Assembly (NCBI GenBank): GCA_043821365.1
Contig: JBDRCX010000006.1
Location: 192,001 to 256,000, forward strand
Reading direction: 5' to 3'
Origin: Candidatus Micrarchaeota archaeon
GTDB taxonomy: Archaea; Micrarchaeota; Micrarchaeia; Anstonellales; Bilamarchaeaceae
DNA length: 64,000 nucleotides
The notes under the pieces were generated by a model, which saw only the letters and a program-made list of their open reading frames with translations, ran no database searches and was not told where the DNA came from. Positions within the stretch are counted from its first letter, which is position 1. Every line of letters starts with the position of its first letter. Shown here piece after piece: positions 1-64,000 of this stretch. A program made the translations under genes and the position numbers.

Positions 1-9
1 GGCAATGCA

Positions 10-1572
10 GTGTTTGAATCTATTTGTAATCTTGTTTATTTATTCCCAAAAATTAGATTTAACACAAAAAACAAAACATATTTGAGACTCGTTAGGCCAG
101 ATATTGACTTTGAAAAATATAACGGAATGAACGTAATAATTGCATGGATATCCTCACTAATAACATACATACTTACTGAAACGGTGGAGATAGCATTTAT
201 TGTGTTGATATTTGCTTTTTATTTTATTTGGAATCTTCCAAAAATGGAACTGGACAAAAGAAAAAGTAGAATAGAAACGGAATTGCCTTTTTTTCTAAGA
301 AACTTTGGGATGTTGATAGAAATAGGAATTCCATTTACTCGAGCTATGGAATTGAGTAGTTCAGGATACCGTTCCACTAAGAAAGAGCTCCAGATTGTCC
401 TAAACAAAGTTAATACTGGATTAAGCATGCAGAAAGCATTATCTGAATTGGGGATTTTATTTAATTCGACAATTATAAAGAGAGCAGTATCCCAGCTCAT
501 ACTTCTTTATGAAACTGGTGGATCTGGTAAGGAAATAAAGAAAGTCGGTGATGACATACTGTCATTTCAACAACACAGACTTAAAGAATATTCTGCTAAA
601 AGCTCAATCTTTGGACTTGTTTTTGTTATGACAAGTGCCATTTTACCAACATTTTTCATAGTATACGCAATAACTGGAAGTATTGGATTTGGAACAAAAA
701 TAAATCAAATGCAGATGGCGATTGCACTTCTAGTCATTTTTCCAGCAATTAGTGCTCTATTGTTATTATTATCAAAAACAACTATGCCAAGTTCTATATT
801 CACTAATAGTAAATGGTTCGAATGGGAACTACTACTTCCGGGGATTTTGATAATAACTGGAACGTTCTTATTTGATTATAAAATCATATTTTTTGCAGCT
901 GGATTGGTTGTTGGTGTATATTTAACAATAAAAAATTTTAACTATGAAAGAAGGATTGAACAAATAGAAAGTGAAATGCCAGATGCTCTTTTTGTAATCA
1001 GTTCCATGCCAGGATCAAGTGGGGTGGATTTGATTTTTGAAACGATAAAAAAAGGAGATCTTGGCAATATCTCGAATGAATTCGGAATTGCAAAAAAACA
1101 GCTAGACATGAACATAAAAACAGACATTGTAATAGAAGACTTAGTAAAAAGGAATAGATCAGAATTATTTAGACAAATGTTAGTCATGATGAAACAGATG
1201 ATTGAAACCAATTCACTGGCATATATAAGCAGCCTAGCTGAGGACATAATAAAACATATCGAGATAAAGAGGGAACGAAGTCAACTTCTTGCAACACAAA
1301 AATATACGCTAATTATGGGCACTGTAATTGTACCGATAATTCTCAGAACAGTGATCAACCTAATAGAAACAATGGAAAGTGTAGTGGGACCCGAAACAGT
1401 GAGGGAAGTAATAACGAGTTGTGGTTTTTTAGTGCCCCCATATCTGATTGTGTATGTTAGCATGGTATCCATAGCAATAGCAGATAGCGAAGGTAAAAAA
1501 TCATCTGCCAGTTTATATTTAGTGGTGCTATCAATCCTAAGCTTGGCTTCATTCTATTTTATAAATTTATAA
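10..1572 (+). CDS. Type II/IV secretion F-family (TadC/ArlJ-like) pilus platform membrane protein
   Basis: Two repeated T2SSF-like units (IETELPFFLRNFGMLIEIG; IESEMPDALFVISS), each followed by TM helices. The frame is open to position 1, so the true start may lie upstream of the window. Confidence 0.8.
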   Translation: MFESICNLVYLFPKIRFNTKNKTYLRLVRPDIDFEKYNGMNVIIAWISSLITYILTETVEIAFIVLIFAFYFIWNLPKMELDKRKSRIETELPFFLRNFGMLIEIGIPFTRAMELSSSGYRSTKKELQIVLNKVNTGLSMQKALSELGILFNSTIIKRAVSQLILLYETGGSGKEIKKVGDDILSFQQHRLKEYSAKSSIFGLVFVMTSAILPTFFIVYAITGSIGFGTKINQMQMAIALLVIFPAISALLLLLSKTTMPSSIFTNSKWFEWELLLPGILIITGTFLFDYKIIFFAAGLVVGVYLTIKNFNYERRIEQIESEMPDALFVISSMPGSSGVDLIFETIKKGDLGNISNEFGIAKKQLDMNIKTDIVIEDLVKRNRSELFRQMLVMMKQMIETNSLAYISSLAEDIIKHIEIKRERSQLLATQKYTLIMGTVIVPIILRTVINLIETMESVVGPETVREVITSCGFLVPPYLIVYVSMVSIAIADSEGKKSSASLYLVVLSILSLASFYFINL

Positions 1573-1586
1573 AGAGAGCAAACTTC

Positions 1587-2051
1587 ATGGATACAATAAC
1601 TGCCATTGCAATGTCATTCCAATCCCCTTTGTTAACTGCAGTTGGCCTTTTCTTCGATAGCGCCCTTATATATAGCGGACTATTGTTTGCAATTATCTTC
1701 ATAGGTGAAAGACGAAATGAAAAAAGGCGTAAGATATTCTTATCATTATTTTTAGCATTCGTTATTGCGAGCATAGTCAAGATGGCATTTGCAATAGAAC
1801 GTCCATGTGTTGGAGACTACACTTGCCCCAACGATTACTCATTCCCAAGTCTCCATGCAGCAACTGCATTTACCCTGATGATTGGTTTTTTGAATAAGAA
1901 AAATTTCCAATGGTTTTTGTTATTTGCATTAATAATAAGTTTCACAAGATTAAATCTTGGTGTACATACCTTTCACGATATAGCAGCTGCACTCCCAGTG
2001 GCTCTTGTTTCCTATTATTTAACTGACACAATTTGGAGAAAGATGAAATGA
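1587..2051 (+). CDS. PAP2 family phosphatase
   Basis: PAP2 motifs KxxxxxxRP (KMAFAIERP), SFPSLHA and TRLNLGVHTFHD; hydrophobic. Confidence 0.9.
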   Translation: MDTITAIAMSFQSPLLTAVGLFFDSALIYSGLLFAIIFIGERRNEKRRKIFLSLFLAFVIASIVKMAFAIERPCVGDYTCPNDYSFPSLHAATAFTLMIGFLNKKNFQWFLLFALIISFTRLNLGVHTFHDIAAALPVALVSYYLTDTIWRKMK

Positions 2052-2608
2052 CACAAGAAAACAAAAGACAAGTGTTCCACATCCTGGTGGGGTTGCTAGC
2101 AATAGCAGTGCTCCTCTATTTCGGTAGAGGAGTTACAATAGCACTAGTGTTTTTCATAATAATCTTTGGTCTTCTCATTATGAACGCAAGAATCCTACAT
2201 TACAAAAACCCCATAACTAAACTAATTCAATGGTTTGAGCATAATTTCGAACGACCAGATGTACCATTACCAGGTTGGGGATCTGCATGCTATGCAACTG
2301 GAATTTTGATCGTATTAACAGCCTTAACAGACGTAAATGAAATGGTTGCAATAATAATCATACTAGCGCTTGGGGATGGCTTTTCTACATTAGTAGGGAG
2401 AAATGGAAAAACTAGAATACCCTACAATAACAAGAAAACAATTGAGGGAACCATAGCATTCATGATAGCAAGTTTACCTGCTTGTTATTTTATAGGACCA
2501 ATAGGAGTTCCCCTGATAATTCTTGGGGCAATAATTGAAACACTGCCTTTAATAGATGACAATTTAATGATCCCAATTGTAACTACCGCATTCTTGGTGA
2601 TTTTATGA
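2048..2608 (+). CDS. Dolichol/phytol kinase-like (CTP-transferase family) membrane protein
   Basis: RQVFHIL, GDGFSTLVG and KKTIEGTIAF motifs. ATG at 2048 overlaps the upstream TGA. Confidence 0.8.
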   Translation: MTQENKRQVFHILVGLLAIAVLLYFGRGVTIALVFFIIIFGLLIMNARILHYKNPITKLIQWFEHNFERPDVPLPGWGSACYATGILIVLTALTDVNEMVAIIIILALGDGFSTLVGRNGKTRIPYNNKKTIEGTIAFMIASLPACYFIGPIGVPLIILGAIIETLPLIDDNLMIPIVTTAFLVIL

Positions 2609-3381
2609 TAATACTTTTTACCTCAAATAACATTGCAAGCAATGCAATTGCAAAGGCATTAATCTCAAAACACAATTTCAAAAAAATTGGAGAAAATGAA
2701 TGGCGAAACAACGAGACTAGGTTAATTGATACCCAACTTCCAACAGTTCTAGATATTCCAGATGATATTGGATCAGATTCCATAATCATGCTTAGTTCAC
2801 ATAAAAGTAAAACTCCAGGAAAGATGCTCACTGCCCACATACCAGGAAATTGGGGGGATGCAGGAATGGGAGGTGAGCCAAAAACACTAAATATTGCAGA
2901 TGCATGCCTTTTGCAGAAGATAGCTAAAGAAATGAAAAAAGAAGCAGATAGAATTGAATGGCAATTTTGCCTTGAAGCAGATCATCATGGACCAACAATA
3001 AAGATTCCGATAATGTTTGTAGAGATAGGAAATAACGAAGAACAATGGAGAGATAGAAAAGCAGCTGAAGCAATTGCAAATGCAATTGTTGCAAGCCTAG
3101 GACCTGTTGAAAACTGTGAGAGTGTTGTTGGGTTTGGTGGGGGCCATTATCAGAAAAGATTAACTGAAGTAGTAGTAAGTGATAATATTGCAGTTGGCCA
3201 TATGGCACCTAAATATGTCATTGATAACATAGATGAGGATATGTTTAGACAGGCCTTAGAAAAGAATGTTGAAAAAGTAACGAAGATAGTTGTATTAAAA
3301 GATGAGACAAATACAAACCAAAAAGAGAAAATAAAAAAACTTGCAGAAAAATTTAATGTTGAATATCATGAGGTAGGCTAA
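2605..3381 (+). CDS. dtdA: Archaeal D-aminoacyl-tRNA deacylase (DTD2/GEK1 type)
   Basis: SSHKS, LTAHIPGN, EADHHGPT, FVEIG and GFGGGHY motifs. Confidence 0.92.
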   Translation: MIILFTSNNIASNAIAKALISKHNFKKIGENEWRNNETRLIDTQLPTVLDIPDDIGSDSIIMLSSHKSKTPGKMLTAHIPGNWGDAGMGGEPKTLNIADACLLQKIAKEMKKEADRIEWQFCLEADHHGPTIKIPIMFVEIGNNEEQWRDRKAAEAIANAIVASLGPVENCESVVGFGGGHYQKRLTEVVVSDNIAVGHMAPKYVIDNIDEDMFRQALEKNVEKVTKIVVLKDETNTNQKEKIKKLAEKFNVEYHEVG

Positions 3382-3435
3382 AGCACATCAATGGAAAAAG
3401 ACTAGGTTTTTAATTATAAGAATATAGAATACAAC

Positions 3436-3513
3436 ATGGAAAAGATCGAATTTTTAGATGAAATCTGCGAAATAGAAGGGAGGGTTCTCGAAAGAGGGCT
3501 TATTGGAGGCTGA
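3436..3513 (+). other. 25-aa upstream ORF / 5' leader of the TRAM gene
   Basis: ATG about 18 nt after a TATA-like tract (3406-3418). Encodes MEKIEFLDEICEIEGRVLERGLIGG; its last codons contain the TRAM SD GGAGG (3505-3509). Confidence 0.35.
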
Positions 3514-3517
3514 GTAT

Positions 3518-3730
3518 ATGGAAGAACCTCGAAAAAAATTTGAGGTCCCCAAACCAGTTTCAGTAGGAGATAGCCTAACAGTTAAAATAGAAAATCAAGG
3601 TGGGCAGGGAGACGGAATAGCAAAAATAGATGGTTTTATCATTTTTGTAAAGGGTGCAACCAAAGGAGAAGAATGTAAAGTTAGTATAAAAGATGTAAAA
3701 CGAACATATGCTATTGCTGAGAAAGTATAG
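3518..3730 (+). CDS. Single TRAM-domain RNA-binding protein (archaeal cold-shock-type RNA chaperone)
   Basis: PVSVGD...GQGDGIAKIDGFIIFVKG...VKRTYAIAE; SD GGAGG before ATG 3518. Confidence 0.9.
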   Translation: MEEPRKKFEVPKPVSVGDSLTVKIENQGGQGDGIAKIDGFIIFVKGATKGEECKVSIKDVKRTYAIAEKV

Positions 3731-4924
3731 TCACCTTGTTGCCCAGAAGTAGACAAATGCTAGGAATACAATTAAAACTATAAATCCAAGACTAAGTTGA
3801 GTAGCATTCAGAGTTGTGATGGGGTAGGGGAGAGAGGGACGGCTAGACACCGAATTATTTGCAGTGTTGTGGGTAAGTGTCCTGCTTAAAATTGTCTCAT
3901 TATATTGTGCAAAACCAAGAAAATTATCAATAACAAAAAGAGACAGATTATGTTTACCGATGCCGACATATGTGAAATTAAATTCATAGCTATATGCAAA
4001 TGAATTATTTTCTTCTTCAAGAAGAGATGGCGTTGTAACATTTGGACCATGTTCGATGCCCAGCAGGGTATTTTCAGATATAATTCTCTCAACACCATAT
4101 GGGCCGGTGGTGATAGAAAAATTCTTTAGTGTGAAATTGGTAGCTGAATTTCCGTCTAATAAAATTTCAGCATAAAAAAGTGGGCTTTGGGATAAAACAA
4201 TAACATCAAAATGATTGTTGCTTTCCCACTGTTCCAGTAAAATTGGTGCTCTGAGAAAGAATAGTTTTTTTTGGCCAGCAACAGCAAAAGAATCATTGAC
4301 AGATATTGGAATTGAAACATTTATTGAATAAAGATTATCATTGCACTGGAGACCATCAAACTCATTATCATTTATTAAATAGGTAAAAATAGCATCGCCA
4401 GATACAGACACATCCAATTGATCTGCACCAGATGAGGATTCCATTTTACTTGTAATTTCCTCAGGGATTTCTATTATAGTTGATGAAAAGGGAACAGAAA
4501 CTGAGGTATTTTGAAAAGTAAATAATATTTCAGCTGAATACACCACAGATGAATTTTGTTCAAACTCAGCACAGTCATCATAATCAAGATCACAGTTTGG
4601 AAGTGGGTGGTAATCAACATTACAGGTGGACTGTCCATCGTTTGAAGTAAGATGCGAAATGAAATGGCCACGTGCTAAGAGTAATGAAATGCTATCAGTA
4701 GAGTATGTTAAATTATCAATCGTCAATGTCGGACCAACAATATCAACACTTGTAAGAAGATCAAGGGATTGACCGAATATTTCCGTAGAACTAGATTGGG
4801 AAATATTAGAATTGAAATTATCTTCAAGATAATTTGCCATGTTTGAATTGTATTCTTGCACAGCATCTATGGGAGGGGCTGCGAATAAAAGAGAAAAAAA
4901 CAGTAAAATGATAACTTCTCTCAT
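3731..4924 (-). CDS. Exported protein with C-terminal membrane anchor, unknown function
   Basis: N-terminal signal peptide, Ser/Thr/Asn-rich beta-type body, C-terminal TM helix; ATGA overlap with the upstream gene. Confidence 0.75.
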   Translation of the reverse strand: MREVIILLFFSLLFAAPPIDAVQEYNSNMANYLEDNFNSNISQSSSTEIFGQSLDLLTSVDIVGPTLTIDNLTYSTDSISLLLARGHFISHLTSNDGQSTCNVDYHPLPNCDLDYDDCAEFEQNSSVVYSAEILFTFQNTSVSVPFSSTIIEIPEEITSKMESSSGADQLDVSVSGDAIFTYLINDNEFDGLQCNDNLYSINVSIPISVNDSFAVAGQKKLFFLRAPILLEQWESNNHFDVIVLSQSPLFYAEILLDGNSATNFTLKNFSITTGPYGVERIISENTLLGIEHGPNVTTPSLLEEENNSFAYSYEFNFTYVGIGKHNLSLFVIDNFLGFAQYNETILSRTLTHNTANNSVSSRPSLPYPITTLNATQLSLGFIVLIVFLAFVYFWATR

Positions 4925-6828
4925 AATAACCCGCTTAGTTTGTCTATAGTAACAAATGAAAGCATGCCATTTGTTTGTGCTATCCTAAGGCGAGCTTGGT
5001 GATTTTCATCAACAGAAGCAAGAAATTGTTTTATTTCGTTTTCATCATCTACAACGATTATTGCTTTCTTATCAAATTTGTGGTTGAAGAATCCGATTTC
5101 CATGTTTTTAAGAATGAATTTATTTTCCTGTTCCTTAAATGGCGTACCACTCTCAATGAGTTTTTCCCTTATAATACGATGGAGAACATTTAGTTTGACA
5201 TCTCCTTCACCCTTAAGTTGATAGTAGTCACGATGAGTTTCAAGATAACCAGTCTTAACTAGTTTACTTAGTATTTCTTCCACATTCCCCTCAGTAACAT
5301 CAGCACCATTTGTAAGATAACGTTTTAACGAAACAGTAAACTCATGTGGAGTTATTGGTGATTTTGATAGGTGCATATCATGCCTTACTTTTTTGAAGCT
5401 CTCGATAGCACGATCACGAGGAAGTTTTATTTCTTGGCGAATATAGGTTGAACTATCCCCGAATCTTAACCGATATGTTGGTTTTTTTGTCATCCTGACT
5501 CCAAAGTACACAATAATAACAATGATAAGACCCGGAATCCCGTATTTTATATAAAATTCAAATAGGTTTTCTTTATTATTTGTAACAACAACAGTTATTG
5601 TCTTTCCGTGGATTTCAAAATTAAAAATATTTGATCCTGGATCTAGTTGTGCATTAACAACAACTTCTCCAGCAGTAACATAAAATTTCTTCTTTATCGT
5701 TGAATTGCCGAGCCAAACCTCTGTTTCTGCATTGGTTAATGGTTTTCCATCTACAGTAATTGAAAACGTATAGGAGTTACCAAGAGAACTCACTGGAATG
5801 ATTTTGATATCCTTAATGTGTAGAAGACCGCTTGCTATGTTCCCGGAATTATCATCAATTGATAGGATATATTCTCCTGGTTCGTCATATTCGAAAGTTT
5901 GGATGAATATATTCTGATCTGTAACTTTTCTCAACTCTCTTGATTCAACCACATCACCATCCTTCCTGATTGTAAGTACTGCAGTTCCAGTTGTTTTGTT
6001 TAGTTCAAATTGTGAGGATGCTTTTTCCCATGGATAAATAGATGATGGAGTAATTGGAATTGTTTTTTGTGATTTTGTTAAGTACGGGGAATCATACGCT
6101 CCTTGCAAATCACCGATATTATAAATAACCCGAACATAACCAGAGGAAGGTAGTGAAACGATTGAACTTTGTATGCCATTTCCAGAAAGATTTATTGTAT
6201 CATTTCCCTTGATCAACCAATTATTGTAAAGAAGATCAGCATAGATAGATTTCCCATCTTCAAGAAATTGATCAAGAGTTCCGTCGTAGATAACAATCCT
6301 TTCTTTTTGTTCTGGAGTAAGCTGAGCATACCAAGAATTTTCCTTGATTCCGGTACTTAGAATAAGATTTTTAGCACCAAGATAGAGTATTGTTCCGTTA
6401 GAACTTCCTTGTTGCAGATTAAATAAAACATAAGAAGGGAGAGCCCCGCTGGGAACAACATAAATACCATCCCCAACCTTAGGCTCATCAGTAACAGTTA
6501 CTGTATAACCATAATTTTCTAATGATTTAAGCTCATCGACAAATTCTGAAAAACGAGTTGTTTGTATTGCCTGGCTGTCATTTATTATGACAATTGACTT
6601 TTGAGGCATTTTTTCATAACTAAGAATAGATAGATTTCCAGTTCCACGATAATTATAAACTGCATAACCATAACTTCCTGCAATTCCTGTTTCTAAAATT
6701 GCAAATGTTGGTGGAAGAGTTTGAATTGTTTGATCTAGTTGTTCAAAAGTAAGAACATATGCAACTATACCGCCTAGGATCAATATTAGAATGACTATAA
6801 CTCCTATCAATATGTTGAAAATCTTCAT
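4921..6828 (-). CDS. Two-TM membrane protein with large extracellular region and cytoplasmic C-terminal domain
   Basis: 635-aa ORF; TM at the N-terminus and at YGIPGLIIVIIVYFGV; ATGA-coupled to pheS. Confidence 0.8.
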   Translation of the reverse strand: MKIFNILIGVIVILILILGGIVAYVLTFEQLDQTIQTLPPTFAILETGIAGSYGYAVYNYRGTGNLSILSYEKMPQKSIVIINDSQAIQTTRFSEFVDELKSLENYGYTVTVTDEPKVGDGIYVVPSGALPSYVLFNLQQGSSNGTILYLGAKNLILSTGIKENSWYAQLTPEQKERIVIYDGTLDQFLEDGKSIYADLLYNNWLIKGNDTINLSGNGIQSSIVSLPSSGYVRVIYNIGDLQGAYDSPYLTKSQKTIPITPSSIYPWEKASSQFELNKTTGTAVLTIRKDGDVVESRELRKVTDQNIFIQTFEYDEPGEYILSIDDNSGNIASGLLHIKDIKIIPVSSLGNSYTFSITVDGKPLTNAETEVWLGNSTIKKKFYVTAGEVVVNAQLDPGSNIFNFEIHGKTITVVVTNNKENLFEFYIKYGIPGLIIVIIVYFGVRMTKKPTYRLRFGDSSTYIRQEIKLPRDRAIESFKKVRHDMHLSKSPITPHEFTVSLKRYLTNGADVTEGNVEEILSKLVKTGYLETHRDYYQLKGEGDVKLNVLHRIIREKLIESGTPFKEQENKFILKNMEIGFFNHKFDKKAIIVVDDENEIKQFLASVDENHQARLRIAQTNGMLSFVTIDKLSGLL

Positions 6829-8183
6829 AGCTCTAACCTTGAGGATGTAAGGAAATCAACATCATTCTTATAGAATGTTCGTATATCTTCAAGCTCAAGC
6901 AAAAGCATAAGTGGGCGTTCAAGACTAAGGCCCCAAGCTAAAACTGGATACACTCCAGCCAATGGAATGCTTACTTCTGGTCTAAATATCCCAGCACCAC
7001 CAAGTTCAAGCCATTGTTTTTTCTTTTCAAAATAAACTTCAATTTCTAAGCTCGGTTCGGTATATGGAAAAAAACTTGGTCTGAATCGTATATTCTCGAA
7101 CCCAAGTTTTCGATAAAATTCCTTTAGAACACCAAGTAGGTCAGTAAACTTGGCATTCTCCCAAGCAATGATTCCCTCGACTTGATGGAATTCAGCAAGG
7201 TGTTTGTAATCAGTTGCTTCATTTCTGAAAACCCTCCCAATTGAAAAGTATTTTTTTGGTTTCTTGTTTTTAAGAGCTGCAAGATAGCGAGCAGAAAGAC
7301 AAGTGGTGTGCGTCCTTAAAACAGATTTAGATGCTTCTTTTGGATCCCATTTATATTTCCAACCTTTTTCATGTGCATCCCTTACCCTTTCAACTAAACT
7401 TTTATCTGATGGTAACGGTGATGAGCCTTTTATATAGAAAGTATCTGCCAATTCCCTTGCAGGGTGATCCTGGGGTTGAAAAAGTGCATCGAAATTCCAA
7501 AAAGAACTTTCTATCAAGTCACCTTCCATCTCTTCAAAACCAAGCTCAGTCATTATTGCCTGGATTTTTTTTGTAATTCTTGTGATTGGATGGTTCTTGC
7601 CAACCGGAGCATCTTTCCCAGGAACATTGATGTCAAACCCATCTGAGAACTGAGACTTGTCTATATGCTTACCAGTATAAGAAACGATGGAGGTTTTTGT
7701 AGTTTTTTTGTTCAGAAGATGCCTTTCGAAAAACTCTTCGGAGGTCTCTAAATCACTTGATGACCCTTTAGTTTTTAGATCATTATAACAAGAAAGAAGC
7801 TTTTCATTAATCACGTCAACTTCTTGTTGGGTTTTAGTTGGAACAAGCTTTCCACCTTCTATCATTACCAGACCTTTGACTTTTGCCCATCTTATTCCGA
7901 TTGATTTTTCTGATGGTGAAAGATCAGCGATGGATGCATGTGAGAGTGATTTTCTAAAAACTGATATTTCTGGAAACCCCCCCAAACAATAAACATCTAA
8001 CTCATTTGTTGGAATGCCACATGTTGTTTCTTTTGTTTCTATTTTTACATAACCTTCAGCTTTCAGAGATTCTATAATACGGCGAATACTATCTTCTTTA
8101 AATGAGGATAATTTTGCCAATTCCTGTAGAGTTAGTGGATTTTTTACGATTAAATCAAGAACAATATCAGATCCTTTGTACAT
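6825..8183 (-). CDS. pheS: Phenylalanine--tRNA ligase alpha subunit (archaeal type)
   Basis: FWNFDALFQPQDHPARELADTFY, LRTHTT, GRVFRNEATDYKHLAEFHQVEG, FFPYTEPS and GAGIFRPE motifs. Confidence 0.97.
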   Translation of the reverse strand: MYKGSDIVLDLIVKNPLTLQELAKLSSFKEDSIRRIIESLKAEGYVKIETKETTCGIPTNELDVYCLGGFPEISVFRKSLSHASIADLSPSEKSIGIRWAKVKGLVMIEGGKLVPTKTQQEVDVINEKLLSCYNDLKTKGSSSDLETSEEFFERHLLNKKTTKTSIVSYTGKHIDKSQFSDGFDINVPGKDAPVGKNHPITRITKKIQAIMTELGFEEMEGDLIESSFWNFDALFQPQDHPARELADTFYIKGSSPLPSDKSLVERVRDAHEKGWKYKWDPKEASKSVLRTHTTCLSARYLAALKNKKPKKYFSIGRVFRNEATDYKHLAEFHQVEGIIAWENAKFTDLLGVLKEFYRKLGFENIRFRPSFFPYTEPSLEIEVYFEKKKQWLELGGAGIFRPEVSIPLAGVYPVLAWGLSLERPLMLLLELEDIRTFYKNDVDFLTSSRLEL

Positions 8184-8983
8184 TATTCCTCGTCCCTCCT
8201 CTTTGACATAACTATGTATGAGTATGATGCTACCAAGACTATAATTAATGCAACAAGAGCAAGCCCATGAGTACTCTTAAGAGTATCGACAAAACCTTTT
8301 ATCAAATTAGCAAAAAAATCAGAAACTTCTTTATCAATACTGTCCTCAACATCGAATATAAGGGAAAATTTTACAAGTACAACATCAGTCCATGACAATG
8401 TTGTAACTGCAGCTGTAGTAGTTGATGTTGAAGGTTGGGGATTAGTATCAAGAACTATGCTATTTTGTGGGAGGTCAATGTACAAATAAACATTTTCATC
8501 AAGAATAATATTACCTTCAGACGTGGAAGTGAATGAAAGTGAAGATGGATTCAATGTATACCTATTTGTACGTGGTTTGTAAAGTTCCACACTAAAAAGT
8601 CCTGAATCATTTGTTGAGTTCACACTAGGATAAGCAGAATAATCAAGTATTATTTCTCCATGACATGTTTTTTGGATTGGGTTGCATTGTGTACGTGGCT
8701 GTGGTCTTACTCTCAAATCCTGTATATCAACAACTGAAGGATTTACATGGAATTTCATATCTTTAAGACCAATATTAGCTGACCAAAAAGAAAGTTGATT
8801 GCTTGAAATCCCACTATCGTAAAGTGAACTTGCATAGTCACCATAAAGAATAAATTTGATACTTTCATGGACTTTGGCACTGCCATCTGATCCAATATCA
8901 CTAATAGAAACTTCTACTTTTTCTATAGCAAAATCAGCATAAATAACTGATACAAGAAGCAATATTATGAGTGCCTTACGCAT
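8183..8983 (-). CDS. Exported protein with C-terminal TM helix
   Basis: Signal peptide MRKALIILLLVSVIYA, Thr-rich linker, C-terminal TM; 1-nt overlap with pheS. Confidence 0.75.
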   Translation of the reverse strand: MRKALIILLLVSVIYADFAIEKVEVSISDIGSDGSAKVHESIKFILYGDYASSLYDSGISSNQLSFWSANIGLKDMKFHVNPSVVDIQDLRVRPQPRTQCNPIQKTCHGEIILDYSAYPSVNSTNDSGLFSVELYKPRTNRYTLNPSSLSFTSTSEGNIILDENVYLYIDLPQNSIVLDTNPQPSTSTTTAAVTTLSWTDVVLVKFSLIFDVEDSIDKEVSDFFANLIKGFVDTLKSTHGLALVALIIVLVASYSYIVMSKRRDEE

Positions 8984-9023
8984 GAAATTAACTCTCGGAT
9001 AATGTATATAAATATGCCTGGAA

Positions 9024-10505
9024 TCAATTCTCGATCAATACACCAGGTAGATTTACTTCCCAGTTGTCAAACTTAGTTCGATCTGCCATTTCTGCAACTC
9101 CTGCCAGTGGAATTGACCGGGCAGTGGGATGGCCAGCTAATGTGCCCTCAAAACCCCACAACTCTGATTCAACATACCAATCATTAGGCTCAGTATTGGC
9201 ATTGTTATCTGGGAACCCACCAACCAAGGTTGCGCTTTGATCTATTTCTGATTGGACATATGCAAGATCACAATTCAACCTGACCCAAGATAATCCAGCC
9301 CTTTTCCTAAAACCATCATAGGCATGATGTATGTGTGGCTTATCTGGAGCTGCCTGGACATGATCACGAGATGCAAAAGATACTAGAACCTTCAAATTTG
9401 GAAGTTTTTGTCCGATTAATTCAAAGTTATCAATTGGTTCGCGATACTCCCAAAAACTTTTTACTTCTTCTGGTTTGCCAAGGTCAGTAGGCCAGTTTTG
9501 CAGAGTAAAAGCACCATTGTCAAATAATGCTTGTGTTAATGCTGGGGAAAAGTACCATGTGTCATTTATTTGGGGGCCTTTGTAATCAAGGATATAAACG
9601 CTCCCATTTGAAACTTTGTGGTAGGGTCTTCCACCAAGTTCGGCATCAATCCACCCTAATGTGGAATAATCAACAGATATGGAGAATTGTGTATATGCTG
9701 AATAATTATAATATGGATTTTCTAGCCGTTTGTTTTGTTCATCATAATGCCCGATTTCAAGTGCATACATCTCAACTGTTGTTGGATTTTCCCTACCCAC
9801 AAAATATTTCAGATCTTGAAAATATTCACCATAGTATGCCATAACATTTGTTGCAACAACACCAGAGTGGGATGATGCAAACATACCAACATTATCATAA
9901 TCTGCATTTATTGACACAATTTCATGGAGATAACTTCCATTACTATCAGGAATTTCACCTAAAGCAAAACGAATAACATCTCTAAATGCAGCTATACTTT
10001 GCGGTCCACCAAAATCATATGTTCCTTCGCTTCGTATTTTGGTAACTGGGTCAGTTTTGCCTGGCCAGAGATAGGACACTGAAATCGCACCAACATCAAC
10101 AGGATTATACTCTAAATGAAATTGGGTCATATCATCATTGTATTTTTTAACAAACCAAGTGGAAGCTACAACTACAATTGGTGAACTGTTACCATACCTT
10201 GGCTCAGAAGGAACATCTATCCTAACTGCAATTTTTCCATTCTCACTATTGTTTATTTGAGTTACAATGTATTCTCCGGGTTTGGCTGGAACAACTGATA
10301 TGTTTCTTGGAAAATGTAATTTACATATTTCGAATTCTTTTTGATCAACAATTCCGTCGTTATTATCATCGCAAGGATCATGAATCGTAAGATTAGTTGG
10401 ATTTGACGGTGGTTGAGAATTGAAAATTAAAAACAATCCAGCAATAATAAGTAAAAATACAACTACAAAATATAATAAAAAATTTTTATTTTCTATCATA
10501 TGCAA
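9024..10505 (-). CDS. Membrane-anchored alpha/beta hydrolase (CocE/NonD-S15-like) with EF-hand/dockerin-like Ca loop
   Basis: SEGTYDFGG...VIRFA followed by nucleophile-elbow-like VGMFASSHSG; DDNNDGIVDQKEF loop after the N-terminal TM. Confidence 0.55.
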   Translation of the reverse strand: MHMIENKNFLLYFVVVFLLIIAGLFLIFNSQPPSNPTNLTIHDPCDDNNDGIVDQKEFEICKLHFPRNISVVPAKPGEYIVTQINNSENGKIAVRIDVPSEPRYGNSSPIVVVASTWFVKKYNDDMTQFHLEYNPVDVGAISVSYLWPGKTDPVTKIRSEGTYDFGGPQSIAAFRDVIRFALGEIPDSNGSYLHEIVSINADYDNVGMFASSHSGVVATNVMAYYGEYFQDLKYFVGRENPTTVEMYALEIGHYDEQNKRLENPYYNYSAYTQFSISVDYSTLGWIDAELGGRPYHKVSNGSVYILDYKGPQINDTWYFSPALTQALFDNGAFTLQNWPTDLGKPEEVKSFWEYREPIDNFELIGQKLPNLKVLVSFASRDHVQAAPDKPHIHHAYDGFRKRAGLSWVRLNCDLAYVQSEIDQSATLVGGFPDNNANTEPNDWYVESELWGFEGTLAGHPTARSIPLAGVAEMADRTKFDNWEVNLPGVLIEN

Positions 10506-10576
10506 TTAATCGACAGGTAGGTATAAATGAGTAACCCATAGGCTGATTTTTAAAATTCTAGTCTAGTATAATTAAT

Positions 10577-11659
10577 ATGGACTACACTATTTCTACACTG
10601 GGAAGCCATTCGGCACTTGATGTGTCTGAGGGTGCAAAAAAAGAAGGCTACAATACTTTAGTTGTTGCGCAAAAAGGAAGAGAAAAAACTTATTTGGGAC
10701 CATATAAAACCAGAAAACGCGGAGAAAATGAAATTGGAGTTATTGATGAACTTCTTTTGCTTAATAGATTTAATGAAATCCTAGACGAAAAAAACAGAGA
10801 ATTCATGAAAAAACGGAATTGTATCTTTGTACCAAACCGATCATTTGCTGTCTATGTTGGATACGATGGGATAGAAAAACAGTTTGACATACCGATATTT
10901 GGAAATAAATATTTGCTTAGAGCAGAGGAAAGAGATGTTGAAAAAAACCAATATTATTTGATGAAGAAGGCAGGAGTTAGAACACCAAAACAATTTCGAT
11001 CTCCGGATGAAATTGATAGATTAAGTATAGTAAAAGTAAGTGAAGCAAAACGAACATATGAAAGAGCTTTTTTTCTTGCTAGAAATTATGAAGAGTACAC
11101 AGAAAGAAGTGAGAGGCTAATCAAAGATGGTAAAACAACAAAAGAACAATTAGAAAAAGCAACCATAGAGGAGTATGTTGTTGGTTCTCAATTCAACTTG
11201 AACTTTTTCTATTCACCAGTACACGAAGAACTAGAACTTTTAGGAATTGATACACGAAGGCAAACTAATTTAGATGGTTATCTAAGAATGCCTGCAGATG
11301 CTCAACTAGACCTGTTGAGAATGCAACAGCCATCAACCATAGAGGTTGGGCACATTGCATGCACTTTAAGGGAATCTCTTTTAGAACAGGTATATGAGAT
11401 TGGTGAAAAATTTGTGGGTGCTATTCAGAAAGAGTATAAAAACGGGATAATTGGACCATTTGCATTACAAGGTGCGTTTGTAGAGGAAGAAGGAGAAAAA
11501 TTCATCTGTTTTGATGTATCATTAAGAATGCCTGGCTCGCCAGGAACACGATTTACTCCATATTCAGAATATTTATTCAGGGAAAGTATAAGTTTTGGCA
11601 GAAGAATTGCTAGGGAGATAAAAGACGCAAAAAATAAAATAGAAATAATAACGACTTAA
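10577..11659 (+). CDS. purP: FAICAR synthetase family (PurP, ATP-grasp)
   Basis: TLGSHSALD, FVPNRSF, IFGNKYLLRAEER, ERAFF, RESLLE, IIGPFALQ and RMPGSPG motifs. Confidence 0.92.
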   Translation: MDYTISTLGSHSALDVSEGAKKEGYNTLVVAQKGREKTYLGPYKTRKRGENEIGVIDELLLLNRFNEILDEKNREFMKKRNCIFVPNRSFAVYVGYDGIEKQFDIPIFGNKYLLRAEERDVEKNQYYLMKKAGVRTPKQFRSPDEIDRLSIVKVSEAKRTYERAFFLARNYEEYTERSERLIKDGKTTKEQLEKATIEEYVVGSQFNLNFFYSPVHEELELLGIDTRRQTNLDGYLRMPADAQLDLLRMQQPSTIEVGHIACTLRESLLEQVYEIGEKFVGAIQKEYKNGIIGPFALQGAFVEEEGEKFICFDVSLRMPGSPGTRFTPYSEYLFRESISFGRRIAREIKDAKNKIEIITT

Positions 11660-12063
11660 TAATAGCCGCGACTATTCTGCCCCAGTAAGAATGGCGTAAG
11701 CATTTTGTATGCTTTTCGAGGTTTATCTACTTTTATGGCAAATACCCCATCTTCTCTATCAGTAGATAACATTGAAAGTTCAGTTACAATGATATTTTCA
11801 AACTCCAACATTTCAGTTATCTTTTCCATCGAATTACTGGAAACTTTTACGACTATTGAATCTGGGTGCGTCATGCTAAAACCATTTGACTCAAGTATTA
11901 ATGAGGCTTTTTTGGGGTCTTTTACTTCAAGAGAGATGATTGCTTTCCCTCCTACCACATCAACGAACAAACCATCAATATTAACACTTGATTTACCTAA
12001 AATGTAAGATATGTCAGCTAATAACCCAACCTTATCATCCGATATAATTGTTACAGATTTCAT
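11656..12063 (-). CDS. Tandem ACT-domain protein
   Basis: DDKVGLLADISYILGKSSVNI ACT signature; two ACT-length units. Confidence 0.85.
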   Translation of the reverse strand: MKSVTIISDDKVGLLADISYILGKSSVNIDGLFVDVVGGKAIISLEVKDPKKASLILESNGFSMTHPDSIVVKVSSNSMEKITEMLEFENIIVTELSMLSTDREDGVFAIKVDKPRKAYKMLTPFLLGQNSRGYY

Positions 12064-12071
12064 AATCCCAC

Positions 12072-12350
12072 CTACAACATTTGAACAAGATCATTTCCGA
12101 TCATGTCCAACTCTCTAAATGTTTTATAATTATCAGAAGGGCCAACCATAAATGCACGGACTTTTGCTCGTGCTATTGACTTTACAACTTGCATTTTTTC
12201 TAATGTAGTAAGTTGAATTTCTTCCTTGCGTAAAACATTGCACAGTGCTTCCATATGATGGAGAACACTATATGGATCACATTCTAAGGAAGAAGTTATA
12301 CTCAATATTTTTTTGGTCCTTTGTCTACTTTTTCTGGTTTTTTTGTACAT
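12072..12350 (-). CDS. Hypothetical protein
   Basis: Fills an intergenic gap; SD-like GGGGG before ATG 12350. Confidence 0.6.
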   Translation of the reverse strand: MYKKTRKSRQRTKKILSITSSLECDPYSVLHHMEALCNVLRKEEIQLTTLEKMQVVKSIARAKVRAFMVGPSDNYKTFRELDMIGNDLVQML

Positions 12351-12539
12351 AACTAACCCCCACATAGAAGATATATATCTAAGGTTATATTAATATGTTT
12401 CGTAATTTTTTATGTGAAATTTATCAATTAGAGCATATATTTTATGTAAAATTCCACTGTATTTTTGTTACAAACGAGTAATTGTACAACCACAACTTAC
12501 ACAGAAAAAGAATAAATTGGTTGGTAACAAATAAAAAAC

Positions 12540-13424
12540 ATGCGAATTGTTATTGCCGATCAGATGGAAGACGTAGTAGTTGAAGAAATAAAAAAACTAG
12601 GCGAAGTTGAATACAAGCCAACAGATGTGAAAAAATCCCTTGAAAATGCAGATGTAGTCATTGTTAGGAGTGCTACAAAGCTCACAAGAGAACTTATATC
12701 TGAGGTAAAAAACCTGAAAATGGTCATCAGGGCAGGTGTTGGACTGGATAATGTAGACAAAAAAGCCTGTGAAGAAAAGAATATTAGGGTATTAAACACG
12801 CCAAACGCATCGAGTAATGCAGTTGCAGAGTTAGTGCTTGGATTAATGATAGCAATGCTAAGAAACGTGCAAAAGGCACACCACCAAATGAAAAACGGTA
12901 AATGGGATAAGAAGAATCTCACTGGAACAGAGATAGCAGGAAAGACCCTTGGAATTATTGGTTATGGACGAATTGGTGCCATGCTTGGAGATAAAGCACG
13001 ATTACTTGGGATGGAGATCATTTCATACAATCCACTCCCAAGACCAGACGTAAAGAACGTTGTCTTTATAGATAGTTTAGATGATTTTCTTGCAAAGGCA
13101 GATGTCATTTCATTACATGTCCCTGCGACTAATGAAACATGTAACATGATAAACAAGGAAAATATTGAAAAAATGAAAACCGGGATTTTTATTATTAATA
13201 CGTCAAGGGGAGAAGTTATAGATGAGGATGCACTCTACGATGCATGTAAGACAGGAAAAATTGCAGGTGTTGCTCTAGATGTTTACAAACATGAGCCATA
13301 CACTGGAAAACTTCTTGAACTTGAAAACGTGTTTTTTACACCGCACCTTGGAGCAGGAACAAAAGAAGCACAAATTAGAATTGGCCAAGAAGTGATTACT
13401 ATTCTGAAAAATGAGCTGAAATAA
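12540..13424 (+). CDS. D-isomer-specific 2-hydroxyacid dehydrogenase (SerA-like, no ACT domain)
   Basis: VIVRSATK, RAGVGLDNVD, GIIGYGRIG, INTSRG, LDVYKHEP and TPHLGAGT motifs. Confidence 0.92.
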   Translation: MRIVIADQMEDVVVEEIKKLGEVEYKPTDVKKSLENADVVIVRSATKLTRELISEVKNLKMVIRAGVGLDNVDKKACEEKNIRVLNTPNASSNAVAELVLGLMIAMLRNVQKAHHQMKNGKWDKKNLTGTEIAGKTLGIIGYGRIGAMLGDKARLLGMEIISYNPLPRPDVKNVVFIDSLDDFLAKADVISLHVPATNETCNMINKENIEKMKTGIFIINTSRGEVIDEDALYDACKTGKIAGVALDVYKHEPYTGKLLELENVFFTPHLGAGTKEAQIRIGQEVITILKNELK

Positions 13425-14158
13425 TGACAATAGATCTGTTCTTTGGTGCAATTGCAGTAACATTAGCCACCTCGCTAGGTGCCATAACATCCTCATTTTT
13501 CAACAAAATGGCATCGCGATGGTATGTTTTCTTGCTTGCATTTTCAGCAGGTATGATGACATACGCTGCGATAGAGATGTTTAATGAATCTAATCGAAGC
13601 GCAGGAATTGAAATAGCATTAACTGGATTTTTTATTGGAGTTGTACTTATATTTATTGCAGAAAAAGCAATCCCCCATTTACACAAACATATAAAAAAAA
13701 CAGATATTCCAACATCTAAAAAAAAGGTTACCTTAGTTGTTGGTACTATAGTCCTCCACAACATACCAGAAGGTTTTGCAGTCGCTGCTGCGTTTGCAGT
13801 TTCACCAACCCTTGGTTGGTTCATAACAACTGCTATTGCGATACAAGACGTACCTGAAGGTGCCCTTGTTACTGGTCCTTTGGCTTATTATGGTCTGGAC
13901 AATAAGAAATCAGTGTTTTATGGTATTATGTCTGGAGTGGTTGAGGGGTTGTCGGCAATAATTGGATATGTGTTTCTAACAATAATAGTTGGAATAACCC
14001 CGATTGCATTAGGCATATCAGCAGGTGCTATGACCTATGTAGTATTGATGGAATTGTTACCTGATGCATTTGAAAAACAAGAAAACAGAGCTGCTTGCGT
14101 GCTTGCATTTCTCGGAGGCATTACCCTAACCATTCTGCTTGCTGGTTTGTTCTCTTAG
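13424..14158 (+). CDS. ZIP family zinc/metal transporter (ZupT-like)
   Basis: LHNIPEG and AIAIQDVPEG motifs; multi-TM. Confidence 0.92.
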   Translation: MTIDLFFGAIAVTLATSLGAITSSFFNKMASRWYVFLLAFSAGMMTYAAIEMFNESNRSAGIEIALTGFFIGVVLIFIAEKAIPHLHKHIKKTDIPTSKKKVTLVVGTIVLHNIPEGFAVAAAFAVSPTLGWFITTAIAIQDVPEGALVTGPLAYYGLDNKKSVFYGIMSGVVEGLSAIIGYVFLTIIVGITPIALGISAGAMTYVVLMELLPDAFEKQENRAACVLAFLGGITLTILLAGLFS

Positions 14159-14461
14159 CTATTCAATTTCTGCTTCTATAGTGTCTGCTTCTACAGTAAT
14201 TGAAGATTTTTTTGTAAAGTTTGATGGAGACATACCCTTAGGGAATACCACCGTACTCTTGTGTTTTATTGGAAGTTTAAGTTCTTCAGCAAGACGGACC
14301 ATCTCTGTCGCAGGCATATAATGTTTACATACTAAAAAAGGAACTTCGCCTTGGGAAGTGTTTTCCTTCACAACATCTAAGCGATGACTTTGTCTTAGAC
14401 CAGCAACATAAACTTTTACATCAACATAACCGCGTTTCAAAATCTCATTTTTGTCATTCAT
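14159..14461 (-). CDS. Hypothetical protein
   Basis: SD GGGGTGGG before ATG 14461; overlaps the NAD kinase stop. Confidence 0.65.
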   Translation of the reverse strand: MNDKNEILKRGYVDVKVYVAGLRQSHRLDVVKENTSQGEVPFLVCKHYMPATEMVRLAEELKLPIKHKSTVVFPKGMSPSNFTKKSSITVEADTIEAEIE

Positions 14462-15158
14462 TTTTACCCACCCCATTGAAGAATATCATATCAGAACCTT
14501 TCCTTATATTCACTACCTCACCAGGTTTTAAATTTCTGATGAAAATGCCATCAAGTATAAAAGCACAATCAGAACCTGCTTTTATTGATACTTTTTCATT
14601 TTCACTTAATACAAGAGGGAGAAATGCACGTTTATATGCACATATGGGCACCACACTAATGTTCCGTTCTTTTGGTTTGAATTTTCTTCCTCCTGCAGAA
14701 AATGCATATGCAGTAGAGCCAACTGGAGATGAGATTATCATCCCATCTCCTTCAAAGAAATATATTCTGCCTTTTGTTTTGACACCCATCTCAACAACCC
14801 TATAATGAGTTGCGTGAACAACAATATCATTTAACACACGATAACTTTTTCCACTAACTTCGCAGTTTAGGGTCATTATCTTTTCAAATTTTTTGGATTC
14901 TAATATTTTTACTGATTCTTTCCAGTTTTTGTGGTGAATTTGACAGATATAACTTGTATCCCCACCTATCCCAAGGACTGCTCCTTCAATGTCCCCATTA
15001 TGCCCAGCATAAAGAACAGTTCCATCGCCCCCAATACAGACAGTTGCATCTGCCTCTTTTGTCACAATGATATGTTTTTGTGATAAGAAATCACTGATTT
15101 TTTTAGCAAGAGCTTTTGCCCACGCTTTCTTAGGATTTGCAATAATTTTGATTTTCAT
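14454..15158 (-). CDS. nadK: NAD(+) kinase
   Basis: CIGGDGTVL, VLNDIVV, GDGMIISSPVGSTAYAFSAGG and ILDG motifs; start placed at MKIKIIANP. Confidence 0.92.
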   Translation of the reverse strand: MKIKIIANPKKAWAKALAKKISDFLSQKHIIVTKEADATVCIGGDGTVLYAGHNGDIEGAVLGIGGDTSYICQIHHKNWKESVKILESKKFEKIMTLNCEVSGKSYRVLNDIVVHATHYRVVEMGVKTKGRIYFFEGDGMIISSPVGSTAYAFSAGGRKFKPKERNISVVPICAYKRAFLPLVLSENEKVSIKAGSDCAFILDGIFIRNLKPGEVVNIRKGSDMIFFNGVGKNE

Positions 15159-15162
15159 ATTC

Positions 15163-16266
15163 TCATTCCAGGTCTTTTTTAAACTTATTAAGCTTGACAA
15201 GAGCAAGTCCAAAACTCTGCCATTTGCCATCTTGCATTTTGTAAAAATCATTATCAGTAATCAAGATAATTATATCATTGGTGTTTTTACTACAGTCTTC
15301 CCCTTCACATAAAGAAAACTCCACCCCCACCTCTCCAAGATATTCTCCATCCTGGGGTTCAAATAGGGATGCACCGGAAAGTTCAGATATGTCTCTTGAT
15401 GTTTCAATTTTTTGCTCAGATAAACCAACCACACAGTGCCCAAGTAATTGATTTGTAGTATAAGAAGTGGTATAGCAGATAACAACCGGATTAAGATCTT
15501 TTAATGAACCGAAATTTACTTCTTCTGCATGATCATAATACCAAATACGACCATCTCCCTCATAAACAATGAATTCACCATTTCCAGATTCCCATCCTAT
15601 TACATCAGTGTCTGGATTGTTTTCTTTGATGTCATTTAGAATTGCTTTCAAAAAGAGAGAATAATCCTCACAATCTCCACCGCCTCTTGAAACTAATTCA
15701 TCCAGAGGATATAATTTATCTGGATTTTCATTTTTGTAAGAAAATTTTAAATTTTTCTTCATAAAAAACTCAATGCATGCAAGATTAAGACCATCATCCA
15801 TGCATTTTTTTTCTATATAAGACACGAAATAATCTAGAGATGGGGGCATGTTGGAATTGGCACTAAACCATTCCATTGATTCATTTATTGTTTGCTCTAT
15901 GTTTTCGACTTCAAGTTTTAAAGTTTCAAATCCTTCTTGGGCTTCTTCTAAGGATAGTGATTTGTTTGCAAGTTCTTGTTTGGTTGTGTTGAGCTCAATT
16001 TGAGTAGAAAGAAGAAGATTATGAGTATTCTCCAGTTCTTGGTTTTTCTCCATAATTTGATCGCCAAGATCATCAATTTGATCAGATTGCACTAGGATGG
16101 TTGAATTAAGCAATGTGATTGTGTTCATAAGATGGGATTTTTCAGCATCAAAACTAGTTTGTTGTTTTGTGATGTCTCCTTGAAAAGAGAGAACCAGAGT
16201 TATTAGTATTGCATTTGAAAGAAATAGCAAGAGTATAAGTGCGATATCTAGTTTAGACAGGTTCAC
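15163..16266 (-). CDS. Membrane-anchored coiled-coil protein with transglutaminase-like Cys-protease domain
   Basis: N-terminal TM, heptad region, GGGDCEDYS (Cys), GHCVVG (His), LFEPQ (acidic). Confidence 0.75.
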   Translation of the reverse strand: MNLSKLDIALILLLFLSNAILITLVLSFQGDITKQQTSFDAEKSHLMNTITLLNSTILVQSDQIDDLGDQIMEKNQELENTHNLLLSTQIELNTTKQELANKSLSLEEAQEGFETLKLEVENIEQTINESMEWFSANSNMPPSLDYFVSYIEKKCMDDGLNLACIEFFMKKNLKFSYKNENPDKLYPLDELVSRGGGDCEDYSLFLKAILNDIKENNPDTDVIGWESGNGEFIVYEGDGRIWYYDHAEEVNFGSLKDLNPVVICYTTSYTTNQLLGHCVVGLSEQKIETSRDISELSGASLFEPQDGEYLGEVGVEFSLCEGEDCSKNTNDIIILITDNDFYKMQDGKWQSFGLALVKLNKFKKDLE

Positions 16267-16337
16267 AGATTGGATAGGTAAATTAGATTTAAATTGTTAT
16301 AGTCGATTATAATAAAAAAATAGAAAATAAAAAAAGA

Positions 16338-17417
16338 TTAACCTAGAACTTCAAGGTCAGAAGAATAGGTTGGGATTACTGTTTCTTCATCAATCATTGA
16401 TGAACCAGCAACTGAAGCACCTTTTACGCCAGTAACTATTGCAACTATTTCTAGTTTGCCTTCATAGTTTTGCATAATTCTTGCTCCCCATTTGACGTTT
16501 GCTTCAGCATCCATCTTTTCAGTTACCCATTCACCAGCTTTGATTGCGTCTCCTAAGGTAAGGTCACTACCACCAGTGATGTGGATAAGTGCGCCCTTTG
16601 CACCTTCAAAGTCAACATCTAGTAATCTGTTTTTTATGACTCCATCTGCAGCAGCTTTAACTTTATCATTTCCTTTACCTTCACCAACTGCAATGAAACC
16701 AACGCCTCCGCCTTCCATGATTGCACGGACATCGGCAAAGTCAATGTTGATCAAAGACGGTTGTGTAATTGTCCAAACAAGACCGCTAATTGCTCTTGAG
16801 AGAATCTCATCAGCAACTGCAAATGCTTCTGCCATTGGTAAATTTGGAACCAACTGAACCAATCTATTGTTATCAAGAATGATAACTGAATCGCAGCTCT
16901 TTTTCAGAAGTTTTATACCGTCTTCTGCCCTCTTTTTTCTTGCTCTTTCCAAAGCAAATGGGTAGGTAACCATTGCAACAACAATTGCTCCTTGTTCTTT
17001 TGCAATCTGAGCAATAATTGGAGCAGCACCACCACCAGTACCACCACCCATACCAGCACAAACGAATACAAGGTGGGCACCTTCAAGTTCTCTTTCAACC
17101 AAAGGCCTGTCTACTTCACAGGACTTGGCTCCAATATCTGGATAGCCCCCTGCACCCAAACCTTTTGTAACGGACTTACCAATCAATACTTTTTTGGCTC
17201 TCTCGTGAACAATGTTCAAATGCTGCTTATCTGTGTTAACAGCAACTAAATCAGTACCTTTAACTCCAGACTTTATAAGTCTGTTAATGGTGTTGTTACC
17301 AGCACCACCCACACCGACAGTAACAATCTTAATACATTCAGAGCTGAGTGCATCAGATGATGATTTATCGGCTTGCGGCGTATTTTCCCCGACTACTGAT
17401 CTTACCAAATCTTCCAT
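16338..17417 (-). CDS. ftsZ: Cell division protein FtsZ
   Basis: [15 protein letters not shown] and INIDFADV motifs; SD GGTGA before ATG 17417. Confidence 0.97.
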
Positions 17418-17436
17418 ATTTTTCACCTTATTTAAA

Positions 17437-17520
17437 TTAAGTAAAAATGCATTGCATTTTTACACCTTAATACTTTCCTGGTCGTTTTTTCTCTCGAATA
17501 CGAGAGTAAGTAATGACCGG
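17437..17520 (-). promoter_or_regulatory. Structured ftsZ leader with mini-uORF
   Basis: Hairpin CTCTCG/CGAGAG inside GGTC/GACC; 11-bp inverted repeat at 17441-17463; uORF MQCIFT* at 17457-17437 with its own AAGGTG SD. Confidence 0.45.
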
Positions 17521-17614
17521 TCCGGGGATTTAAATAGTTTTTGTTTTACGTCTGAATAATGACAACATAAAAGAACAAATAAGAAGACATGATGAAGGAT
17601 ACCGAGGGAAAAGC

Positions 17615-17641
17615 ATAAATACATTGACTAAATGTATTTAT
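17615..17641. promoter_or_regulatory. Probable VapBC autoregulatory operator
   Basis: Perfect 11-bp inverted repeat ATAAATACATT-GACTA-AATGTATTTAT upstream of the antitoxin gene. Confidence 0.6.
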
Positions 17642-17682
17642 CAAAATATGAATAGAAATGTGTTCATTTAGGGGTGATCAAG

Positions 17683-17898
17683 ATGGTAAAGGTGATAACA
17701 ATAATGGATGATGTATACGCAGACCTTTATAGATTGAAAAAATCCAAAGCTATGAGTTTTAGTGAGATTTTGAGATTTTTGTTGAAAGAGAAAAGAGAGG
17801 GGAGTAGCATTATCAGTCTTGCTGGAAGTATAGAAGAAACTGACATTAACCACCGTGAGGTAGAACGGATAAAACGGGAGAGAGTACTTAATCGATAG
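17683..17898 (+). CDS. vapB: Archaeal VapB-type (RHH) antitoxin
   Basis: KVITIMDDVYADLYRLKK...SFSEILRFLL pattern; SD GGGGTGA. Confidence 0.8.
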   Translation: MVKVITIMDDVYADLYRLKKSKAMSFSEILRFLLKEKREGSSIISLAGSIEETDINHREVERIKRERVLNR

Positions 17899-17920
17899 AT
17901 GTGTGCGATCAGAAAAACAT

Positions 17921-17967
17921 GCCCAGTTAAACAAAGAGTTTTTGGGCGCTTTTTACCAAAAAGCGCA
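17921..17967. repeat. Double-hairpin palindromic element, copy 1 (between vapB and vapC)
   Basis: GCCCA...AAAC/GTTT...TGGGC, then GCGCTTTTT-ACC-AAAAAGCGC; 19 of 22 nt identical to 22434-22455. Confidence 0.65.
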
Positions 17968-17978
17968 GGTGAATAAAA

Positions 17979-18353
17979 ATGGAAAGAATTTGTTTGGATT
18001 TTGAAGCTGCACTTGATTTTCTTCGAGGAGACCCGAATATTATTGATAAGATGAGGTATTATGCGGATCATGAAGAAATTTGTATAACAAGTTTAACAAT
18101 GATGCACCTCCTCGAGGTTGTTAACAAACCAGAGGTAGTTTTATCTTTCTGTGCCAATGTCACCATATTATCATTTGATAAGAAAGCTGCCCAGATTGCC
18201 TCGAAAATACTCAGTGATATGAAAGATAAGAGTGAAGGTTTTAGAATAACAGATAGCACATTAACAGCTGCAATTTGCATGTCTAATGAAGCATTTTTAT
18301 TCACAAGAACAACCGGAAAGTTTGACGGAATAAAAGGATTAAGAAAAGTTTAG
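17979..18353 (+). CDS. vapC: PIN-domain (VapC-like) protein with degenerate active site
   Basis: ICLD..., ITSLT, FDKKAAQIA, ITDSTLTAAIC and LFTR PIN pattern; SD AGGTGA. Confidence 0.75.
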   Translation: MERICLDFEAALDFLRGDPNIIDKMRYYADHEEICITSLTMMHLLEVVNKPEVVLSFCANVTILSFDKKAAQIASKILSDMKDKSEGFRITDSTLTAAICMSNEAFLFTRTTGKFDGIKGLRKV

Positions 18354-18381
18354 TTTATATCTTCTAATAATAGGAGATTAC

Positions 18382-18445
18382 GGACCTTGTTGCGAATGGT
18401 GATCCGTTCGCGACTATCAAAAAGCTTTGTTTTTTGACATGGTCC
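18382..18445 (+). promoter_or_regulatory. Three-way-junction RNA leader upstream of purQ
   Basis: P1 GGACC/GGTCC, P2 11 bp, P3 9 bp; TATA-like TTTATAT at 18354-18360; followed by TTTTT and the start codon. Confidence 0.55.
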
Positions 18446-18460
18446 TTTTTATGTGATATT

Positions 18461-19231
18461 ATGACGCTCAAAGCATTAATAGTAACTGGATATGGAATAA
18501 ATTGTGAGAATGAAAGCAAATATTCAATTGAAAAAAGCGGTGGAAATGCAGAAATCATCCACGTGAATAAACTCCTTGACAATCCAAAAATGCTTGAAGA
18601 TTACAACATGTTTTTTGTACCAGGTGGTTTTGCTTTTGGTGATGATCTTGGGTCTGGAAAAGTTTTCGGCAATAAGATGAAATTCAAAATAAAAGACCAA
18701 TTAGAGGAATTTGTCAACGCAGGAAAATTAGTGGTGGGAATTTGTAATGGATTTCAGGCGTTAGTAAAGATGGGACTGTTACCAGAACCTGATTTTCAAC
18801 AAAGAGTTAGCCTTGTTGGAAATGAATCAGGCTATTTTGAGGATAGGTGGGTAATATTAAGAACAAACACTGCTTCTCCTTGTATATATACAAAGGGGAT
18901 AGAATACCTTTTTGTACCTGTTAGACACGGCGAAGGAAAATTCATACCAAAAGACCAAAATACTCTTGATCAACTAAAAGAAAAAAACCAGATTGTTTTT
19001 CAATATGTTGATGAAAATAAAAATCTTGGAGGTTATCCACACAACCCAAACGGTTCAGTTGAGAATATAGCTGGAATTTGTGATAAAAGTGGAAGGATAT
19101 TTGGAATGATGCCACACCCGGAAGCATTTAACATGCCAGAGAACTGCCCTTATTGGATTAAAGGGACGATAAAAGAAGGGTATGGATTGCGAATTTTCAA
19201 AAATGCAGTGGAATTTATGAAAGACTATTGA
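18461..19231 (+). CDS. purQ: Phosphoribosylformylglycinamidine synthase glutaminase subunit
   Basis: GYGINCENE, PGGFAFGDDLGSG, GICNGFQ, HGEG, NPNGS and GMMPHPE motifs. Confidence 0.95.
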   Translation: MTLKALIVTGYGINCENESKYSIEKSGGNAEIIHVNKLLDNPKMLEDYNMFFVPGGFAFGDDLGSGKVFGNKMKFKIKDQLEEFVNAGKLVVGICNGFQALVKMGLLPEPDFQQRVSLVGNESGYFEDRWVILRTNTASPCIYTKGIEYLFVPVRHGEGKFIPKDQNTLDQLKEKNQIVFQYVDENKNLGGYPHNPNGSVENIAGICDKSGRIFGMMPHPEAFNMPENCPYWIKGTIKEGYGLRIFKNAVEFMKDY

Positions 19232-19711
19232 TTACAAAAATTGGGAGATTAAATAGCCGATAGAAGGAATTGCCAATATTGAAAGAGAAACCAGAAAGAT
19301 TGTGTGCATCAAATCAAGAAATTCTTGTGTAAAAAAAATAGTTATTGATTCTTGTTTTCCCATTCTTTCAAAAAATCTTTTGAAATACCCCATAATAACA
19401 ATCAAGGGCACAGTAACCATTATCACAATATAAAACGATGTTATACCTGGAGTTTTAAGGAATTTAAGCACATCTGCACTGTTATTGAGAACTAGGAGAT
19501 AGATAACACTAAGAATACCCCAAAATAGAAAGAAAAAATCAATTACTCTTCCGTTTTCTGGATATAGGCCTCGAGTATATTCGCCGTCTATGAATTTTAT
19601 TGATCTTGGGAATTCCCAGATTATAAAACCAATTATGAGTAGGATAGATGAGGATAGAAATAACGAGGGTGTGAGAATAGAAAAAAAATCCCCCAGAAGA
19701 TTAAGAGCCAT
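19232..19711 (-). CDS. Hypothetical membrane protein
   Basis: Four hydrophobic segments; start placed at MALNLL (19711), because the longer ORF overlaps the next gene. Confidence 0.7.
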   Translation of the reverse strand: MALNLLGDFFSILTPSLFLSSSILLIIGFIIWEFPRSIKFIDGEYTRGLYPENGRVIDFFFLFWGILSVIYLLVLNNSADVLKFLKTPGITSFYIVIMVTVPLIVIMGYFKRFFERMGKQESITIFFTQEFLDLMHTIFLVSLSILAIPSIGYLISQFL

Positions 19712-19850
19712 TATCAGGATAATCGAATAAAATTTATAAAACATTGTCAGAAAGAATGTGCCGAACCCTAGTAAGACGATAGTCGGAATAAATATAAATG
19801 GTTGGGGCAATAAATGATTATATAAATTCAAGCTACTTGGAGGACGAAAA

Positions 19851-20540
19851 ATGGAAAAAATAAAAATGGAAATTGCTGGTGAGATATCCCTTTCAGAAGA
19901 CTCGGGAGCAACAATGAGAAAATGGAGGGAAATATTTAGTATTTCACAGGTAGAGCTAGCAAAACATTTAGACATAACAGTATCCACAATTAGTGATTAT
20001 GAAGGAAACAGAAGGAAGTCCCCTGGAACTGGAGTCATAAAAAGATTTGTAAATGCACTTTTTGACATTGATAAAATAAAGGGAGGGGGAATTGCACAAA
20101 AATTCAGAGAAAAAGAAAAACCAGTTAGTGAATATTTTGAAGTGCATGAATTCGCACGTTCAATATCCTTGAAGGATTTTGTTAACTTAATAGATGGGAA
20201 GGTTCTGACGAATGATGATCTTGTTGAAGCAAAAAAGATATACGGTTACACATTGATAGACAGCATCAAAGTGATATTAGATATGCCATTTTCATATTTC
20301 CAAAATCTCTATGGAAATGTAAACGAACGGGTGTTTATTTTCACCGGAATTAGCACAGGTAGAAGTCCTTTTGTTGTTGTGAGGGTGAGTTCATCCAAAC
20401 CATCAGCAGTGGTACTGCACAACATTGATCCAACCAAGGTCGATAAACTTGCAATTAAAATTTCAGAAAGAGAAAGAATACCTATGATTGCAACTAACAC
20501 GAGTATAGAAAAGATTAAAGATGCACTGAACAGACTTTGA
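19851..20540 (+). CDS. Archaeal XRE-HTH + DRTGG-like transcriptional regulator (COG1709-like)
   Basis: MRKWREIFSISQVELAKHLDITVSTISDYEGNRRKSPG; C-terminal GRSPFVVVRV and IERERIP-type motifs. Confidence 0.85.
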   Translation: MEKIKMEIAGEISLSEDSGATMRKWREIFSISQVELAKHLDITVSTISDYEGNRRKSPGTGVIKRFVNALFDIDKIKGGGIAQKFREKEKPVSEYFEVHEFARSISLKDFVNLIDGKVLTNDDLVEAKKIYGYTLIDSIKVILDMPFSYFQNLYGNVNERVFIFTGISTGRSPFVVVRVSSSKPSAVVLHNIDPTKVDKLAIKISERERIPMIATNTSIEKIKDALNRL

Positions 20541-20604
20541 TTTTTCTCTATTTTTTACGTCGTATTGTTATAAATTTAAAAAACATTCCAAAGTAATATT
20601 TCCT

Positions 20605-22212
20605 ATGCTAGAGAAAACAACTAAGTTTATAGTAATTGCTGGCTCGATAATGTCTGGGCTTGGAAAAGGAATAGTAACTTCTTCTATCGCAAAATTATTG
20701 GCTTCTAGAGGATTCAAAGTAGTACCAATAAAATTTGATGGATATTTGAATGTTGATTGTGGTACCATGAATCCATTCAGGCATGGTGAAGTGTTTGTTT
20801 TAGATGATGGTACGGAAGTTGATATGGATTTTGGTACCTATGAACGATTTTTGAATAAATCACTGCCAGGAATGTGTTCCATAACTGGTGGGAAGTTATT
20901 TCAGAGAATTATCGAAAAGGAAAGAAAAGGGGAATATTTAGGAAGAGATGTTCAGTTTGTACCCCACCTAACCAACGAAATAAAAAATTGGGTAGAAAAT
21001 GTTGGTAAAGAGAATGATGCTGACGTTGTATTAGTGGAAGTGGGGGGTACTGTTGGGGATATGGAAAACAGTTATTTTATAGAAGCTATGAGGCAGCTTT
21101 ATTTTGAAAGAGACAATATGGTTTTTATTCAACTGACCTATGTTCCAAGCCTTAGTCCTGGTGAACCAAAAACAAAACCAACACAACAAGCAACAAGATT
21201 ACTTCAAAGCTTAGGAATACAACCTGGAATGATATTGACAAGAGAACAGGAAAAACTTTCTGATGAATCACGGAAGAAAATAAGCCTATATTGTAATGTT
21301 CCTGAAGATGCTGTATTTGACGATCCAATGGTAAGTACTGTTTATGAACTTCCACTTTTGTTGGAAAAACAAAAATTTTACAAGCAACTTGCAAAGCAAC
21401 TTGGACTTGATGAAAATAAAGAAGCAGATCTTAAGGAATGGCAAAGAAAAGTTAGCCATATTATTGAACCTCGTGGAAAAGCATTGAAAATCGCAATAAT
21501 TGGAAAGTATACTGCAGTGAAAGATGCATATATTAGTGTGAAGGAAGCCCTTGTGCATGCAGGTGCTGCCGTAAATAGTAATCTGGAAATTGGATGGGTT
21601 GAAGCAAATGAATTAGAAAAAAATGATCCCAGTGAATTATTGAAAAAATATGATGGAATACTTGTACCAGGTGGTTTTGGAAGCCGTGGTATTGAGGGTA
21701 AAATAAAAGCAATAAAATATGCAAGAGAAAACAAGATCCCATATCTTGGATTGTGTCTTGGATTACAATTGATGGTAGTTGAATATGCAAGAAATGTTTG
21801 CGGAATGACAGATGCAAACTCAACTGAGTTTAATAAAAAAACAAAATACCCAGTAATCGATATGCTTCCAGAACAACAACAAATTTCAAGATTAGGCGGG
21901 ACGATGAGACTTGGGGCATATGAGTGTGTTATAAACAAAGGAACTATTGCACACAATGCTTACAAAAAAGAGAATGTGAATGAACGACATAGACACAGGT
22001 ATGAAGTAAATCCAGAATATGTGAAGCAACTAACGGATAGAGGTTTGGTTGTTTCAGCAATTCATCCAAAAAATAATATTGTTGAGATGACAGAATGGAA
22101 AGAAAACTTTGGGATTGCAACACAAGCACATGTTGAATTGAAAAGTAGACTGGAAGAGCCTGCACCAATTTTCCTTGAATTTATGAAAGCAGTAAAACAG
22201 AAAGTAGAATAG
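20605..22212 (+). CDS. pyrG: CTP synthase
   Basis: SGLGKG, GTMNPFRHGEVFV, EVGGTVGD, KTKPTQ, GLCLGLQ, ERHRHRYE and QAHVE motifs. Confidence 0.97.
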   Translation: MLEKTTKFIVIAGSIMSGLGKGIVTSSIAKLLASRGFKVVPIKFDGYLNVDCGTMNPFRHGEVFVLDDGTEVDMDFGTYERFLNKSLPGMCSITGGKLFQRIIEKERKGEYLGRDVQFVPHLTNEIKNWVENVGKENDADVVLVEVGGTVGDMENSYFIEAMRQLYFERDNMVFIQLTYVPSLSPGEPKTKPTQQATRLLQSLGIQPGMILTREQEKLSDESRKKISLYCNVPEDAVFDDPMVSTVYELPLLLEKQKFYKQLAKQLGLDENKEADLKEWQRKVSHIIEPRGKALKIAIIGKYTAVKDAYISVKEALVHAGAAVNSNLEIGWVEANELEKNDPSELLKKYDGILVPGGFGSRGIEGKIKAIKYARENKIPYLGLCLGLQLMVVEYARNVCGMTDANSTEFNKKTKYPVIDMLPEQQQISRLGGTMRLGAYECVINKGTIAHNAYKKENVNERHRHRYEVNPEYVKQLTDRGLVVSAIHPKNNIVEMTEWKENFGIATQAHVELKSRLEEPAPIFLEFMKAVKQKVE

Positions 22213-22221
22213 AAAAAGATT

Positions 22222-22491
22222 TGGGCCCGCGCGGAATCGAACCGCGTGTCTCCTGCATTTTGAATCGCCAAAATAGCGACCCCGTTTTGGGCCGCCTGTT
22301 ACCACAAGGCGGAATGTCAAGCAGGCGTCTTAACCATTGTCAGTACAAGCTTCTTACAATCAAAAATAACAAGGTTAAAAAGCTTGACCAAAAACCAAAA
22401 TGATGGTTTTTAGATAACCTTTTTAGTACACCCTAAACAATCAGTTTTTGGGTGCACCTTTTTCCTAAAAAGGTGCATCGACTACGGGCCC
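22222..22491 (-). tRNA. tRNA-Val: tRNA-Val(GAC) with two BHB introns (about 15/16, 140 nt; 37/38, 57 nt)
   Basis: Exons 22491-22477, 22336-22315 and 22257-22222 join to a 73-nt cloverleaf: acceptor GGGCCCG/CGGGCCC, anticodon stem CCTGC/GCAGG with TTGACAT loop, T arm CGCGG-TTCGATT-CCGCG, discriminator A73, no encoded CCA. Confidence 0.9.
22430..22477. repeat. Double-hairpin palindromic element, copy 2 (5' end of tRNA intron 1)
   Basis: ACCC-TAAAC/GTTT-TT-GGGT, then TGCACCTTTTT-CCT-AAAAAGGTGCA. Confidence 0.65.
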
Positions 22492-22517
22492 TAGGACTAA
22501 TTCATATGCCAATAGAT

Positions 22518-22528
22518 TTTATATATTA
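22518..22528 (-). promoter_or_regulatory. TATA box of the tRNA gene
   Basis: AATATATAAAA about 27-37 nt upstream of tRNA G1. Confidence 0.55.
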
Positions 22529-22768
22529 TCCATCTGTGGAAAAAACGTATGTTTTTTCCCAAACAGCTTGTTTTTGTGTTGAAGCGATTGCTTGTTTTGC
22601 TAAATTTCTAACTGTATACGAAGGATCGTGTTCTGATATATAATTAAGAGAAAGTTTCGCCAAGTTGTTGTTTTGTACAAGTTGTTTAAGTTGCTTTATG
22701 GCTTCTTTTCTCCTCATTATGCTTTTACTAGATAATTTTTTTAGCAAATATGCAATATCATCATTCAT
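22526..22768 (-). CDS. Small HEAT/PBS-repeat protein
   Basis: LKKLSSKSIMRRKEAIKQL...HDPSYTVRNLAKQAI. Confidence 0.7.
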   Translation of the reverse strand: MNDDIAYLLKKLSSKSIMRRKEAIKQLKQLVQNNNLAKLSLNYISEHDPSYTVRNLAKQAIASTQKQAVWEKTYVFSTDG

Positions 22769-24899
22769 GTTTACCCCCCTTAAACCAAGACCTTAATCTG
22801 GTCCACCTATCTACAAGAAAATCATGAATTGTTCCGACAAGATACGGTTCATACAGAACAGTTTGTTGTTTTGATTCTGTAGGTACAAGTGTTGTTTCAA
22901 CCTGACTTTGAGTGTATTCAACTGGTCTATGAGAAAGGAATGTGATCAGATAATCTGATAGATACCCTCTTTCCAGATCTAATCTTGGTCCTTGTAATGT
23001 TAGTTGTATACCTTCTCTGCTGTGAAGTATTTGTGCTGCTTCGATAATTCTATCTGAAGTATCTGGAACTAAATTATCAAATCTTGCCTGTCTTTCTGCA
23101 TCTGCGTGTATTTTTGCTTCGGCAGCTTTACGACGTTCTGGTTTCATCTGTTCAAGATCGTCAATAAGTGGTGGAACCAACATCCTATTTCTCTTAATTC
23201 TTTGAATTGCTACTGCTGCAATGGCATCTAATCTTGATAATGTATCATCAGAATATTGTCCATATGTTTGGCCTATGCAAACAATCCGATTCAGTTGAAC
23301 TAATTGATCGATAGTAAGTTCGTCAAAGTTTTGGAAGCGTTCGAGTACATGCGTTCTGAGTTCTCCAAGTTGTTCGCGCAACGCAGTTTGAGTTCTTTCG
23401 TCATTTGTTTTTTTAGCTTCTGTAAATGCCTCACGAATTCCTTCTCTAAATTCGCATATTTCATCAAAAGACATATTTTGTAATTGTTTTTGTTCAGCTA
23501 CTGGTGCGCCACCAGTTGTTCTTATGTCAAGTTGGAACCCTGGAATTTGGATTCCTGCCATGTTATATTCAATAAGAACTGATAGTGCCTTTTGTCTTTC
23601 TTCCTGTTGTTTGATTTTTCTTAATATAACTGCGCCAATACGATCAAGTTCATTTTCTTCTTCTTGAGTAAGTGTTTTTTTATCTGCCCAAATTAATCCA
23701 GTTAATTCAGCCAAGTGATTAAGAGGTAAAATATTCAACGTATCTTCATCTGCATCGCGATATGTTTCCAGTCCAGATTGTGGCGTAACTCTGATTGGCT
23801 CAATAGCAGAACCTGGCATTTTCACCCCGATTCTAACTAACATCGCTCTTCTTTCTTGAATATCATCAGTAATTGAATCCGCAGGCTCTGCATATACTGA
23901 GAGGATTTCGCTTCCAGTTTGTTCCAATAAAGGTCTTAAATAATTAAGTTCATGTTGTTGAAAAAGTTGAATCAGGTGTCTTGCAGCTATAAATTGTCTA
24001 TCATCCGCCAGATCCAGCTGTGCCCGTAATGAGTGTATTGTATGGAGTGATGTTGCTGTGGATGCAAGCTCTGGAGTTTGCGCTCCGATATCACGTGCAA
24101 TTGCATAGAAATAAGGAGGAAGTGATTCTGCATAAGTAAGAATTTCAAGAGTTGTTCTTACGATTTCAATATCTTCATCAAAAAGCATTCTTTGGAAAAA
24201 ATCAAACTTTTTTTCATATGGTGATTGAAGAATATCCATCCCAACAACAGACAAATGTTGTCTAAGATCTGCCCATGGGTGTTCTTCCCAACTAAGTCCT
24301 TCCCTCATTGGCTCTTCGAGCATTAGTTTTATGACAACAGATTGGCAAGCTTCATCATTACCAAGTAAAAATTCATCCCAAAAATTAAGATTACCATAAC
24401 AAAGTTCCCACAGTGCATTCAAACTAGCAACCTTAGCAGCAGATTTAGAGGGATCATCAGAACGATAGTGGCTTGACACGTCAGCCAAACTTCTTAGTTT
24501 GGCAACAACATCATCCAAATGAGTAGTTATTTTATCTCCCCTTTCATCAACTGGTAAATATGCTGCTGCTTCTGCAAAGAATGTAGCAATAACAGTAAGT
24601 TTTCTTGTTTGTTCTGCTGAATCAAATAGATATGACGGGATGCTGCGAAGATCTTTGGCTAATTCTCTCATTGTTTTGTGTTTACCAGCTTCAGTTAGCC
24701 CAGCAAATAGTTCCATTCCTTCTCTAAATACACTACCTGAATCCTCACCAGGATGGCGAATTGGATAACGTATCATATCTTCTATGTGCGATATTCTTTT
24801 GCTCTCTTTAAGATAATTTCTGAAGCTACCACATTGGGCTTTGTGTTCACGAAATGTTGGTCTTGATAATTGAGGCTGAGGATTGATGAATATCACCAA
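22761..24899 (-). CDS. Large alpha-helical orphan protein
   Basis: 712-aa ORF overlapping the HEAT gene; no recognisable catalytic motif. Confidence 0.75.
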   Translation of the reverse strand: MVIFINPQPQLSRPTFREHKAQCGSFRNYLKESKRISHIEDMIRYPIRHPGEDSGSVFREGMELFAGLTEAGKHKTMRELAKDLRSIPSYLFDSAEQTRKLTVIATFFAEAAAYLPVDERGDKITTHLDDVVAKLRSLADVSSHYRSDDPSKSAAKVASLNALWELCYGNLNFWDEFLLGNDEACQSVVIKLMLEEPMREGLSWEEHPWADLRQHLSVVGMDILQSPYEKKFDFFQRMLFDEDIEIVRTTLEILTYAESLPPYFYAIARDIGAQTPELASTATSLHTIHSLRAQLDLADDRQFIAARHLIQLFQQHELNYLRPLLEQTGSEILSVYAEPADSITDDIQERRAMLVRIGVKMPGSAIEPIRVTPQSGLETYRDADEDTLNILPLNHLAELTGLIWADKKTLTQEEENELDRIGAVILRKIKQQEERQKALSVLIEYNMAGIQIPGFQLDIRTTGGAPVAEQKQLQNMSFDEICEFREGIREAFTEAKKTNDERTQTALREQLGELRTHVLERFQNFDELTIDQLVQLNRIVCIGQTYGQYSDDTLSRLDAIAAVAIQRIKRNRMLVPPLIDDLEQMKPERRKAAEAKIHADAERQARFDNLVPDTSDRIIEAAQILHSREGIQLTLQGPRLDLERGYLSDYLITFLSHRPVEYTQSQVETTLVPTESKQQTVLYEPYLVGTIHDFLVDRWTRLRSWFKGGKHE

Positions 24900-25023
24900 T
24901 CTAATTTATGCCAGAAAGTGTTTATAAATGTGTATGTTTATGGTAAAACGAGGTTATAATCTTTTAAAGAAAGGAATTTGAATGCTATTAGACCAATACC
25001 TATCACAACTTCTAGGTGTTCAT

Positions 25024-26769
25024 ATGAAATTCAAACGTTCACCCATAATCTGTATTTTGGGTCATGTTGATCATGGCAAAACAACACTCCTAGACAGTAT
25101 CAGAGGGACCACAGTAGCAAAAAAAGAAGCAGGCGGGATAACACAGATGATAGGGGCAAGCTATGTATCAAAAAAAGACATCGACAATTTAGCAAAAGAC
25201 CTTGCAGAAAAAATGAGGGTAAACCTGGGAATACCTGGATTGTTATTCATTGATACGCCTGGCCATGAAGCTTTCACAAATTTAAGAGATAGGGGAGGAA
25301 GTTTAGCAGATCTTGTAATCTTGATTGTAGACGTAAATAGTGGTTTTCAACCACAAACAATTGAGAGCGTAAAAATACTCAAACAGTATAAAACTCCTTT
25401 TGTAATAGCAGCAAATAAGATTGATGCCATAAATGGATGGAAAACAGCAAAAACAACATCAATTATGGAAGCGATTTCAAAACAACCAGAACATATTCAA
25501 GCTCGTTTAGACGAAAAATTATATGGAATTATGGGGAAAATATCTGAATATGGTTTTGATAGTGAACGATTTGACCGTGTTAATGATTTCACCAAACAAA
25601 TTGCCATAATACCAATAAGCGCCAGGACAATGGAGGGACTGAGTGAGCTTCTTGTTTTGATTGGGGGGTTAAGTCAAAAATTCCTTGGGCAGGAACTGGA
25701 AATTGAAGATACTGGACGAGGAAAAGGTAGTATTGTAGAAGTGAAGGATGAAAAAGGACTTGGAACTACTCTTGACGTTATAATCTATGATGGAATTGTA
25801 AGAAAAAATGATGAGATACTTTTTATGAGTACAAATGGAATTGCAAAAACAAAAATACGTGGACTATTAGAACCAAATCTTGGAGGAAAAGAAAAATTTG
25901 TATTTGTTAATGAAGTTGTTGCAGCAGCAGGGGTAAAAATATATGCGCCAGGATTTGAAAATGCCATACCCGGCTCCCCAATAGAAGTTATCCAGGATTT
26001 TGAAAATGATCGTAAAACCATAGAGGCACAATTCAAGAGTGTTATTTTCCAGAAAAATAATGAAAGTGGAGTTATTTTGAGGGCTGACAGCCTAGGTTCT
26101 GTAGAAGCACTTTTAAGACTGCTCAAGGATGCTGAGATAGAAGTTTCAGATGCAGCAGTTGGTAATATAACCAGAAAAGATGTGCTCGCAGCCTCTGCTG
26201 TGGCTCAGAACGACCAATTTCTGGGTGTTGTTCTTGGATTTAATGTGAAAGTGTTGGATGAAGCACGAGAGGAAGGGAATAAATCAGAGATACCAATAAT
26301 TTATAGTGATATTATCTATCGTTTGATAGACCAGTACAAAGAATGGGTAAAAGAAGAAAAAGAAAAAATAAAGAAAAATGCACTTCAGAAAAATGTTTGG
26401 CCAGGAAAAATAAAGATATTAGATGGGCATATATTCCGTGCATCAAAACCAGCAATATTTGGTGTTGAAGTTCTTGCAGGTAGAATAAGAAAGAACTATC
26501 GCCTCATGAATAAACGTGGCGATGTTGTTGGGGAAATAAGAGAGATACAAAAAGAAAAAGAGAAGGTTGAGGAAGCGGGAGTAGGAGACCAACTTGCAAT
26601 ATCCTGTGATGGCATACATGTTGGAAAGAACGTAGAACCAACAGAACTTCTCTATAGCTATATGAACGAGGATGAAATAAAAAAATGGGACGAACAAATT
26701 TCAATGCTCAATGAACATGAAAAAATTGTTTTTGAAGAAATGAAAAAGATTTTGAGGAAATACTTCTAA
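25024..26769 (+). CDS. infB: Translation initiation factor aIF5B/IF-2
   Basis: GHVDHGKTT, GGITQMIGA, DTPGHEAF and NKID motifs; SD AGGTG before ATG 25024. Confidence 0.97.
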   Translation: MKFKRSPIICILGHVDHGKTTLLDSIRGTTVAKKEAGGITQMIGASYVSKKDIDNLAKDLAEKMRVNLGIPGLLFIDTPGHEAFTNLRDRGGSLADLVILIVDVNSGFQPQTIESVKILKQYKTPFVIAANKIDAINGWKTAKTTSIMEAISKQPEHIQARLDEKLYGIMGKISEYGFDSERFDRVNDFTKQIAIIPISARTMEGLSELLVLIGGLSQKFLGQELEIEDTGRGKGSIVEVKDEKGLGTTLDVIIYDGIVRKNDEILFMSTNGIAKTKIRGLLEPNLGGKEKFVFVNEVVAAAGVKIYAPGFENAIPGSPIEVIQDFENDRKTIEAQFKSVIFQKNNESGVILRADSLGSVEALLRLLKDAEIEVSDAAVGNITRKDVLAASAVAQNDQFLGVVLGFNVKVLDEAREEGNKSEIPIIYSDIIYRLIDQYKEWVKEEKEKIKKNALQKNVWPGKIKILDGHIFRASKPAIFGVEVLAGRIRKNYRLMNKRGDVVGEIREIQKEKEKVEEAGVGDQLAISCDGIHVGKNVEPTELLYSYMNEDEIKKWDEQISMLNEHEKIVFEEMKKILRKYF

Positions 26770-26806
26770 ACGTATCTTTTTATTTATTACCACACAATAA
26801 ACATTT

Positions 26807-27343
26807 GTGAGAAACATAATTTTACCCACAGACCAAGTAATGCAACTAACTAGAGTTAGATCTGCAAAAAAGGAATTGCAACTAAGATTTATGGGACCAG
26901 AAGGACTGGCTCCAGGAGCAGATAATAGATGGACAAATGATCATAAAGAGGTTTTTGTTTCACTATCAGGAAGAGATGGGAAGAAAAAAGACCATAGAAT
27001 AGCAGTAGTTTGTGGTGTGGGACATCATGAAAAAGTAGAAGGATTGGGCATAATGGCCCACATAAAATTTGAAGATGGATGGGTTGAAATTGCAAGTATT
27101 AGCACCGGAGAAAGAGTTGGATATGTTGCCCCACCTCCAGAGGCAAGAGGCCGTGGACTTTTTGGAGTGGTATTGGCAGAGACAGTTGCATTGGCTCTGG
27201 AAAATGATGTTAGAATAGTTTCTGTTATTCCAGATAATAAAAAATTAAGATATTATTATGCAGGATATGATTTTGTGGGGTCCCAAAAAGGAGCGCTATT
27301 TTTACCAATAGATAATTTCTCCCTTGAACCTAGTTATAGCTAA
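26807..27343 (+). CDS. Divergent GNAT-fold acetyltransferase-like protein
   Basis: EARGRGLFGVVL (motif A-like) and NKKLRYYYAGYDF (motif B-like). Confidence 0.5.
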   Translation: MRNIILPTDQVMQLTRVRSAKKELQLRFMGPEGLAPGADNRWTNDHKEVFVSLSGRDGKKKDHRIAVVCGVGHHEKVEGLGIMAHIKFEDGWVEIASISTGERVGYVAPPPEARGRGLFGVVLAETVALALENDVRIVSVIPDNKKLRYYYAGYDFVGSQKGALFLPIDNFSLEPSYS

Positions 27344-27368
27344 ATAACTTTCCGATCAAACAATCATC

Positions 27369-28373
27369 ATGATTATTGGACTCACTGGTGAAAACTGTGC
27401 AGGAAAAAGCACAGTTTGTGAATACCTAAGAAAAAAAGGATTTTACTATTTATCACTTTCAGACGTGATTAGAGAGGAACTAAGCACAGATGGTGTGGAA
27501 ATTACACGCGAAACCCTCATCAAAAAAGGTAACAAAATGCGTGAGCAGTTTGGGCCTGGTATCCTAGCTAAAAAAATATTATTGAAAGTAGACAGTGATA
27601 AAAACTACGTCGTGGATTCAATAAGAAATGCCGCAGAAGTTGAAGAATTGAAAACCAGCCAGGGATTCTTTTTATTTTATATTACTGCACCAGAAGAGGT
27701 TCGATTTAGAAGAATGAAAATGCGCAAACGAGAAGGGGATCCGGTCACGTTTGATGCATTTATTAGAATAGAAGAGATTGAGAAAAAAAGTACCAATGTT
27801 GCTCATCAATCAATTATTGATGCAATAGAAAGAGCAGACAAAAAAATAGTAAATGATAGTGATCTACAACGCCTATATGATTCAATAGATTTGGCATTGG
27901 GAGAAATATCTGAAGATTTCAAATTACATCGCCCAAGTTGGGATGAATATTTTATGGGAATAGCTAAAGTCGTTGCATCAAGAAGCAATTGCATCAAAAG
28001 AAAAGTTGCTGCAGTTATTGTAAAGGATAAGAGGATAATCTCAACTGGATATAATGGCACACCAAGAGGCGTGAGAAATTGTAACGAAGGGGGGTGTCCG
28101 AGGTGTAATTCTTTTTCAGATAGTGGAAAGAATTTGGAGGAATGTTACTGTTCACATGGAGAAGAGAATGCAATTGTTCAAGCATCTTACCACGGTATTT
28201 CAATAAAAAATGCAGTTGTTTACACTACTTTTTCACCGTGTTTAATTTGCACAAAAATGATATTAAATGCGGGAATTTCCGAGGTTGTGTATAATGCAGA
28301 GTATCCACTTGGAGAAGCACCATTGAAACTTTTAAGAGAAGCAGGGGTAATTGTCAGGCAGGTTAAGATTTAA
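27369..28373 (+). CDS. P-loop nucleotide-kinase-like domain fused to dCMP deaminase
   Basis: GLTGENCAGKS Walker A; RPSWDEYF, STGYNG, HGEENA and PCLIC deaminase motifs. Confidence 0.9.
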   Translation: MIIGLTGENCAGKSTVCEYLRKKGFYYLSLSDVIREELSTDGVEITRETLIKKGNKMREQFGPGILAKKILLKVDSDKNYVVDSIRNAAEVEELKTSQGFFLFYITAPEEVRFRRMKMRKREGDPVTFDAFIRIEEIEKKSTNVAHQSIIDAIERADKKIVNDSDLQRLYDSIDLALGEISEDFKLHRPSWDEYFMGIAKVVASRSNCIKRKVAAVIVKDKRIISTGYNGTPRGVRNCNEGGCPRCNSFSDSGKNLEECYCSHGEENAIVQASYHGISIKNAVVYTTFSPCLICTKMILNAGISEVVYNAEYPLGEAPLKLLREAGVIVRQVKI

Positions 28374-28397
28374 TACTCGCTATACAAATTAGAATTG

Positions 28398-28457
28398 GCA
28401 ACGATGAAATTACCGTCCCAGGCTGATCTGTGATGAGAAGAGTAGCTTTTGAGTTGC
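28398..28457 (+). ncRNA. Box C/D guide sRNA (predicted targets 23S G2251 and U2438, E. coli numbering)
   Basis: C ACGATGA 28401-07, D' CTGA 28423-26, C' GTGATGA 28430-36, D TTGA 28449-52; terminal stem GCAAC/GTTGC. Confidence 0.8.
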
Positions 28458-28543
28458 TTTTTATTGGTTTGTGGAACCTGCGGTTTCACACTTCCCTTAG
28501 CCTTTTATTTCTTCTCGCACTAACTATTATGGGAGGTATTAGT

Positions 28544-29287
28544 ATGAAACTAGTTGTGCAAGATGCTCCAGCATTAAAATCTGCAATTGATTCGATAGTT
28601 TGTTTAGTTGAAGAAGGGCAGTTTGAGATAAAAAACGATGGCCTTTACCTTAAGGCAATGGACCCTTCACAGATCTCGATGGTATCTTTTACCATGCCAA
28701 AAACAGCATTCATAGAATATCATCTTCCAGAAGAGAGAAAATTAGGTTTGGATATTGGACAATTAGCAAACATATTAGCAAGAGGCAAAAGAGGGGAAAA
28801 AGCAGAACTTTCTGTCGAAGAAGGACGGCTCATCATAAAATTTTTTGGTGAGAAACACAAACGAACTTTCAAAATTCCACTTATCGAAACTGGAGATAGA
28901 ATACAGAAAGAACCAAAAATTGAATTCCAAAATTTTGCAAAAGTAAAATCAGATGCAATAAAAGAAACATTAAAGGATGCAAAATTGATCAGTTCGCATG
29001 TAAGACTTCAGCTCACTCCAGAACAATTTATTGTTGATGTTAGAGGAGAAAATGGAGATGTAAGAGCTGAATTTGATAAAGGAAGTGTGGAAGTATCTGA
29101 ACTCAATGTTGCAACTGCTTCAAGAGCAACTTTTCCTCTTCAGTATTTAGAGGACATGGTAAAGGCAACCAATGCTAGTTCTATTGTGACTGTGAATTTG
29201 GAAACAGACAGGCCGCTTAAACTAGAATATGACATAGAAGGGGCAAAAGTAGTGTATTATTTGGCACCGAGAATAGAAACTGATTGA
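28544..29287 (+). CDS. pcn: DNA sliding clamp PCNA
   Basis: AMDPSQISMV, LGLD and YYLAPR motifs; SD GGAGGT before ATG 28544. Confidence 0.97.
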   Translation: MKLVVQDAPALKSAIDSIVCLVEEGQFEIKNDGLYLKAMDPSQISMVSFTMPKTAFIEYHLPEERKLGLDIGQLANILARGKRGEKAELSVEEGRLIIKFFGEKHKRTFKIPLIETGDRIQKEPKIEFQNFAKVKSDAIKETLKDAKLISSHVRLQLTPEQFIVDVRGENGDVRAEFDKGSVEVSELNVATASRATFPLQYLEDMVKATNASSIVTVNLETDRPLKLEYDIEGAKVVYYLAPRIETD

Positions 29288-29404
29288 TCTGTGTTTAAGT
29301 ACATATACGAGAAGGAAAAGAGAGAAAAAGTTAGTGTAACACAGATTTAAAAATATATGGTGGCATTAAATATATATTCGTAGTAGCGAAGCGAGTAGGT
29401 CAGT

Positions 29405-30280
29405 ATGAAAAAGGTTGAATACACGTTTGTGCATAATGCGGAAGACAGATTACAGGCATTAGGTACTGGCAAGTATGACGACTACGAACTCCCAGAGTTT
29501 ACAAAAGAGGTTCCAGTTTCATCTAGAAAACAAGAAAATAGTGACAGTGTCACACTAGATTACTCCTGGAAACCAAGTAAAAGTGAGAGCATAAGAATCA
29601 AGAAAATAAGATTCAGAAAAGGAGAAGAGTTTTCTGACCTTTACAGAATAGCAGCAAGAGATGGAGCAGATAGCATAACATTCAAACACAACAATGTAAC
29701 TTACGTCATGAGAAAAACAGTGAGAGAAATAGCAGAGGCTCTGTTTAATGCATATGGAAAAATAAAGGGTGCATTAGAGCAAATAATTGGCTACCTTAGA
29801 ACAGCAATAGGAAATGATTATGTGATTGCCAAAGTTGACGGTGAGTCCTGGTCATTTGATAAAAGAATAGCAAAAAATGGAATACAATATGCAGACGTAG
29901 ATTCACTGGATGGACAAAATAAAAGTAAATTAGTTGATATGATAACAGAAAAGATATCAGAACTTCATTTTAGTAATTTAATAATAGGTAGATTCACACT
30001 GAATAATGTGCTTCTTGAAGAGAAAGACATAATATTCACAGATCTAAGAAAACTTCGTGTATCAAGAAAACGACCATTTGTTATAGAAGAATTCAAAGCA
30101 ATTCTACAATATTTGTTTGCAATAGGGATTGCACGAAGAGAGGACATATACGCATCAATAGCACATTACGCAGCAAAAAATGAAGATAGCTGTAATGAGT
30201 GGTACTGTGAAAAAACAGGTAAAAAGGCACGCGAAACTCTAGACGTAGTAAGCAAAATAGAAAGTGAAGTTTATAGTTAA
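29405..30280 (+). CDS. Protein-kinase-like-fold protein, probably a pseudokinase
   Basis: ELHFSNLIIGRFTLNNVLL...IIFTDLR resembles the LHxxxxxHGDxxxxNxxx...DF catalytic loop. Confidence 0.55.
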   Translation: MKKVEYTFVHNAEDRLQALGTGKYDDYELPEFTKEVPVSSRKQENSDSVTLDYSWKPSKSESIRIKKIRFRKGEEFSDLYRIAARDGADSITFKHNNVTYVMRKTVREIAEALFNAYGKIKGALEQIIGYLRTAIGNDYVIAKVDGESWSFDKRIAKNGIQYADVDSLDGQNKSKLVDMITEKISELHFSNLIIGRFTLNNVLLEEKDIIFTDLRKLRVSRKRPFVIEEFKAILQYLFAIGIARREDIYASIAHYAAKNEDSCNEWYCEKTGKKARETLDVVSKIESEVYS

Positions 30281-32578
30281 TTACATATTCTCTATTTTTG
30301 TAACTCCATCATTAGTTTTATCTCGGTCTAATCTATAGCTAGAAGCAAATTCAGAACCCATAAGTGCCTCATCGTGAGTAATTACAAATGTTTGATTTAC
30401 TACTTCTGGAACTTTATACTGTAGAGCAGATGAAAGAAGAGCAACTGCTTCAGTATCAAGATTATGAGTTGGTTCGTCAAGAATAAGCCAGCTTAAATTT
30501 GGAGTCAGGACCATGGCAAATGCAACCCTTAGTGCAAGCGCTGCGCATGCTCTTTCCCCCCCACTTGCCATTGTTTCAAGAGCTTTCCAATCATGCCCAT
30601 CATGAACCTCAAAAATATAATCTTTTTCACTAACCCCAAGCCTAAGGGCATGGTAATTTTTATATGGATAAAAAATCAGCCAGATTTCATTCATTGCATT
30701 GTTGATTGCCTCGATAAGATTTAGCCTTAATGACGTTTGAGTTTCTAGAAGAGCGTTCTTATAAACCAAAAGCTCCTCCCCCAATTTACTTAAAAATAAA
30801 AGCTCTTCTTCAATTAATTTGAACTTTGAAAGATTTTCCTGGATTATCTTTAATGTGTCTTTAGATGTACGCAATTCTGCTTCTAATGATTTTTTTAATG
30901 CAAGAAGACGTTCCACAATCAAACGTTCTTCTTCAGTCTGACTTCGTAGAGAATCAAATTCAGACAAATCGAATTTAGTTGAAGATAATTTTTCTTTTAC
31001 AACACTAAGTTGGTTATTTATTTGATCCCATTCTTTTTGTTTTTCCAAGAGCTTTTGCATATCTTTCAGTTGCTGACGCAATAAATCAAGATCAGCACTT
31101 ACTTTATCAATATTGATTTGGATTTGTTTCTTTTGTTCTGTTAATACAATTAAATCTGATTCATAAGTTTGTTTTTTATCGTTTAGTTTATCCATTGGTT
31201 CTATTTTCAACATCGAAAGTTTTTCAGATATAGAGATTATTTTTTGCATGCGACTATCAAGAAGTTTGCTTGTGTTGGTAAGGTCAGTTATAGATTTGGA
31301 CAGTTCTTTCAGTTTGGAATTTTTAAGTTCAAGTGTTTTTTCTTTCTCTATTTTTATGTGTGAAATAGAATGACCATCAAGATCAGAAAGACAGAGAGGA
31401 CATTTTGAAATTCCTTCTTTCAATTTTGGAACCAGTTCATTAATCTCGCTTATTTCCCTTTCTACTGATTTCCTATCTGAAGAAAGACCTAGAAGATTTT
31501 GTTTGGTTTCATCAAGTAGTTTTGTTAGAGATGCTATTGTTTCAGCTTTAAGTTCCTTCTTCAACTCTTCATTTAGAGTTGTGATATTCTTCTCAGTCTG
31601 TGAAATGTTTTTCAGAGTATTTTCAATGGACCCCAATTCTTTAGAAATGCTGTTTTGTTTTTGTTCTATTGTTTTTAGTTCATCAAGAAGTTTGTTCTTT
31701 TTAATGGTTGAATCAGTTGATTTTTTTTCTAATTCCTGGATTAAGATTGGTTCTGGTTTTTTATCACCAAGTTCTTTTTTTAACAAATCAACCTGAGTAG
31801 AAAAACGTAGAAGATCGCGGTCCAATTTTTCAAAAAGCTCTTTTTCTTTCTTTAAGTTTTCGAATTTTTTTACATTAGCTTCGAGACCAATAGATTTCTG
31901 TTCGATTTGCAGAGTTGTATCATTTAATTTTGATTCTGTAGTTGATATGGTTGTTGTGTATTGTTTTTCTTCGTTTTCCATTTTTTGCATTTCTGTTTTT
32001 GTAAATTTGCTTTCGATGGTTTGTTGTTTGGAACGGAGTTGATTGATAACAGTAACCACGTTTGCTCTGGCTGTTTCAAAACGATCCAGCCCTAATAGGG
32101 CGTCTATTTCCTCCCTTCTCCGACGTGGATCAAGATTGAGGAAATGATCAAGGTTATTTTGTTCTGAATAAATCGCCCTAGTAAACAGATCATAATCAAC
32201 TCCAATAAGGTTTTGTATATGTATTGTCACAGCAGATTGACCATGTTCAATTAGAGTGTTGTTTTTGTAGATTTCCGCTGTAGTAGACGCCCCTCTTTTA
32301 CCTCTTTCAATAGTACGCTCAACTCGATAAGATGAACCAGACCATTCAAATTCCAACACCACTTTTGCAGAGGGTTCATTGAATCGCACCAAATTATCTG
32401 TTTTAAGTTTTCGCCTTTCTATTGCTGGGAATGTACCAAAAAGTGCAAAACTGATGCCCTCGAGTATACTTGATTTTCCTGCGCCCATGATACCGACTAA
32501 GAGATTAGTACCTTTACGAAAGATAAGTTTGGTGTCAGAATGTGACCTCCAATTGATTAGGTGTATCGAATTGATCAT
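30281..32578 (-). CDS. rad50: Rad50/SbcC-type SMC-family ATPase
   Basis: GIMGAGKSS, long coiled coil, KCPLC zinc hook, ASGGE signature, LILDEPT and ITHD motifs. Confidence 0.88.
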   Translation of the reverse strand: MINSIHLINWRSHSDTKLIFRKGTNLLVGIMGAGKSSILEGISFALFGTFPAIERRKLKTDNLVRFNEPSAKVVLEFEWSGSSYRVERTIERGKRGASTTAEIYKNNTLIEHGQSAVTIHIQNLIGVDYDLFTRAIYSEQNNLDHFLNLDPRRRREEIDALLGLDRFETARANVVTVINQLRSKQQTIESKFTKTEMQKMENEEKQYTTTISTTESKLNDTTLQIEQKSIGLEANVKKFENLKKEKELFEKLDRDLLRFSTQVDLLKKELGDKKPEPILIQELEKKSTDSTIKKNKLLDELKTIEQKQNSISKELGSIENTLKNISQTEKNITTLNEELKKELKAETIASLTKLLDETKQNLLGLSSDRKSVEREISEINELVPKLKEGISKCPLCLSDLDGHSISHIKIEKEKTLELKNSKLKELSKSITDLTNTSKLLDSRMQKIISISEKLSMLKIEPMDKLNDKKQTYESDLIVLTEQKKQIQINIDKVSADLDLLRQQLKDMQKLLEKQKEWDQINNQLSVVKEKLSSTKFDLSEFDSLRSQTEEERLIVERLLALKKSLEAELRTSKDTLKIIQENLSKFKLIEEELLFLSKLGEELLVYKNALLETQTSLRLNLIEAINNAMNEIWLIFYPYKNYHALRLGVSEKDYIFEVHDGHDWKALETMASGGERACAALALRVAFAMVLTPNLSWLILDEPTHNLDTEAVALLSSALQYKVPEVVNQTFVITHDEALMGSEFASSYRLDRDKTNDGVTKIENM

Positions 32579-32651
32579 TGTGGTATAATTAAGTGAAAAG
32601 AAATTAAACAGAGACGGAAAACATTAAAAACAACGGGATGATATAACACCC

Positions 32652-34433
32652 ATGAAAAATGGCCTTTTGGTGTTTTTCCTACTGTTTTTATCAGTTGTAT
32701 TTCCTTTTTCTATTGAATCATACAATCACAAAACCACTGTTTTAGCTAATGGAGACCTGCAAATATATGAAGTGATAAATTTTACTTTAGATGAAAATTA
32801 TTCTGAAGGATTTAGAACCATCAGAAATGAAGATTGTGAAAATCTTGACGATATAGCCATAAAATCAATAAAAGTAAATGGATTTGATGTGCCATATAAA
32901 ACACAGTATTACAACGGTAAAGTTGAAATTGTTTGGGAAAAAACGTATCCTGGAACGAATAATGTAGAATTAGAATACACACTAAAAGATCGCGGCCAAC
33001 TGTATGATGATTTTGCAAAAATTTGTATTGAACATTATGGCGCTGGTTGGGAAGTAATAGGTAAGAAATTTCATTCTGAAGTAGTGTTACCAGGAGAAAC
33101 ATATGGGAAAGAAATGCATTTTGAGATATACTCAGACAAAGATGGCCAGGCAATTATAGATAATCTTACTATAGTAGTTGATATTCCTAACGTGCCACCT
33201 GGAAGTTATGTTGGTGGATGTTATCTTTATGATAAATCAGCATTACAAACAGACAATATTGTTAGTGGTTCGGCATACGAAATCTTAGAAGATGAGAGAA
33301 AAATTTATGGATCAAAAAATATATTATCTGCAGAACAAATCCCTCCTCTAGCAATAGTTTGTCTTCCTGCAGCCTTGATAATAGGTGGAGTAGCGATTGT
33401 TGCATTCAACAAAGAAAAGAAAAGACCACATTATCCAGAAAGTATTTTGCCCCCAGAAAAAGAAGAACCGGAAATTATATCTATATTGGTACGTAACTCT
33501 GCTCCAAAATCAGACATCATGGCTGCAACATTATTGGATTTGATAAATCGAGGAATTCTAGACATTATTGAGATGGGAAAAGAAAAAACAATATTAGTAC
33601 TGAAAAAACGCCAAAAAAACCTCAAAGAAAAAGAATCCATACTCATAGAAATGATATTCAATGGTGGGAATACGCACGTAAATTTGGATCATCTTGCTAG
33701 TGATTTTGATGCAATTAAAACAAAGGAAGAGGCACACAGAAATACAATAAGCCGCGGTATTGAAAAATTTGACAATGCAGTGACAAAAACAATAAAGGAA
33801 AATAAATTAGACCCAGTTGGTAGTTTATTACAATTGAAATGGTTGTTTTTGGTTGTAATTATTCTTTGCATTCCTTTTGGACTTTGTATTGGATCAAGCT
33901 GGGGAGCCATGTGGTTTGCCTGGGCAATTGTTACTGGAAATTACCTAGATATTATAGGCGTGTTTATGGCTACTGCTATATTCATTGCTTCTTGTGGTTA
34001 TTTAGCTAGTAGAATATATGCACCAGAAGTACCAAAAGAAAGAGAAGATCAGTATGCTAAATGGGATGGTTTTGTTAGGGCAATAAAATCAAGCAGGCTA
34101 AAAGAATACCCGCCAGAATCAGTAAAAATATGGGGCGGAATTTTGGTTTATGCAACTGCAATTGGTTTGGCAGACAGAGTAAAAATGCACTTATCTGAAC
34201 TAAACAGATTAGTTGTAATTAAAATGGAAAGATTAGACAAAATACGCCTTGCTTCACAGCATTTTCACAGATCAGCTTTGGCACTTAACAACTTGAGAAA
34301 ATACGGAAATAGAAAGGGAAGAACATCCGGAGGTTCACATGGGGGATTTTCATCCAGATCATCAGGTGGTTGGAGTTCTAGAGGTGGGGGATTTAGTAGA
34401 AGTTCATCAGGTGGAGGGGGATTTCGCCGCTAG
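32652..34433 (+). CDS. DUF2207-family membrane protein
   Basis: Signal peptide, FSIESY...NGDLQIYE, ATLLDLINRG, W..F, LVYATAIG and a Gly/Ser-rich tail. Confidence 0.85.
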   Translation: MKNGLLVFFLLFLSVVFPFSIESYNHKTTVLANGDLQIYEVINFTLDENYSEGFRTIRNEDCENLDDIAIKSIKVNGFDVPYKTQYYNGKVEIVWEKTYPGTNNVELEYTLKDRGQLYDDFAKICIEHYGAGWEVIGKKFHSEVVLPGETYGKEMHFEIYSDKDGQAIIDNLTIVVDIPNVPPGSYVGGCYLYDKSALQTDNIVSGSAYEILEDERKIYGSKNILSAEQIPPLAIVCLPAALIIGGVAIVAFNKEKKRPHYPESILPPEKEEPEIISILVRNSAPKSDIMAATLLDLINRGILDIIEMGKEKTILVLKKRQKNLKEKESILIEMIFNGGNTHVNLDHLASDFDAIKTKEEAHRNTISRGIEKFDNAVTKTIKENKLDPVGSLLQLKWLFLVVIILCIPFGLCIGSSWGAMWFAWAIVTGNYLDIIGVFMATAIFIASCGYLASRIYAPEVPKEREDQYAKWDGFVRAIKSSRLKEYPPESVKIWGGILVYATAIGLADRVKMHLSELNRLVVIKMERLDKIRLASQHFHRSALALNNLRKYGNRKGRTSGGSHGGFSSRSSGGWSSRGGGFSRSSSGGGGFRR

Positions 34434-35986
34434 TATTTCATGTTGGTTTTGATCTGGGGTTTTTTTGGTTTGAATCCCGGAGGTGGAATCCCTTCAATTG
34501 GTTTTTTTGTAAATATTGCTTTTAGAAATAAGATAAATATTAGTAATACCCCCCCATAGTCAAAGATAGGAACAAGGAAACAACAATAGAGTAGTACCCC
34601 ACCAACCCCGAATAAAGCAGTAAGAATACTAACTGAATTATGCATTGCATGGAATAATGCTGCAATTGGCATACCGATAAGAATTCCTAGACCAGGTGCA
34701 CGGAAACCACGAATTATGAAAAATGCTATAACAGCTCCAGTAATTGCAGTGTAAAAACCATGATTAGCAGAGAACACAATAGAACGAAGAATGAACAAAA
34801 CTACCCAACCAATGATATCTGAACCCATTGGATTGTTGAGGAAATAGATCCAGTCTTCTATGAATGCAAAACCCATACCAATAACAAAACCGTATACTAT
34901 TCCATCTTCTATTGAATCATATTCATGATGTTCGGATAATAAAGAAAGACCACTGCCCTTATAGCCCTCTTCTATTATTGGGGCGACTAAAAAACTTGAA
35001 AGAAACCCTAACCCTAATATTCCGAATAGCACTCCTGCTAATGTGTTTATGCCTATCGCCATAAGTGCGGATAGCATGCCCCAAAGGAATAATGTAATTA
35101 GAATTCTGACTGGTTCTCGCTCTTTGAAATCAACATACCACCAGGCAGCACACCATAGAAATGGTATGAAAAAAGCAGCCATACCAGAAATAACAAAACC
35201 AGTTAATGCGGGAAGCGATTTCCATGCTTCTGCACTCATAACCATGTAGGATAGAATGAAAATTATCCCAATAAATTCAAATGCCCAGAAATATGGGGAG
35301 GTAATTAATGAGTAGAATTTTTGTAAAATGGTGCTTGTATTTGCAAACGGGTGAAGTAGAGAACGTAATGAATATTCACCAGGGAATGAAAGTTTGTGTT
35401 TTGTCTCACTTGCAATTTTTAAAATTAGCAAGACCACTGGAACTATTATGGCAACATATACTCCAACTAATAGAAAAAAAGCAATTGTTGAGAACTCCCA
35501 GAAATTCACTTCATAATCAGACCAATCAAGAACAAACGATAGTGGATCTGTAGAGTATTCTTTTCCATTTTGTTCAAGGATAGCAAAAACTTCATAATTT
35601 CCTTTTCCTTCGTAATTGTATGGAATATAAGCGATACAATCAACTTTTGTTAGTCCAACATAATCACTTGTTTCATAAAACTCTTCAAGACAATCAATTT
35701 CATTTATCGATTTGCCATTGGCATAAATTTTAAGGTAAAGAAGACTTGTTGATGTTAATTTTGGGGTTTTTAAGGTAAGATTAATCTCATGAGGAGAATC
35801 ACTAATAGATAATGGGATGTTGATTGGTTGAATAGAAAAATCAGGGTGGTGAATAGTCGATATGGTATCAATTGTTTCAGGCCCTAAAACCATACTCAAA
35901 CCAAGTACAATAATACTAGCCATAATACCCAAAATTGCAAGGATTATAAGAAATCCAACAAAACCGCGATTAACAAGCCCTAGCAT
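34430..35986 (-). CDS. PrsW-family intramembrane protease with N-terminal extracellular domain
   Basis: APIIEEGYKG, GMGFAFIED, HGFYTAITG and HAMHN motifs; start placed at MLGLVNR. Confidence 0.88.
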   Translation of the reverse strand: MLGLVNRGFVGFLIILAILGIMASIIVLGLSMVLGPETIDTISTIHHPDFSIQPINIPLSISDSPHEINLTLKTPKLTSTSLLYLKIYANGKSINEIDCLEEFYETSDYVGLTKVDCIAYIPYNYEGKGNYEVFAILEQNGKEYSTDPLSFVLDWSDYEVNFWEFSTIAFFLLVGVYVAIIVPVVLLILKIASETKHKLSFPGEYSLRSLLHPFANTSTILQKFYSLITSPYFWAFEFIGIIFILSYMVMSAEAWKSLPALTGFVISGMAAFFIPFLWCAAWWYVDFKEREPVRILITLFLWGMLSALMAIGINTLAGVLFGILGLGFLSSFLVAPIIEEGYKGSGLSLLSEHHEYDSIEDGIVYGFVIGMGFAFIEDWIYFLNNPMGSDIIGWVVLFILRSIVFSANHGFYTAITGAVIAFFIIRGFRAPGLGILIGMPIAALFHAMHNSVSILTALFGVGGVLLYCCFLVPIFDYGGVLLIFILFLKAIFTKKPIEGIPPPGFKPKKPQIKTNMKY

Positions 35987-36037
35987 TGAAAGGTTATTGA
36001 AGTATAGGAATAAAAACCTGAGATTCGCAATAATGTT

Positions 36038-36104
36038 GCTACAATGACGACACAGGTGATCACTGAGGCACAGCCTGTGATGATTGACGTGCGGTCTGAG
36101 TAGT
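36038..36104 (+). ncRNA. Box C/D guide sRNA (predicted target 16S C1402, E. coli numbering)
   Basis: C ATGACGA 36044-50, D' CTGA 36063-66, C' GTGATGA 36077-83, D CTGA 36096-99; two 12-nt guides; terminal stem CTAC/GTAG; followed by a T6 tract. Confidence 0.88.
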
Positions 36105-36176
36105 TTTTTGTTGACTGGAATCGCGTTGTGTAACCAAATAATGAGAAAATACACACAAGTAAAAAGAGTTTATTTT

Positions 36177-36845
36177 ATGAATAATATACAAATCAAAATT
36201 CTATTGGCGTTTGTGCTTATGCCAATTGTTTTAGGATTAATGTTTTTCGTGCCTGCAGGAACAATAAATTATTGGCAGGGGTGGGCATATATTCTAGTGT
36301 TAACGGCGCCGATGATTTTTGTTTTGTTATATTTCCTGAAGAAAGATCCTGAATTTTTAGAAAGAAGAATGAGAATGAAAGAAAAAGAAACAAAACAACA
36401 ACTAATTATCAAGATCTCGGGGGGGATTTTTCTTATCGGATTTCTTATACCTGGTTTTGATAGATATTTTGGCTGGTCTCAAATACCTGATGGAATAAGT
36501 TTTATTGCGATGATTGTAGTATTTTTAGGATATGCTATGGTCTTTTTGACTTTCAAGGAAAATAGCTATGCTGGAAGAACAATAGAAGTTGAAAAAGGAC
36601 AATATGTAATATCAACAGGGCCGTATTCAATCGTGAGACATCCGATGTATGTTGGCACCAGTGCGATGTTTCTTGCAACACCAATTGCACTAGGTTCATA
36701 TGTTGCTTTTCCAATATTTTTATTATGGATTCCTTTGATAATTATGAGGATTTTGAATGAAGAAGAAGTACTGAAACATGAATTAAAAGGATATGAAGAG
36801 TATTGCAACAAAACGAAATATCGACTGGTGCCTTTTATTTGGTGA
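36177..36845 (+). CDS. Isoprenylcysteine carboxyl methyltransferase / PEMT-family membrane methyltransferase
   Basis: ENSYA, VISTGPYSIVRHPMY, RILNEEEVL...GYEEY and YRLVPFIW motifs. Confidence 0.9.
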   Translation: MNNIQIKILLAFVLMPIVLGLMFFVPAGTINYWQGWAYILVLTAPMIFVLLYFLKKDPEFLERRMRMKEKETKQQLIIKISGGIFLIGFLIPGFDRYFGWSQIPDGISFIAMIVVFLGYAMVFLTFKENSYAGRTIEVEKGQYVISTGPYSIVRHPMYVGTSAMFLATPIALGSYVAFPIFLLWIPLIIMRILNEEEVLKHELKGYEEYCNKTKYRLVPFIW

Positions 36846-37470
36846 GTGGATGTTTGAGAGGGGTTGGTTGTCTTTGGCCAGGGCATTGTGATGTAACTGG
36901 CCTTGAAACTGCCTTCCACCGTGGTCCTTCATATTGGAGATTTGCTCTGTGTATGCCACCAAGAATCGAACTTAGAGTGTGACCATTAGTTAATCTTGTA
37001 ACATCACAATATCTGAATCCAAAAACACTTGCAGCCATACGATCAGCTTCACTATCACCAAAACCAACTATAAAATCAAATTTTCTTTTGCCAGAAATTG
37101 CTTCGATAACATGTTCCGTAGGGATTCCAAGAGTAGCCAGTATACCATACATGGCAGTAAGTTTACCAATTTCATCACATGCACTTGGATGATGTTGAAA
37201 TACTACTGAGAGAATCTTTGATGGAAGTAGTCCACCAGTATTAGCCCGAGTAAATACATTAGATGGAACACCTGCCAGGTCCAAATGGTATGCAGCATCA
37301 TCATGAGAATGATTTGAAGCTAAGAATAAATCCATAGTACGGCTTGCCTCTGCTAGTGCATCAGGTAAACAAGATGTCATAGGTACAAGCTTTCCTGATT
37401 CCATCCTAATCAAAGTATCATTTACATCTAATGCCAGTACTTCAGCTGGGGTATTTAGTATATTATTCAT
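36835..37470 (-). CDS. Divergent HAD-superfamily hydrolase
   Basis: LDVNDTL (motif I), LASN (motif II) and GDSEAD (motif IV). Confidence 0.7.
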   Translation of the reverse strand: MNNILNTPAEVLALDVNDTLIRMESGKLVPMTSCLPDALAEASRTMDLFLASNHSHDDAAYHLDLAGVPSNVFTRANTGGLLPSKILSVVFQHHPSACDEIGKLTAMYGILATLGIPTEHVIEAISGKRKFDFIVGFGDSEADRMAASVFGFRYCDVTRLTNGHTLSSILGGIHRANLQYEGPRWKAVSRPVTSQCPGQRQPTPLKHPLTK

Positions 37471-37642
37471 AAAATCACTTTATGGGTAGGTCTAACTAAT
37501 TTTGTAATAAAAAATATGGAACGAAGTATTTAAATGCGTGTGTTATTTAAAGTTGGAAAACGTGTTTTTATAAGAAGCTTAATAAAACTGAATAAACCAA
37601 AAAACAATTAATAATTAACATAGTCTAGATTACGTGGTAAAT

Positions 37643-38335
37643 ATGGATTGGAAACTTGTTTTTGTTGTTTGTATGATAGGGATTGGGCTTAGTTATGCTT
37701 TTTCATTAAATGATATCTTGATGAGTTTTACTGATGATTGGTTTGATATGGGCCAGATAGAAACAGAAGAGCAGGACTACCAAAATTCATTTGATAATCA
37801 AACCGGATCAGTCGCGTATGCTTCTAACTCACAACAATTCCAAGAAGATCCTGTGCTTGATGATTTGGCCATCATGCCACAAAAGATAGACGATGCTCCA
37901 CCTGCTAGTAGCGGTGGACAAAATAGCACAAAACTAACGTACAGTGACATGTATGCAGAGTATTTCGGTTATACCTACATTCATGATAATTATGTTAGAG
38001 CAATATCTTTATCAACTAAAAGCAAAAATAACACCCCAATATATGTTGTCTCAGTATTTTTTGAACTTGAAACTATTGATCTAAATCATATATATGATGG
38101 ACCATTAGGTAGTATGCATTATTTAGAGGTAGAATACAAGAAAGTTGAAGACGCAAAAACAATGTACGAATTACTAAATGCAAAGGATGGACTTCCAGAA
38201 ATATGGTTCAATACAGAAGAATGTTATTATCAATTTGATGATAGAAAAGATCCAAAAGGAACAAAATTTGCATATTGTATTATAGATCCTTCAAGAGGAA
38301 AGGACCAACTAAGAGTTGGGCATGACATACAATAA
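37643..38335 (+). CDS. Exported acidic hypothetical protein
   Basis: Signal peptide MDWKLVFVVCMIGIGLSYA. Confidence 0.7.
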   Translation: MDWKLVFVVCMIGIGLSYAFSLNDILMSFTDDWFDMGQIETEEQDYQNSFDNQTGSVAYASNSQQFQEDPVLDDLAIMPQKIDDAPPASSGGQNSTKLTYSDMYAEYFGYTYIHDNYVRAISLSTKSKNNTPIYVVSVFFELETIDLNHIYDGPLGSMHYLEVEYKKVEDAKTMYELLNAKDGLPEIWFNTEECYYQFDDRKDPKGTKFAYCIIDPSRGKDQLRVGHDIQ

Positions 38336-38372
38336 TTATTTTCTATTTTTTCCAACGCAATTCCTACAATGA

Positions 38373-39764
38373 TTACCGTGGGCAATCTTGAGGGCAAATA
38401 AACTCATTATTTTTTTCAAAATTATCACATATACCATCCCCACAGGGATTTGGTTGTTTTATTTTCATATTGTTTAGTATGAAGAATCTACCAAAATGAA
38501 AAATTGGATTTGGCGGTATTGACACACTGTGCCTGTCTTTCTGAAGAATAACAAAATTTGCAGTTTTGCCATCTGTCAAATTAAGACCTGCCGCCTGGGC
38601 CCAGTACTTAATTCCTCCAGACACGCCTGTAAATGAAGCATTGGGAAAGGCAGTGTGAAGTGTTAAAAAGCCATCCCACTCTTCATTTGTAATTATTGGA
38701 GCTAGGGCGTCGCCCATCTGATAGAATAGATAAAAATTAAACAAACAGATTAGAAGAATAGAAAAATAGAATAAGGGTTTGTTTGAGATTAAGTATAACG
38801 CGCCAATAGCCATCAATGGAACAGACACCAAGTAGGCCATTAGCTCAAACCTGATTACCCAACTATGGTCAACGAATATTGGTTGCATCAATAAAAGACT
38901 CATGATAAGCCAGATTAAAAAAAGAAAAAAGTGCCGTTTGTTGAGTTTATATATATTTAAAAGACCGAGGAGGATAAAAACAATCATAATAGAATACGCC
39001 CCAAGAATAGAAAAATTGAACCAGTTCTGCCCGGGTTTTAGATTTTGAAGGCCAAGTGTTCCGATACCTTCACCTGTGATGAGATCTGGGCGGATGGCGA
39101 GCACAAAAATAGCACATATAAGTATCATGATGGCAGCACAAAAAGAAAGCTTAGCTTCTGTGGTCAGAGATTTTTTTTCATAATAATCTATTGCTGGAAA
39201 TAAAAGTAGAAATGGAAATAAAGAAACAACAATATAAGCTGTTGAACTGAAATGAGTCCCAAGCATAAGTATGAAGGATAAGGTAGTTAGTATGATATCG
39301 CGCTTCTTTTTTTCTTCAAAAACACGTAAAAGGAAATAAATGAAAAAAACACCGAAAAAAAGACCGCCCAGGTTTTTCAAAAGTCCTTCCATTATTCTTA
39401 CATTTGCATAGGAAAATGCACCTAAAAATGAACCAAGAATCGCAATTTTTTTATTTTTTGAAATTTGAAGGAGTAGGAAATAGAATGGGAATGCCATAGC
39501 CGCACTTAGAAGCGCAGCACCAACTTTAATCCCAATAGTAACATCTTCAAAAACCAACGAAAAGAAGGAAAGATAATAGAAAATAATCGGTGGGGAAATA
39601 CCAATATCTGGAACTCCTGCCGTAAGAGTTTCATTGACACGCATAAAGTAATAGCCAGCATCAACACCGTAGAGAAGATCGTATTTAGTTAGAAAATAGA
39701 TACGCATGATAAATGCGAAAAGAAAAATAAGTAGAACTGCTAAATGTTCTAATTTCAATTTCAT
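38373..39764 (-). CDS. Multi-TM GT-C (PMT/ArnT-like) glycosyltransferase-like protein with Cys-rich tail
   Basis: Acidic first loop GVDAGYY, about 11 TM helices, C-terminal CGDGICDNFE...CPQDC. Confidence 0.65.
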   Translation of the reverse strand: MKLKLEHLAVLLIFLFAFIMRIYFLTKYDLLYGVDAGYYFMRVNETLTAGVPDIGISPPIIFYYLSFFSLVFEDVTIGIKVGAALLSAAMAFPFYFLLLQISKNKKIAILGSFLGAFSYANVRIMEGLLKNLGGLFFGVFFIYFLLRVFEEKKKRDIILTTLSFILMLGTHFSSTAYIVVSLFPFLLLFPAIDYYEKKSLTTEAKLSFCAAIMILICAIFVLAIRPDLITGEGIGTLGLQNLKPGQNWFNFSILGAYSIMIVFILLGLLNIYKLNKRHFFLFLIWLIMSLLLMQPIFVDHSWVIRFELMAYLVSVPLMAIGALYLISNKPLFYFSILLICLFNFYLFYQMGDALAPIITNEEWDGFLTLHTAFPNASFTGVSGGIKYWAQAAGLNLTDGKTANFVILQKDRHSVSIPPNPIFHFGRFFILNNMKIKQPNPCGDGICDNFEKNNEFICPQDCPR

Positions 39765-39831
39765 GTAAAAATATTGTTTTTTTGTGTTTAATAACTTTCC
39801 AGTTTCTCAATTACAGACTACGATAACCCAA

Positions 39832-41352
39832 TCAAAACGGATATTGGACTTCAACATATTCGGGTGGAGCTCCGGTCCTTTGAACAACCGCAGCAAAATC
39901 ACGGATTAGTTTCAATGTTGGGCCTGCCTCAGCCTCATCCCGAAGTGCCACTGTTCGTATGTATTGTGGAACCCCATTACGATAATCTCTTGCAAAAAAC
40001 ATATCCCCATCACTCATAAACACAACTGAAGCAACTGCGCTGCGATTTGCAACTATGTCTTGCATTGCTTGATTGAGAGTCCATTCTGCAAATCTTGCTG
40101 CCTGAGATTTGCCATTTCTATCATACCTAAAGCGCCACATAATATAGAAACTGTTGAGTTTGTTTGGATCCACCAAGCCATTCGCATCAAGGCAAAATGG
40201 ATGCACTTTTACCATCGGAATCTGAAGCAGTTGTTCTGCAAAATATAATGTGTTGGAACCAACAGTAGAACGCATTGTTTCTTGTCGTTTTTGCTCATCA
40301 GTAAACGCACTAATATCTGTACGTTGTTGTCTTAACCAATTCATTGCTGCCATCTGGGTGTGAACATCAACAGTACCCAAGGTAATTGCATAGGAAACAT
40401 CCACGTGCCTGAATAACATCTCATTGAAAGCGTCTGCTTGACGCACAGCTTCTTTTTGGAATCCGTGAGAATCTGCAAGTAGATACCCGTATCCGATTCG
40501 TTTGCCGCACCAACACTGGGATTTTGAAAATGTGCCAGTAACAAGTTCAATGGCTGTGCTTCCAACTTCCATTATTCTTTGGACAGGATCAAATCTTGTG
40601 GACTGATCTCTTCTAAACGGTTCATATGTCGGATCAGTTATCCTATGCAAACGAATATTGAATTTTTTGTTTAGAGTCGTTAACATTCGCGTAATCGAAT
40701 CAAAAGTATCCTGATCCATAGCAGAACCAAGAGGATTGCCAATTGTTGTCCCAACCAAAACATAACGAACACCCCTACCATGTTCCTGGATTGTTTTTTC
40801 CATGATTGATTTTAGCTGGTCTGGATCAACCACGCCAGTTTTAGGATCAAGTGGGATCGTAACAATATCAGCTTCAACATATGCAGACTCGGCCAAAAAT
40901 AAGGGGTAAGTCAGTTCAGGCACAAACACTATTGATTTGTGTTTTTTACCACCTGCAACTGCTCCCATGTATGCACGAACTACCCCACTTGAACCTGGGC
41001 CAGTAAAAACAAAAACATCTTTTTCATTTAAACGGTTTGTTCTAACTTCGCTCCCTATGATTCTATGATCATAATAGCGTAATTCTTCTAAAAGTTCAGG
41101 TAGACCAATCGAATGGGTATAGGATGGATTGGAAGTGACTGCATCTGCAAGAGCAGCACGTAAGCGTGTTGGAGGCATGAAACCGAATTGAGTTGGATCT
41201 CCAAGACTAAAATCGCATATGGGGAGTTTTCCAGGCCGTCTTTCCTCTAATAAACGTCTTTGAAAGATGTTGGCACGGGTCTTAACCGGAGTAACATCAG
41301 ATAACCGTAAGCTATGGTCTTGTAATTCCTGAAATCTACCTGGTTTAGCCAT
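39832..41352 (-). CDS. PLP-dependent class I/II aminotransferase (AlaAT-like, divergent)
   Basis: SLGDP, YTHSIGLPEL, NPLG, DPTY, TFSKSQCWCGKRIGY (PLP Lys) and YIR motifs. Confidence 0.85.
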   Translation of the reverse strand: MAKPGRFQELQDHSLRLSDVTPVKTRANIFQRRLLEERRPGKLPICDFSLGDPTQFGFMPPTRLRAALADAVTSNPSYTHSIGLPELLEELRYYDHRIIGSEVRTNRLNEKDVFVFTGPGSSGVVRAYMGAVAGGKKHKSIVFVPELTYPLFLAESAYVEADIVTIPLDPKTGVVDPDQLKSIMEKTIQEHGRGVRYVLVGTTIGNPLGSAMDQDTFDSITRMLTTLNKKFNIRLHRITDPTYEPFRRDQSTRFDPVQRIMEVGSTAIELVTGTFSKSQCWCGKRIGYGYLLADSHGFQKEAVRQADAFNEMLFRHVDVSYAITLGTVDVHTQMAAMNWLRQQRTDISAFTDEQKRQETMRSTVGSNTLYFAEQLLQIPMVKVHPFCLDANGLVDPNKLNSFYIMWRFRYDRNGKSQAARFAEWTLNQAMQDIVANRSAVASVVFMSDGDMFFARDYRNGVPQYIRTVALRDEAEAGPTLKLIRDFAAVVQRTGAPPEYVEVQYPF

Positions 41353-41518
41353 ATCCTCGCCTTAGAAGTAGAATTACATTTACCTGCAAACAATTTATAT
41401 ACATACAACCTGTTTCTACGACATATGGCGTACATAAATGGCATTGGTGCATATTTCCACCAAAACCCAAAAACTCCATAAAATATAACATTTAAAAAGT
41501 GTTTAGAAGATATAAACT

Positions 41519-43570
41519 ATGGTAACTATGGGTGGAGCAAACAGACTGGGGCCTAGATTATACAGAGCAGCAGAAATAACAAACAGGCCAGAACCAATAC
41601 AGAACACCTGGCTGAGGAGTTGTGCTAGGATTGTAGCTGTTGGAACAATATTGACCATGCCAATAGCAGCGATGGCAGAGTCTCCACCAGACAATAGAAC
41701 AATTGCAGCACAGATCACAACTGTAAGATCGCAATTACGCGAAGATGCTCCATTAATACTCCCAAGGAGAATAGTCGAGGCTCAGGCACAAGAAAAAATA
41801 CCTGAAATAAATACACACCTGGCAAGATTGGAGAGTATATCAGATGCAAAGAAACTTTTATACAACGAAGATATTGCAGATGCATTTATCAAAAATCCAA
41901 AAAGAATCACAGATGCAATTGAAAGAATTGCTAAATTTATTAGTGTCTATCATGATGAAAGAGATGCTAAAAATGTTCAATTCGCTTTGGGGATATTAGG
42001 TGAAGAAACTGTTGGAAAATTATTTGTAAAATACCCAACAGCATTCACAAGCATTGCCATAAGTGCAAGAGCATATACTTGGATGGCTTATGATGCCATA
42101 TCACAAGATGGGATTAGTGAGTTGTTCGAAGCACACCCATATGAATTTGTTGCAATGGCAAGAAGTGCAAGAATAGATGCATATGCTGAATTTGAACGAT
42201 TAAAAAATCCAATTCTTGCTGAGATGTTTAAGAATTACCCCAAAGCATATGCTGGAGTTTACAGATATGATGAAGCAAAACGGGACGCTATTTTAAGCGA
42301 GATGGAAAAGGGAACAAAAACAATTGCACAGACAATTGTAGGATCAATATCCCTCTATGACCATGTTGCAATAGAACTTGGAAGAACAATAGATGACCTA
42401 GAAGATGAAACAGAGAGAAAAGAACGGATAGAGAACCTCCAAATCGAAGAATTAGTTGGGTTATTATGTTCAAATCCAGAACTTTTTAATCAAGCAACTA
42501 ATCGTTTATTATTCGAAAGAGCAAAGAGAGAGGCAGATAATGGGGGGGCAACCGTACTTAGGCACACATATGGACTGGGCCTGTTACAAATGAGGAATAT
42601 GGTTTTTAGAGCATTGAACAATGGGATGATAGATCAACTTATATCAGGCGAAAGAAAAGAACAAGAAATAGAATTCATAACAACAATTATACTGGGGGAG
42701 CAAAATACCAAAACAGGCATTTATGCGGAAATTTTTGACCAGACATATTATTATTTGATGGCAAACGGAGCAAAGGAAGCGGCAGGGTATTTGCCCGAGC
42801 TGCAAATGAAGATAACTGATCAAAGAAGGAGGCTATTGTTAGAACATAGAACTACAGACCAAGAAAAAATAGTGCTTGCTTTAGGATACTTAGAAGGAGT
42901 TCTTAGTGGAACTGAACGTGGCGGATTCGTAGAAAAGAGTATTTTTGACATAAAACAATACAGGGATGCGCACGGTAGAGTTAATGTTGTGCAGATCTTT
43001 GATAGGGACGATACTAGAGGATATCATTGGGAAAGAAGTAAAGAAGTATTTGAAGCAAGATATGGAAAACCAAAAACATCCACAACAACCACTGTGATTT
43101 ATGAAACACGTGGAGTTAATGTTGTTCTATATATGGGAAGAACTGAAGAAGACAATGTTGAATTTGTACGCAAATGGATCACCACGCATGAAAATGGAGT
43201 TGTAACTTTTAGAGGGCATAGTATCTCCTTGTATACAAATATGCCGGCCGATGTTTTTGGGAACAGAACAGGGAGATATTTATTTATTCCTGGAAGTTGT
43301 GGAAGCGCTAGTAGTGTTCCGGAATATATTGGCCAGAACCCCAATACAGACATACGATCATTGAGCTATATTTCAACAGGATATGGAAATGTAACAAATG
43401 CCATGGTATTGATGTTTTTAGAGGAGCAACAACCAATTGAGATGGCAAGCGTGTTGCAAAAAAATGCACGAAGAATTGAAAGGGCAGGTGGGGATGCAGA
43501 TTTAATAAGGATATGGCGGCCAGGTGAGGGGCTATTGAATTATATAGCACAAATGACAGTAGGTTCATAA
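41519..43570 (+). CDS. Helical-repeat protein with putative His-Cys (clan CD-like) protease domain, paralog 1
   Basis: About 33-aa LF..YP.AF repeats; C-terminal TFRGHS and IPGSCGS; hydrophobic segment IVAVGTILTMPIAAMA. Confidence 0.7.
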   Translation: MVTMGGANRLGPRLYRAAEITNRPEPIQNTWLRSCARIVAVGTILTMPIAAMAESPPDNRTIAAQITTVRSQLREDAPLILPRRIVEAQAQEKIPEINTHLARLESISDAKKLLYNEDIADAFIKNPKRITDAIERIAKFISVYHDERDAKNVQFALGILGEETVGKLFVKYPTAFTSIAISARAYTWMAYDAISQDGISELFEAHPYEFVAMARSARIDAYAEFERLKNPILAEMFKNYPKAYAGVYRYDEAKRDAILSEMEKGTKTIAQTIVGSISLYDHVAIELGRTIDDLEDETERKERIENLQIEELVGLLCSNPELFNQATNRLLFERAKREADNGGATVLRHTYGLGLLQMRNMVFRALNNGMIDQLISGERKEQEIEFITTIILGEQNTKTGIYAEIFDQTYYYLMANGAKEAAGYLPELQMKITDQRRRLLLEHRTTDQEKIVLALGYLEGVLSGTERGGFVEKSIFDIKQYRDAHGRVNVVQIFDRDDTRGYHWERSKEVFEARYGKPKTSTTTTVIYETRGVNVVLYMGRTEEDNVEFVRKWITTHENGVVTFRGHSISLYTNMPADVFGNRTGRYLFIPGSCGSASSVPEYIGQNPNTDIRSLSYISTGYGNVTNAMVLMFLEEQQPIEMASVLQKNARRIERAGGDADLIRIWRPGEGLLNYIAQMTVGS

Positions 43571-43601
43571 ATTTTAATAGATGAAAAAGAATGGTGTTAA
43601 G

Positions 43602-45674
43602 ATGGCTGAAAGAGGAAGAGAAGTAGAACGAGATATTCATGGTCAGATCCCTACTCCAGTAATAACTTTAGCTTCAATAAGAAAACAGTTGTTGCCAGAA
43701 ATACCAATGTCTGTTGCAGGTTTGATTTTGAAGTTAGAGGATCCGGCTTTGATTCAGAGAAAAATTGCAGAGGTAAACAAGGCTGCGCAAATATTTGTTA
43801 CTGATGGACCGACAAAACCACCAGAATCTATTCCAATAGAAAGAATGATGGACATAACTGCAATTCGAGCAGCAACACGACAACGAGAACCAGAACATTT
43901 CAAAGCTCCAGAGGTTCTTCAACTATTGAGAAACGAGGATATTGCCGGGGCATTTATTGAAGATCCAATGAAGATAGCAGGCAGATTACAACGGATATTC
44001 CATTTTGGGGTAGGGGAAAAAGGAAAGAAAGAGGACATCATGACATTAGTAGGGGTGTTAAGTGATTCAGTAGTTGCAAAATGTTTTGTAGAGCATCCAT
44101 ATGCATTTGTTTCAATAGCGTTAAACACAAGAAGAAACGCATTTATGGTGTTTGCTGAATTAGAAAACGAAAAATTAGCCGCATTATTTGGGAAATACCA
44201 CCAAAGTTTTGTGGAAATGGCACGATGTACCCAAAACGAAGACTCGTTTGCTTTACTTGCTGAGGATGAGACATTTAGAAGAATATTTGAAGCTAACCCC
44301 AGCCTATTTACTGGGGCACATAAATATGCAAGAGAGCAACCACAAGTATTTGACGAAATTATGGACTCCCTCAAGACAAGTAGAATGGGATTATCAGCTG
44401 CTATCATCAATACTATTGCAAGATATGACCATGTATCAATAGAAATAGGAAGAGCATTGGATGATCTCCATGACAACACAGAAGAAAGAAAACAATACCT
44501 CAAATCACTCACAAGAGACGAAGTTATTGGATTGTTAGCATCTAATCCAGAATTTTTCTACACTAGTTCGAACCATATGTTGTTTGACAGATTAAAAGAA
44601 GAATTAGAAGGACATGGATTGAGCCATTTAAAAGAAACATATGGTTTAGGCGAAGAACAGCTGAGGAATTTTGTTTTTAGGGCAGTGGTATATGATAGAA
44701 TTGGAGATTTTATAACTGCAGAAGGAGCAGATTTACAATTAGCAATGGCAACCATTTTAGGCACAGTGGAAAACAAAACCGGGATCTATGCGGATACCTT
44801 TAATGAGGGGTATTTCTATCTGATGGCGAATGGAATCGAAACATTGAGTAAGTACGCACCAGAACTAACAGGAGAACTTAGTAGAAGAAGAAAAGAACTA
44901 GAAGCTTTGGGAACACGAACACTTGACCAAGAAAAGATCCTCGCAGCACTAACTTATGTTAATTTTATGTTCACTAGAGATCCACAAGGTGATGACGCAC
45001 TGGAAAAGGTTGCTGATGGCGAAACATTCAACAGAACTGATTATAGGGGGCAAGATGGACGGGTAACAGTATTACAAATATTTGATAAGGAAGATACAGG
45101 AGCATACCATTGGGGGGCCACAAAAACATGGTTTCAGAAACAATTTGGTGCATCTCCAAGAAAAGGACCAAATGGAGAATTGATATTTGAGAATTCTAGT
45201 TCGCGAGTTATATTATATATGGGAAATGATGAGGATGCAAACATAGAATATACACGAGCATGGACGCAGAGATATGATAAAGGAATTGTAACTTTTAGAG
45301 GGCATAGTTTTAGTCTTAGTGGAAATATGCCAACAGATATATTTGGAAATAGAGAAGGAAAATACGTATTCATACCAGGAAGTTGTGGGAGTGCAGGTAG
45401 TGTTCCGGAATATATTTATCAGAACCCAAACACTGAAGTGAGATTCTTTAGTAATTCATCAACAGGAAGAGGGCAGGTGACAAATACCTTAGTAAGTTTA
45501 TTGTTAAGACAAACAAGACCAAGCACATTTACAAATGTTTTAGAAAGCGGAAAAACTCAGATAGCAAGGGCAGGTGGAGATATTGCAACTATAAAAGCAT
45601 TCACACAAGGGGAAGCGCTTCTTTATTATGTGATGGCTAGAACAACACCAACAGTAGAGATAACAGATGGCTAA
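43602..45674 (+). CDS. Helical-repeat protein with putative His-Cys (clan CD-like) protease domain, paralog 2
   Basis: Collinear with 41519-43570 (NEDIA, SIELGR/SIEIGR, QIFD, TFRGHS, IPGSCGSA, VPEYI.QNPNT); SD GGTG before ATG 43602. Confidence 0.7.
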   Translation: MAERGREVERDIHGQIPTPVITLASIRKQLLPEIPMSVAGLILKLEDPALIQRKIAEVNKAAQIFVTDGPTKPPESIPIERMMDITAIRAATRQREPEHFKAPEVLQLLRNEDIAGAFIEDPMKIAGRLQRIFHFGVGEKGKKEDIMTLVGVLSDSVVAKCFVEHPYAFVSIALNTRRNAFMVFAELENEKLAALFGKYHQSFVEMARCTQNEDSFALLAEDETFRRIFEANPSLFTGAHKYAREQPQVFDEIMDSLKTSRMGLSAAIINTIARYDHVSIEIGRALDDLHDNTEERKQYLKSLTRDEVIGLLASNPEFFYTSSNHMLFDRLKEELEGHGLSHLKETYGLGEEQLRNFVFRAVVYDRIGDFITAEGADLQLAMATILGTVENKTGIYADTFNEGYFYLMANGIETLSKYAPELTGELSRRRKELEALGTRTLDQEKILAALTYVNFMFTRDPQGDDALEKVADGETFNRTDYRGQDGRVTVLQIFDKEDTGAYHWGATKTWFQKQFGASPRKGPNGELIFENSSSRVILYMGNDEDANIEYTRAWTQRYDKGIVTFRGHSFSLSGNMPTDIFGNREGKYVFIPGSCGSAGSVPEYIYQNPNTEVRFFSNSSTGRGQVTNTLVSLLLRQTRPSTFTNVLESGKTQIARAGGDIATIKAFTQGEALLYYVMARTTPTVEITDG

Positions 45675-46070
45675 ATGAAGAAGATATTAGTTGTTGCTGC
45701 AATAATAAAAAAAGACAACAAAATACTCATAGTGCAGAGAAAAACTAATTGTAAAAGGGAACCGAATAAATGGGAGTTCCCAGGTGGGAAAATAGAAATA
45801 GGTGAACGCCCAGAACAATGTTTGATTAGAGAGATAAAAGAAGAACTGGATTTGGATATTGTTGTTGGTGAGTTGTTTGGTGAAAGCTCAAAGAAGTATG
45901 AAGATGAAGAGATAGGGATATCATACTATTTTGCTAAATTAAAAAATAATAACAAACCAAAACTAATTGAGTGTCAGGATGTTCGGTGGGTTTTGTTAGA
46001 AGAACTGTGCACATATGATTTTGCCAGTGCAGATATGCAGATACCCAGGTTGTTAATATTAAATAAATAA
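45675..46070 (+). CDS. MutT/NudG-like NUDIX hydrolase
   Basis: Intact NUDIX box WEFPGGKIEIGERPEQCLIREIKEELDL. Confidence 0.92.
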   Translation: MKKILVVAAIIKKDNKILIVQRKTNCKREPNKWEFPGGKIEIGERPEQCLIREIKEELDLDIVVGELFGESSKKYEDEEIGISYYFAKLKNNNKPKLIECQDVRWVLLEELCTYDFASADMQIPRLLILNK

Positions 46071-46133
46071 TCATAAAATGACATTTTAAATCACTTTATA
46101 AATAGTAAGTAGTAGAATTTTATTAGTGGAGAT

Positions 46134-46880
46134 ATGAGAGGTAGAACTACCAGTAAAGTATTGGCAACATATAGCCCAACACCAACAAACCAACATCTAG
46201 TTAGAAAATTAGAGTCCCTAGTCCCATTAAGATTTCAACCGCTAGAAGAAGATATAATACGAAGGGTGGCACAACTTAGCGAAGTACAAGGAAGAACAAT
46301 TCATTTGTGGGGGGATGGAGAAAAACACCATGAATCTTATTTTGTTACGCGAGGGAAAGTTAGATTTAAGATAAACATAGACCGACATTCCGATAGGATG
46401 GACGCGAGATATATTGATTTTACAAATCATATAACAGCATCACAAAAAGACGGTATTGTGGTTGCAACACAGATAAATAAAACAGATAAACTAGACGACG
46501 CAAGAAAAAGAGCAGTGGAATTTGATGGTGGGGAGATTGGGGTAAGTGTGGATTTAGACGGTGTTGATGAAATGCCAGTTTTAGAAAGATGGTTGTTCCC
46601 ATATAATATGGGTTTGTATGGATGGGAAATTAGAAACCTATTAGTAGAACTTCACCAAAAAACTAGAACATTAGATGTTGGTGGATTGATAGAAACAATT
46701 CCAGATTTTAGTTTGGTTTCAGTTGCTAGATATGATGTTAGTTATGAGGATATGTACAGGTTTTTGGAAATAATAAAACAACGTGCAATTACAACAACAG
46801 GACAGGAGATAGTAGACAAAGTAATGTCCAAAACAACAGAAAATATTGCTTCATTTATACGTGCTTTTTTAACTAATTAG
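46134..46880 (+). CDS. Arginase/ureohydrolase-fold protein (divergent)
   Basis: GDGEKHH, NIDRHSD (DxHxD) and SVDLD (SxDxD) motifs. Confidence 0.65.
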   Translation: MRGRTTSKVLATYSPTPTNQHLVRKLESLVPLRFQPLEEDIIRRVAQLSEVQGRTIHLWGDGEKHHESYFVTRGKVRFKINIDRHSDRMDARYIDFTNHITASQKDGIVVATQINKTDKLDDARKRAVEFDGGEIGVSVDLDGVDEMPVLERWLFPYNMGLYGWEIRNLLVELHQKTRTLDVGGLIETIPDFSLVSVARYDVSYEDMYRFLEIIKQRAITTTGQEIVDKVMSKTTENIASFIRAFLTN

Positions 46881-47401
46881 CCTTTCCAAATGTTCTCTTG
46901 TATTCTTTTTTTATGGTTTACATACCTAGCCTGCACAAAGAAAAGATCCCCAACTCTATTCATATAAACAACAATATCTAGATTTATTGGTTCTTTTTGA
47001 GATAGTGTGATGATTTGTCGTTCTGAACGACGACAAACTGTGCGCGCAAGATGAAGCAGAGCAGCGGTTTTGTGGCCGCTTGGAAGAATGAAGTTATGTA
47101 AAGGAGGTAGATCCAAAGATAGTTTGTCAATCTCTCCTTCTATTTCAGATATTCGTAGAGACAATAGTTTTTTTGATTTTGCACCCGCGAGCTCTGCTCC
47201 TATTGAGAATAAGTCCTTTTGAATTTTTTCTAAAGAACCGCGTATTGGTTGTGGTGGTTCTGTAGATATCACAACCCCAATAAGTGCATTTAATTCATCA
47301 ACACTCCCATAGGCTTCAACTCGGGGGTGGTTTTTTGGAACTGTTGTTTTTGTAAAAAGAGTTGTGTTGCCCTTATCACCAAATTTTGTATAAATGCGCA
47401 T
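46877..47401 (-). CDS. pduO: PduO-type ATP:cob(I)alamin adenosyltransferase
   Basis: MRIYTKFGDKGNT, RVEAYGSVDELN, IQKDLF and HLARTVCRRSER motifs. Confidence 0.92.
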   Translation of the reverse strand: MRIYTKFGDKGNTTLFTKTTVPKNHPRVEAYGSVDELNALIGVVISTEPPQPIRGSLEKIQKDLFSIGAELAGAKSKKLLSLRISEIEGEIDKLSLDLPPLHNFILPSGHKTAALLHLARTVCRRSERQIITLSQKEPINLDIVVYMNRVGDLFFVQARYVNHKKRIQENIWKG

Positions 47402-47466
47402 GTAAGGATTAGGATTGTCAGATTTAAAACTCCTTTGAGTATTAGGCAAAAAAATAAATACCCAGT

Positions 47467-48105
47467 GTGGTTAGTAAGTCCATGACGCTGGCAGAAGATT
47501 TTAAACTTCTTGAAAAATATGGGTTTAGATTGTTACCATATCATCTTGCAATAAATGAAGAGGATGCGGTTAATGCTGGAAAAAGAATAGGATACCCAGT
47601 TGCAATGAAAATTGTGTCACCAGAAATAGAACACAAAACAGATGTTGGTGGGGTTAGAATAAAAATAAAAAACCAAGAAATGTTGAAAAACGCATATAGA
47701 GAGATATTAGAGAATGCTAATGGAAAAAGAGTCGATGGGGTTATGGTCCAGAAAATGGCCAGAGTGGGTGTGGAACTCATAATTGGAGGTAAAAAAGACC
47801 CGCAATTTGGACATATGGTTGTTCTTGGATTGGGTGGGATTTACGTTGAGATATTTAGAGATATAAGTGCTAGGATTTGTCCGTTGGTTGGATCTGATGT
47901 TGATGAAATGATAGCAGAACTTAAAGTACACCCATTGTTAGAGGGGGCGCGTGGAAAAAAACCAATAAACAAAAAGGTATTAGAGCAACTTGTTTTGAGA
48001 GTATGTAAATTTATGAATGAAGAAGACATTAAAGAGATGGATTTGAACCCAGTGGTTTTTGATGACCGGGGTTGTGATATTGTAGATGCAAGGTTTAGTA
48101 GGTAA
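47467..48105 (+). CDS. acdB: ADP-forming acetyl-CoA synthetase beta subunit (ATP-grasp)
   Basis: GYPVAMKIVSPEIEHKTDVGGV, DPQFG, GGIYVE and EMDLNP motifs. Confidence 0.9.
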   Translation: MVSKSMTLAEDFKLLEKYGFRLLPYHLAINEEDAVNAGKRIGYPVAMKIVSPEIEHKTDVGGVRIKIKNQEMLKNAYREILENANGKRVDGVMVQKMARVGVELIIGGKKDPQFGHMVVLGLGGIYVEIFRDISARICPLVGSDVDEMIAELKVHPLLEGARGKKPINKKVLEQLVLRVCKFMNEEDIKEMDLNPVVFDDRGCDIVDARFSR

Positions 48106-48109
48106 TTTT

Positions 48110-49507
48110 ATGGATAAGAAAACACAAAATCTTAAATTTATTTTTGCACCGAAGTCAGTGGCTGTTGTCGGAGCATCAGTTGTATCCAACAAAATAGGAA
48201 ATGTTCTTCTACGAAACTTATTGGACGCAAAATATCCTGGAAAAATATATCCAATTAACCCAAAATATAAAACTGTTTTGGGTCTTCAATGTTATCAGAA
48301 GATAACCGACGCCCCGGGGAAGATTGATTGTGTAATCATTGCAACTCCGGCAGAAACCGTGCCAGGGATTATGATTGATTGTGTGAAAAAGAAAGTTGGA
48401 GGAGTGATAGTCTTAAGTGGTGGATTTGAAGAGGTACATAGAGACGACCTTGCCCAGAAAATAAAGGATCTTGCAAATAATGCAAATATACCATTAATAG
48501 GACCTAATTGTCTTGGTGTTTTCAATCCATATACTAAAATTGACAGTATATTTTTACCTCAGTATAAACTAGAAAGACCCAAAGCAGGCGGAATAGCATT
48601 TATAACCCAGAGTGGCGCGGTTGGATCCACTGTGATGGATTTGGCTGCTTTCTATGGGATGGGGTTATCAAAATTCATTTCATATGGAAACTCGACGGTT
48701 ATGGATGAGAGTGATTATCTAGAATATCTAATGTATGATAAAGAAACAAAAATAATTATTTTGTATTTGGAAGGTGCAAAAGATGGTAGGAAACTCCTCC
48801 AAACAATGAAAAAAGTAAATAAAATAAAACCAATTATCGCACTGAAGGCAGGTAAAGGAACAGGAGGCCAAGCAGCCGCACGTTCACACACAGGAAATAT
48901 TGCAGGTAGTTATCTTGCATATAATGCAGCATTTAAACAAGCAAAAGTAACAGAAGCTGACGGAATAATAGAGGTTTTTGATTTTGTTAAAATCTTCAAC
49001 CAAACAAAACCAAAAGGAAATAGGGTTGCAGTTATAACAAATGGCGGGGGAATTGGAGTACTTACTACTGATTATATAGAACAAGAAGGCCTTTCTTTAG
49101 CAATATTCAATGAAGAAACAAAAAAAACATTGGCGAAAATTTTACCGTCCTATGGAACAGTGGCAAATCCATTAGATCTTGTTGCTGATGCAGGCGTTGA
49201 AGCTTATGAGAAAGCAATAGATGTTATGATGAATGATCAGAATGTGGACGCGTTGATTATCATTGTCCTTACACAAACGCCACCAATAGATGAAAGGATA
49301 ATACATACACTTGCAAAGGCAACTGATGATAAGAGGAAACCGATTGTAACTATTTCTATAGGTGGAACCTATACTGAGATTTATAGAAAAATATTAGAGA
49401 GTAAGGGTGTTCCTAGTTATAATTCCCCAAGAGCTGCTGTGGAAGCGTTGAAAAAGTTCATAATTTATTCTAGTTATTGTGAATGTTTGAAGAAAAAGAA
49501 AAGGTAG
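48110..49507 (+). CDS. acdA: ADP-forming acetyl-CoA synthetase alpha subunit
   Basis: PKSVAVVGAS, IGPNCLG, TQSGA, YLEG, AARSHTG, TNGGGIG and NPLDL motifs. Confidence 0.93.
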   Translation: MDKKTQNLKFIFAPKSVAVVGASVVSNKIGNVLLRNLLDAKYPGKIYPINPKYKTVLGLQCYQKITDAPGKIDCVIIATPAETVPGIMIDCVKKKVGGVIVLSGGFEEVHRDDLAQKIKDLANNANIPLIGPNCLGVFNPYTKIDSIFLPQYKLERPKAGGIAFITQSGAVGSTVMDLAAFYGMGLSKFISYGNSTVMDESDYLEYLMYDKETKIIILYLEGAKDGRKLLQTMKKVNKIKPIIALKAGKGTGGQAAARSHTGNIAGSYLAYNAAFKQAKVTEADGIIEVFDFVKIFNQTKPKGNRVAVITNGGGIGVLTTDYIEQEGLSLAIFNEETKKTLAKILPSYGTVANPLDLVADAGVEAYEKAIDVMMNDQNVDALIIIVLTQTPPIDERIIHTLAKATDDKRKPIVTISIGGTYTEIYRKILESKGVPSYNSPRAAVEALKKFIIYSSYCECLKKKKR

Positions 49508-49555
49508 GGGGGTTATAGTTCCACTAATATATTTATGTATAAATAAATAAAAATA

Positions 49556-49577
49556 TTATGTAACTATAGTTACATAA
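49556..49577. promoter_or_regulatory. Perfect 22-bp palindrome (probable operator)
   Basis: TTATGTAACTATAGTTACATAA is self-complementary and lies between an AT-rich TATA region and the GAGGT SD of the next gene. Confidence 0.7.
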
Positions 49578-49592
49578 CAAGAGGTTAAAAAA

Positions 49593-49832
49593 ATGCAAGT
49601 TGTTTATATTTATGATTTAAAAGCAAAAAACAAAAAAAAATTCAACCGCCTTAAAAGAGTCTTTTATTACCATTTAAACAAACTACCACTAAAAAAAGAA
49701 CATTGGAAAACAAAATCAACACTTTCAGTTAAAACAACACAAGAAAAACAACTTGATTTGTTCTTTAGACGTTTTCGAAAAGAAGTTATTGTATATAAGC
49801 TATACACAGACTTTATAGAAAGATTAGATTAG
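49593..49832 (+). CDS. Stand-alone Cas2/VapD-like small ferredoxin-fold protein
   Basis: MQVVYIYDL start, basic helix, KTKSTLSV (compare Cas2 RVQxSVFE), EVIVYKL; SD GAGGT. Confidence 0.55.
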   Translation: MQVVYIYDLKAKNKKKFNRLKRVFYYHLNKLPLKKEHWKTKSTLSVKTTQEKQLDLFFRRFRKEVIVYKLYTDFIERLD

Positions 49833-49848
49833 TGGAAGTATGGGGTCT

Positions 49849-51429
49849 CTATATTTCAAGTTCGCAAATATAAATATCAAAATCAAGACCAAAATTATTC
49901 ATTAATTCTTGTTTTACCTTACCAAAAACACCAACTTCTTTTTTATCAATCAAAACAACGCACGATGTTTCAGATTCAAAAATACTATTCTCTTTTTTCT
50001 CCAAATCACATTTTAGCCCAGCTTCAACAGCAACAGTCTGTAAATAACCCCGCATACCAGAAAAATCTAAAGTCTTATCCATAATACCAAAAACCAGCCT
50101 CTTTTTTGTTTTTTTCTGATGTACCTCCCCTATCTCATAAAATTTTTGGGGAACTGGCTTCATTTTATTTATGGTAAACACTTCTAATAACGGCCCAATC
50201 AAACTTGGTCTGACCACACAATAGTCTATATTATTTGGGTTCTCGATTTCAACAACATCCTCTTCCAGACCCAAAACCCCCAACCGTTCCTTATTTGTTA
50301 ATGTAAATGTTTTCAATTCTAAGAACCCCATCCCTCTCATTATATCATCAATATAATCCCATCTTTTTTTCCTATTACCAACAGTAAAGAAACCAGGCAC
50401 AGTTGGTATGAAGTTATTATATCCATAGGCAATAGCTATATCTTCAATAATATCTATTTCACCCAAAATATCTGCTCGGTATGGTGGTATGCTAACCACT
50501 CCTTTTTCATAATCATAACCCATCTTTTTCAGGAGTTTTTCAATTTCTATTTGTTTCAATTCAATTCCTAATATCCTAACTACTTTTTTTGTATCCAATT
50601 TCATCTTATTTAGTTTTAAATTTGGTGTAATGAAACTTTCTTTTTCGTATTTCATCAACACATCATAAACACTTCCACCCATATCTGAAAAAGTACAAAC
50701 CAAAATATTTAGGGCTGATTTACAAATCTCAAGATCAGAACCAGTTACTTCTATAAAAATCTCTTTTGTTGTTTCATCTACTTTCCCTGTTTCTGCAGAA
50801 TTAACAACCGGTATCAATGCCATCATTTTTTCATTAGCATCAATAAACACAGGGTATCGTTCTTTTCCTTTTAACAAATGCCCATATTCCTGTCCTTTTT
50901 TATGTTCATTTAATATCTCGTCAGCACTCATCTCCTTTTCATGTCCCAGTGGTCGATATTTTATTTCTCCGGGTTTTTTTGTTGTATATTTAACTGGGAA
51001 AACAATTCCACCTAATGGATAAACACCAAGACCAAATTTTTTCACTTTTCTTCCTAAAGTTCCTAATAATTTTTCTTGCAACAACACCATATCTCGTATT
51101 TTTTGATCATCAAAACAAAGTCCTTTTACAACAGCACAAACAGTGTATGGCCGTATTGTGTTGACTGATTTATCTACAACAACAACATAATCTGAATTAT
51201 TTGTTTTATATTTTGGAATTTTTTTATTGTGGTAAGCGCGCAATGCTCTAGCCAATCCTTCCATTGAATACCAATCTGGTCTGTTTGGTGTAAGCTCTGT
51301 TATTATTTTTTTTGTTTCTGGTTCGTATTCCGAAGGAGCACCCAATTCACTTAATGATAAAATAATTTGATCTTTAGGTAAATCAATTAATTTTTTCATT
51401 TCTTCATAGCTATATTCTACAACTACCAT
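49849..51429 (-). CDS. pheT: Phenylalanine--tRNA ligase beta subunit (archaeal type)
   Basis: TPNRPDW, RPYTVCAVV, QEKL, PPYRADILGEIDIIEDIAIAYGY, ENP and FYEIG motifs. Confidence 0.95.
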   Translation of the reverse strand: MVVVEYSYEEMKKLIDLPKDQIILSLSELGAPSEYEPETKKIITELTPNRPDWYSMEGLARALRAYHNKKIPKYKTNNSDYVVVVDKSVNTIRPYTVCAVVKGLCFDDQKIRDMVLLQEKLLGTLGRKVKKFGLGVYPLGGIVFPVKYTTKKPGEIKYRPLGHEKEMSADEILNEHKKGQEYGHLLKGKERYPVFIDANEKMMALIPVVNSAETGKVDETTKEIFIEVTGSDLEICKSALNILVCTFSDMGGSVYDVLMKYEKESFITPNLKLNKMKLDTKKVVRILGIELKQIEIEKLLKKMGYDYEKGVVSIPPYRADILGEIDIIEDIAIAYGYNNFIPTVPGFFTVGNRKKRWDYIDDIMRGMGFLELKTFTLTNKERLGVLGLEEDVVEIENPNNIDYCVVRPSLIGPLLEVFTINKMKPVPQKFYEIGEVHQKKTKKRLVFGIMDKTLDFSGMRGYLQTVAVEAGLKCDLEKKENSIFESETSCVVLIDKKEVGVFGKVKQELMNNFGLDFDIYICELEI

Positions 51430-52841
51430 TACAATTCACCAGCCTTTACCTTTGCTGCATAATCCACTACATATTTCGTCGGGTAATCTTCATTAAGGCA
51501 GCCAGTACATAAGGGAAGTCCAAGAGCTTCCTTAAGCCCCTCAATTGATATATAATGAAGGCTGTCTGCATCTAAATATTTTCCTATTTCTCCAACTGTT
51601 TTTTTATTTGCTATTAATTCGTTATATGTTGACATATCCACACCATAAAAACAAGGTGCCTTTACTGGTGGGCAAGTTATCCTCAAATGAACTTCTTTTG
51701 CTCCTGCACCCCTTACAAGAGCTACAATCTCTTTGAGTGTAGTGCCCCTAACAATACTATCATCAACTAATACAATTCGTTTACCCTCAATGATACTTTT
51801 TAATGGATTTAATTTTAATTTAACTGCATCAACTCTTTTTTCTTGGTTCGGCATGATGAATGTTCTGCCTATATACCTGTTTTTGATCAATCCTTCTTCA
51901 TATGAAATATTGAGTGCATTTGCATAACTTGCTGCAGCGGGCCGTGACGTGTCTGGTACTGCAACTACTACATCTGCTTTTACTGGCGCTTCTTTTGCTA
52001 GTCTCTCACCCAACTTCCGTCGTGCCGTATATACACAAACATCATTTAGTACAGAATCAGGTCTTGCAAAATATACATATTCAAACATACAATGCCGTGG
52101 CTCTTTTTTCTTTACCATCCTTCTATCTATTTTTCCATCATTGATTATTACTCGTTCTCCACCTTTAACAATTCCTTTGTATGGTATGTTGTTGATATCC
52201 AAAGCAACAGTTTCAGAAGCAAAACAAATCAAATCCTCACTTTCCCCCCATACCAAAGGCCGAATTGCGTGTGGGTCTCTAAAAATAATCAACTTATTTT
52301 GAAAGATTACTACATCAGAATAAGATCCCTCAACAGTAGTCATTACTGTTTCTATTCCTTTTTCTATATCTTTTTTATCATGTATAATGTACGCAATTGG
52401 CTCAGAATCTACAGTACTGTCAAAAGTATAACTCTTACTTTCAAGATGTTTTTTCAATTCATCATAATTGGCAACATGCCCATTATGCGCAGTTGCTATT
52501 CCTTGGAACACAGTTGGCTGAACATCACACTCTCTACACTCACCTATCGTCGGATATCTAGTATGCCCTATCCCAATATGTCCTTTTGCTTTAAGGTTTT
52601 CTGGTTTGAATATTTGGTCAACTACACCAACCCCCCTGTGTAGTTCTATCTTTTTCCCATCAAAAACAGCAAACCCCGCAGCGTCTTGGCCTCTATGTTG
52701 CAGTGCAATTAAAGCACGGTATAGGTATGGGGCAACGTCTGCTCTGCTTTTTGAGTATATCCCAACTATCCCACATTCTTCTCTCTTTTCCTCATCCCAA
52801 GTAGTAGAATCACTCGTACCAAAATAAGTAGTTATTACCAT
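51429..52841 (-). CDS. purF: Amidophosphoribosyltransferase (Fe-S, propeptide type)
   Basis: EECGIVG, LQHRGQ, GHTRY, HNG, CMFEYVYFARPDS, LVDDSIVRGTT, PCFYGVD and CTGC motifs. Confidence 0.97.
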   Translation of the reverse strand: MVITTYFGTSDSTTWDEEKREECGIVGIYSKSRADVAPYLYRALIALQHRGQDAAGFAVFDGKKIELHRGVGVVDQIFKPENLKAKGHIGIGHTRYPTIGECRECDVQPTVFQGIATAHNGHVANYDELKKHLESKSYTFDSTVDSEPIAYIIHDKKDIEKGIETVMTTVEGSYSDVVIFQNKLIIFRDPHAIRPLVWGESEDLICFASETVALDINNIPYKGIVKGGERVIINDGKIDRRMVKKKEPRHCMFEYVYFARPDSVLNDVCVYTARRKLGERLAKEAPVKADVVVAVPDTSRPAAASYANALNISYEEGLIKNRYIGRTFIMPNQEKRVDAVKLKLNPLKSIIEGKRIVLVDDSIVRGTTLKEIVALVRGAGAKEVHLRITCPPVKAPCFYGVDMSTYNELIANKKTVGEIGKYLDADSLHYISIEGLKEALGLPLCTGCLNEDYPTKYVVDYAAKVKAGEL

Positions 52842-52909
52842 ATCTGTTATATATTCAGTTTGCTTTTAATCTTTTCTAGCTATTCATATTATGTCAAGGT
52901 GTAATTTTT

Positions 52910-54070
52910 ATGAGACGAGTTGCAATTATAGGAGCTGGTATGACAACATTTGGCGAGCACTGGGAACAGGGCTTTAGGGATCTTGTTGTTGAAGCTGGAA
53001 TCAAAGCAATTACAGACGCAGGAATCTCAGGTGATCAAATAAATGCTGGTTTTATTGGGACTATGGCCTCTGGCAGATTAATTGGTCAGGAACATATTGG
53101 AGGACTTATAGCAGATTACATGGGACTTACTCCAATACCAATTACTCGTGTTGAGGGAGCGTGTGCATCTGGTGCATTAGCGTTGAGACAGGGGGTTATG
53201 GCAGTTGCGTCTGGCATGCACGATTTGGTAGTTGTTGGTGGAGTAGAAAAAATGACTGATTTGGGTGTTAACACAGTTAGTGATATTCTTGGAGGGGCAG
53301 GAGACCAAGAATGGGAGCTTTTTTTAGGTGCGACATTCCCTGCAATCTATGCTTTAATGGCAAAACGTCATATGTTAGAATATAATACAACAGAAGAAAT
53401 GCTTGCAAGTGTTGCTGTGAAAAACCACAAACACGGAGCAAAAAACAAATATGCACAATTTCAAAAAGAAATAACCATTGATGCAGTACTAAAATCAAAA
53501 ATGATCGCAGACCCATTGAAAGTTTTCGATTGCTCTCCAATTAGTGATGGTGCTGCAGGGGTCATACTTGCACCTTTGGACATGGCACATAGTTTCACTA
53601 AAAAACCAATTGAAATAATTGCAAGTGCTCAAGCAAGTGACAGCATTGCATTACAATCAAGAGAAACATTATCTAGTCTCAAAGCAACTCAGGTTGCTGG
53701 TAAAAAAGCATATGAGATGGCAAAACTATCACCTAAAGACATTAATTTTGCTGAACTTCACGATTGTTTTACTATTGCAGAGATAATGGCAATTGAAGAT
53801 CTTGGTTTCTTCCCTAAAGGACAAGGGGGTCCTGCATCTTTAGAAGGAAAAACTAGTTTTGGTGGAGAAATAGTGACAAATACTTCTGGCGGGCTGAAAG
53901 CCTGTGGCCATCCTGTTGGCGCCACTGGTATAAAACAAGCGGTTGAATGTGTTTGGCAACTTCGAGGAGAAGCAGAAGGCAGACAAGTTAAAGATGCGCA
54001 TATTGGTTTAAGCCAAAATGTTGGTGGAAGTGGTGCAACTGCGGTTGTTCATATTTATAAAAATCTTTGA
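52910..54070 (+). CDS. Archaeal acetoacetyl-CoA thiolase
   Basis: VEGACASG, VGGVEKM, KNH, CSPISDGAA, ELHDCF and GHPVGATG motifs. Confidence 0.93.
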   Translation: MRRVAIIGAGMTTFGEHWEQGFRDLVVEAGIKAITDAGISGDQINAGFIGTMASGRLIGQEHIGGLIADYMGLTPIPITRVEGACASGALALRQGVMAVASGMHDLVVVGGVEKMTDLGVNTVSDILGGAGDQEWELFLGATFPAIYALMAKRHMLEYNTTEEMLASVAVKNHKHGAKNKYAQFQKEITIDAVLKSKMIADPLKVFDCSPISDGAAGVILAPLDMAHSFTKKPIEIIASAQASDSIALQSRETLSSLKATQVAGKKAYEMAKLSPKDINFAELHDCFTIAEIMAIEDLGFFPKGQGGPASLEGKTSFGGEIVTNTSGGLKACGHPVGATGIKQAVECVWQLRGEAEGRQVKDAHIGLSQNVGGSGATAVVHIYKNL

Positions 54071-54116
54071 TTCTTTTAAAATTCTAGTTTTAACTTCTTA
54101 AATAAAAAACAAAGAA

Positions 54117-54695
54117 TTAAGGTGATGAACATGCACCATTATTACATTGGCAATTGTATTCTGTTGAAACTACTGCTCCATTAGAACAATAAAATTCAAT
54201 CAATTGGTTTGGTCCGTTACAATAATCTGTTTGGTTAGCTACATCGTTATATGTGGTTCCAGAAGAGTTAAATACAATCCCTCCATCACCATCAGTACAT
54301 GGACCATTACCAGAATTATTGGTGTTCTTACCAAATAACCAGTCAAAAAATCCACCGACTCCTTTGCCTCTAAATAGGTCGCTGTCTAATCCCAATTTAA
54401 ATCTCTGTGGTTTTTCTCTTTGTAATCCCTTACCAGTATCAAAAAAATCAACTGACCCAGATTTATAATAATCAAATACTTTTGTTTTTGGTGTAGATGA
54501 CCTTGCAATTCCAACCCCTAAATTCATAAGGTTTCCTCCTGTGAAACCAAACATCGCTTTTCCAACGTTATCACAAAACTCATTTGGCGATCCACCACTA
54601 CAAATAGTATGGGGATCACTAGGGGGAGGAGCCTGTACGGCTGCAAACACAATTCCACCAAGAACAAAAACCAACAAAACAGTCAAAATTCTCAT
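54117..54695 (-). CDS. Secreted protein with Cys-rich C-terminal module
   Basis: Signal peptide; CTDGDGG...TDYC...LIEFYC...CQCNNGAC. Confidence 0.75.
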   Translation of the reverse strand: MRILTVLLVFVLGGIVFAAVQAPPPSDPHTICSGGSPNEFCDNVGKAMFGFTGGNLMNLGVGIARSSTPKTKVFDYYKSGSVDFFDTGKGLQREKPQRFKLGLDSDLFRGKGVGGFFDWLFGKNTNNSGNGPCTDGDGGIVFNSSGTTYNDVANQTDYCNGPNQLIEFYCSNGAVVSTEYNCQCNNGACSSP

Positions 54696-54766
54696 ATGTT
54701 TATTTCTACATCCAAGCTTTTTAAATCTGGCTTACGCTAGGTTTTCTAATAAAAAAAAAGATAAAA

Positions 54767-55189
54767 TTAGTTTCTATTCTTTATTAACATCTGTTCCTTT
54801 CCTATCATTGTGACTTGTGGTTTTCCATGATTGGCTCTATTATATAACATTCCATGCCAATCACCCAAACCAAAAGTTTCGTCCAGAAGCTTGATTACTT
54901 CTTTTTCATCAAAAATTCTACATGAATACAAGTCAAAATAAATTTCGTTCTCTCCGTTTTCATGAGTGAAAAGATGTAACGAACAATGGCTGGTTGTAAT
55001 CATTTGTACAAAGCTTTGACCAGGAAAATCAAGGTCTTCTGCGTCTGACCAATTTAACGGTCCAAGTGGTTTCATATTCACTGTCTTCATTAACCTATCC
55101 ACAAAACGCTGCGCATCATCCTTTGGCAATGCCTTGAAATTCGGACTTATCTTAGCGTTCACAGTTATGTGTACATGTTCTAATTTCAT
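54767..55189 (-). CDS. Pyruvoyl-dependent decarboxylase proenzyme, AdoMetDC/SpeD-like
   Basis: GQSFVQMITT-SHCSLH self-cleavage region and YFDLYSC. Confidence 0.8.
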   Translation of the reverse strand: MKLEHVHITVNAKISPNFKALPKDDAQRFVDRLMKTVNMKPLGPLNWSDAEDLDFPGQSFVQMITTSHCSLHLFTHENGENEIYFDLYSCRIFDEKEVIKLLDETFGLGDWHGMLYNRANHGKPQVTMIGKEQMLIKNRN

Positions 55190-55469
55190 TTTGCATCTTG
55201 GTAAATTTCTTTTCGCTATAAATTTAAAAGCTTAATCCCAATTTCTCGAGATTAGGGCCAGATTTTTCATTTTTTTCTCCATTTGTTTTACAAATGCAGC
55301 AATGCTGTGGCTCAAATTTACCGTTTCTTCTTTTATTCTATTTATTTTAAAAACCTTTCATTCCACTTTTTGCAACTTTCCATTACCAATGATAATTCCA
55401 AAACATTATATAATACTAATCTGTAATTTTACTAAGGGCAGAGGGGCCTTATTTTTAGAGGAGAGAAAA

Positions 55470-56108
55470 ATGGAGATAGAAGTAGTACCAGCTATTCTTG
55501 TAAAAAATAGGGAAGACCTCCTGCACCGCATCAATCTTGTTATTAATCTAGTAAAAGAAATACAGTTGGACATAATGGACGGAAAATTTGTGCCGAACAA
55601 AACAATTGGTCTTGAGTCCCTCAGCAATCTCCCAGATACAATCTATGAATTTCATTGGATGGTTTTCGAACCAGAAAGATACATCGCACAGATAAAAGGT
55701 CCAAATATTCATCTTGTACATGTGGAAACAATAACATCCATAAAGACAATTCAATCATCTGTGAAAAAGGCCGGGGGCAAACTTGGATTTGCAATAAACC
55801 CAGAAACCCCATTAGAAAAATTATTACCATTGATCGAACAAACCAAACCTGTGAGAATTTTAATCATGACAGTCCATCCTGGATTTTCCGGTCAGAAATA
55901 TATTATGGATATGAAAACCAAAATACAAAAACTTCGTTCACTCTATCCAAAACTAGATATAGAAGTCGATGGTGGTATAAACGAAGAAACTGGTCGCCAT
56001 GCTTATGAAGCTGGCGCAAACATACTTGCAGCAGCAAGTTCAATCTTTTCTTCTTCAGATATAAAAAAATCAATTGATAATTTAAAAAAAATTGGTGGGT
56101 CAAAATGA
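55470..56108 (+). CDS. rpe: Ribulose-phosphate 3-epimerase
   Basis: LDIMDGKFVPN, FHWMV, HVE, AINPETP, MTVHPGFSGQ and VDGGI motifs. Confidence 0.93.
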   Translation: MEIEVVPAILVKNREDLLHRINLVINLVKEIQLDIMDGKFVPNKTIGLESLSNLPDTIYEFHWMVFEPERYIAQIKGPNIHLVHVETITSIKTIQSSVKKAGGKLGFAINPETPLEKLLPLIEQTKPVRILIMTVHPGFSGQKYIMDMKTKIQKLRSLYPKLDIEVDGGINEETGRHAYEAGANILAAASSIFSSSDIKKSIDNLKKIGGSK

Positions 56109-56947
56109 AATTAGAAACAAAAGAATTGAAATTAATGGCCAATACAATCCGACAAGATATTGTAAAAATGTTGGTAGAAGCAAAGAGTGGCCATCCTGGC
56201 GGGTCTCTTGGCATGGCAGATATTTTTTCTGTGTTGTATTTTCATACTTTAAGACACGATCCAAAACTACCGAAATGGGAAGATAGAGATAGATTTGTTT
56301 TATCTAATGGTCACATCTGCCCTGTTCTTTATGCAACTTTAGCAAATGCAGATTATTTCCCCAAGAGCGAGCTTATGACTTTACGTAAAATTGGTTCTAA
56401 GCTACAAGGACACCCTCACAAAGGAACACTGCCAGGTATTGAAAACTCATCTGGCCCATTAGGCCAGGGAATTTCACAAGCAGTTGGAATGGCTATTGTT
56501 GCTAAAAAAGAAAAAAAATCATGGAGAGTATATTCTGTTGTTGGCGATGGGGAATTAAACGAAGGTCAGGCATGGGAAGCATTTATGCTTGCTTCCAAAT
56601 ACAAACTAGACAATCTTGTTTTCATAGTTGATAGAAATAACATTCAGATCGATGGGACTACGGACGAAGTGTTGCCTTTGGAACCATTGGCAGATAAATT
56701 TCGTTCTTTTGGATTTGCAGTAATAGAAACTGCTGGAAATGATGTAAGTTCAATTATAAATGCATTAGAAAACACCAAAAAAATTTCCAACGAACCAATA
56801 GTTATAATTGCAAAAACAATGCCTGGAAAAGGAGTTTCATTTATGGAAGGTAAATTTAGTTGGCATGGAAAAGCACCAAACAAGGAACAAGCTGAGCTTG
56901 CAATAACAGAACTTGAAAATGAAAGAAAATTATTGGAGGTGGCCTAA
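56105..56947 (+). CDS. Transketolase, N-terminal (TPP-binding) subunit
   Basis: SGHPGGSL, DRFVLSNGH, LQGHP, SGPLGQG and GDGELNEGQAWE motifs. Confidence 0.95.
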   Translation: MKLETKELKLMANTIRQDIVKMLVEAKSGHPGGSLGMADIFSVLYFHTLRHDPKLPKWEDRDRFVLSNGHICPVLYATLANADYFPKSELMTLRKIGSKLQGHPHKGTLPGIENSSGPLGQGISQAVGMAIVAKKEKKSWRVYSVVGDGELNEGQAWEAFMLASKYKLDNLVFIVDRNNIQIDGTTDEVLPLEPLADKFRSFGFAVIETAGNDVSSIINALENTKKISNEPIVIIAKTMPGKGVSFMEGKFSWHGKAPNKEQAELAITELENERKLLEVA

Positions 56948-57913
56948 ATGCGTGTGCCCGATCTTTTTTCTGATAATATTCCAAAAAAAGCAAGTAGAGA
57001 CGGTTTTGGTAAAGCATTGGTTGAGCTTGCTGAAAAAAATCCAAATATTTGGGCGCTAACTGCAGATGTTTCTGAGTCAACAAGAACCCACTGGTTTGCA
57101 GAAAAATTTCCAGACAGATTTGTTCAAGTTGGAGTGGCAGAACAAAATCTTGCAGGTGTTGCTGCAGGAATTGCGGCATGTGATAAAATCGCATTTATTT
57201 CCGCGTTTGCAGCATTTTCTCCAGGAAGAAACTTTGATCAGATTCGTGTTTCTATTTGCTATAACAAATCAAATGTGAAAATACATGCATCTCATGCTGG
57301 AGTTAGTGTTGGTCCTGATGGTGCCTCCCATCAAATTCTTGAAGATATTGCAATGATGCGTGCGCTTCCTAATATGGTTGTTGTTGTTCCTGCTGATGTT
57401 GAAGAAGCAAAAAAAGCAACATTACAATCTGTGAAATACGATCAACCAGTCTACATACGCACCTCTCGTGAAAACACACCTGTTTTTACTACTCCAGAAA
57501 CACCATTTGAAATCGGCAAAGCTCTGGTTTTGAAAGATGGCAAAGACATCGCAATCTTTGCATGTGGTTTACAGGTGTATCAGGCACTTAAGGCAGCTGA
57601 GGTATTAGAAAGAAAAGGATTTAGTGCAGCTGTCATCAATCTTCACACAATCAAACCAATTGATATTGATACAATTGTGTTATATGCTAAAAAATGCAAA
57701 TTTATCCTCACTGCAGAAGACCATCAGATTAATGGCGGTATGGGAAGTGCAGTTGCAGAAGTTCTTTCTGAACATCACCCAACAAAAATGAAACGTCTTG
57801 GGATGCGTGATAGCTTTGCAGAATCAGGTAACTGTACAGAACTTTACAAAAAATATGGTTTAGATGCAGAAGGAATAGAAAAAGCTGCCATGGGTATGTT
57901 AATTATTGAATAG
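56948..57913 (+). CDS. Transketolase, C-terminal subunit
   Basis: GVAEQN, VGPDGASHQ, PVYIRTSR, IKPID and EDH motifs. Confidence 0.95.
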   Translation: MRVPDLFSDNIPKKASRDGFGKALVELAEKNPNIWALTADVSESTRTHWFAEKFPDRFVQVGVAEQNLAGVAAGIAACDKIAFISAFAAFSPGRNFDQIRVSICYNKSNVKIHASHAGVSVGPDGASHQILEDIAMMRALPNMVVVVPADVEEAKKATLQSVKYDQPVYIRTSRENTPVFTTPETPFEIGKALVLKDGKDIAIFACGLQVYQALKAAEVLERKGFSAAVINLHTIKPIDIDTIVLYAKKCKFILTAEDHQINGGMGSAVAEVLSEHHPTKMKRLGMRDSFAESGNCTELYKKYGLDAEGIEKAAMGMLIIE

Positions 57914-57939
57914 TTACGGAGTATACTAAAGGTGAGATT

Positions 57940-58260
57940 ATGAAATTAGGGGTTGTTATATCCACTAATGATGCGGAAACCGTCTGGAATGCCTTTCGCA
58001 TAGCAAATTTTTCCAAAAAAGAAGGCGATGCGGTGAAGGTTTTTTTGGTTGGTATGTCGGTTGAATACGAAAAATATTCCGAAACAAAATTTCCTTCAAA
58101 AGAAGAAGCACAAAAATTTATTATGGCAGGAGGAGAGATCCTAGCCTGCGGTACGTGTATGAAGTCAAGAAACCAATCATATGTGCCACTATGTCCAATT
58201 GCTTCGCTTAAAGACCTTTACGCTATAATAAAAGAAAGTGATAAAGTAGTTTCTTTCTAA
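57940..58260 (+). CDS. DsrE/DsrF-like family protein
   Basis: WNAFRIAN, VKVFLVG, ILACGTC and ESDKVVSF motifs. Confidence 0.85.
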   Translation: MKLGVVISTNDAETVWNAFRIANFSKKEGDAVKVFLVGMSVEYEKYSETKFPSKEEAQKFIMAGGEILACGTCMKSRNQSYVPLCPIASLKDLYAIIKESDKVVSF

Positions 58261-58269
58261 GGTGTTATT

Positions 58270-58923
58270 ATGAAATTCTTCTTAGATACTGCCAATCTAG
58301 ATTCAATAAAGAAAGCCGTAGAGCTAGGCATGTGCGATGGAATAACAACAAATCCAACTATCATTTTTAGGGAAGGAAAAGACCACAAAGAAACAATAAT
58401 TGAAATCGGTAAACTAGTGGCTGGCCCTATATCAATTGAGAGTGTTGGTGAAACAGCAGAAAAGATGGTTGAAGACGGCAAGGAATTTGCCAAATGGGTT
58501 AAGACTCCTGTAATCAAAGTGCCAATGACAAAGGAAGGTCTCCGCGCTGTTCGAATGTTTAATGATCTTGGGATCCAAACAAACGTGACATTAGTTTTTA
58601 GTGCATCTCAAGCACTTCTTGCAGCAAAAGCAGGTGCAACCTATGTGTCTCCTTTTGTGGGTAGATTGGATGACATCGGAAAAGATGGCATGGCACTTAT
58701 TCACGAAATCGTCCAGATCTTCAAAAATTATAATTTTAAGACCGAAGTTATTGTGGCGTCAGTGCGTTCATTGAAACATGTTGAAGAAGCAGCAAAAGCA
58801 GGAGCACACATAGCAACAATTCCACCTAAAGTTTACGAACAAATGTGGAAACATGAACTTACTGATAAAGGAATTGAAATGTTTAATGCTGATTATAAAA
58901 AATCACTGGAGGCTAAAAAATGA
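58270..58923 (+). CDS. tal: Transaldolase (small MipB/TalC type)
   Basis: [24 protein letters not shown] and [11 protein letters not shown] (Phe typical of transaldolase rather than FSA). Confidence 0.92.
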
Positions 58924-59330
58924 GAGAATCTATCCCGCTTACTTGGAGAAGAATTCCAGAAAGATATAGGATGATTGGCGTAACCTGCAAAACATGTAAT
59001 TCTGCATATTTTCCAAAACGTACTATATGCCCTAAATGCAGACGAAAAGGAGACGTTCATGAGGTACAATTTGCCGGAACTGGTAAAGTTTATTCATTTA
59101 CTGAAGTAAGCGCACCTCCTGATGGTTTTGAGGACCAAATCCCATATGTTCTTGCAATAATCGAATTGGACGAAGGAGCGAAGATTACTGGGCAGATCGT
59201 TGATGCTCATAAGAAAGATGTTACAATTGGTTCACGCGTAGAAAAAGTGTTCAGAGTCATACAAAGGGACGATCCAGAAGGCCTTATACATTATGGTTTC
59301 AAATTCAAACTTACTGAACAAAAAGGATAA
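58920..59330 (+). CDS. DUF35 Zn-ribbon/OB-fold protein (thiolase partner)
   Basis: CKTC...[30 protein letters not shown] and YGFKF motifs. Confidence 0.92.
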
Positions 59331-59332
59331 CT

Positions 59333-60085
59333 ATGATGCATTTGTTTAATTTGTTTTTCCCGACAATTGTTCTATTGGTCTCATTCTTTTTCTTTTATAA
59401 GGGTTTTACTCGTCTATCTCCTCAATGCATTGTAGCTATTATAAAACCAATAAATACGTTGACCACTCATCGCGGTGTTCCATGCGTCTATCACAGCATA
59501 CTAATTGATTGTTTTGTTGGTGGGGACACACCATGGAAACGCATTTATTCTGATGATTATAGAATTCCATTCTATTTGGGTAAAACCTTAGTGGATCCAA
59601 ACAGTGCGGATATTCGAATCAAACCAATAAGGACTACCACCGGTTATATAAAACGTGAAAAAGGAATTATTGAAAACTTTTTTGATTTTGCTGTGCCTTC
59701 CACAACATCTAAAATAATCCAAAATATTATCTCTTATACTCCTGTGGCGCTTGTGCCTGATTCGGGTGCGCCTGATCAAACTACAGTTATTGATGATGCA
59801 ACTACAAAAACACTCCAACAAAATCCAAAAATGAAAAAAATAATTGCCCAAAACATCAAGAAACCTTTGAAAATTACCGAGTATGCGTTTCTTCCAAAAA
59901 CCAAAATATGCATTTGTGTTACTGAAACTGAAAAGGAAAAAGTACACCCCTTTCTTATTACTGATGAAAATGAAGAGAATACAAAACTAATTGCAAAAGA
60001 AAAGTCCTATTTGACTTTTTTTGTCGGGAGCATCTTATTTATTGTTTCTGTGGTTGCATACGTTCTAGTCATCCAGTCTCTTTAA
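59333..60085 (+). CDS. Hypothetical membrane protein
   Basis: N- and C-terminal TM helices flanking a soluble domain. Confidence 0.65.
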   Translation: MMHLFNLFFPTIVLLVSFFFFYKGFTRLSPQCIVAIIKPINTLTTHRGVPCVYHSILIDCFVGGDTPWKRIYSDDYRIPFYLGKTLVDPNSADIRIKPIRTTTGYIKREKGIIENFFDFAVPSTTSKIIQNIISYTPVALVPDSGAPDQTTVIDDATTKTLQQNPKMKKIIAQNIKKPLKITEYAFLPKTKICICVTETEKEKVHPFLITDENEENTKLIAKEKSYLTFFVGSILFIVSVVAYVLVIQSL

Positions 60086-60445
60086 CCATTCAAATTTTTT
60101 ACTTATTTTCTGTTTTTTGGCATCTTCTAATGTTAACCATCTAAAACCAGAAAATTCTGAACCTATTCTTACAGACCTATTCTTTGCGTTAACTTTGAAA
60201 ATCAAAACATCGTCCCACTTTTTTCTTTTTCTGGATCCAGAGTTATATCTAGTCTTGTGTATTATCTCCAAAATTTCCCCATCTATATTTGTCTGTCTTT
60301 TAAATTCAGTTGCAAGTTCACTTACAAAATCACTATTTTTATTAGTTTCAAAATAAGGCAGTTCGATTTGTTCAAACTGTTGGTTTCTTCTGATTAAGAA
60401 AAGTACTCTACCTCCATCATCCAACACCCCACAAATTAGAACCAT
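60065..60445 (-). CDS. Degenerate NUDIX-fold protein, paralog 1
   Basis: GRVLFLIRR..ELP...ELATEFKRQTNI; FRWLTLEDA. Confidence 0.6.
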   Translation of the reverse strand: MVLICGVLDDGGRVLFLIRRNQQFEQIELPYFETNKNSDFVSELATEFKRQTNIDGEILEIIHKTRYNSGSRKRKKWDDVLIFKVNAKNRSVRIGSEFSGFRWLTLEDAKKQKISKKFEWLKRLDD

Positions 60446-60769
60446 CTACATCTTCATCCACATTGTACTTTCTCCTAATTGTTGTTGTTTTGCATCTTCC
60501 ATACTTAACCAAACATGTTCCCTATTAGATTCTAATGTATCGAGTGCAACGACCTTGCAGACAATACATGAACTAATTCCAATTTTTGTCTGGAGTATTA
60601 TCCCTGCAAAATTAACTTTGATATCTGTTTGTTTTCTGAATCCCTCTGCTAATTGTCCGATTGGATCTGCTACAGCATCTCCAAAAACATGGGGGAGTTC
60701 TAGTTTCCCATTTTTTTTAAGAAAATAAACTTTACCTTCACTTTCCAAAACTCCACAAATCAAAACCAT
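60446..60769 (-). CDS. Degenerate NUDIX-fold protein, paralog 2
   Basis: Same MVLICGVL start; ELP...QLAEGFRKQTDI; VWLSMEDAKQQ. Confidence 0.6.
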   Translation of the reverse strand: MVLICGVLESEGKVYFLKKNGKLELPHVFGDAVADPIGQLAEGFRKQTDIKVNFAGIILQTKIGISSCIVCKVVALDTLESNREHVWLSMEDAKQQQLGESTMWMKM

Positions 60770-60809
60770 GGTTAAGCACCTATTTCTTTTAGTGGTTCTA
60801 AATCTTTAA

Positions 60810-61874
60810 TTATACTCTGTAATCTGATAAATTATATGCACTTATAACTGCCCAAGCAAGATATTCGAATCTGGTGGTTGGTGCACCTTTTGCTTGTAAA
60901 TATCTGTCTGCTGCTTCAACACTATCCAGACTGTCCATTACAATGTCCATAGCCATCATAACATTCCTAACATTCTCTTCTATCCAAACAACAGCGGTAT
61001 CTGGTTCTAAGACGTAAAATTGTCCATGGCCTAGTGCTAGTCGTTCGAACTGTATTCTACTTAAACGTCTTAATGAATCAAGATGTTGAGAAACATTTTC
61101 CATATATAATACTGACCGTTTCCACATATTTGCTGATGTGACTAAATCACCAACAATCAGAGTTCCATCAGGAAGTAGATACCCGGACATTTTGGTATGG
61201 CCGTCTATTTCAACAATACATATACCATAATCGTGAATAATTTGGCTGTCACCCAATCTTTGAAATCCGTCGCTGTTGCTTTCAACGAGAAAATCTCCTC
61301 TTCTTCTGTTTGTACGTTTAAACACCGCAGGTTCTGGGATTGGTATGTGTTCTTTAACATTGAGTAATCTCCTTAGTTGGCTTCCAACCCCAAGATGATC
61401 TATATGGTGGTGGGTTGCACATACTGCATCCACAACCAAACCACTATCATCTATCAATCCTGCTAAGGTTTCAATTCGTTCCAATCCTAATCTAGCATGT
61501 TCCTCTGAACTCATATCAAATGCCCATTCAAATGCATTTGTTTTTCCTTTTAAATCTCTTAAAAGTACAATGCGTTCTGGTGTTGTCTGCATTATCCTTC
61601 TAAGTGCTCCATTTGGCTGTTGCAATCCAAGTTCTGCAATGGCCCTGCGGAATCTTCCTGCATAATCTGTTTTATATGCACGTTCGACCTGGTCTGATAC
61701 ACTTGGGTCAATTAGGATGCCTCTCTTACCCTGTAGATTTGGTATAAAAATAAATGTTCTTGCCCACCCACCGGATACTGCGTATGTGTGATCTGTTATG
61801 GGTTCAACAAGTGGATGTTGACGTAAACGAGTTATCTGGTCAGAAAAAGTTCTAGTTGTGGCTGCTCTTCTCAT
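60810..61874 (-). CDS. Metallo-beta-lactamase-fold hydrolase (divergent)
   Basis: THHHIDH, DGHT, VGDL and LGHG metal-ligand motifs. Confidence 0.85.
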   Translation of the reverse strand: MRRAATTRTFSDQITRLRQHPLVEPITDHTYAVSGGWARTFIFIPNLQGKRGILIDPSVSDQVERAYKTDYAGRFRRAIAELGLQQPNGALRRIMQTTPERIVLLRDLKGKTNAFEWAFDMSSEEHARLGLERIETLAGLIDDSGLVVDAVCATHHHIDHLGVGSQLRRLLNVKEHIPIPEPAVFKRTNRRRGDFLVESNSDGFQRLGDSQIIHDYGICIVEIDGHTKMSGYLLPDGTLIVGDLVTSANMWKRSVLYMENVSQHLDSLRRLSRIQFERLALGHGQFYVLEPDTAVVWIEENVRNVMMAMDIVMDSLDSVEAADRYLQAKGAPTTRFEYLAWAVISAYNLSDYRV

Positions 61875-61935
61875 ATCTGTTTTTTATTGTGTTAGGTTTT
61901 AATATCTTTATTAAACGTTTTATCCCACATCTTTG

Positions 61936-63042
61936 TTAACTAACTCTCATTTTCAACACAACTGTGGTGTATGGTCTCCAAACAGAAACAGTGTAATAAA
62001 CGTCTTTTCCATCACTTCCAAATTCATTTGGAAAGATATACCCCCCATAACACCCACCCCATCCACTTTCCATCCACGAGGCAGGTTTAAACACAGTTCC
62101 ACATGGAGTGAATTTTACTGGGCCATTATATGGTCCATATGGGGTATCTGCTGTGAATAGCATAAATCCTCCAGTTCCACCATAACTCTGGAACATTATG
62201 TAATATTTTCCAAGGATTTTATTTTCTACTAAAGAAACTTCTCCCACTTGCACATTCTCCATTCCTTCAAGAGGGGTCGCATCTGAAATATTATTTGACC
62301 ATTGTGGGATGTTGTTTTCTCTCCCAATAAAATACATGTATGCATTCTTGTTTTCAATGTCATCTTGTTTTACATAAGCAAGGTACACTGGGGAGTTTCT
62401 GAATTTCCCCGTAATTGCCATGAACACTACTTCTTCTCCATTTAATTCTCCAAAAACAGGTGCAGTGTTAGCATGTTTTTCATCTGCTGGCCAAGAAAAT
62501 ACTTCGACAAAATCATCTCCTTGCTCTTTGAAAAGTATGCCGTGCGCTATTGTTGCATCTCCTGGTGTAAGTACTTCTTCCCAATGATCTACCCTCATTG
62601 AATAAAGATAAAGAGTTCCATTAATTTCGATTGCACCTGCAGGAACTGTTGATTCGTCACCTGGTTGCCGTTTTGATTTAAGTGGTTGATAATATCTCGT
62701 TCCATTTGTCATCCATTGAATTTTTGTACAATCAAATGGAGTTTCTGTTAACAAAACAGCACTTGCCCCACCACTTCCTAATTTTGTTCCAAAAACATCT
62801 CCGAAAATTATCCAATTTCTTTCGAGTGGTATCCCCAAATCTGATCCTTTTATCTCTAAATTAGTTGCTTTCTGATCAATTAATTCACATACAAATTCTG
62901 GTTCAGTAAGACCATCTGGTTGAGAAATATTTGTTGAATTGATAATTATTTGGCCACCATCATCTGGTTTATTAAAATATTGGCAGCAGCCAAATAAGAA
63001 AATCAACAAAACAAAAGTAAAAACCAACCTACTCATAATCAC
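61936..63042 (-). CDS. DUF4185 (GH183-like) lipoprotein
   Basis: Lipobox LFGC; GSDLG, IFGDVFG, VPAGAI, YGGYI.P and YYTVSVW motifs. Confidence 0.75.
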   Translation of the reverse strand: MIMSRLVFTFVLLIFLFGCCQYFNKPDDGGQIIINSTNISQPDGLTEPEFVCELIDQKATNLEIKGSDLGIPLERNWIIFGDVFGTKLGSGGASAVLLTETPFDCTKIQWMTNGTRYYQPLKSKRQPGDESTVPAGAIEINGTLYLYSMRVDHWEEVLTPGDATIAHGILFKEQGDDFVEVFSWPADEKHANTAPVFGELNGEEVVFMAITGKFRNSPVYLAYVKQDDIENKNAYMYFIGRENNIPQWSNNISDATPLEGMENVQVGEVSLVENKILGKYYIMFQSYGGTGGFMLFTADTPYGPYNGPVKFTPCGTVFKPASWMESGWGGCYGGYIFPNEFGSDGKDVYYTVSVWRPYTTVVLKMRVS

Positions 63043-64000
63043 GTCCCCACATCTTTTCAGCTAGTTTTCCCTTATACATAAATTTTTCAATGTTTTTTTC
63101 AGCTTTTTTTCTGTTTTCTTTATGATCTTTCAAAAATAAATTTATTTTTTCAATTAAAATCGCTTTCATTTCACCAGTAAGCAATTTGCCGCTTCTATAA
63201 TCCTCATATATTTGTTTCAATTTTTCATCATCTGGTTCAAATAAAATGGAAAGCCACTGGTATGGCACATCCACCGAGGTATCTCCTCCTAATTTTCTAT
63301 GTTCTTCCACAGTTGGTTGTCCACCTGAAAATGCATGTTTGTTTATTTTGTTTTTAACTGTTTTTTCATCATCAGTAAGCCAGATCGCTGTTTCTGCTTT
63401 TGATGCACTCATTTTTCCACTCACCCCCTGTAACGGTGGTAAAAATTTACTGTGAATTGCAGCAGTTTTGTAATATCCCATGCTTTCTGCAACATCTCTT
63501 TGTATTCTCCAATATGGGTCCTGGTCTATTGCACACGGAATTAAACACCGTTTTCTCTCAAAAAAAGTTGGTATTGTTTGGTATGTTGGATAAAATATCT
63601 GCCCCAAGTTGGTTTGTTCATTAAATCCAAACACCGCCTTTGCCGTTGAAAGTGTTGTTTTTCTTGCAACTTCTAACATGATCTTATATGTGTTTTTTAT
63701 GTATTCACTATCTCTGAATATGAAAGTTTTATCAGGGTCAAATCCAACTGCCGCAATATCTAATATGTTATCCTTTGCCCAATTGTCTATCTGCTTCCAA
63801 TCTGTACTTCTATCAAAAACAAACTTTTCATCATCTGTTATCTCTATGTATAAGTTTACTCCAAAAACATCTTGCAACCATTTGGTGAAAATCATCGGTG
63901 TTAAGTGCCCTAAATGTAACGGGCCAGATGGTTTTCTTCCAGTGTATAAAAAAAATCCTTTTTTCTGTTCATAGTCATTCAATACAAGGTCAAGGTCTCT
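63029..64000 (-). CDS. trpS: Tryptophan--tRNA ligase (archaeal type), 5' end beyond the window
   Basis: LYTGRKPSGPLHLGH, ITDDEK, IPCAIDQDPY, KMSAS and HAFSGG motifs; frame is open to the window end. Confidence 0.95.
   Translation of the reverse strand, partial: RDLDLVLNDYEQKKGFFLYTGRKPSGPLHLGHLTPMIFTKWLQDVFGVNLYIEITDDEKFVFDRSTDWKQIDNWAKDNILDIAAVGFDPDKTFIFRDSEYIKNTYKIMLEVARKTTLSTAKAVFGFNEQTNLGQIFYPTYQTIPTFFERKRCLIPCAIDQDPYWRIQRDVAESMGYYKTAAIHSKFLPPLQGVSGKMSASKAETAIWLTDDEKTVKNKINKHAFSGGQPTVEEHRKLGGDTSVDVPYQWLSILFEPDDEKLKQIYEDYRSGKLLTGEMKAILIEKINLFLKDHKENRKKAEKNIEKFMYKGKLAEKMWGRDYE

Follow-up and report, generated by a model that had tools for sequence, protein, structure and literature searches.

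In Candidatus Micrarchaeum acidiphilum ARMAN-2, tRNA introns are processed by an epsilon2 splicing endonuclease (EndA; structure 4FZ2, PMC3488258) that cleaves strict as well as relaxed bulge-helix-bulge (BHB) motifs (PMC3239211). The substrates used with the recombinant enzyme carried only 13-nt and 25-nt introns, the lengths published for ARMAN-2, in hBHBh' or hBH motifs (PMC3239211). Intervening sequences in the D arm of Asgard tRNA genes have a median length of 22–23 nt (bioRxiv 10.64898/2026.10.13.758758), and Haloferax introns reach at most 103 nt, the length of the Haloferax volcanii tRNA-Trp intron, which is of the long canonical euryarchaeal type (PMC7714728). In the Thermoproteales, "large-scale tRNA intron transposition" has been inferred (Fujishima 2010, as cited in PMC4090602 and bioRxiv 10.64898/2026.10.13.758758), and for Asgard archaea no route was found. 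The locus described here bears on the origin and spread of BHB introns in the tRNA genes of archaea.

The locus, on the minus strand of a 64,000-nt stretch of DNA (the window) from a 1.2-Mb Micrarchaeota genome (G000) with a GC content of 36%, encodes tRNA-Val(GAC) (Table 1). Its three exons, with a GC content of 63%, join into a 73-nt cloverleaf ending in A73, which ARAGORN calls as tRNA-Val(gac) only when both introns are taken out. The unspliced locus yields neither an ARAGORN call nor a match to the Rfam tRNA model, bearing out, for ARAGORN and Rfam/Infernal, the expectation in an earlier note on this DNA that standard pipelines would miss the gene. Such genes are invisible to both tools, and DPANN genomes annotated in this way therefore seem to be without essential tRNAs. 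The earlier note had also read the locus as tRNA-Val(GAC) with a non-canonical 15/16 intron and a 37/38 intron; the spliced product agrees with this reading, and every coordinate and motif it gave is present in the sequence, exact to the nucleotide. In genomes G024 and G015, too, the orthologue is preceded by the conserved block in which the TATA-like box lies, and T-runs lie downstream of orthologues as well. A split or permuted tRNA gene was considered and rejected, as the exons are colinear, on the same strand, within 270 nt and behind a single promoter-like box. The sequence evidence identifies the locus as a real gene, encoding the principal tRNA for valine in a small DPANN archaeon of the ARMAN-2/Micrarchaeota type.

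Table 1. Features of the tRNA-Val(GAC) locus, in window coordinates. A slash within a bulge marks the splice junction.
Feature	Position	Strand	Remarks
Whole tRNA-Val(GAC) gene	22222..22491	minus	270 nt; three exons and two introns; no encoded CCA
Exon 1 (15 nt, tRNA positions 1-15)	22477..22491	minus	Same as in contiguous orthologues; acceptor 5' strand, U8 A9, D-stem 5' strand G10-G13, A14 U15
Intron 1 (140 nt, position 15/16, D-loop)	22337..22476	minus	Junction from intron-free orthologues
Exon 2 (22 nt, positions 16-37)	22315..22336	minus	D-arm remainder, G26, anticodon-stem 5' strand, loop bearing anticodon GAC
Intron 2 (57 nt, canonical position 37/38)	22258..22314	minus	
Exon 3 (36 nt, positions 38-73)	22222..22257	minus	Anticodon-stem 3' strand, variable loop, T-arm, acceptor 3' strand, discriminator A73
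Intron 1 central helix, 5' strand G10 U11 C12 G13 (D-stem 5' strand)	22479..22482	minus	4/4 pairing with UGAC
Intron 1 central helix, 3' strand UGAC, then bulge AA/U16	22339..22342	minus	
Intron 2 central helix, 5' strand U32 U33 G34 A35	22317..22320	minus	4/4 pairing with UCAA
Intron 2 central helix, 3' strand UCAA, then bulge AA/U38	22260..22263	minus	
Intron 1 5' cap, cassette hairpin CACCUUUUU-AGG-AAAAAGGUG	22455..22475	minus	Cassette family member
Cassette tail CCAAAAAC	22444..22451	minus	Conserved behind the hairpin in most orthologous introns
Inverted tail GUUUUUGG	22388..22395	minus	Complementary to CCAAAAAC
Intron 1 3' hairpin CAAGCUUUUU ... AAGAAGCUUG	22346..22386	minus	21-nt loop
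Intron 2 cassette: hairpin CCGCCUUGUGGUAACAGGCGG and tail CCCAAAAC	22284..22312	minus	Degenerate U/A tract
Putative TATA-like box TATATAAAA	22517..22525	minus	26-34 nt upstream of G1; by eye
Putative terminator, T5 run	22213..22217	minus	5 nt past A73; by eye

The junctions follow from relatives that have no introns. Uninterrupted 73-nt Val(GAC) genes are present in seven congeneric genomes (G023, G008, G018, G005, G020, G091 and G095) and in five genomes of genus g39, and 29 orthologues scored by script have a mature length of 72–73 nt once inserts are removed. Because these contiguous orthologues equal the spliced product, the junctions are fixed at 15/16 and 37/38. Across most of the genus, pyrG adjoins the Val(GAC) gene, and the loci are therefore orthologous.

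At 15/16, the BHB core consists of the central helix GUCG:UGAC with bulges AU/G and AA/U, in a 3-4-3 arrangement. At this fixed junction, a fully paired central helix arises by chance in 2.4% of shuffled introns. The helix is paired at all four positions in 13 of 14 orthologues through six different intron strands, with CGAC, CGGC, UGAU, CGAU or GGAC taking the place of UGAC; in genome G003 the change is double-sided and compensatory (GUCC:GGAC). An outer exon–exon helix (h) was sought at 15/16 in all orthologues and measures 0 bp in each. In the present genome the inner helix (h') is also 0 bp, leaving the 4-bp helix and its two bulges to close a multiloop made up of hairpins, whereas shorter 15/16 orthologues retain an h' of 2–7 bp. 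The splicing-competent fold, at −101.4 kcal/mol, lies 3.3 kcal/mol above the minimum free energy (MFE) fold at −104.7 kcal/mol; the 15/16 motif is outside the MFE fold here and inside it in G024.

The core at 37/38 is UUGA:UCAA with bulges CA/U and AA/U, a pairing reached by 3.3% of shuffled introns at the fixed junction. Here, the anticodon stem provides an h of 5 bp, and h' is 0 bp by direct pairing, with hairpins abutting the core. Neither intron has the strict hBHBh' form, and both motifs are therefore relaxed. The earlier note gave the central helices and bulges at both sites as we find them; its description of the outer helices as relaxed is an understatement for intron 1, which has neither h nor h' in this genome.

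Intron presence and length vary widely among relatives. In 27 congeneric genomes, this syntenic single-copy gene carries zero, one or two introns of 28–217 nt at the two fixed sites, and the marker tree requires at least four and at least seven state changes. The 11 orthologous 15/16 introns of the genus range from 28 to 140 nt, the present one being the longest; in the congeners the intron is absent or 28–78 nt long. The 37/38 site is empty in 14 of 27 orthologues and holds introns of 189 and 217 nt in others, and the Val(CAC) gene has a 116-nt intron at 59/60. Intron 1, called unusually long in the earlier note, is so relative to published cases and is no outlier within its lineage (116, 189 and 217 nt). 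The present genome forms a clade with G024 and G015 in the PyrG tree (SH-aLRT 100). All three have both introns, with 15/16 lengths of 140, 53 and 50 nt, respectively; the 140-nt intron has the same ends as the shorter two and ~90 nt more in between. We read its length as the outcome of expansion in this lineage, the intron being ~50 nt long in the two closest relatives. For the middle ~90 nt, 40 relatives gave no match, an exact 27-nt probe of metagenome contigs gave none, and blastn against their own genome gave only chance-level matches of 13–17 nt.

Large intron loads are not confined to this gene. Of ~30 anchored tRNA genes in the genome, this one has the longest span, at 270 nt, and other single-copy tRNA genes with comparable loads span 248–265 nt; only 8 tRNA genes are recovered without allowing introns. 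Elsewhere in the genome, ARAGORN single-intron calls, which are candidates, have lengths of 126–178 nt. Enumeration of junctions for single long introns in the other tRNA genes, with ARAGORN as judge, led to many contradictory solutions being accepted, and only spans are therefore given for those genes.

Both introns begin with a repeated cassette composed of a hairpin and a CCAAAAC tail, in which the stems vary and the U/A tracts and tail are conserved. The cassette basis of the two introns had gone unseen in the earlier note. The family numbers 29 strict copies genome-wide, compared with 0 in a shuffled control; 12 copies are within anchored tRNA genes, and free copies lie between genes too. 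Intron 2 matches the inside of another tRNA gene (C6:753771-753998) at 90.7% over its first 43 nt, and 33 nt of its cassette match inside a further one (C6:327295-327430) at 90.9%; 25 nt match a third place at 96%, so that two of the three genomic matches are within tRNA genes. What tRNA genes have in common is a module of ~30–45 nt only, not entire introns. Among relatives, G006 and G089 have an intron start almost identical to the intron 2 cassette: the same 31-nt cassette is found at 15/16 in G089, at 37/38 in G006 and the present genome, and in both introns of G024. Intron 2 as such is closer to that of G006 than to those of the sister genomes, and may have been replaced. In intron 1, the 3' hairpin resembles a cassette in inverted orientation with a larger loop. 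Pairing between the tails CCAAAAAC and GUUUUUGG is possible in folding models; we do not claim that it organises intron 1, the forced fold costing +5 kcal/mol relative to the intron MFE.

The genome encodes the enzymes that such a gene would need. Its EndA (393 aa; G000:C6:408560-409741) has three units, with three PF01974/PF02778 stretches, and aligns to the epsilon2 structure 4FZ2 over residues 5–393 (E 3.5e-132). It is identical to that enzyme at Y236, H251, K282, loop Y160/K161, R275 and W384 (numbering of PMC12397907). The broad-specificity endonuclease foreseen in the earlier note, which had left its type to be identified, is thus of the epsilon2 type by a full-length match. A gene for the ligase RtcB is also present. 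Intron 1 is an extreme predicted substrate for an epsilon2 endonuclease, being 140 nt long with only the 3-4-3 core left, and a direct test case for a recent structural claim that the epsilon2 enzyme disregards the remainder of the pre-tRNA.

From the exon–intron structure, the BHB cores and the enzyme genes, we infer the following course of transcription, cleavage and ligation. A precursor of ~270 nt would be transcribed from the TATA-box promoter, and the homodimeric three-unit epsilon2 endonuclease would cut both BHB motifs. At 37/38, the anticodon stem would serve as the outer helix while UUGA of the anticodon loop pairs with UCAA of the intron. At 15/16, GUCG of the D-stem 5' strand and UGAC of the intron 3' end would form a pseudo-D-stem flanked by A14 U15/G and AA/U16, with no outer helix, and the 140-nt intron body would fold as hairpins in the loop closed by this helix. 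RtcB would then ligate the three exons and probably circularise the introns, after which the true D-stem could form and CCA be added. We regard it as very likely that the locus is a functional single-copy tRNA-Val(GAC) gene with two BHB introns spliced by epsilon2 EndA and RtcB.

Decay into a pseudogene, in which the 140-nt expansion and the loss of h' had made the gene unspliceable and another tRNA served the GUY codons, is highly improbable. It would accord with the missing h and h' at 15/16, set against the h' kept by shorter orthologues, and with four T5 runs inside intron 1, each equal in length to the presumed terminator, at which archaeal RNA polymerase might stop early. The assembly, moreover, is just 87% complete. 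However, the exons are intact and form a perfect cloverleaf, both central helices are fully paired with correct 3-nt bulges, G024 and G015 have the same conserved promoter block, and other single-copy tRNA genes bear similar intron loads. Nor was a second Val(GAC) gene found in the 87%-complete assembly, another intact copy with this locus silent being a finding that the earlier note had named as counting against its reading; the anticodon-arm pattern of Val(GAC) has one match per genome, and the two further valine genes have anticodons UAC and CAC. GUU and GUC account for 61% of valine codons, GUU being the commonest at 35.8 per 1,000. An assembly artefact, with the insert produced by a cassette that is repeated ~30 times in the genome, is extremely improbable: the repeat unit is only ~30 nt in a contig of 798 kb, both insert flanks come from one tRNA gene, the insert stops exactly at a BHB-competent junction, and independent assemblies of 10 other congeneric species have an intron at the identical nucleotide.

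Two other explanations concern intron 1 alone. It could be a composite, from which an inner BHB intron or element is removed first to leave a ~50-nt intron with h' that is then spliced. The sister introns of 50–53 nt, with the same ends and without the ~90 extra nt, fit this scheme, and archaeal introns that need ordered removal have been described by the tRNAscan-SE authors (PMC8450103). A search for a nested intron gave two internal candidates in which helices of 3 bp or more flank a 4/4 helix, a number at chance level (shuffled mean 0.88; two or more in 23% of shuffles), and they were rejected; the products of both are unlike the sister introns, and the outer BHB already forms at low energetic cost. 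A composite intron is decidedly unlikely. Retention of intron 1 for a function of its own, as a stable small RNA, a protein-binding hairpin or an attenuating T-run hairpin, would explain its stable fold (−44 kcal/mol over 140 nt for the intron alone), and variable stems with conserved U/A tracts and tail are the pattern expected under structural constraint. The tRNA-Trp intron of Haloferax volcanii is the host of a C/D-box RNA. By contrast, a by-eye search of intron 1 for an RNA of this kind turned up the D-box sequence CUGA twice and no C box (UGAUGA); an Rfam e-value scan for known RNAs gave no credible match, the best hit in the region reaching 25 bits where the gathering score is 70. Together with a middle ~90 nt that is unmatched in relatives, own genome and metagenome contigs, and with congeners in which the 15/16 intron is absent or far shorter, this makes a separate function very unlikely.

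For the functional gene, we hypothesize, tentatively and at somewhat less than even chances, that the locus captures intron birth and growth in progress through a mobile, palindromic, MITE-like cassette, by seeding, copying and enlargement. In its most compact form, the 28-nt intron of G013, the cassette gives the BHB its inner helix, and by providing this h' stem-loop it would seed BHB introns. Copying would then move it between 15/16 and 37/38 of one gene, as the sequences in G024 and in G089 and G006 suggest, and further insertions would enlarge the 15/16 intron from 40 to 50–57, 78 and 140 nt, and the 37/38 intron up to 217 nt. Such enlargement would be tolerated because the epsilon2 endonuclease reads the bulges and the 4-bp helix only. 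If this is true, the 140-nt intron stands at the most expanded end of a dated series, and the mechanism of archaeal intron gain is testable by comparing congeners. The origin and growth of introns can be usefully studied at this locus because its sisters gained, lost and resized the same introns, forming a compact natural series of two sites with one cassette at both and sizes of 28–217 nt.

The system shares with ARMAN-2 the epsilon2 enzyme type, multiple and non-canonical tRNA introns, relaxed BHB motifs and a high intron load (Fujishima 2011, PMC3239211; Hirata 2012, PMC3488258; PMC12397907). The published ARMAN-2 examples are short and at 37/38, 53/54 and 59/60, whereas here a 140-nt intron at 15/16 in the D-loop has neither outer helix, and the repeated cassette beneath the introns is not described in the ARMAN-2 papers. 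Intron 1 and the Haloferax volcanii tRNA-Trp intron are both BHB introns that exceed 100 nt, excised and circularised in Haloferax and predicted to be spliced here. The Haloferax intron, however, is at 37/38, strictly hBHBh', conserved and the carrier of a guide RNA, whereas intron 1 is in the D-loop, relaxed, species-specific in length and without a recognisable RNA gene. The "hidden" D-arm introns of Asgard archaea (bioRxiv 10.64898/2026.10.13.758758) are similarly missed by standard annotation, many are without a strict BHB, and compact relatives were the reference for defining them, just as in our analysis; hardly any of them fall into families common to several tRNA types, in contrast to the long intron and common cassette of this locus. 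With the Thermoproteales, as far as the later accounts of Fujishima 2010 describe them, the locus shares intron sequences that are related across tRNA genes and positions, and intron presence that varies between close species. The Thermoproteales are of another phylum and have an (alpha-beta)2 endonuclease where this genome has epsilon2, and, unlike the whole introns of those accounts, what is common here is a ~30-nt module of hairpin and tail that also has free copies between genes.

The tRNA-Val(GAC) gene consists of three exons separated by two inserts, one in the D-loop at 15/16 (intron 1) and the other at 37/38 (intron 2). Joined, the exons form a 73-mer that ARAGORN calls as tRNA-Val(GAC), with an acceptor stem of 7 bp, anticodon and T-stems of 5 bp each and discriminator A73, and that is colinear with the contiguous Val(GAC) genes of relatives, bearing out the two-intron gene proposed at 22222–22491 in the earlier note. 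Removing either insert alone did not yield the correct ARAGORN call. The exons have a GC content of 63%, compared with 36% for the genome. Together with a TATA-like box, the gene takes up the 313 nt that separate pyrG from an 80-aa ORF; it lacks an encoded CCA, and a T5 run, the presumed terminator, lies downstream of A73. The sense strand of intron 1 contains four T5 runs of the same length as this presumed terminator. Upstream of the gene lies a 712-aa ORF without a Pfam match. The unspliced locus was detected neither by ARAGORN on the window, nor by Rfam at gathering thresholds, nor by the Rfam tRNA model across the whole genome at E ≤ 1, as had been anticipated of standard pipelines.

Positions of the tRNA-Val(GAC) gene, its intron elements and other features. 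Bare coordinates refer to the window and C6 to the contig of the source genome, G000.
Feature	Position	Strand	Details
Exon 1	22491–22477	minus	15 nt
Intron 1	22476–22337	minus	140 nt
Intron 1, 5′ hairpin	22475–22455	minus	
Intron 1, tail	22451–22444	minus	
Intron 1, spacer			48 nt, between tail and inverted tail
Intron 1, inverted tail	22395–22388	minus	GUUUUUGG
Intron 1, 41-nt hairpin	22386–22346	minus	
Intron 1, 3′ end			UAC, helix strand UGAC, AA
Exon 2	22336–22315	minus	22 nt
Intron 2	22314–22258	minus	57 nt
Exon 3	22257–22222	minus	36 nt
TATA-like box	26–34 nt upstream of Val(GAC)		TATATAAAA; putative promoter
pyrG (CTP synthase)	20605–22212	plus	convergent with Val(GAC)
712-aa ORF	22761–24899	minus	
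Free-standing cassette	17938–17966	minus	GCGCTTTTTGGTAAAAAGCGC + CCAAAAAC
tRNA-Val(UAC)	C6:290943–291047		one 32-nt intron
tRNA-Val(CAC)	G000:C6:554193–554433	plus	introns of 52 nt (37/38) and 116 nt (59/60, T-loop)
Epsilon2 EndA	G000:C6:408560–409741		393 aa
Second EndA-like protein	G000:C6:480404–480895	plus	163 aa; also L028:1291–1782
RtcB	G000:C6:673872–676544	plus	one 910-aa open frame

Orthologues were sought in genomes of the same genus and order by blastn, pattern and pyrG searches, and the gene mostly adjoins pyrG in these relatives. Across 27 genomes of the genus, it is a contiguous 73-nt gene in seven (G023, G008, G018, G005, G020, G091 and G095), carries the 15/16 insert only in seven and the 37/38 insert only in nine, and has both in four (G000, G024, G015 and G003). 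The mature length, scored by script, is 72–73 nt in all 29 orthologues. At the level of sequence, the orthologues provide proof of the junctions at 15/16 and 37/38. Inserts at 37/38 span 30–217 nt. Those at 15/16 span 28–140 nt, the G000 copy being the longest and the second 78 nt; in genus g13, which belongs to another family, four genomes have a 15/16 insert of 19–43 nt, and in genus g39 the insert is absent from five genomes. Versions of 56–57 nt are found on three metagenome contigs. On metagenome contigs L064 and L065, Val(GAC) has a 15/16 intron of 56 nt and is interrupted again in the T-arm after GGTTCGATTCC, a position that would be a third intron site of this gene family.

In a bulge–helix–bulge motif, the two strands are built alike: four nucleotides pair in the helix, and the next three form a bulge in which the cut falls after the second nucleotide. 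Both cores described in the earlier note are present. For intron 2, U32–A35 (UUGA) pair with intronic UCAA, flanked by bulges C36 A37|U and AA|U38; the 5-bp anticodon stem forms the outer exon–exon helix, and three hairpins, the last abutting the core, take the place of the inner helix. For intron 1, G10–G13 (GUCG, the 5′ strand of the D-stem) pair with UGAC at the 3′ end of the intron, and the bulges are A14 U15|G and AA|U16. Shuffled introns reach a 4/4 helix at the fixed junction in 2.4% (intron 1) and 3.3% (intron 2) of cases. The 15/16 helix is 4/4 in 13 of the 14 orthologous introns scored, with intron-side strands UGAC, CGAC, CGGC, UGAU, CGAU and GGAC; in G003 both sides are altered, G13 being replaced by C and its partner now being G. 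No outer helix was found at 15/16 in any of these 14 orthologues, and the inner helix varies from 0 to 7 bp, with 0 bp in G000. Thus, all that the 15/16 motif retains in G000 is the 3-4-3 core, which closes a multiloop. When both cores and the acceptor and anticodon stems are imposed on the fold, its energy is −101.4, compared with −104.7 for the unconstrained minimum (3.3 kcal/mol higher), and in G024 the 15/16 helix is part of the minimum-energy fold itself.

The broad-specificity endonuclease predicted to process such introns could be assigned to a type: a 393-aa protein with three EndA-like stretches aligns over residues 5–393 (E = 3.5e-132) with PDB 4FZ2, the epsilon2 endonuclease of Ca. 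Micrarchaeum acidiphilum ARMAN-2 (PMC3488258). In the alignment it keeps the catalytic residues Y236, H251 and K282, Y160 and K161 of the ARMAN-specific loop, and the bulge-stacking R275 and W384 (numbering from PMC12397907). A core-only substrate at 15/16 fits the published account of this enzyme. Full-length epsilon2 EndA is present in all five relatives tested, three of which have an intron-free Val(GAC), so the type of enzyme does not explain the presence of introns in this gene. A second EndA-like protein, with the PF01974 catalytic domain only, coexists with the three-unit enzyme; its best solved relative is M. jannaschii 1A79. An RtcB gene is also present in G000; the match to its profile falls into two segments 1.4 kb apart in a single open frame, suggesting a possible intein-like insert. 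The enzymes and the small size of the genome are consistent with a Micrarchaeota (DPANN) archaeon.

A pseudogene is an unlikely reading because the anticodon-arm pattern has a single match in G000, and one in each relative having it, because the two other Val-like loci of G000 are Val(UAC) and Val(CAC), and because 61% of the valine codons in long ORFs are GUU or GUC. An intact second Val(GAC) copy, which would have spoken against the proposal, was not found in the 87%-complete assembly. The spliced Val(CAC) 73-mer is likewise called by ARAGORN, and the central helices of both its introns are 4/4. Judged from sequence, Val(GAC) is a real tRNA gene with two interruptions of the kind known from Micrarchaeota and epsilon2 enzymes, and it is probably essential.

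Introns 1 and 2 both open, 1–2 nt after the cut, with a cassette composed of a hairpin (a stem, U4–6, a 2–4-nt loop, A4–6 and the complementary stem) and a tail, CC(C)AAAA(A)C. A strict search pattern for this cassette matches the genome 29 times and a shuffled control not at all. Twelve copies, in either orientation, lie within tRNA genes anchored by T-arm and acceptor pairing, and two of them start 17 nt from the 5′ end of their tRNA genes (genes at G000:C6:14158–14348 and C6:684587–684851, both plus strand); these two probably mark additional D-loop introns of this type. The 41-nt hairpin of intron 1 resembles a cassette in inverted orientation whose loop is enlarged. The 15/16 intron of G013 measures 28 nt in all: a single bulge nucleotide, then the cassette hairpin, CGGC and AA. 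There the hairpin acts as the inner stem-loop of a compact, near-canonical motif. The free-standing cassette is flanked by two protein ORFs, and no tRNA-like exons were found near it.

A PyrG tree from a quick search was used as a single-gene proxy for the species tree. It groups G000, G024 and G015 (SH-aLRT 100), all three of which have both introns, and requires at least four state changes for the 15/16 intron and seven for the 37/38 intron among 25 genomes. The 15/16 introns of this clade (140, 53 and 50 nt, respectively) agree in their initial ~45 nt and their final few bases, and G000 has ~90 nt extra in the middle, for which no significant match was found in relatives, its own genome or metagenome contigs. 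G089 carries at 15/16 the identical 31-nt cassette that G006 carries at 37/38, both Val(GAC) introns of G024 open with almost the same 35-nt cassette (locus L017, G024:C9:419409–419650, minus strand), and intron 2 of G000 is closer to that of G006 than to those of its sister genomes G024 and G015. The intron sequences suggest that cassettes may have been copied or converted between the 15/16 and 37/38 sites.

The claim that intron 1 is unusually long holds against published introns, but within its own lineage the 140 nt fall at the high end of a wide spread. Without allowing for introns, only eight tRNA genes are found in G000; the approximately 30 anchored tRNA genes span 71–270 nt, eleven of them at least 191 nt, with Val(GAC) exceeding all others and the next spans being 265, 253 and 248 nt. 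Introns in the ARMAN-2 assay were 13 and 25 nt long (PMC3239211), the median in Asgard archaea is 22–23 nt (bioRxiv 10.64898/2026.10.13.758758) and Haloferax introns measure 31–103 nt (PMC7714728). Compared with published cases, tRNA-Val(GAC) has a longer intron, a barer D-loop motif and introns built from cassettes.

Follow-up and report, generated by a model that had tools for sequence, protein, structure and literature searches.

A conserved, unannotated box C/D sRNA of Micrarchaeota with predicted pairing to the 16S rRNA decoding centre, across a mismatch, and to the anti-Shine-Dalgarno tail

Does a short intergenic gap in the genome of a Candidatus Micrarchaeota archaeon encode a guide RNA, and if so, what would this RNA do at the ribosome when one of its two guides carries a base that fails to pair with canonical 16S rRNA? 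The question arose from a 64,000-nt stretch of DNA (the window, G000:C6:192001-256000) in an assembly of 1.198 Mb (36% G+C, 6 contigs, 87% completeness). The gap spans 190 bp between divergent flanking genes (Table 1), and a long minus-strand ORF that seemingly overlaps the RNA is an artefact of an upstream GTG. A first-pass annotation had proposed an unannotated box C/D sRNA here, directed at the decoding centre and possibly at the 3' end of 16S rRNA. Every element of this sRNA was verified by script against the window letters (36038-36109, plus strand).

Table 1 Features of the sRNA locus (positions in the window) and related loci named in the text (genome, contig and position).
Feature	Position	Strand	Remarks
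TATA-like box AATAAAAA	36009-36016	+	~26 nt upstream of predicted 5' end
5' strand of terminal stem, GCUAC	36038-36042	+	Pairs with GUAGU at 36100-36104
C box AUGACGA	36044-36050	+	RUGAUGA with C at position 5
D' guide CACAGGUGAUCA, 12 nt	36051-36062	+	Positions 2-9 complement 16S GAUCACCU (1530-1537), C1533 at +5
D' box CUGA	36063-36066	+	
D'-C' spacer GGC-ACA-GCC-U	36067-36076	+	3-bp mini-hairpin
C' box GUGAUGA	36077-36083	+	
D guide UUGACGUGCGGU, 12 nt	36084-36095	+	Complement of 16S A1398-A1409, U36090 versus C1403 excepted
D box CUGA	36096-36099	+	
3' strand of terminal stem, GUAGU	36100-36104	+	Overlaps T6
T6 run	36104-36109	+	Likely archaeal oligo-T terminator
PrsW-family protease	34430-35986	-	Left neighbour
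PEMT/ICMT-like methyltransferase	36177-36845	+	Right neighbour
Fibrillarin and Nop5 genes	G000:C6:455586-456224 and G000:C2:812-1477		
Apparent sRNA paralogues	G003:C89:16118 and 18170; G007, G023		Matches to ACCGCTCGTCAA

The two 12-nt guides, the GGC-ACA-GCC hairpin spacer, the terminal stem and the T6 tail described by the first-pass annotation all lie where it had placed them. Its description of the boxes as canonical holds for D', C' and D and fails for the C box, which has C rather than U at position 5, a site that we take to be the variable U.U position of the K-turn. The outer motif has the arrangement of a K-turn, with the CUAC/GUAG stem followed by a 3-nt bulge (A, A, U) and then tandem G.A pairs. 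The minimum free energy fold (ViennaRNA, -23 kcal/mol, z = -1.9) retains the terminal stem and the mini-hairpin, a possible canonical stem for an internal K-turn. The spacers between C and D' and between C' and D are exactly 12 and 12 nt, the norm for archaeal C/D sRNAs (see PMC7229835).

A strict pattern of boxes and spacings matched only twice in the 1.2-Mb genome, at this locus and at one other sRNA, and had no match in 10 simulated first-order Markov genomes. Since none of the simulated genomes matched and the motif is conserved in dozens of related genomes, it is not a chance arrangement; anatomy, pattern rarity and conservation together bear out the proposal, and 36038-36109 is almost certainly a box C/D sRNA. 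The second match, the sole other fully canonical C/D sRNA by this pattern, lies on the minus strand at G000:C6:180504, 11.5 kb before the window start, and its D' guide CCUGAACAACCU pairs with 23S AGGUUGUU.

Rfam gave no match for the sRNA at the gathering threshold. The sub-threshold matches, all to C/D sRNA models and on the plus strand (Pyrococcus sR2, sR18, sR12, sR14 and sR1), scored 10-18 bits against gathering thresholds of 38-45 bits (best, 18.3 versus 42). Because these scores are far below gathering and the likeness is limited to the boxes, the sRNA falls outside every Rfam family. Our literature search found no paper on Micrarchaeota C/D sRNAs. Independent transcription is supported by a TATA-like hexamer conserved in position: it lies 29-35 nt before the C box in 37/68 homologues, compared with 9/68 in an equal-sized control window further upstream. 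As judged from sequence, the TATA-like box of the host would thus be a putative promoter. Oligo-T runs of at least 4 nt occur within 20 nt of the D box in 20/68 homologues.

Across 185,579 species genomes, the pattern TGANGRTTGACGNGCGGTCTGA returned 55 matches, of which 53 were in Micrarchaeota-type MAGs and all had T at the N position; the remaining two were bacterial chance matches with C or G there. A looser pattern matched 66 genomes in a 401-genome sample of the phylum, in which a reversed-pattern control had no match. These 66 genomes included 50 of the 75 from the host's own family along with members of several other families of its order, while elsewhere in the class there were two matches, and none in the 177 genomes of the two largest other families. 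Because the matches centre on the host's family and order, the sRNA family is order-level; phylum-wide conservation is ruled out by this concentration and by the 0/177 count. The homologues are phylogenetically related, so the counts given here and below are not independent.

Among 63 homologues the C box is canonical in 62 (AUGAUGA in 44, GUGAUGA in 18), and the D' box reads CUGA in 36, CCGA in 19 and CAGA in 6. The CUAC/GUAG stem is replaced by AUAC/GUAU in relatives, though a terminal stem of at least 4 bp is found in only 22/63. At six loci of relatives (L057, L064, L131, L143, L144 and L085) the sRNA is directly preceded on its 5' side by a second, incomplete copy of the C box and of the start of the D' guide, which forms a long hairpin with its complement; this arrangement is absent from the window.

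The D'-C' spacer ranges from 3 to 139 nt in relatives. Most homologues carry an insert of 74-82 nt (typically ~76 nt) between D' and C' (108-139 nt in some, with 50-60 nt added), made up of a P1 helix that covaries through compensatory changes, an invariant CUAAGC/GGCCAC internal loop and two hairpins, one covarying and capped by GUCA(A/G) or GUCC and the other of GGGGAAACCC type. This insert, which has no Rfam match, was seen in L022, L018, L023 and about 25 other loci and is absent at 36067-36076 in the window. The host spacer resembles the 3' end (GGCCACAGC) of the 75-nt domain of same-genus relatives, and by this likeness GGCACAGCCU is probably the remnant of a larger domain after deletion; other lineages have independently short forms of the sRNA. 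The insert's GUCAA loop and the 5' UUGAC of the D guide are complementary, perhaps with no significance.

The host rRNAs are incomplete. The 16S gene is split across contig ends (5' part on C4, last ~245 nt at the end of C3) and lacks approximately positions 990-1310, and the 23S lacks its 3' end; same-genus rRNAs were therefore used as proxies. We anchored 16S numbering on Nanoarchaeum equitans fragments, with UC(Am)(Am)G as 1406-1410 (see PMC5389701). In the host, the 16S and 23S genes are not linked and occupy opposite strands of contig C4. About 700 extra bases lie between model positions 1423 and 2143 of the host 23S (G000:C4:16589-18045), and one relative (G032; L118, L126) has a greatly expanded 16S (2.8 kb) and 23S (5.1 kb); the extra bases in all three are presumably rRNA introns.

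Against host 16S 1398-1409, the D guide forms 11/12 Watson-Crick pairs, with G:C1402 at +5. The sole mismatch, U36090 opposite C1403 (guide position 6, +6), adjoins the target nucleotide on its 5' side within the duplex and is flanked by 5 and 6 pairs. Random or permuted 12-mers reach 11/12 anywhere in complete 16S and 23S rRNA with p = 0.007-0.010, and the best matches to the tRNA set (an ARAGORN intron-mode list, which is unreliable) were interrupted ones of 9/12. The proposed pairing with C1402 at +5 is thus the best target, with its arithmetic correct under the anchored numbering, and 16S 1398-1409 is very probably what the D guide recognizes. The criterion of Dennis et al. 2015 (PMC4644070) asks for at least 9 consecutive pairs and allows one mismatch or G.U for double guides; with 11/12 pairs, a G:C at +5 and a mismatch at +6, the D guide fits the relaxed double-guide rule only. 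Our literature search found no data on the effect of a +6 mismatch on methylation. Predicted duplex energies are -15.7 kcal/mol for the native U6 guide and about -15.5 kcal/mol for A6 variants, compared with -22.9 kcal/mol for a hypothetical perfect guide with G6.

The first-pass annotation had left the guide U opposite 1403 as either a mismatch or a sign of an A1403 variant in the host 16S. Of these the mismatch stands and the variant is refuted: the host 16S reads ACACACCGCCCGUCAAG, with canonical C1403, and the sequence of 1398-1409 is ACCGCCCGUCAA in the host and in 19/19 relatives whose 16S was fetched. Since the host has C1403, the guide U is a real mismatch. A further remark, that the region of the 1392R primer would also be mismatched, depended on the variant and falls with it, given C1403 in the host and all 19 relatives. 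The perfect complement ACCGCACGUCAA, with A at the 1403 position, is in 41 genomes essentially confined to the antisense strand of the sRNA gene, with one further occurrence in genome G007.

The mismatch is conserved. In the 401-genome sample, C1403 faces U in 61 genomes and A in four (G025, G033, G084 and the second copy in G003), and it faces G in no confirmed homologue. The single match with G at position 6 (G165) lies in G+C-rich coding-like DNA, lacks the GGUGAUC D' guide and was left uncounted; its guide resembles that of Ignicoccus sR11. Positions 2-5, 7 and 9-11 of the D guide were fixed by the retrieval pattern, leaving 1, 6, 8 and 12 free to vary, and positions 1 and 12 do vary freely, as does position 5 of the C' box, where all four bases occur. 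Because position 6 is never G in confirmed homologues while these unconstrained positions vary, a non-G base opposite C1403, and with it the mismatch, looks selected rather than frozen. In some genomes the sRNA seems to be present as two paralogues separated by ~2 kb, of which one carries U opposite C1403 and the other A (Table 1).

For the D' guide, the first-pass annotation had suggested an 8-nt match to the 16S 3' end with C1533 at +5. This is the best and only conserved complementarity that we found: the 8-nt run GAUCACCU is the longest contiguous complement in the host's own rRNA and tRNA, and the scan of that set returned no other contiguous run of at least 8 nt. A 12-nt D' guide is found in 61 homologues. 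Counted away from the box, its positions 2-7 read C, U, A, G, U, G in every one of them (61/61); G follows at position 8 in 60 and A at position 9 in 49, and the bases at 1, 11 and 12 differ. The core GGUGAUC is the exact complement of GAUCACC, which occurs once in each 16S read (in the 3' tail) and not at all in four complete 23S sequences of relatives; the relatives' 16S sequences all end in ...GCGGAUAGAUCACCUCCAA. The probability that a random oligomer finds a perfect complement no more than 150 nt from the D target is p = 0.016 for 7-mers and p = 0.004 for 8-mers.

The D' pairing comprises 8 consecutive pairs including +5, one fewer than the 9-pair rule of Dennis et al. 2015. Guide duplexes of 8-10 bp are reported to give high methylation activity in a passage of PMC7089733 that cites Yang 2016, and the other canonical sRNA of the host pairs over 8-9 bp. 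Predicted energies of these two duplexes are -13.1 kcal/mol for the D' guide and -12.2 kcal/mol for the guide of the other sRNA. We conclude that the D' guide probably targets the 16S 3' tail. A 16S site near position 650 (UGAUUGUCUUGG) was also considered as the target of the commonest D' guide, with which it forms 12/12 pairs including three G.U; it is a poor fit for the host guide and varies without covariation, and was rejected.

Our data suggest the following model, in which the likely role of the sRNA is that of a catalytic dual guide that would methylate C1402, and possibly C1533, while transiently tying the decoding strand to the 3' tail. The sRNA would be independently transcribed and then assembled with L7Ae, Nop5 and fibrillarin into a C/D sRNP. 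All three proteins are encoded in the host genome above their Pfam cut-offs (94, 183 and 282 bits, respectively). The fibrillarin and Nop5 genes are on separate contigs (Table 1), while in most archaea they are adjacent. The D guide would bind the decoding centre at the top of helix 44, on the 5' strand (A1398-A1409), and the D' guide would bind G1530-U1537 of the tail, running into the anti-Shine-Dalgarno. C1402 contacts the P-site codon. The two 16S sites are ~125 nt apart, on either side of helix 45. From this placement of the guides on both sites, the sRNP would most likely 2'-O-methylate C1402, and possibly C1533, on nascent 16S rRNA, and it may hold the decoding-centre strand and the 3' tail together for a time, as a folding chaperone or timer. 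On balance, methylation of C1402 in spite of the mismatch is slightly more likely than not.

Binding without C1402 methylation is the main rival to this model. In that case the conserved mismatch would block methylation of C1402, any methylation would be at C1533 or absent, and the sRNP would mask or position the 5' strand of helix 44 and the 3' tail during 30S assembly. The exclusion of G from D-guide position 6, which is U or A while unconstrained neighbours vary, is in keeping with such a role; moreover, for some double guides Dennis et al. consider that one of the two pairings forms but leads to no methylation, and Seistrup et al. proposed a folding-timer role for the N. equitans sRNA sR13. 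However, the G:C1402 pair at +5, which the literature treats as critical, is Watson-Crick and invariant (at a position that the retrieval pattern prescribed), a DPANN archaeon (N. equitans) has Cm1402, and the 12-nt spacing and box geometry are exactly those of catalytic guides. We consider binding alone unlikely and retain the catalytic dual guide as the preferred model.

A second alternative concerns the D' guide, which may be an orphan or have a non-rRNA target, its match to the 16S tail being coincidental and GGUGAUC being kept by some other constraint. The pairing to the tail is only 7-8 bp, a random 7-mer finds a complement somewhere in 16S and 23S 23% of the time, and position 10, which is A in 54/61 homologues and faces C1538, is conserved with no partner in the tail and is unexplained by the tail model. 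A few copies in other families of the order also have a different D' guide, CACGUACGACU. Yet the conserved D' block corresponds exactly to the universal GAUCACC and covers precisely positions 2-8, which form the functional core of C/D duplexes; the tail site is in the same domain as the D target, 125 nt away (p = 0.004-0.016); N. equitans sR13 has a near-identical guide (GAGGAGGUGAUA) on the same 16S tail; and the alternative near position 650 lacks covariation. Even the replacement guide CACGUACGACU has a 7-nt complement at 16S 1493-1499, in the strand with which the D target pairs. A coincidental match to the tail seems improbable. The copies with CACGUACGACU (L012/L050, L042 and L074) are minimal, with a 3-nt D'-C' spacer and the D guide kept, and the 7 nt of CACGUACGACU adjoining the box complement AGUCGUA, in the helix 44 strand opposite the D target.

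The two remaining alternatives are much weaker. The D guide might have as its true target another RNA that pairs with its U, such as the 23S site ACCGCACGU, with the 16S match secondary. The 23S of a same-genus relative contains ACCGCACGU, giving 9 contiguous pairs with D-guide positions 1-9, and the host 23S contains ACCGUACGU, giving 8 Watson-Crick pairs and a G.U at +5. Against this, the site is a variable helix tip that is absent from the 23S of three other relatives, one of them same-genus; it leaves D-guide positions 10-11 unexplained (though the search pattern fixed these positions), guides with A for U would fail to pair with it, and the full perfect complement occurs in the 41 genomes essentially only at the sRNA gene. 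Because the site is a variable helix tip missing from those three 23S sequences, we treat the 9-bp match to 23S ACCG(Y)ACGU, found in one relative and not conserved, as chance, and a 23S target as highly improbable. Lastly, a host 16S with A or another base at 1403, perfectly complementary to the D guide, has nothing in its favour except the guide sequence and, barring a second, divergent rRNA operon missing from the assembly, a practically negligible probability, given ACACACCGCCCGUCAAGUC in the host 3' fragment, the 19/19 relatives identical at 1398-1409 and the C found in every 16S matched by the pattern ACCGCNCGUCAA across 41 genomes.

The closest known RNA is N. equitans sR13; the resemblance shown is one of analogy only. 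Its D' guide pairs with 1405-1415 (Am1408) and its D guide GAGGAGGUGAUA with 1531-1540 (Am1534), and it was put forward as an RNA stand-in for the checkpoint of RsmA/Dim1, which N. equitans lacks, with a folding-timer role (Seistrup et al. 2016, PMC5389701). Like sR13, which is also from a DPANN archaeon (see PMC4644070, PMC5389701), our sRNA is a dual guide joining the helix 44 decoding-site strand and the anti-Shine-Dalgarno tail; its guides pair at 1398-1409 and 1530-1537, so that both RNAs span helix 45. The tail guide of sR13 and the Micrarchaeota D' guide have AGGUGAU in common. The two RNAs differ in register, with Am1408 and Am1534 targeted by sR13 but C1402 and C1533 predicted here; in guide roles, since in sR13 the D' guide faces helix 44 and the D guide the tail whereas these are swapped in Micrarchaeota; and in complementarity, which is 10-11 nt in sR13 as opposed to 5 + 6 pairs around a mismatch and 8 bp. 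RsmA/Dim1 (PF00398) scored 164 bits in the host and was present in 41/41 genomes searched, which excludes the sRNA as its substitute. The rationale offered for sR13 is therefore inapplicable, though the bridging geometry is still the same.

Modification of the predicted targets has precedent in other lineages. Cm1402 was measured in N. equitans and Cm1533 in Ignicoccus hospitalis, neither with a guide found, and I. hospitalis sR11 was suggested to direct Cm1402 (see PMC5389701). The Cm1533 measured in I. hospitalis is at the position predicted by the Micrarchaeota D' guide. The sR11 guide reads CCGAUGGGCGGA, followed by CUGA (PMC4644070 supplement). It shares the register of our D guide and is likewise imperfect (G.U opposite G1405, mismatch at position 1), though it has a wobble at position 8 rather than a mismatch at position 6 and a different partner guide, and I. 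hospitalis is a crenarchaeal hyperthermophile in which methylation at 1402 is below 50% (PMC5389701). The perfect guide string GACGGGCGG is absent from the supplementary files of PMC4644070 that list 489 published sRNAs. Guides to the 1402 site may be generally imperfect, though three lineages are too few to settle this. Passages in PMC5053481 and PMC2831307 describe 2'-O-methylation of the C1402 equivalent, a universally conserved nucleotide, through snR70/SNORD43 in eukaryotes and RsmI in bacteria. The likeness to snR70/SNORD43 is in the nucleotide targeted, and RsmI, unlike a guide RNA, is a stand-alone protein enzyme.

What purpose might a conserved mismatch have? It could tune release of the sRNP from the G+C-rich decoding strand and so let helix 44 form (-15.7 versus -22.9 kcal/mol), a suggestion that we infer from predicted energies only. 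Alternatively, C1403 or a neighbour might be base-modified, or might have to stay accessible under the bound sRNP. An analogy to acetylation guides (a bubble of snR4/snR45 type, acting with Nat10) was dropped as unsupported: a Nat10 GNAT domain was not found in the 87%-complete host genome, and an unpaired C at 1403 is presumably outside the CCG context of such guides.

More speculatively, the mismatch may be deliberate, and the family may serve in late assembly of the 16S 3' minor domain, as a factor dedicated to that step and not as an ordinary guide for methylation. This proposal, which we regard as doubtful, draws on the mismatch, the tail-binding D' guide and the large conserved insert of relatives. 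A deliberate mismatch would fit the data because the Ignicoccus sR11 guide is independently imperfect and GACGGGCGG is absent from the 489-sRNA files.

The sRNA represents a new, unannotated family within a well-known class of RNA, unusual in its conserved mismatch and in its pairing of the decoding centre with the anti-Shine-Dalgarno tail. While textbook views are unchanged by this finding, the family is a concrete, conserved candidate guide for Cm1402, a modification measured without a guide in a DPANN archaeon (PMC5389701), and a candidate guide for a Cm1533-type modification of the anti-Shine-Dalgarno tail, in a lineage whose genomes are very small and whose guide RNAs are few. The mismatch conserved next to the target offers a natural test case for the tuning of guide-target stability and geometry, and the paired targeting would provide a second, independent example of archaeal C/D sRNPs that may chaperone late folding of the 30S subunit.
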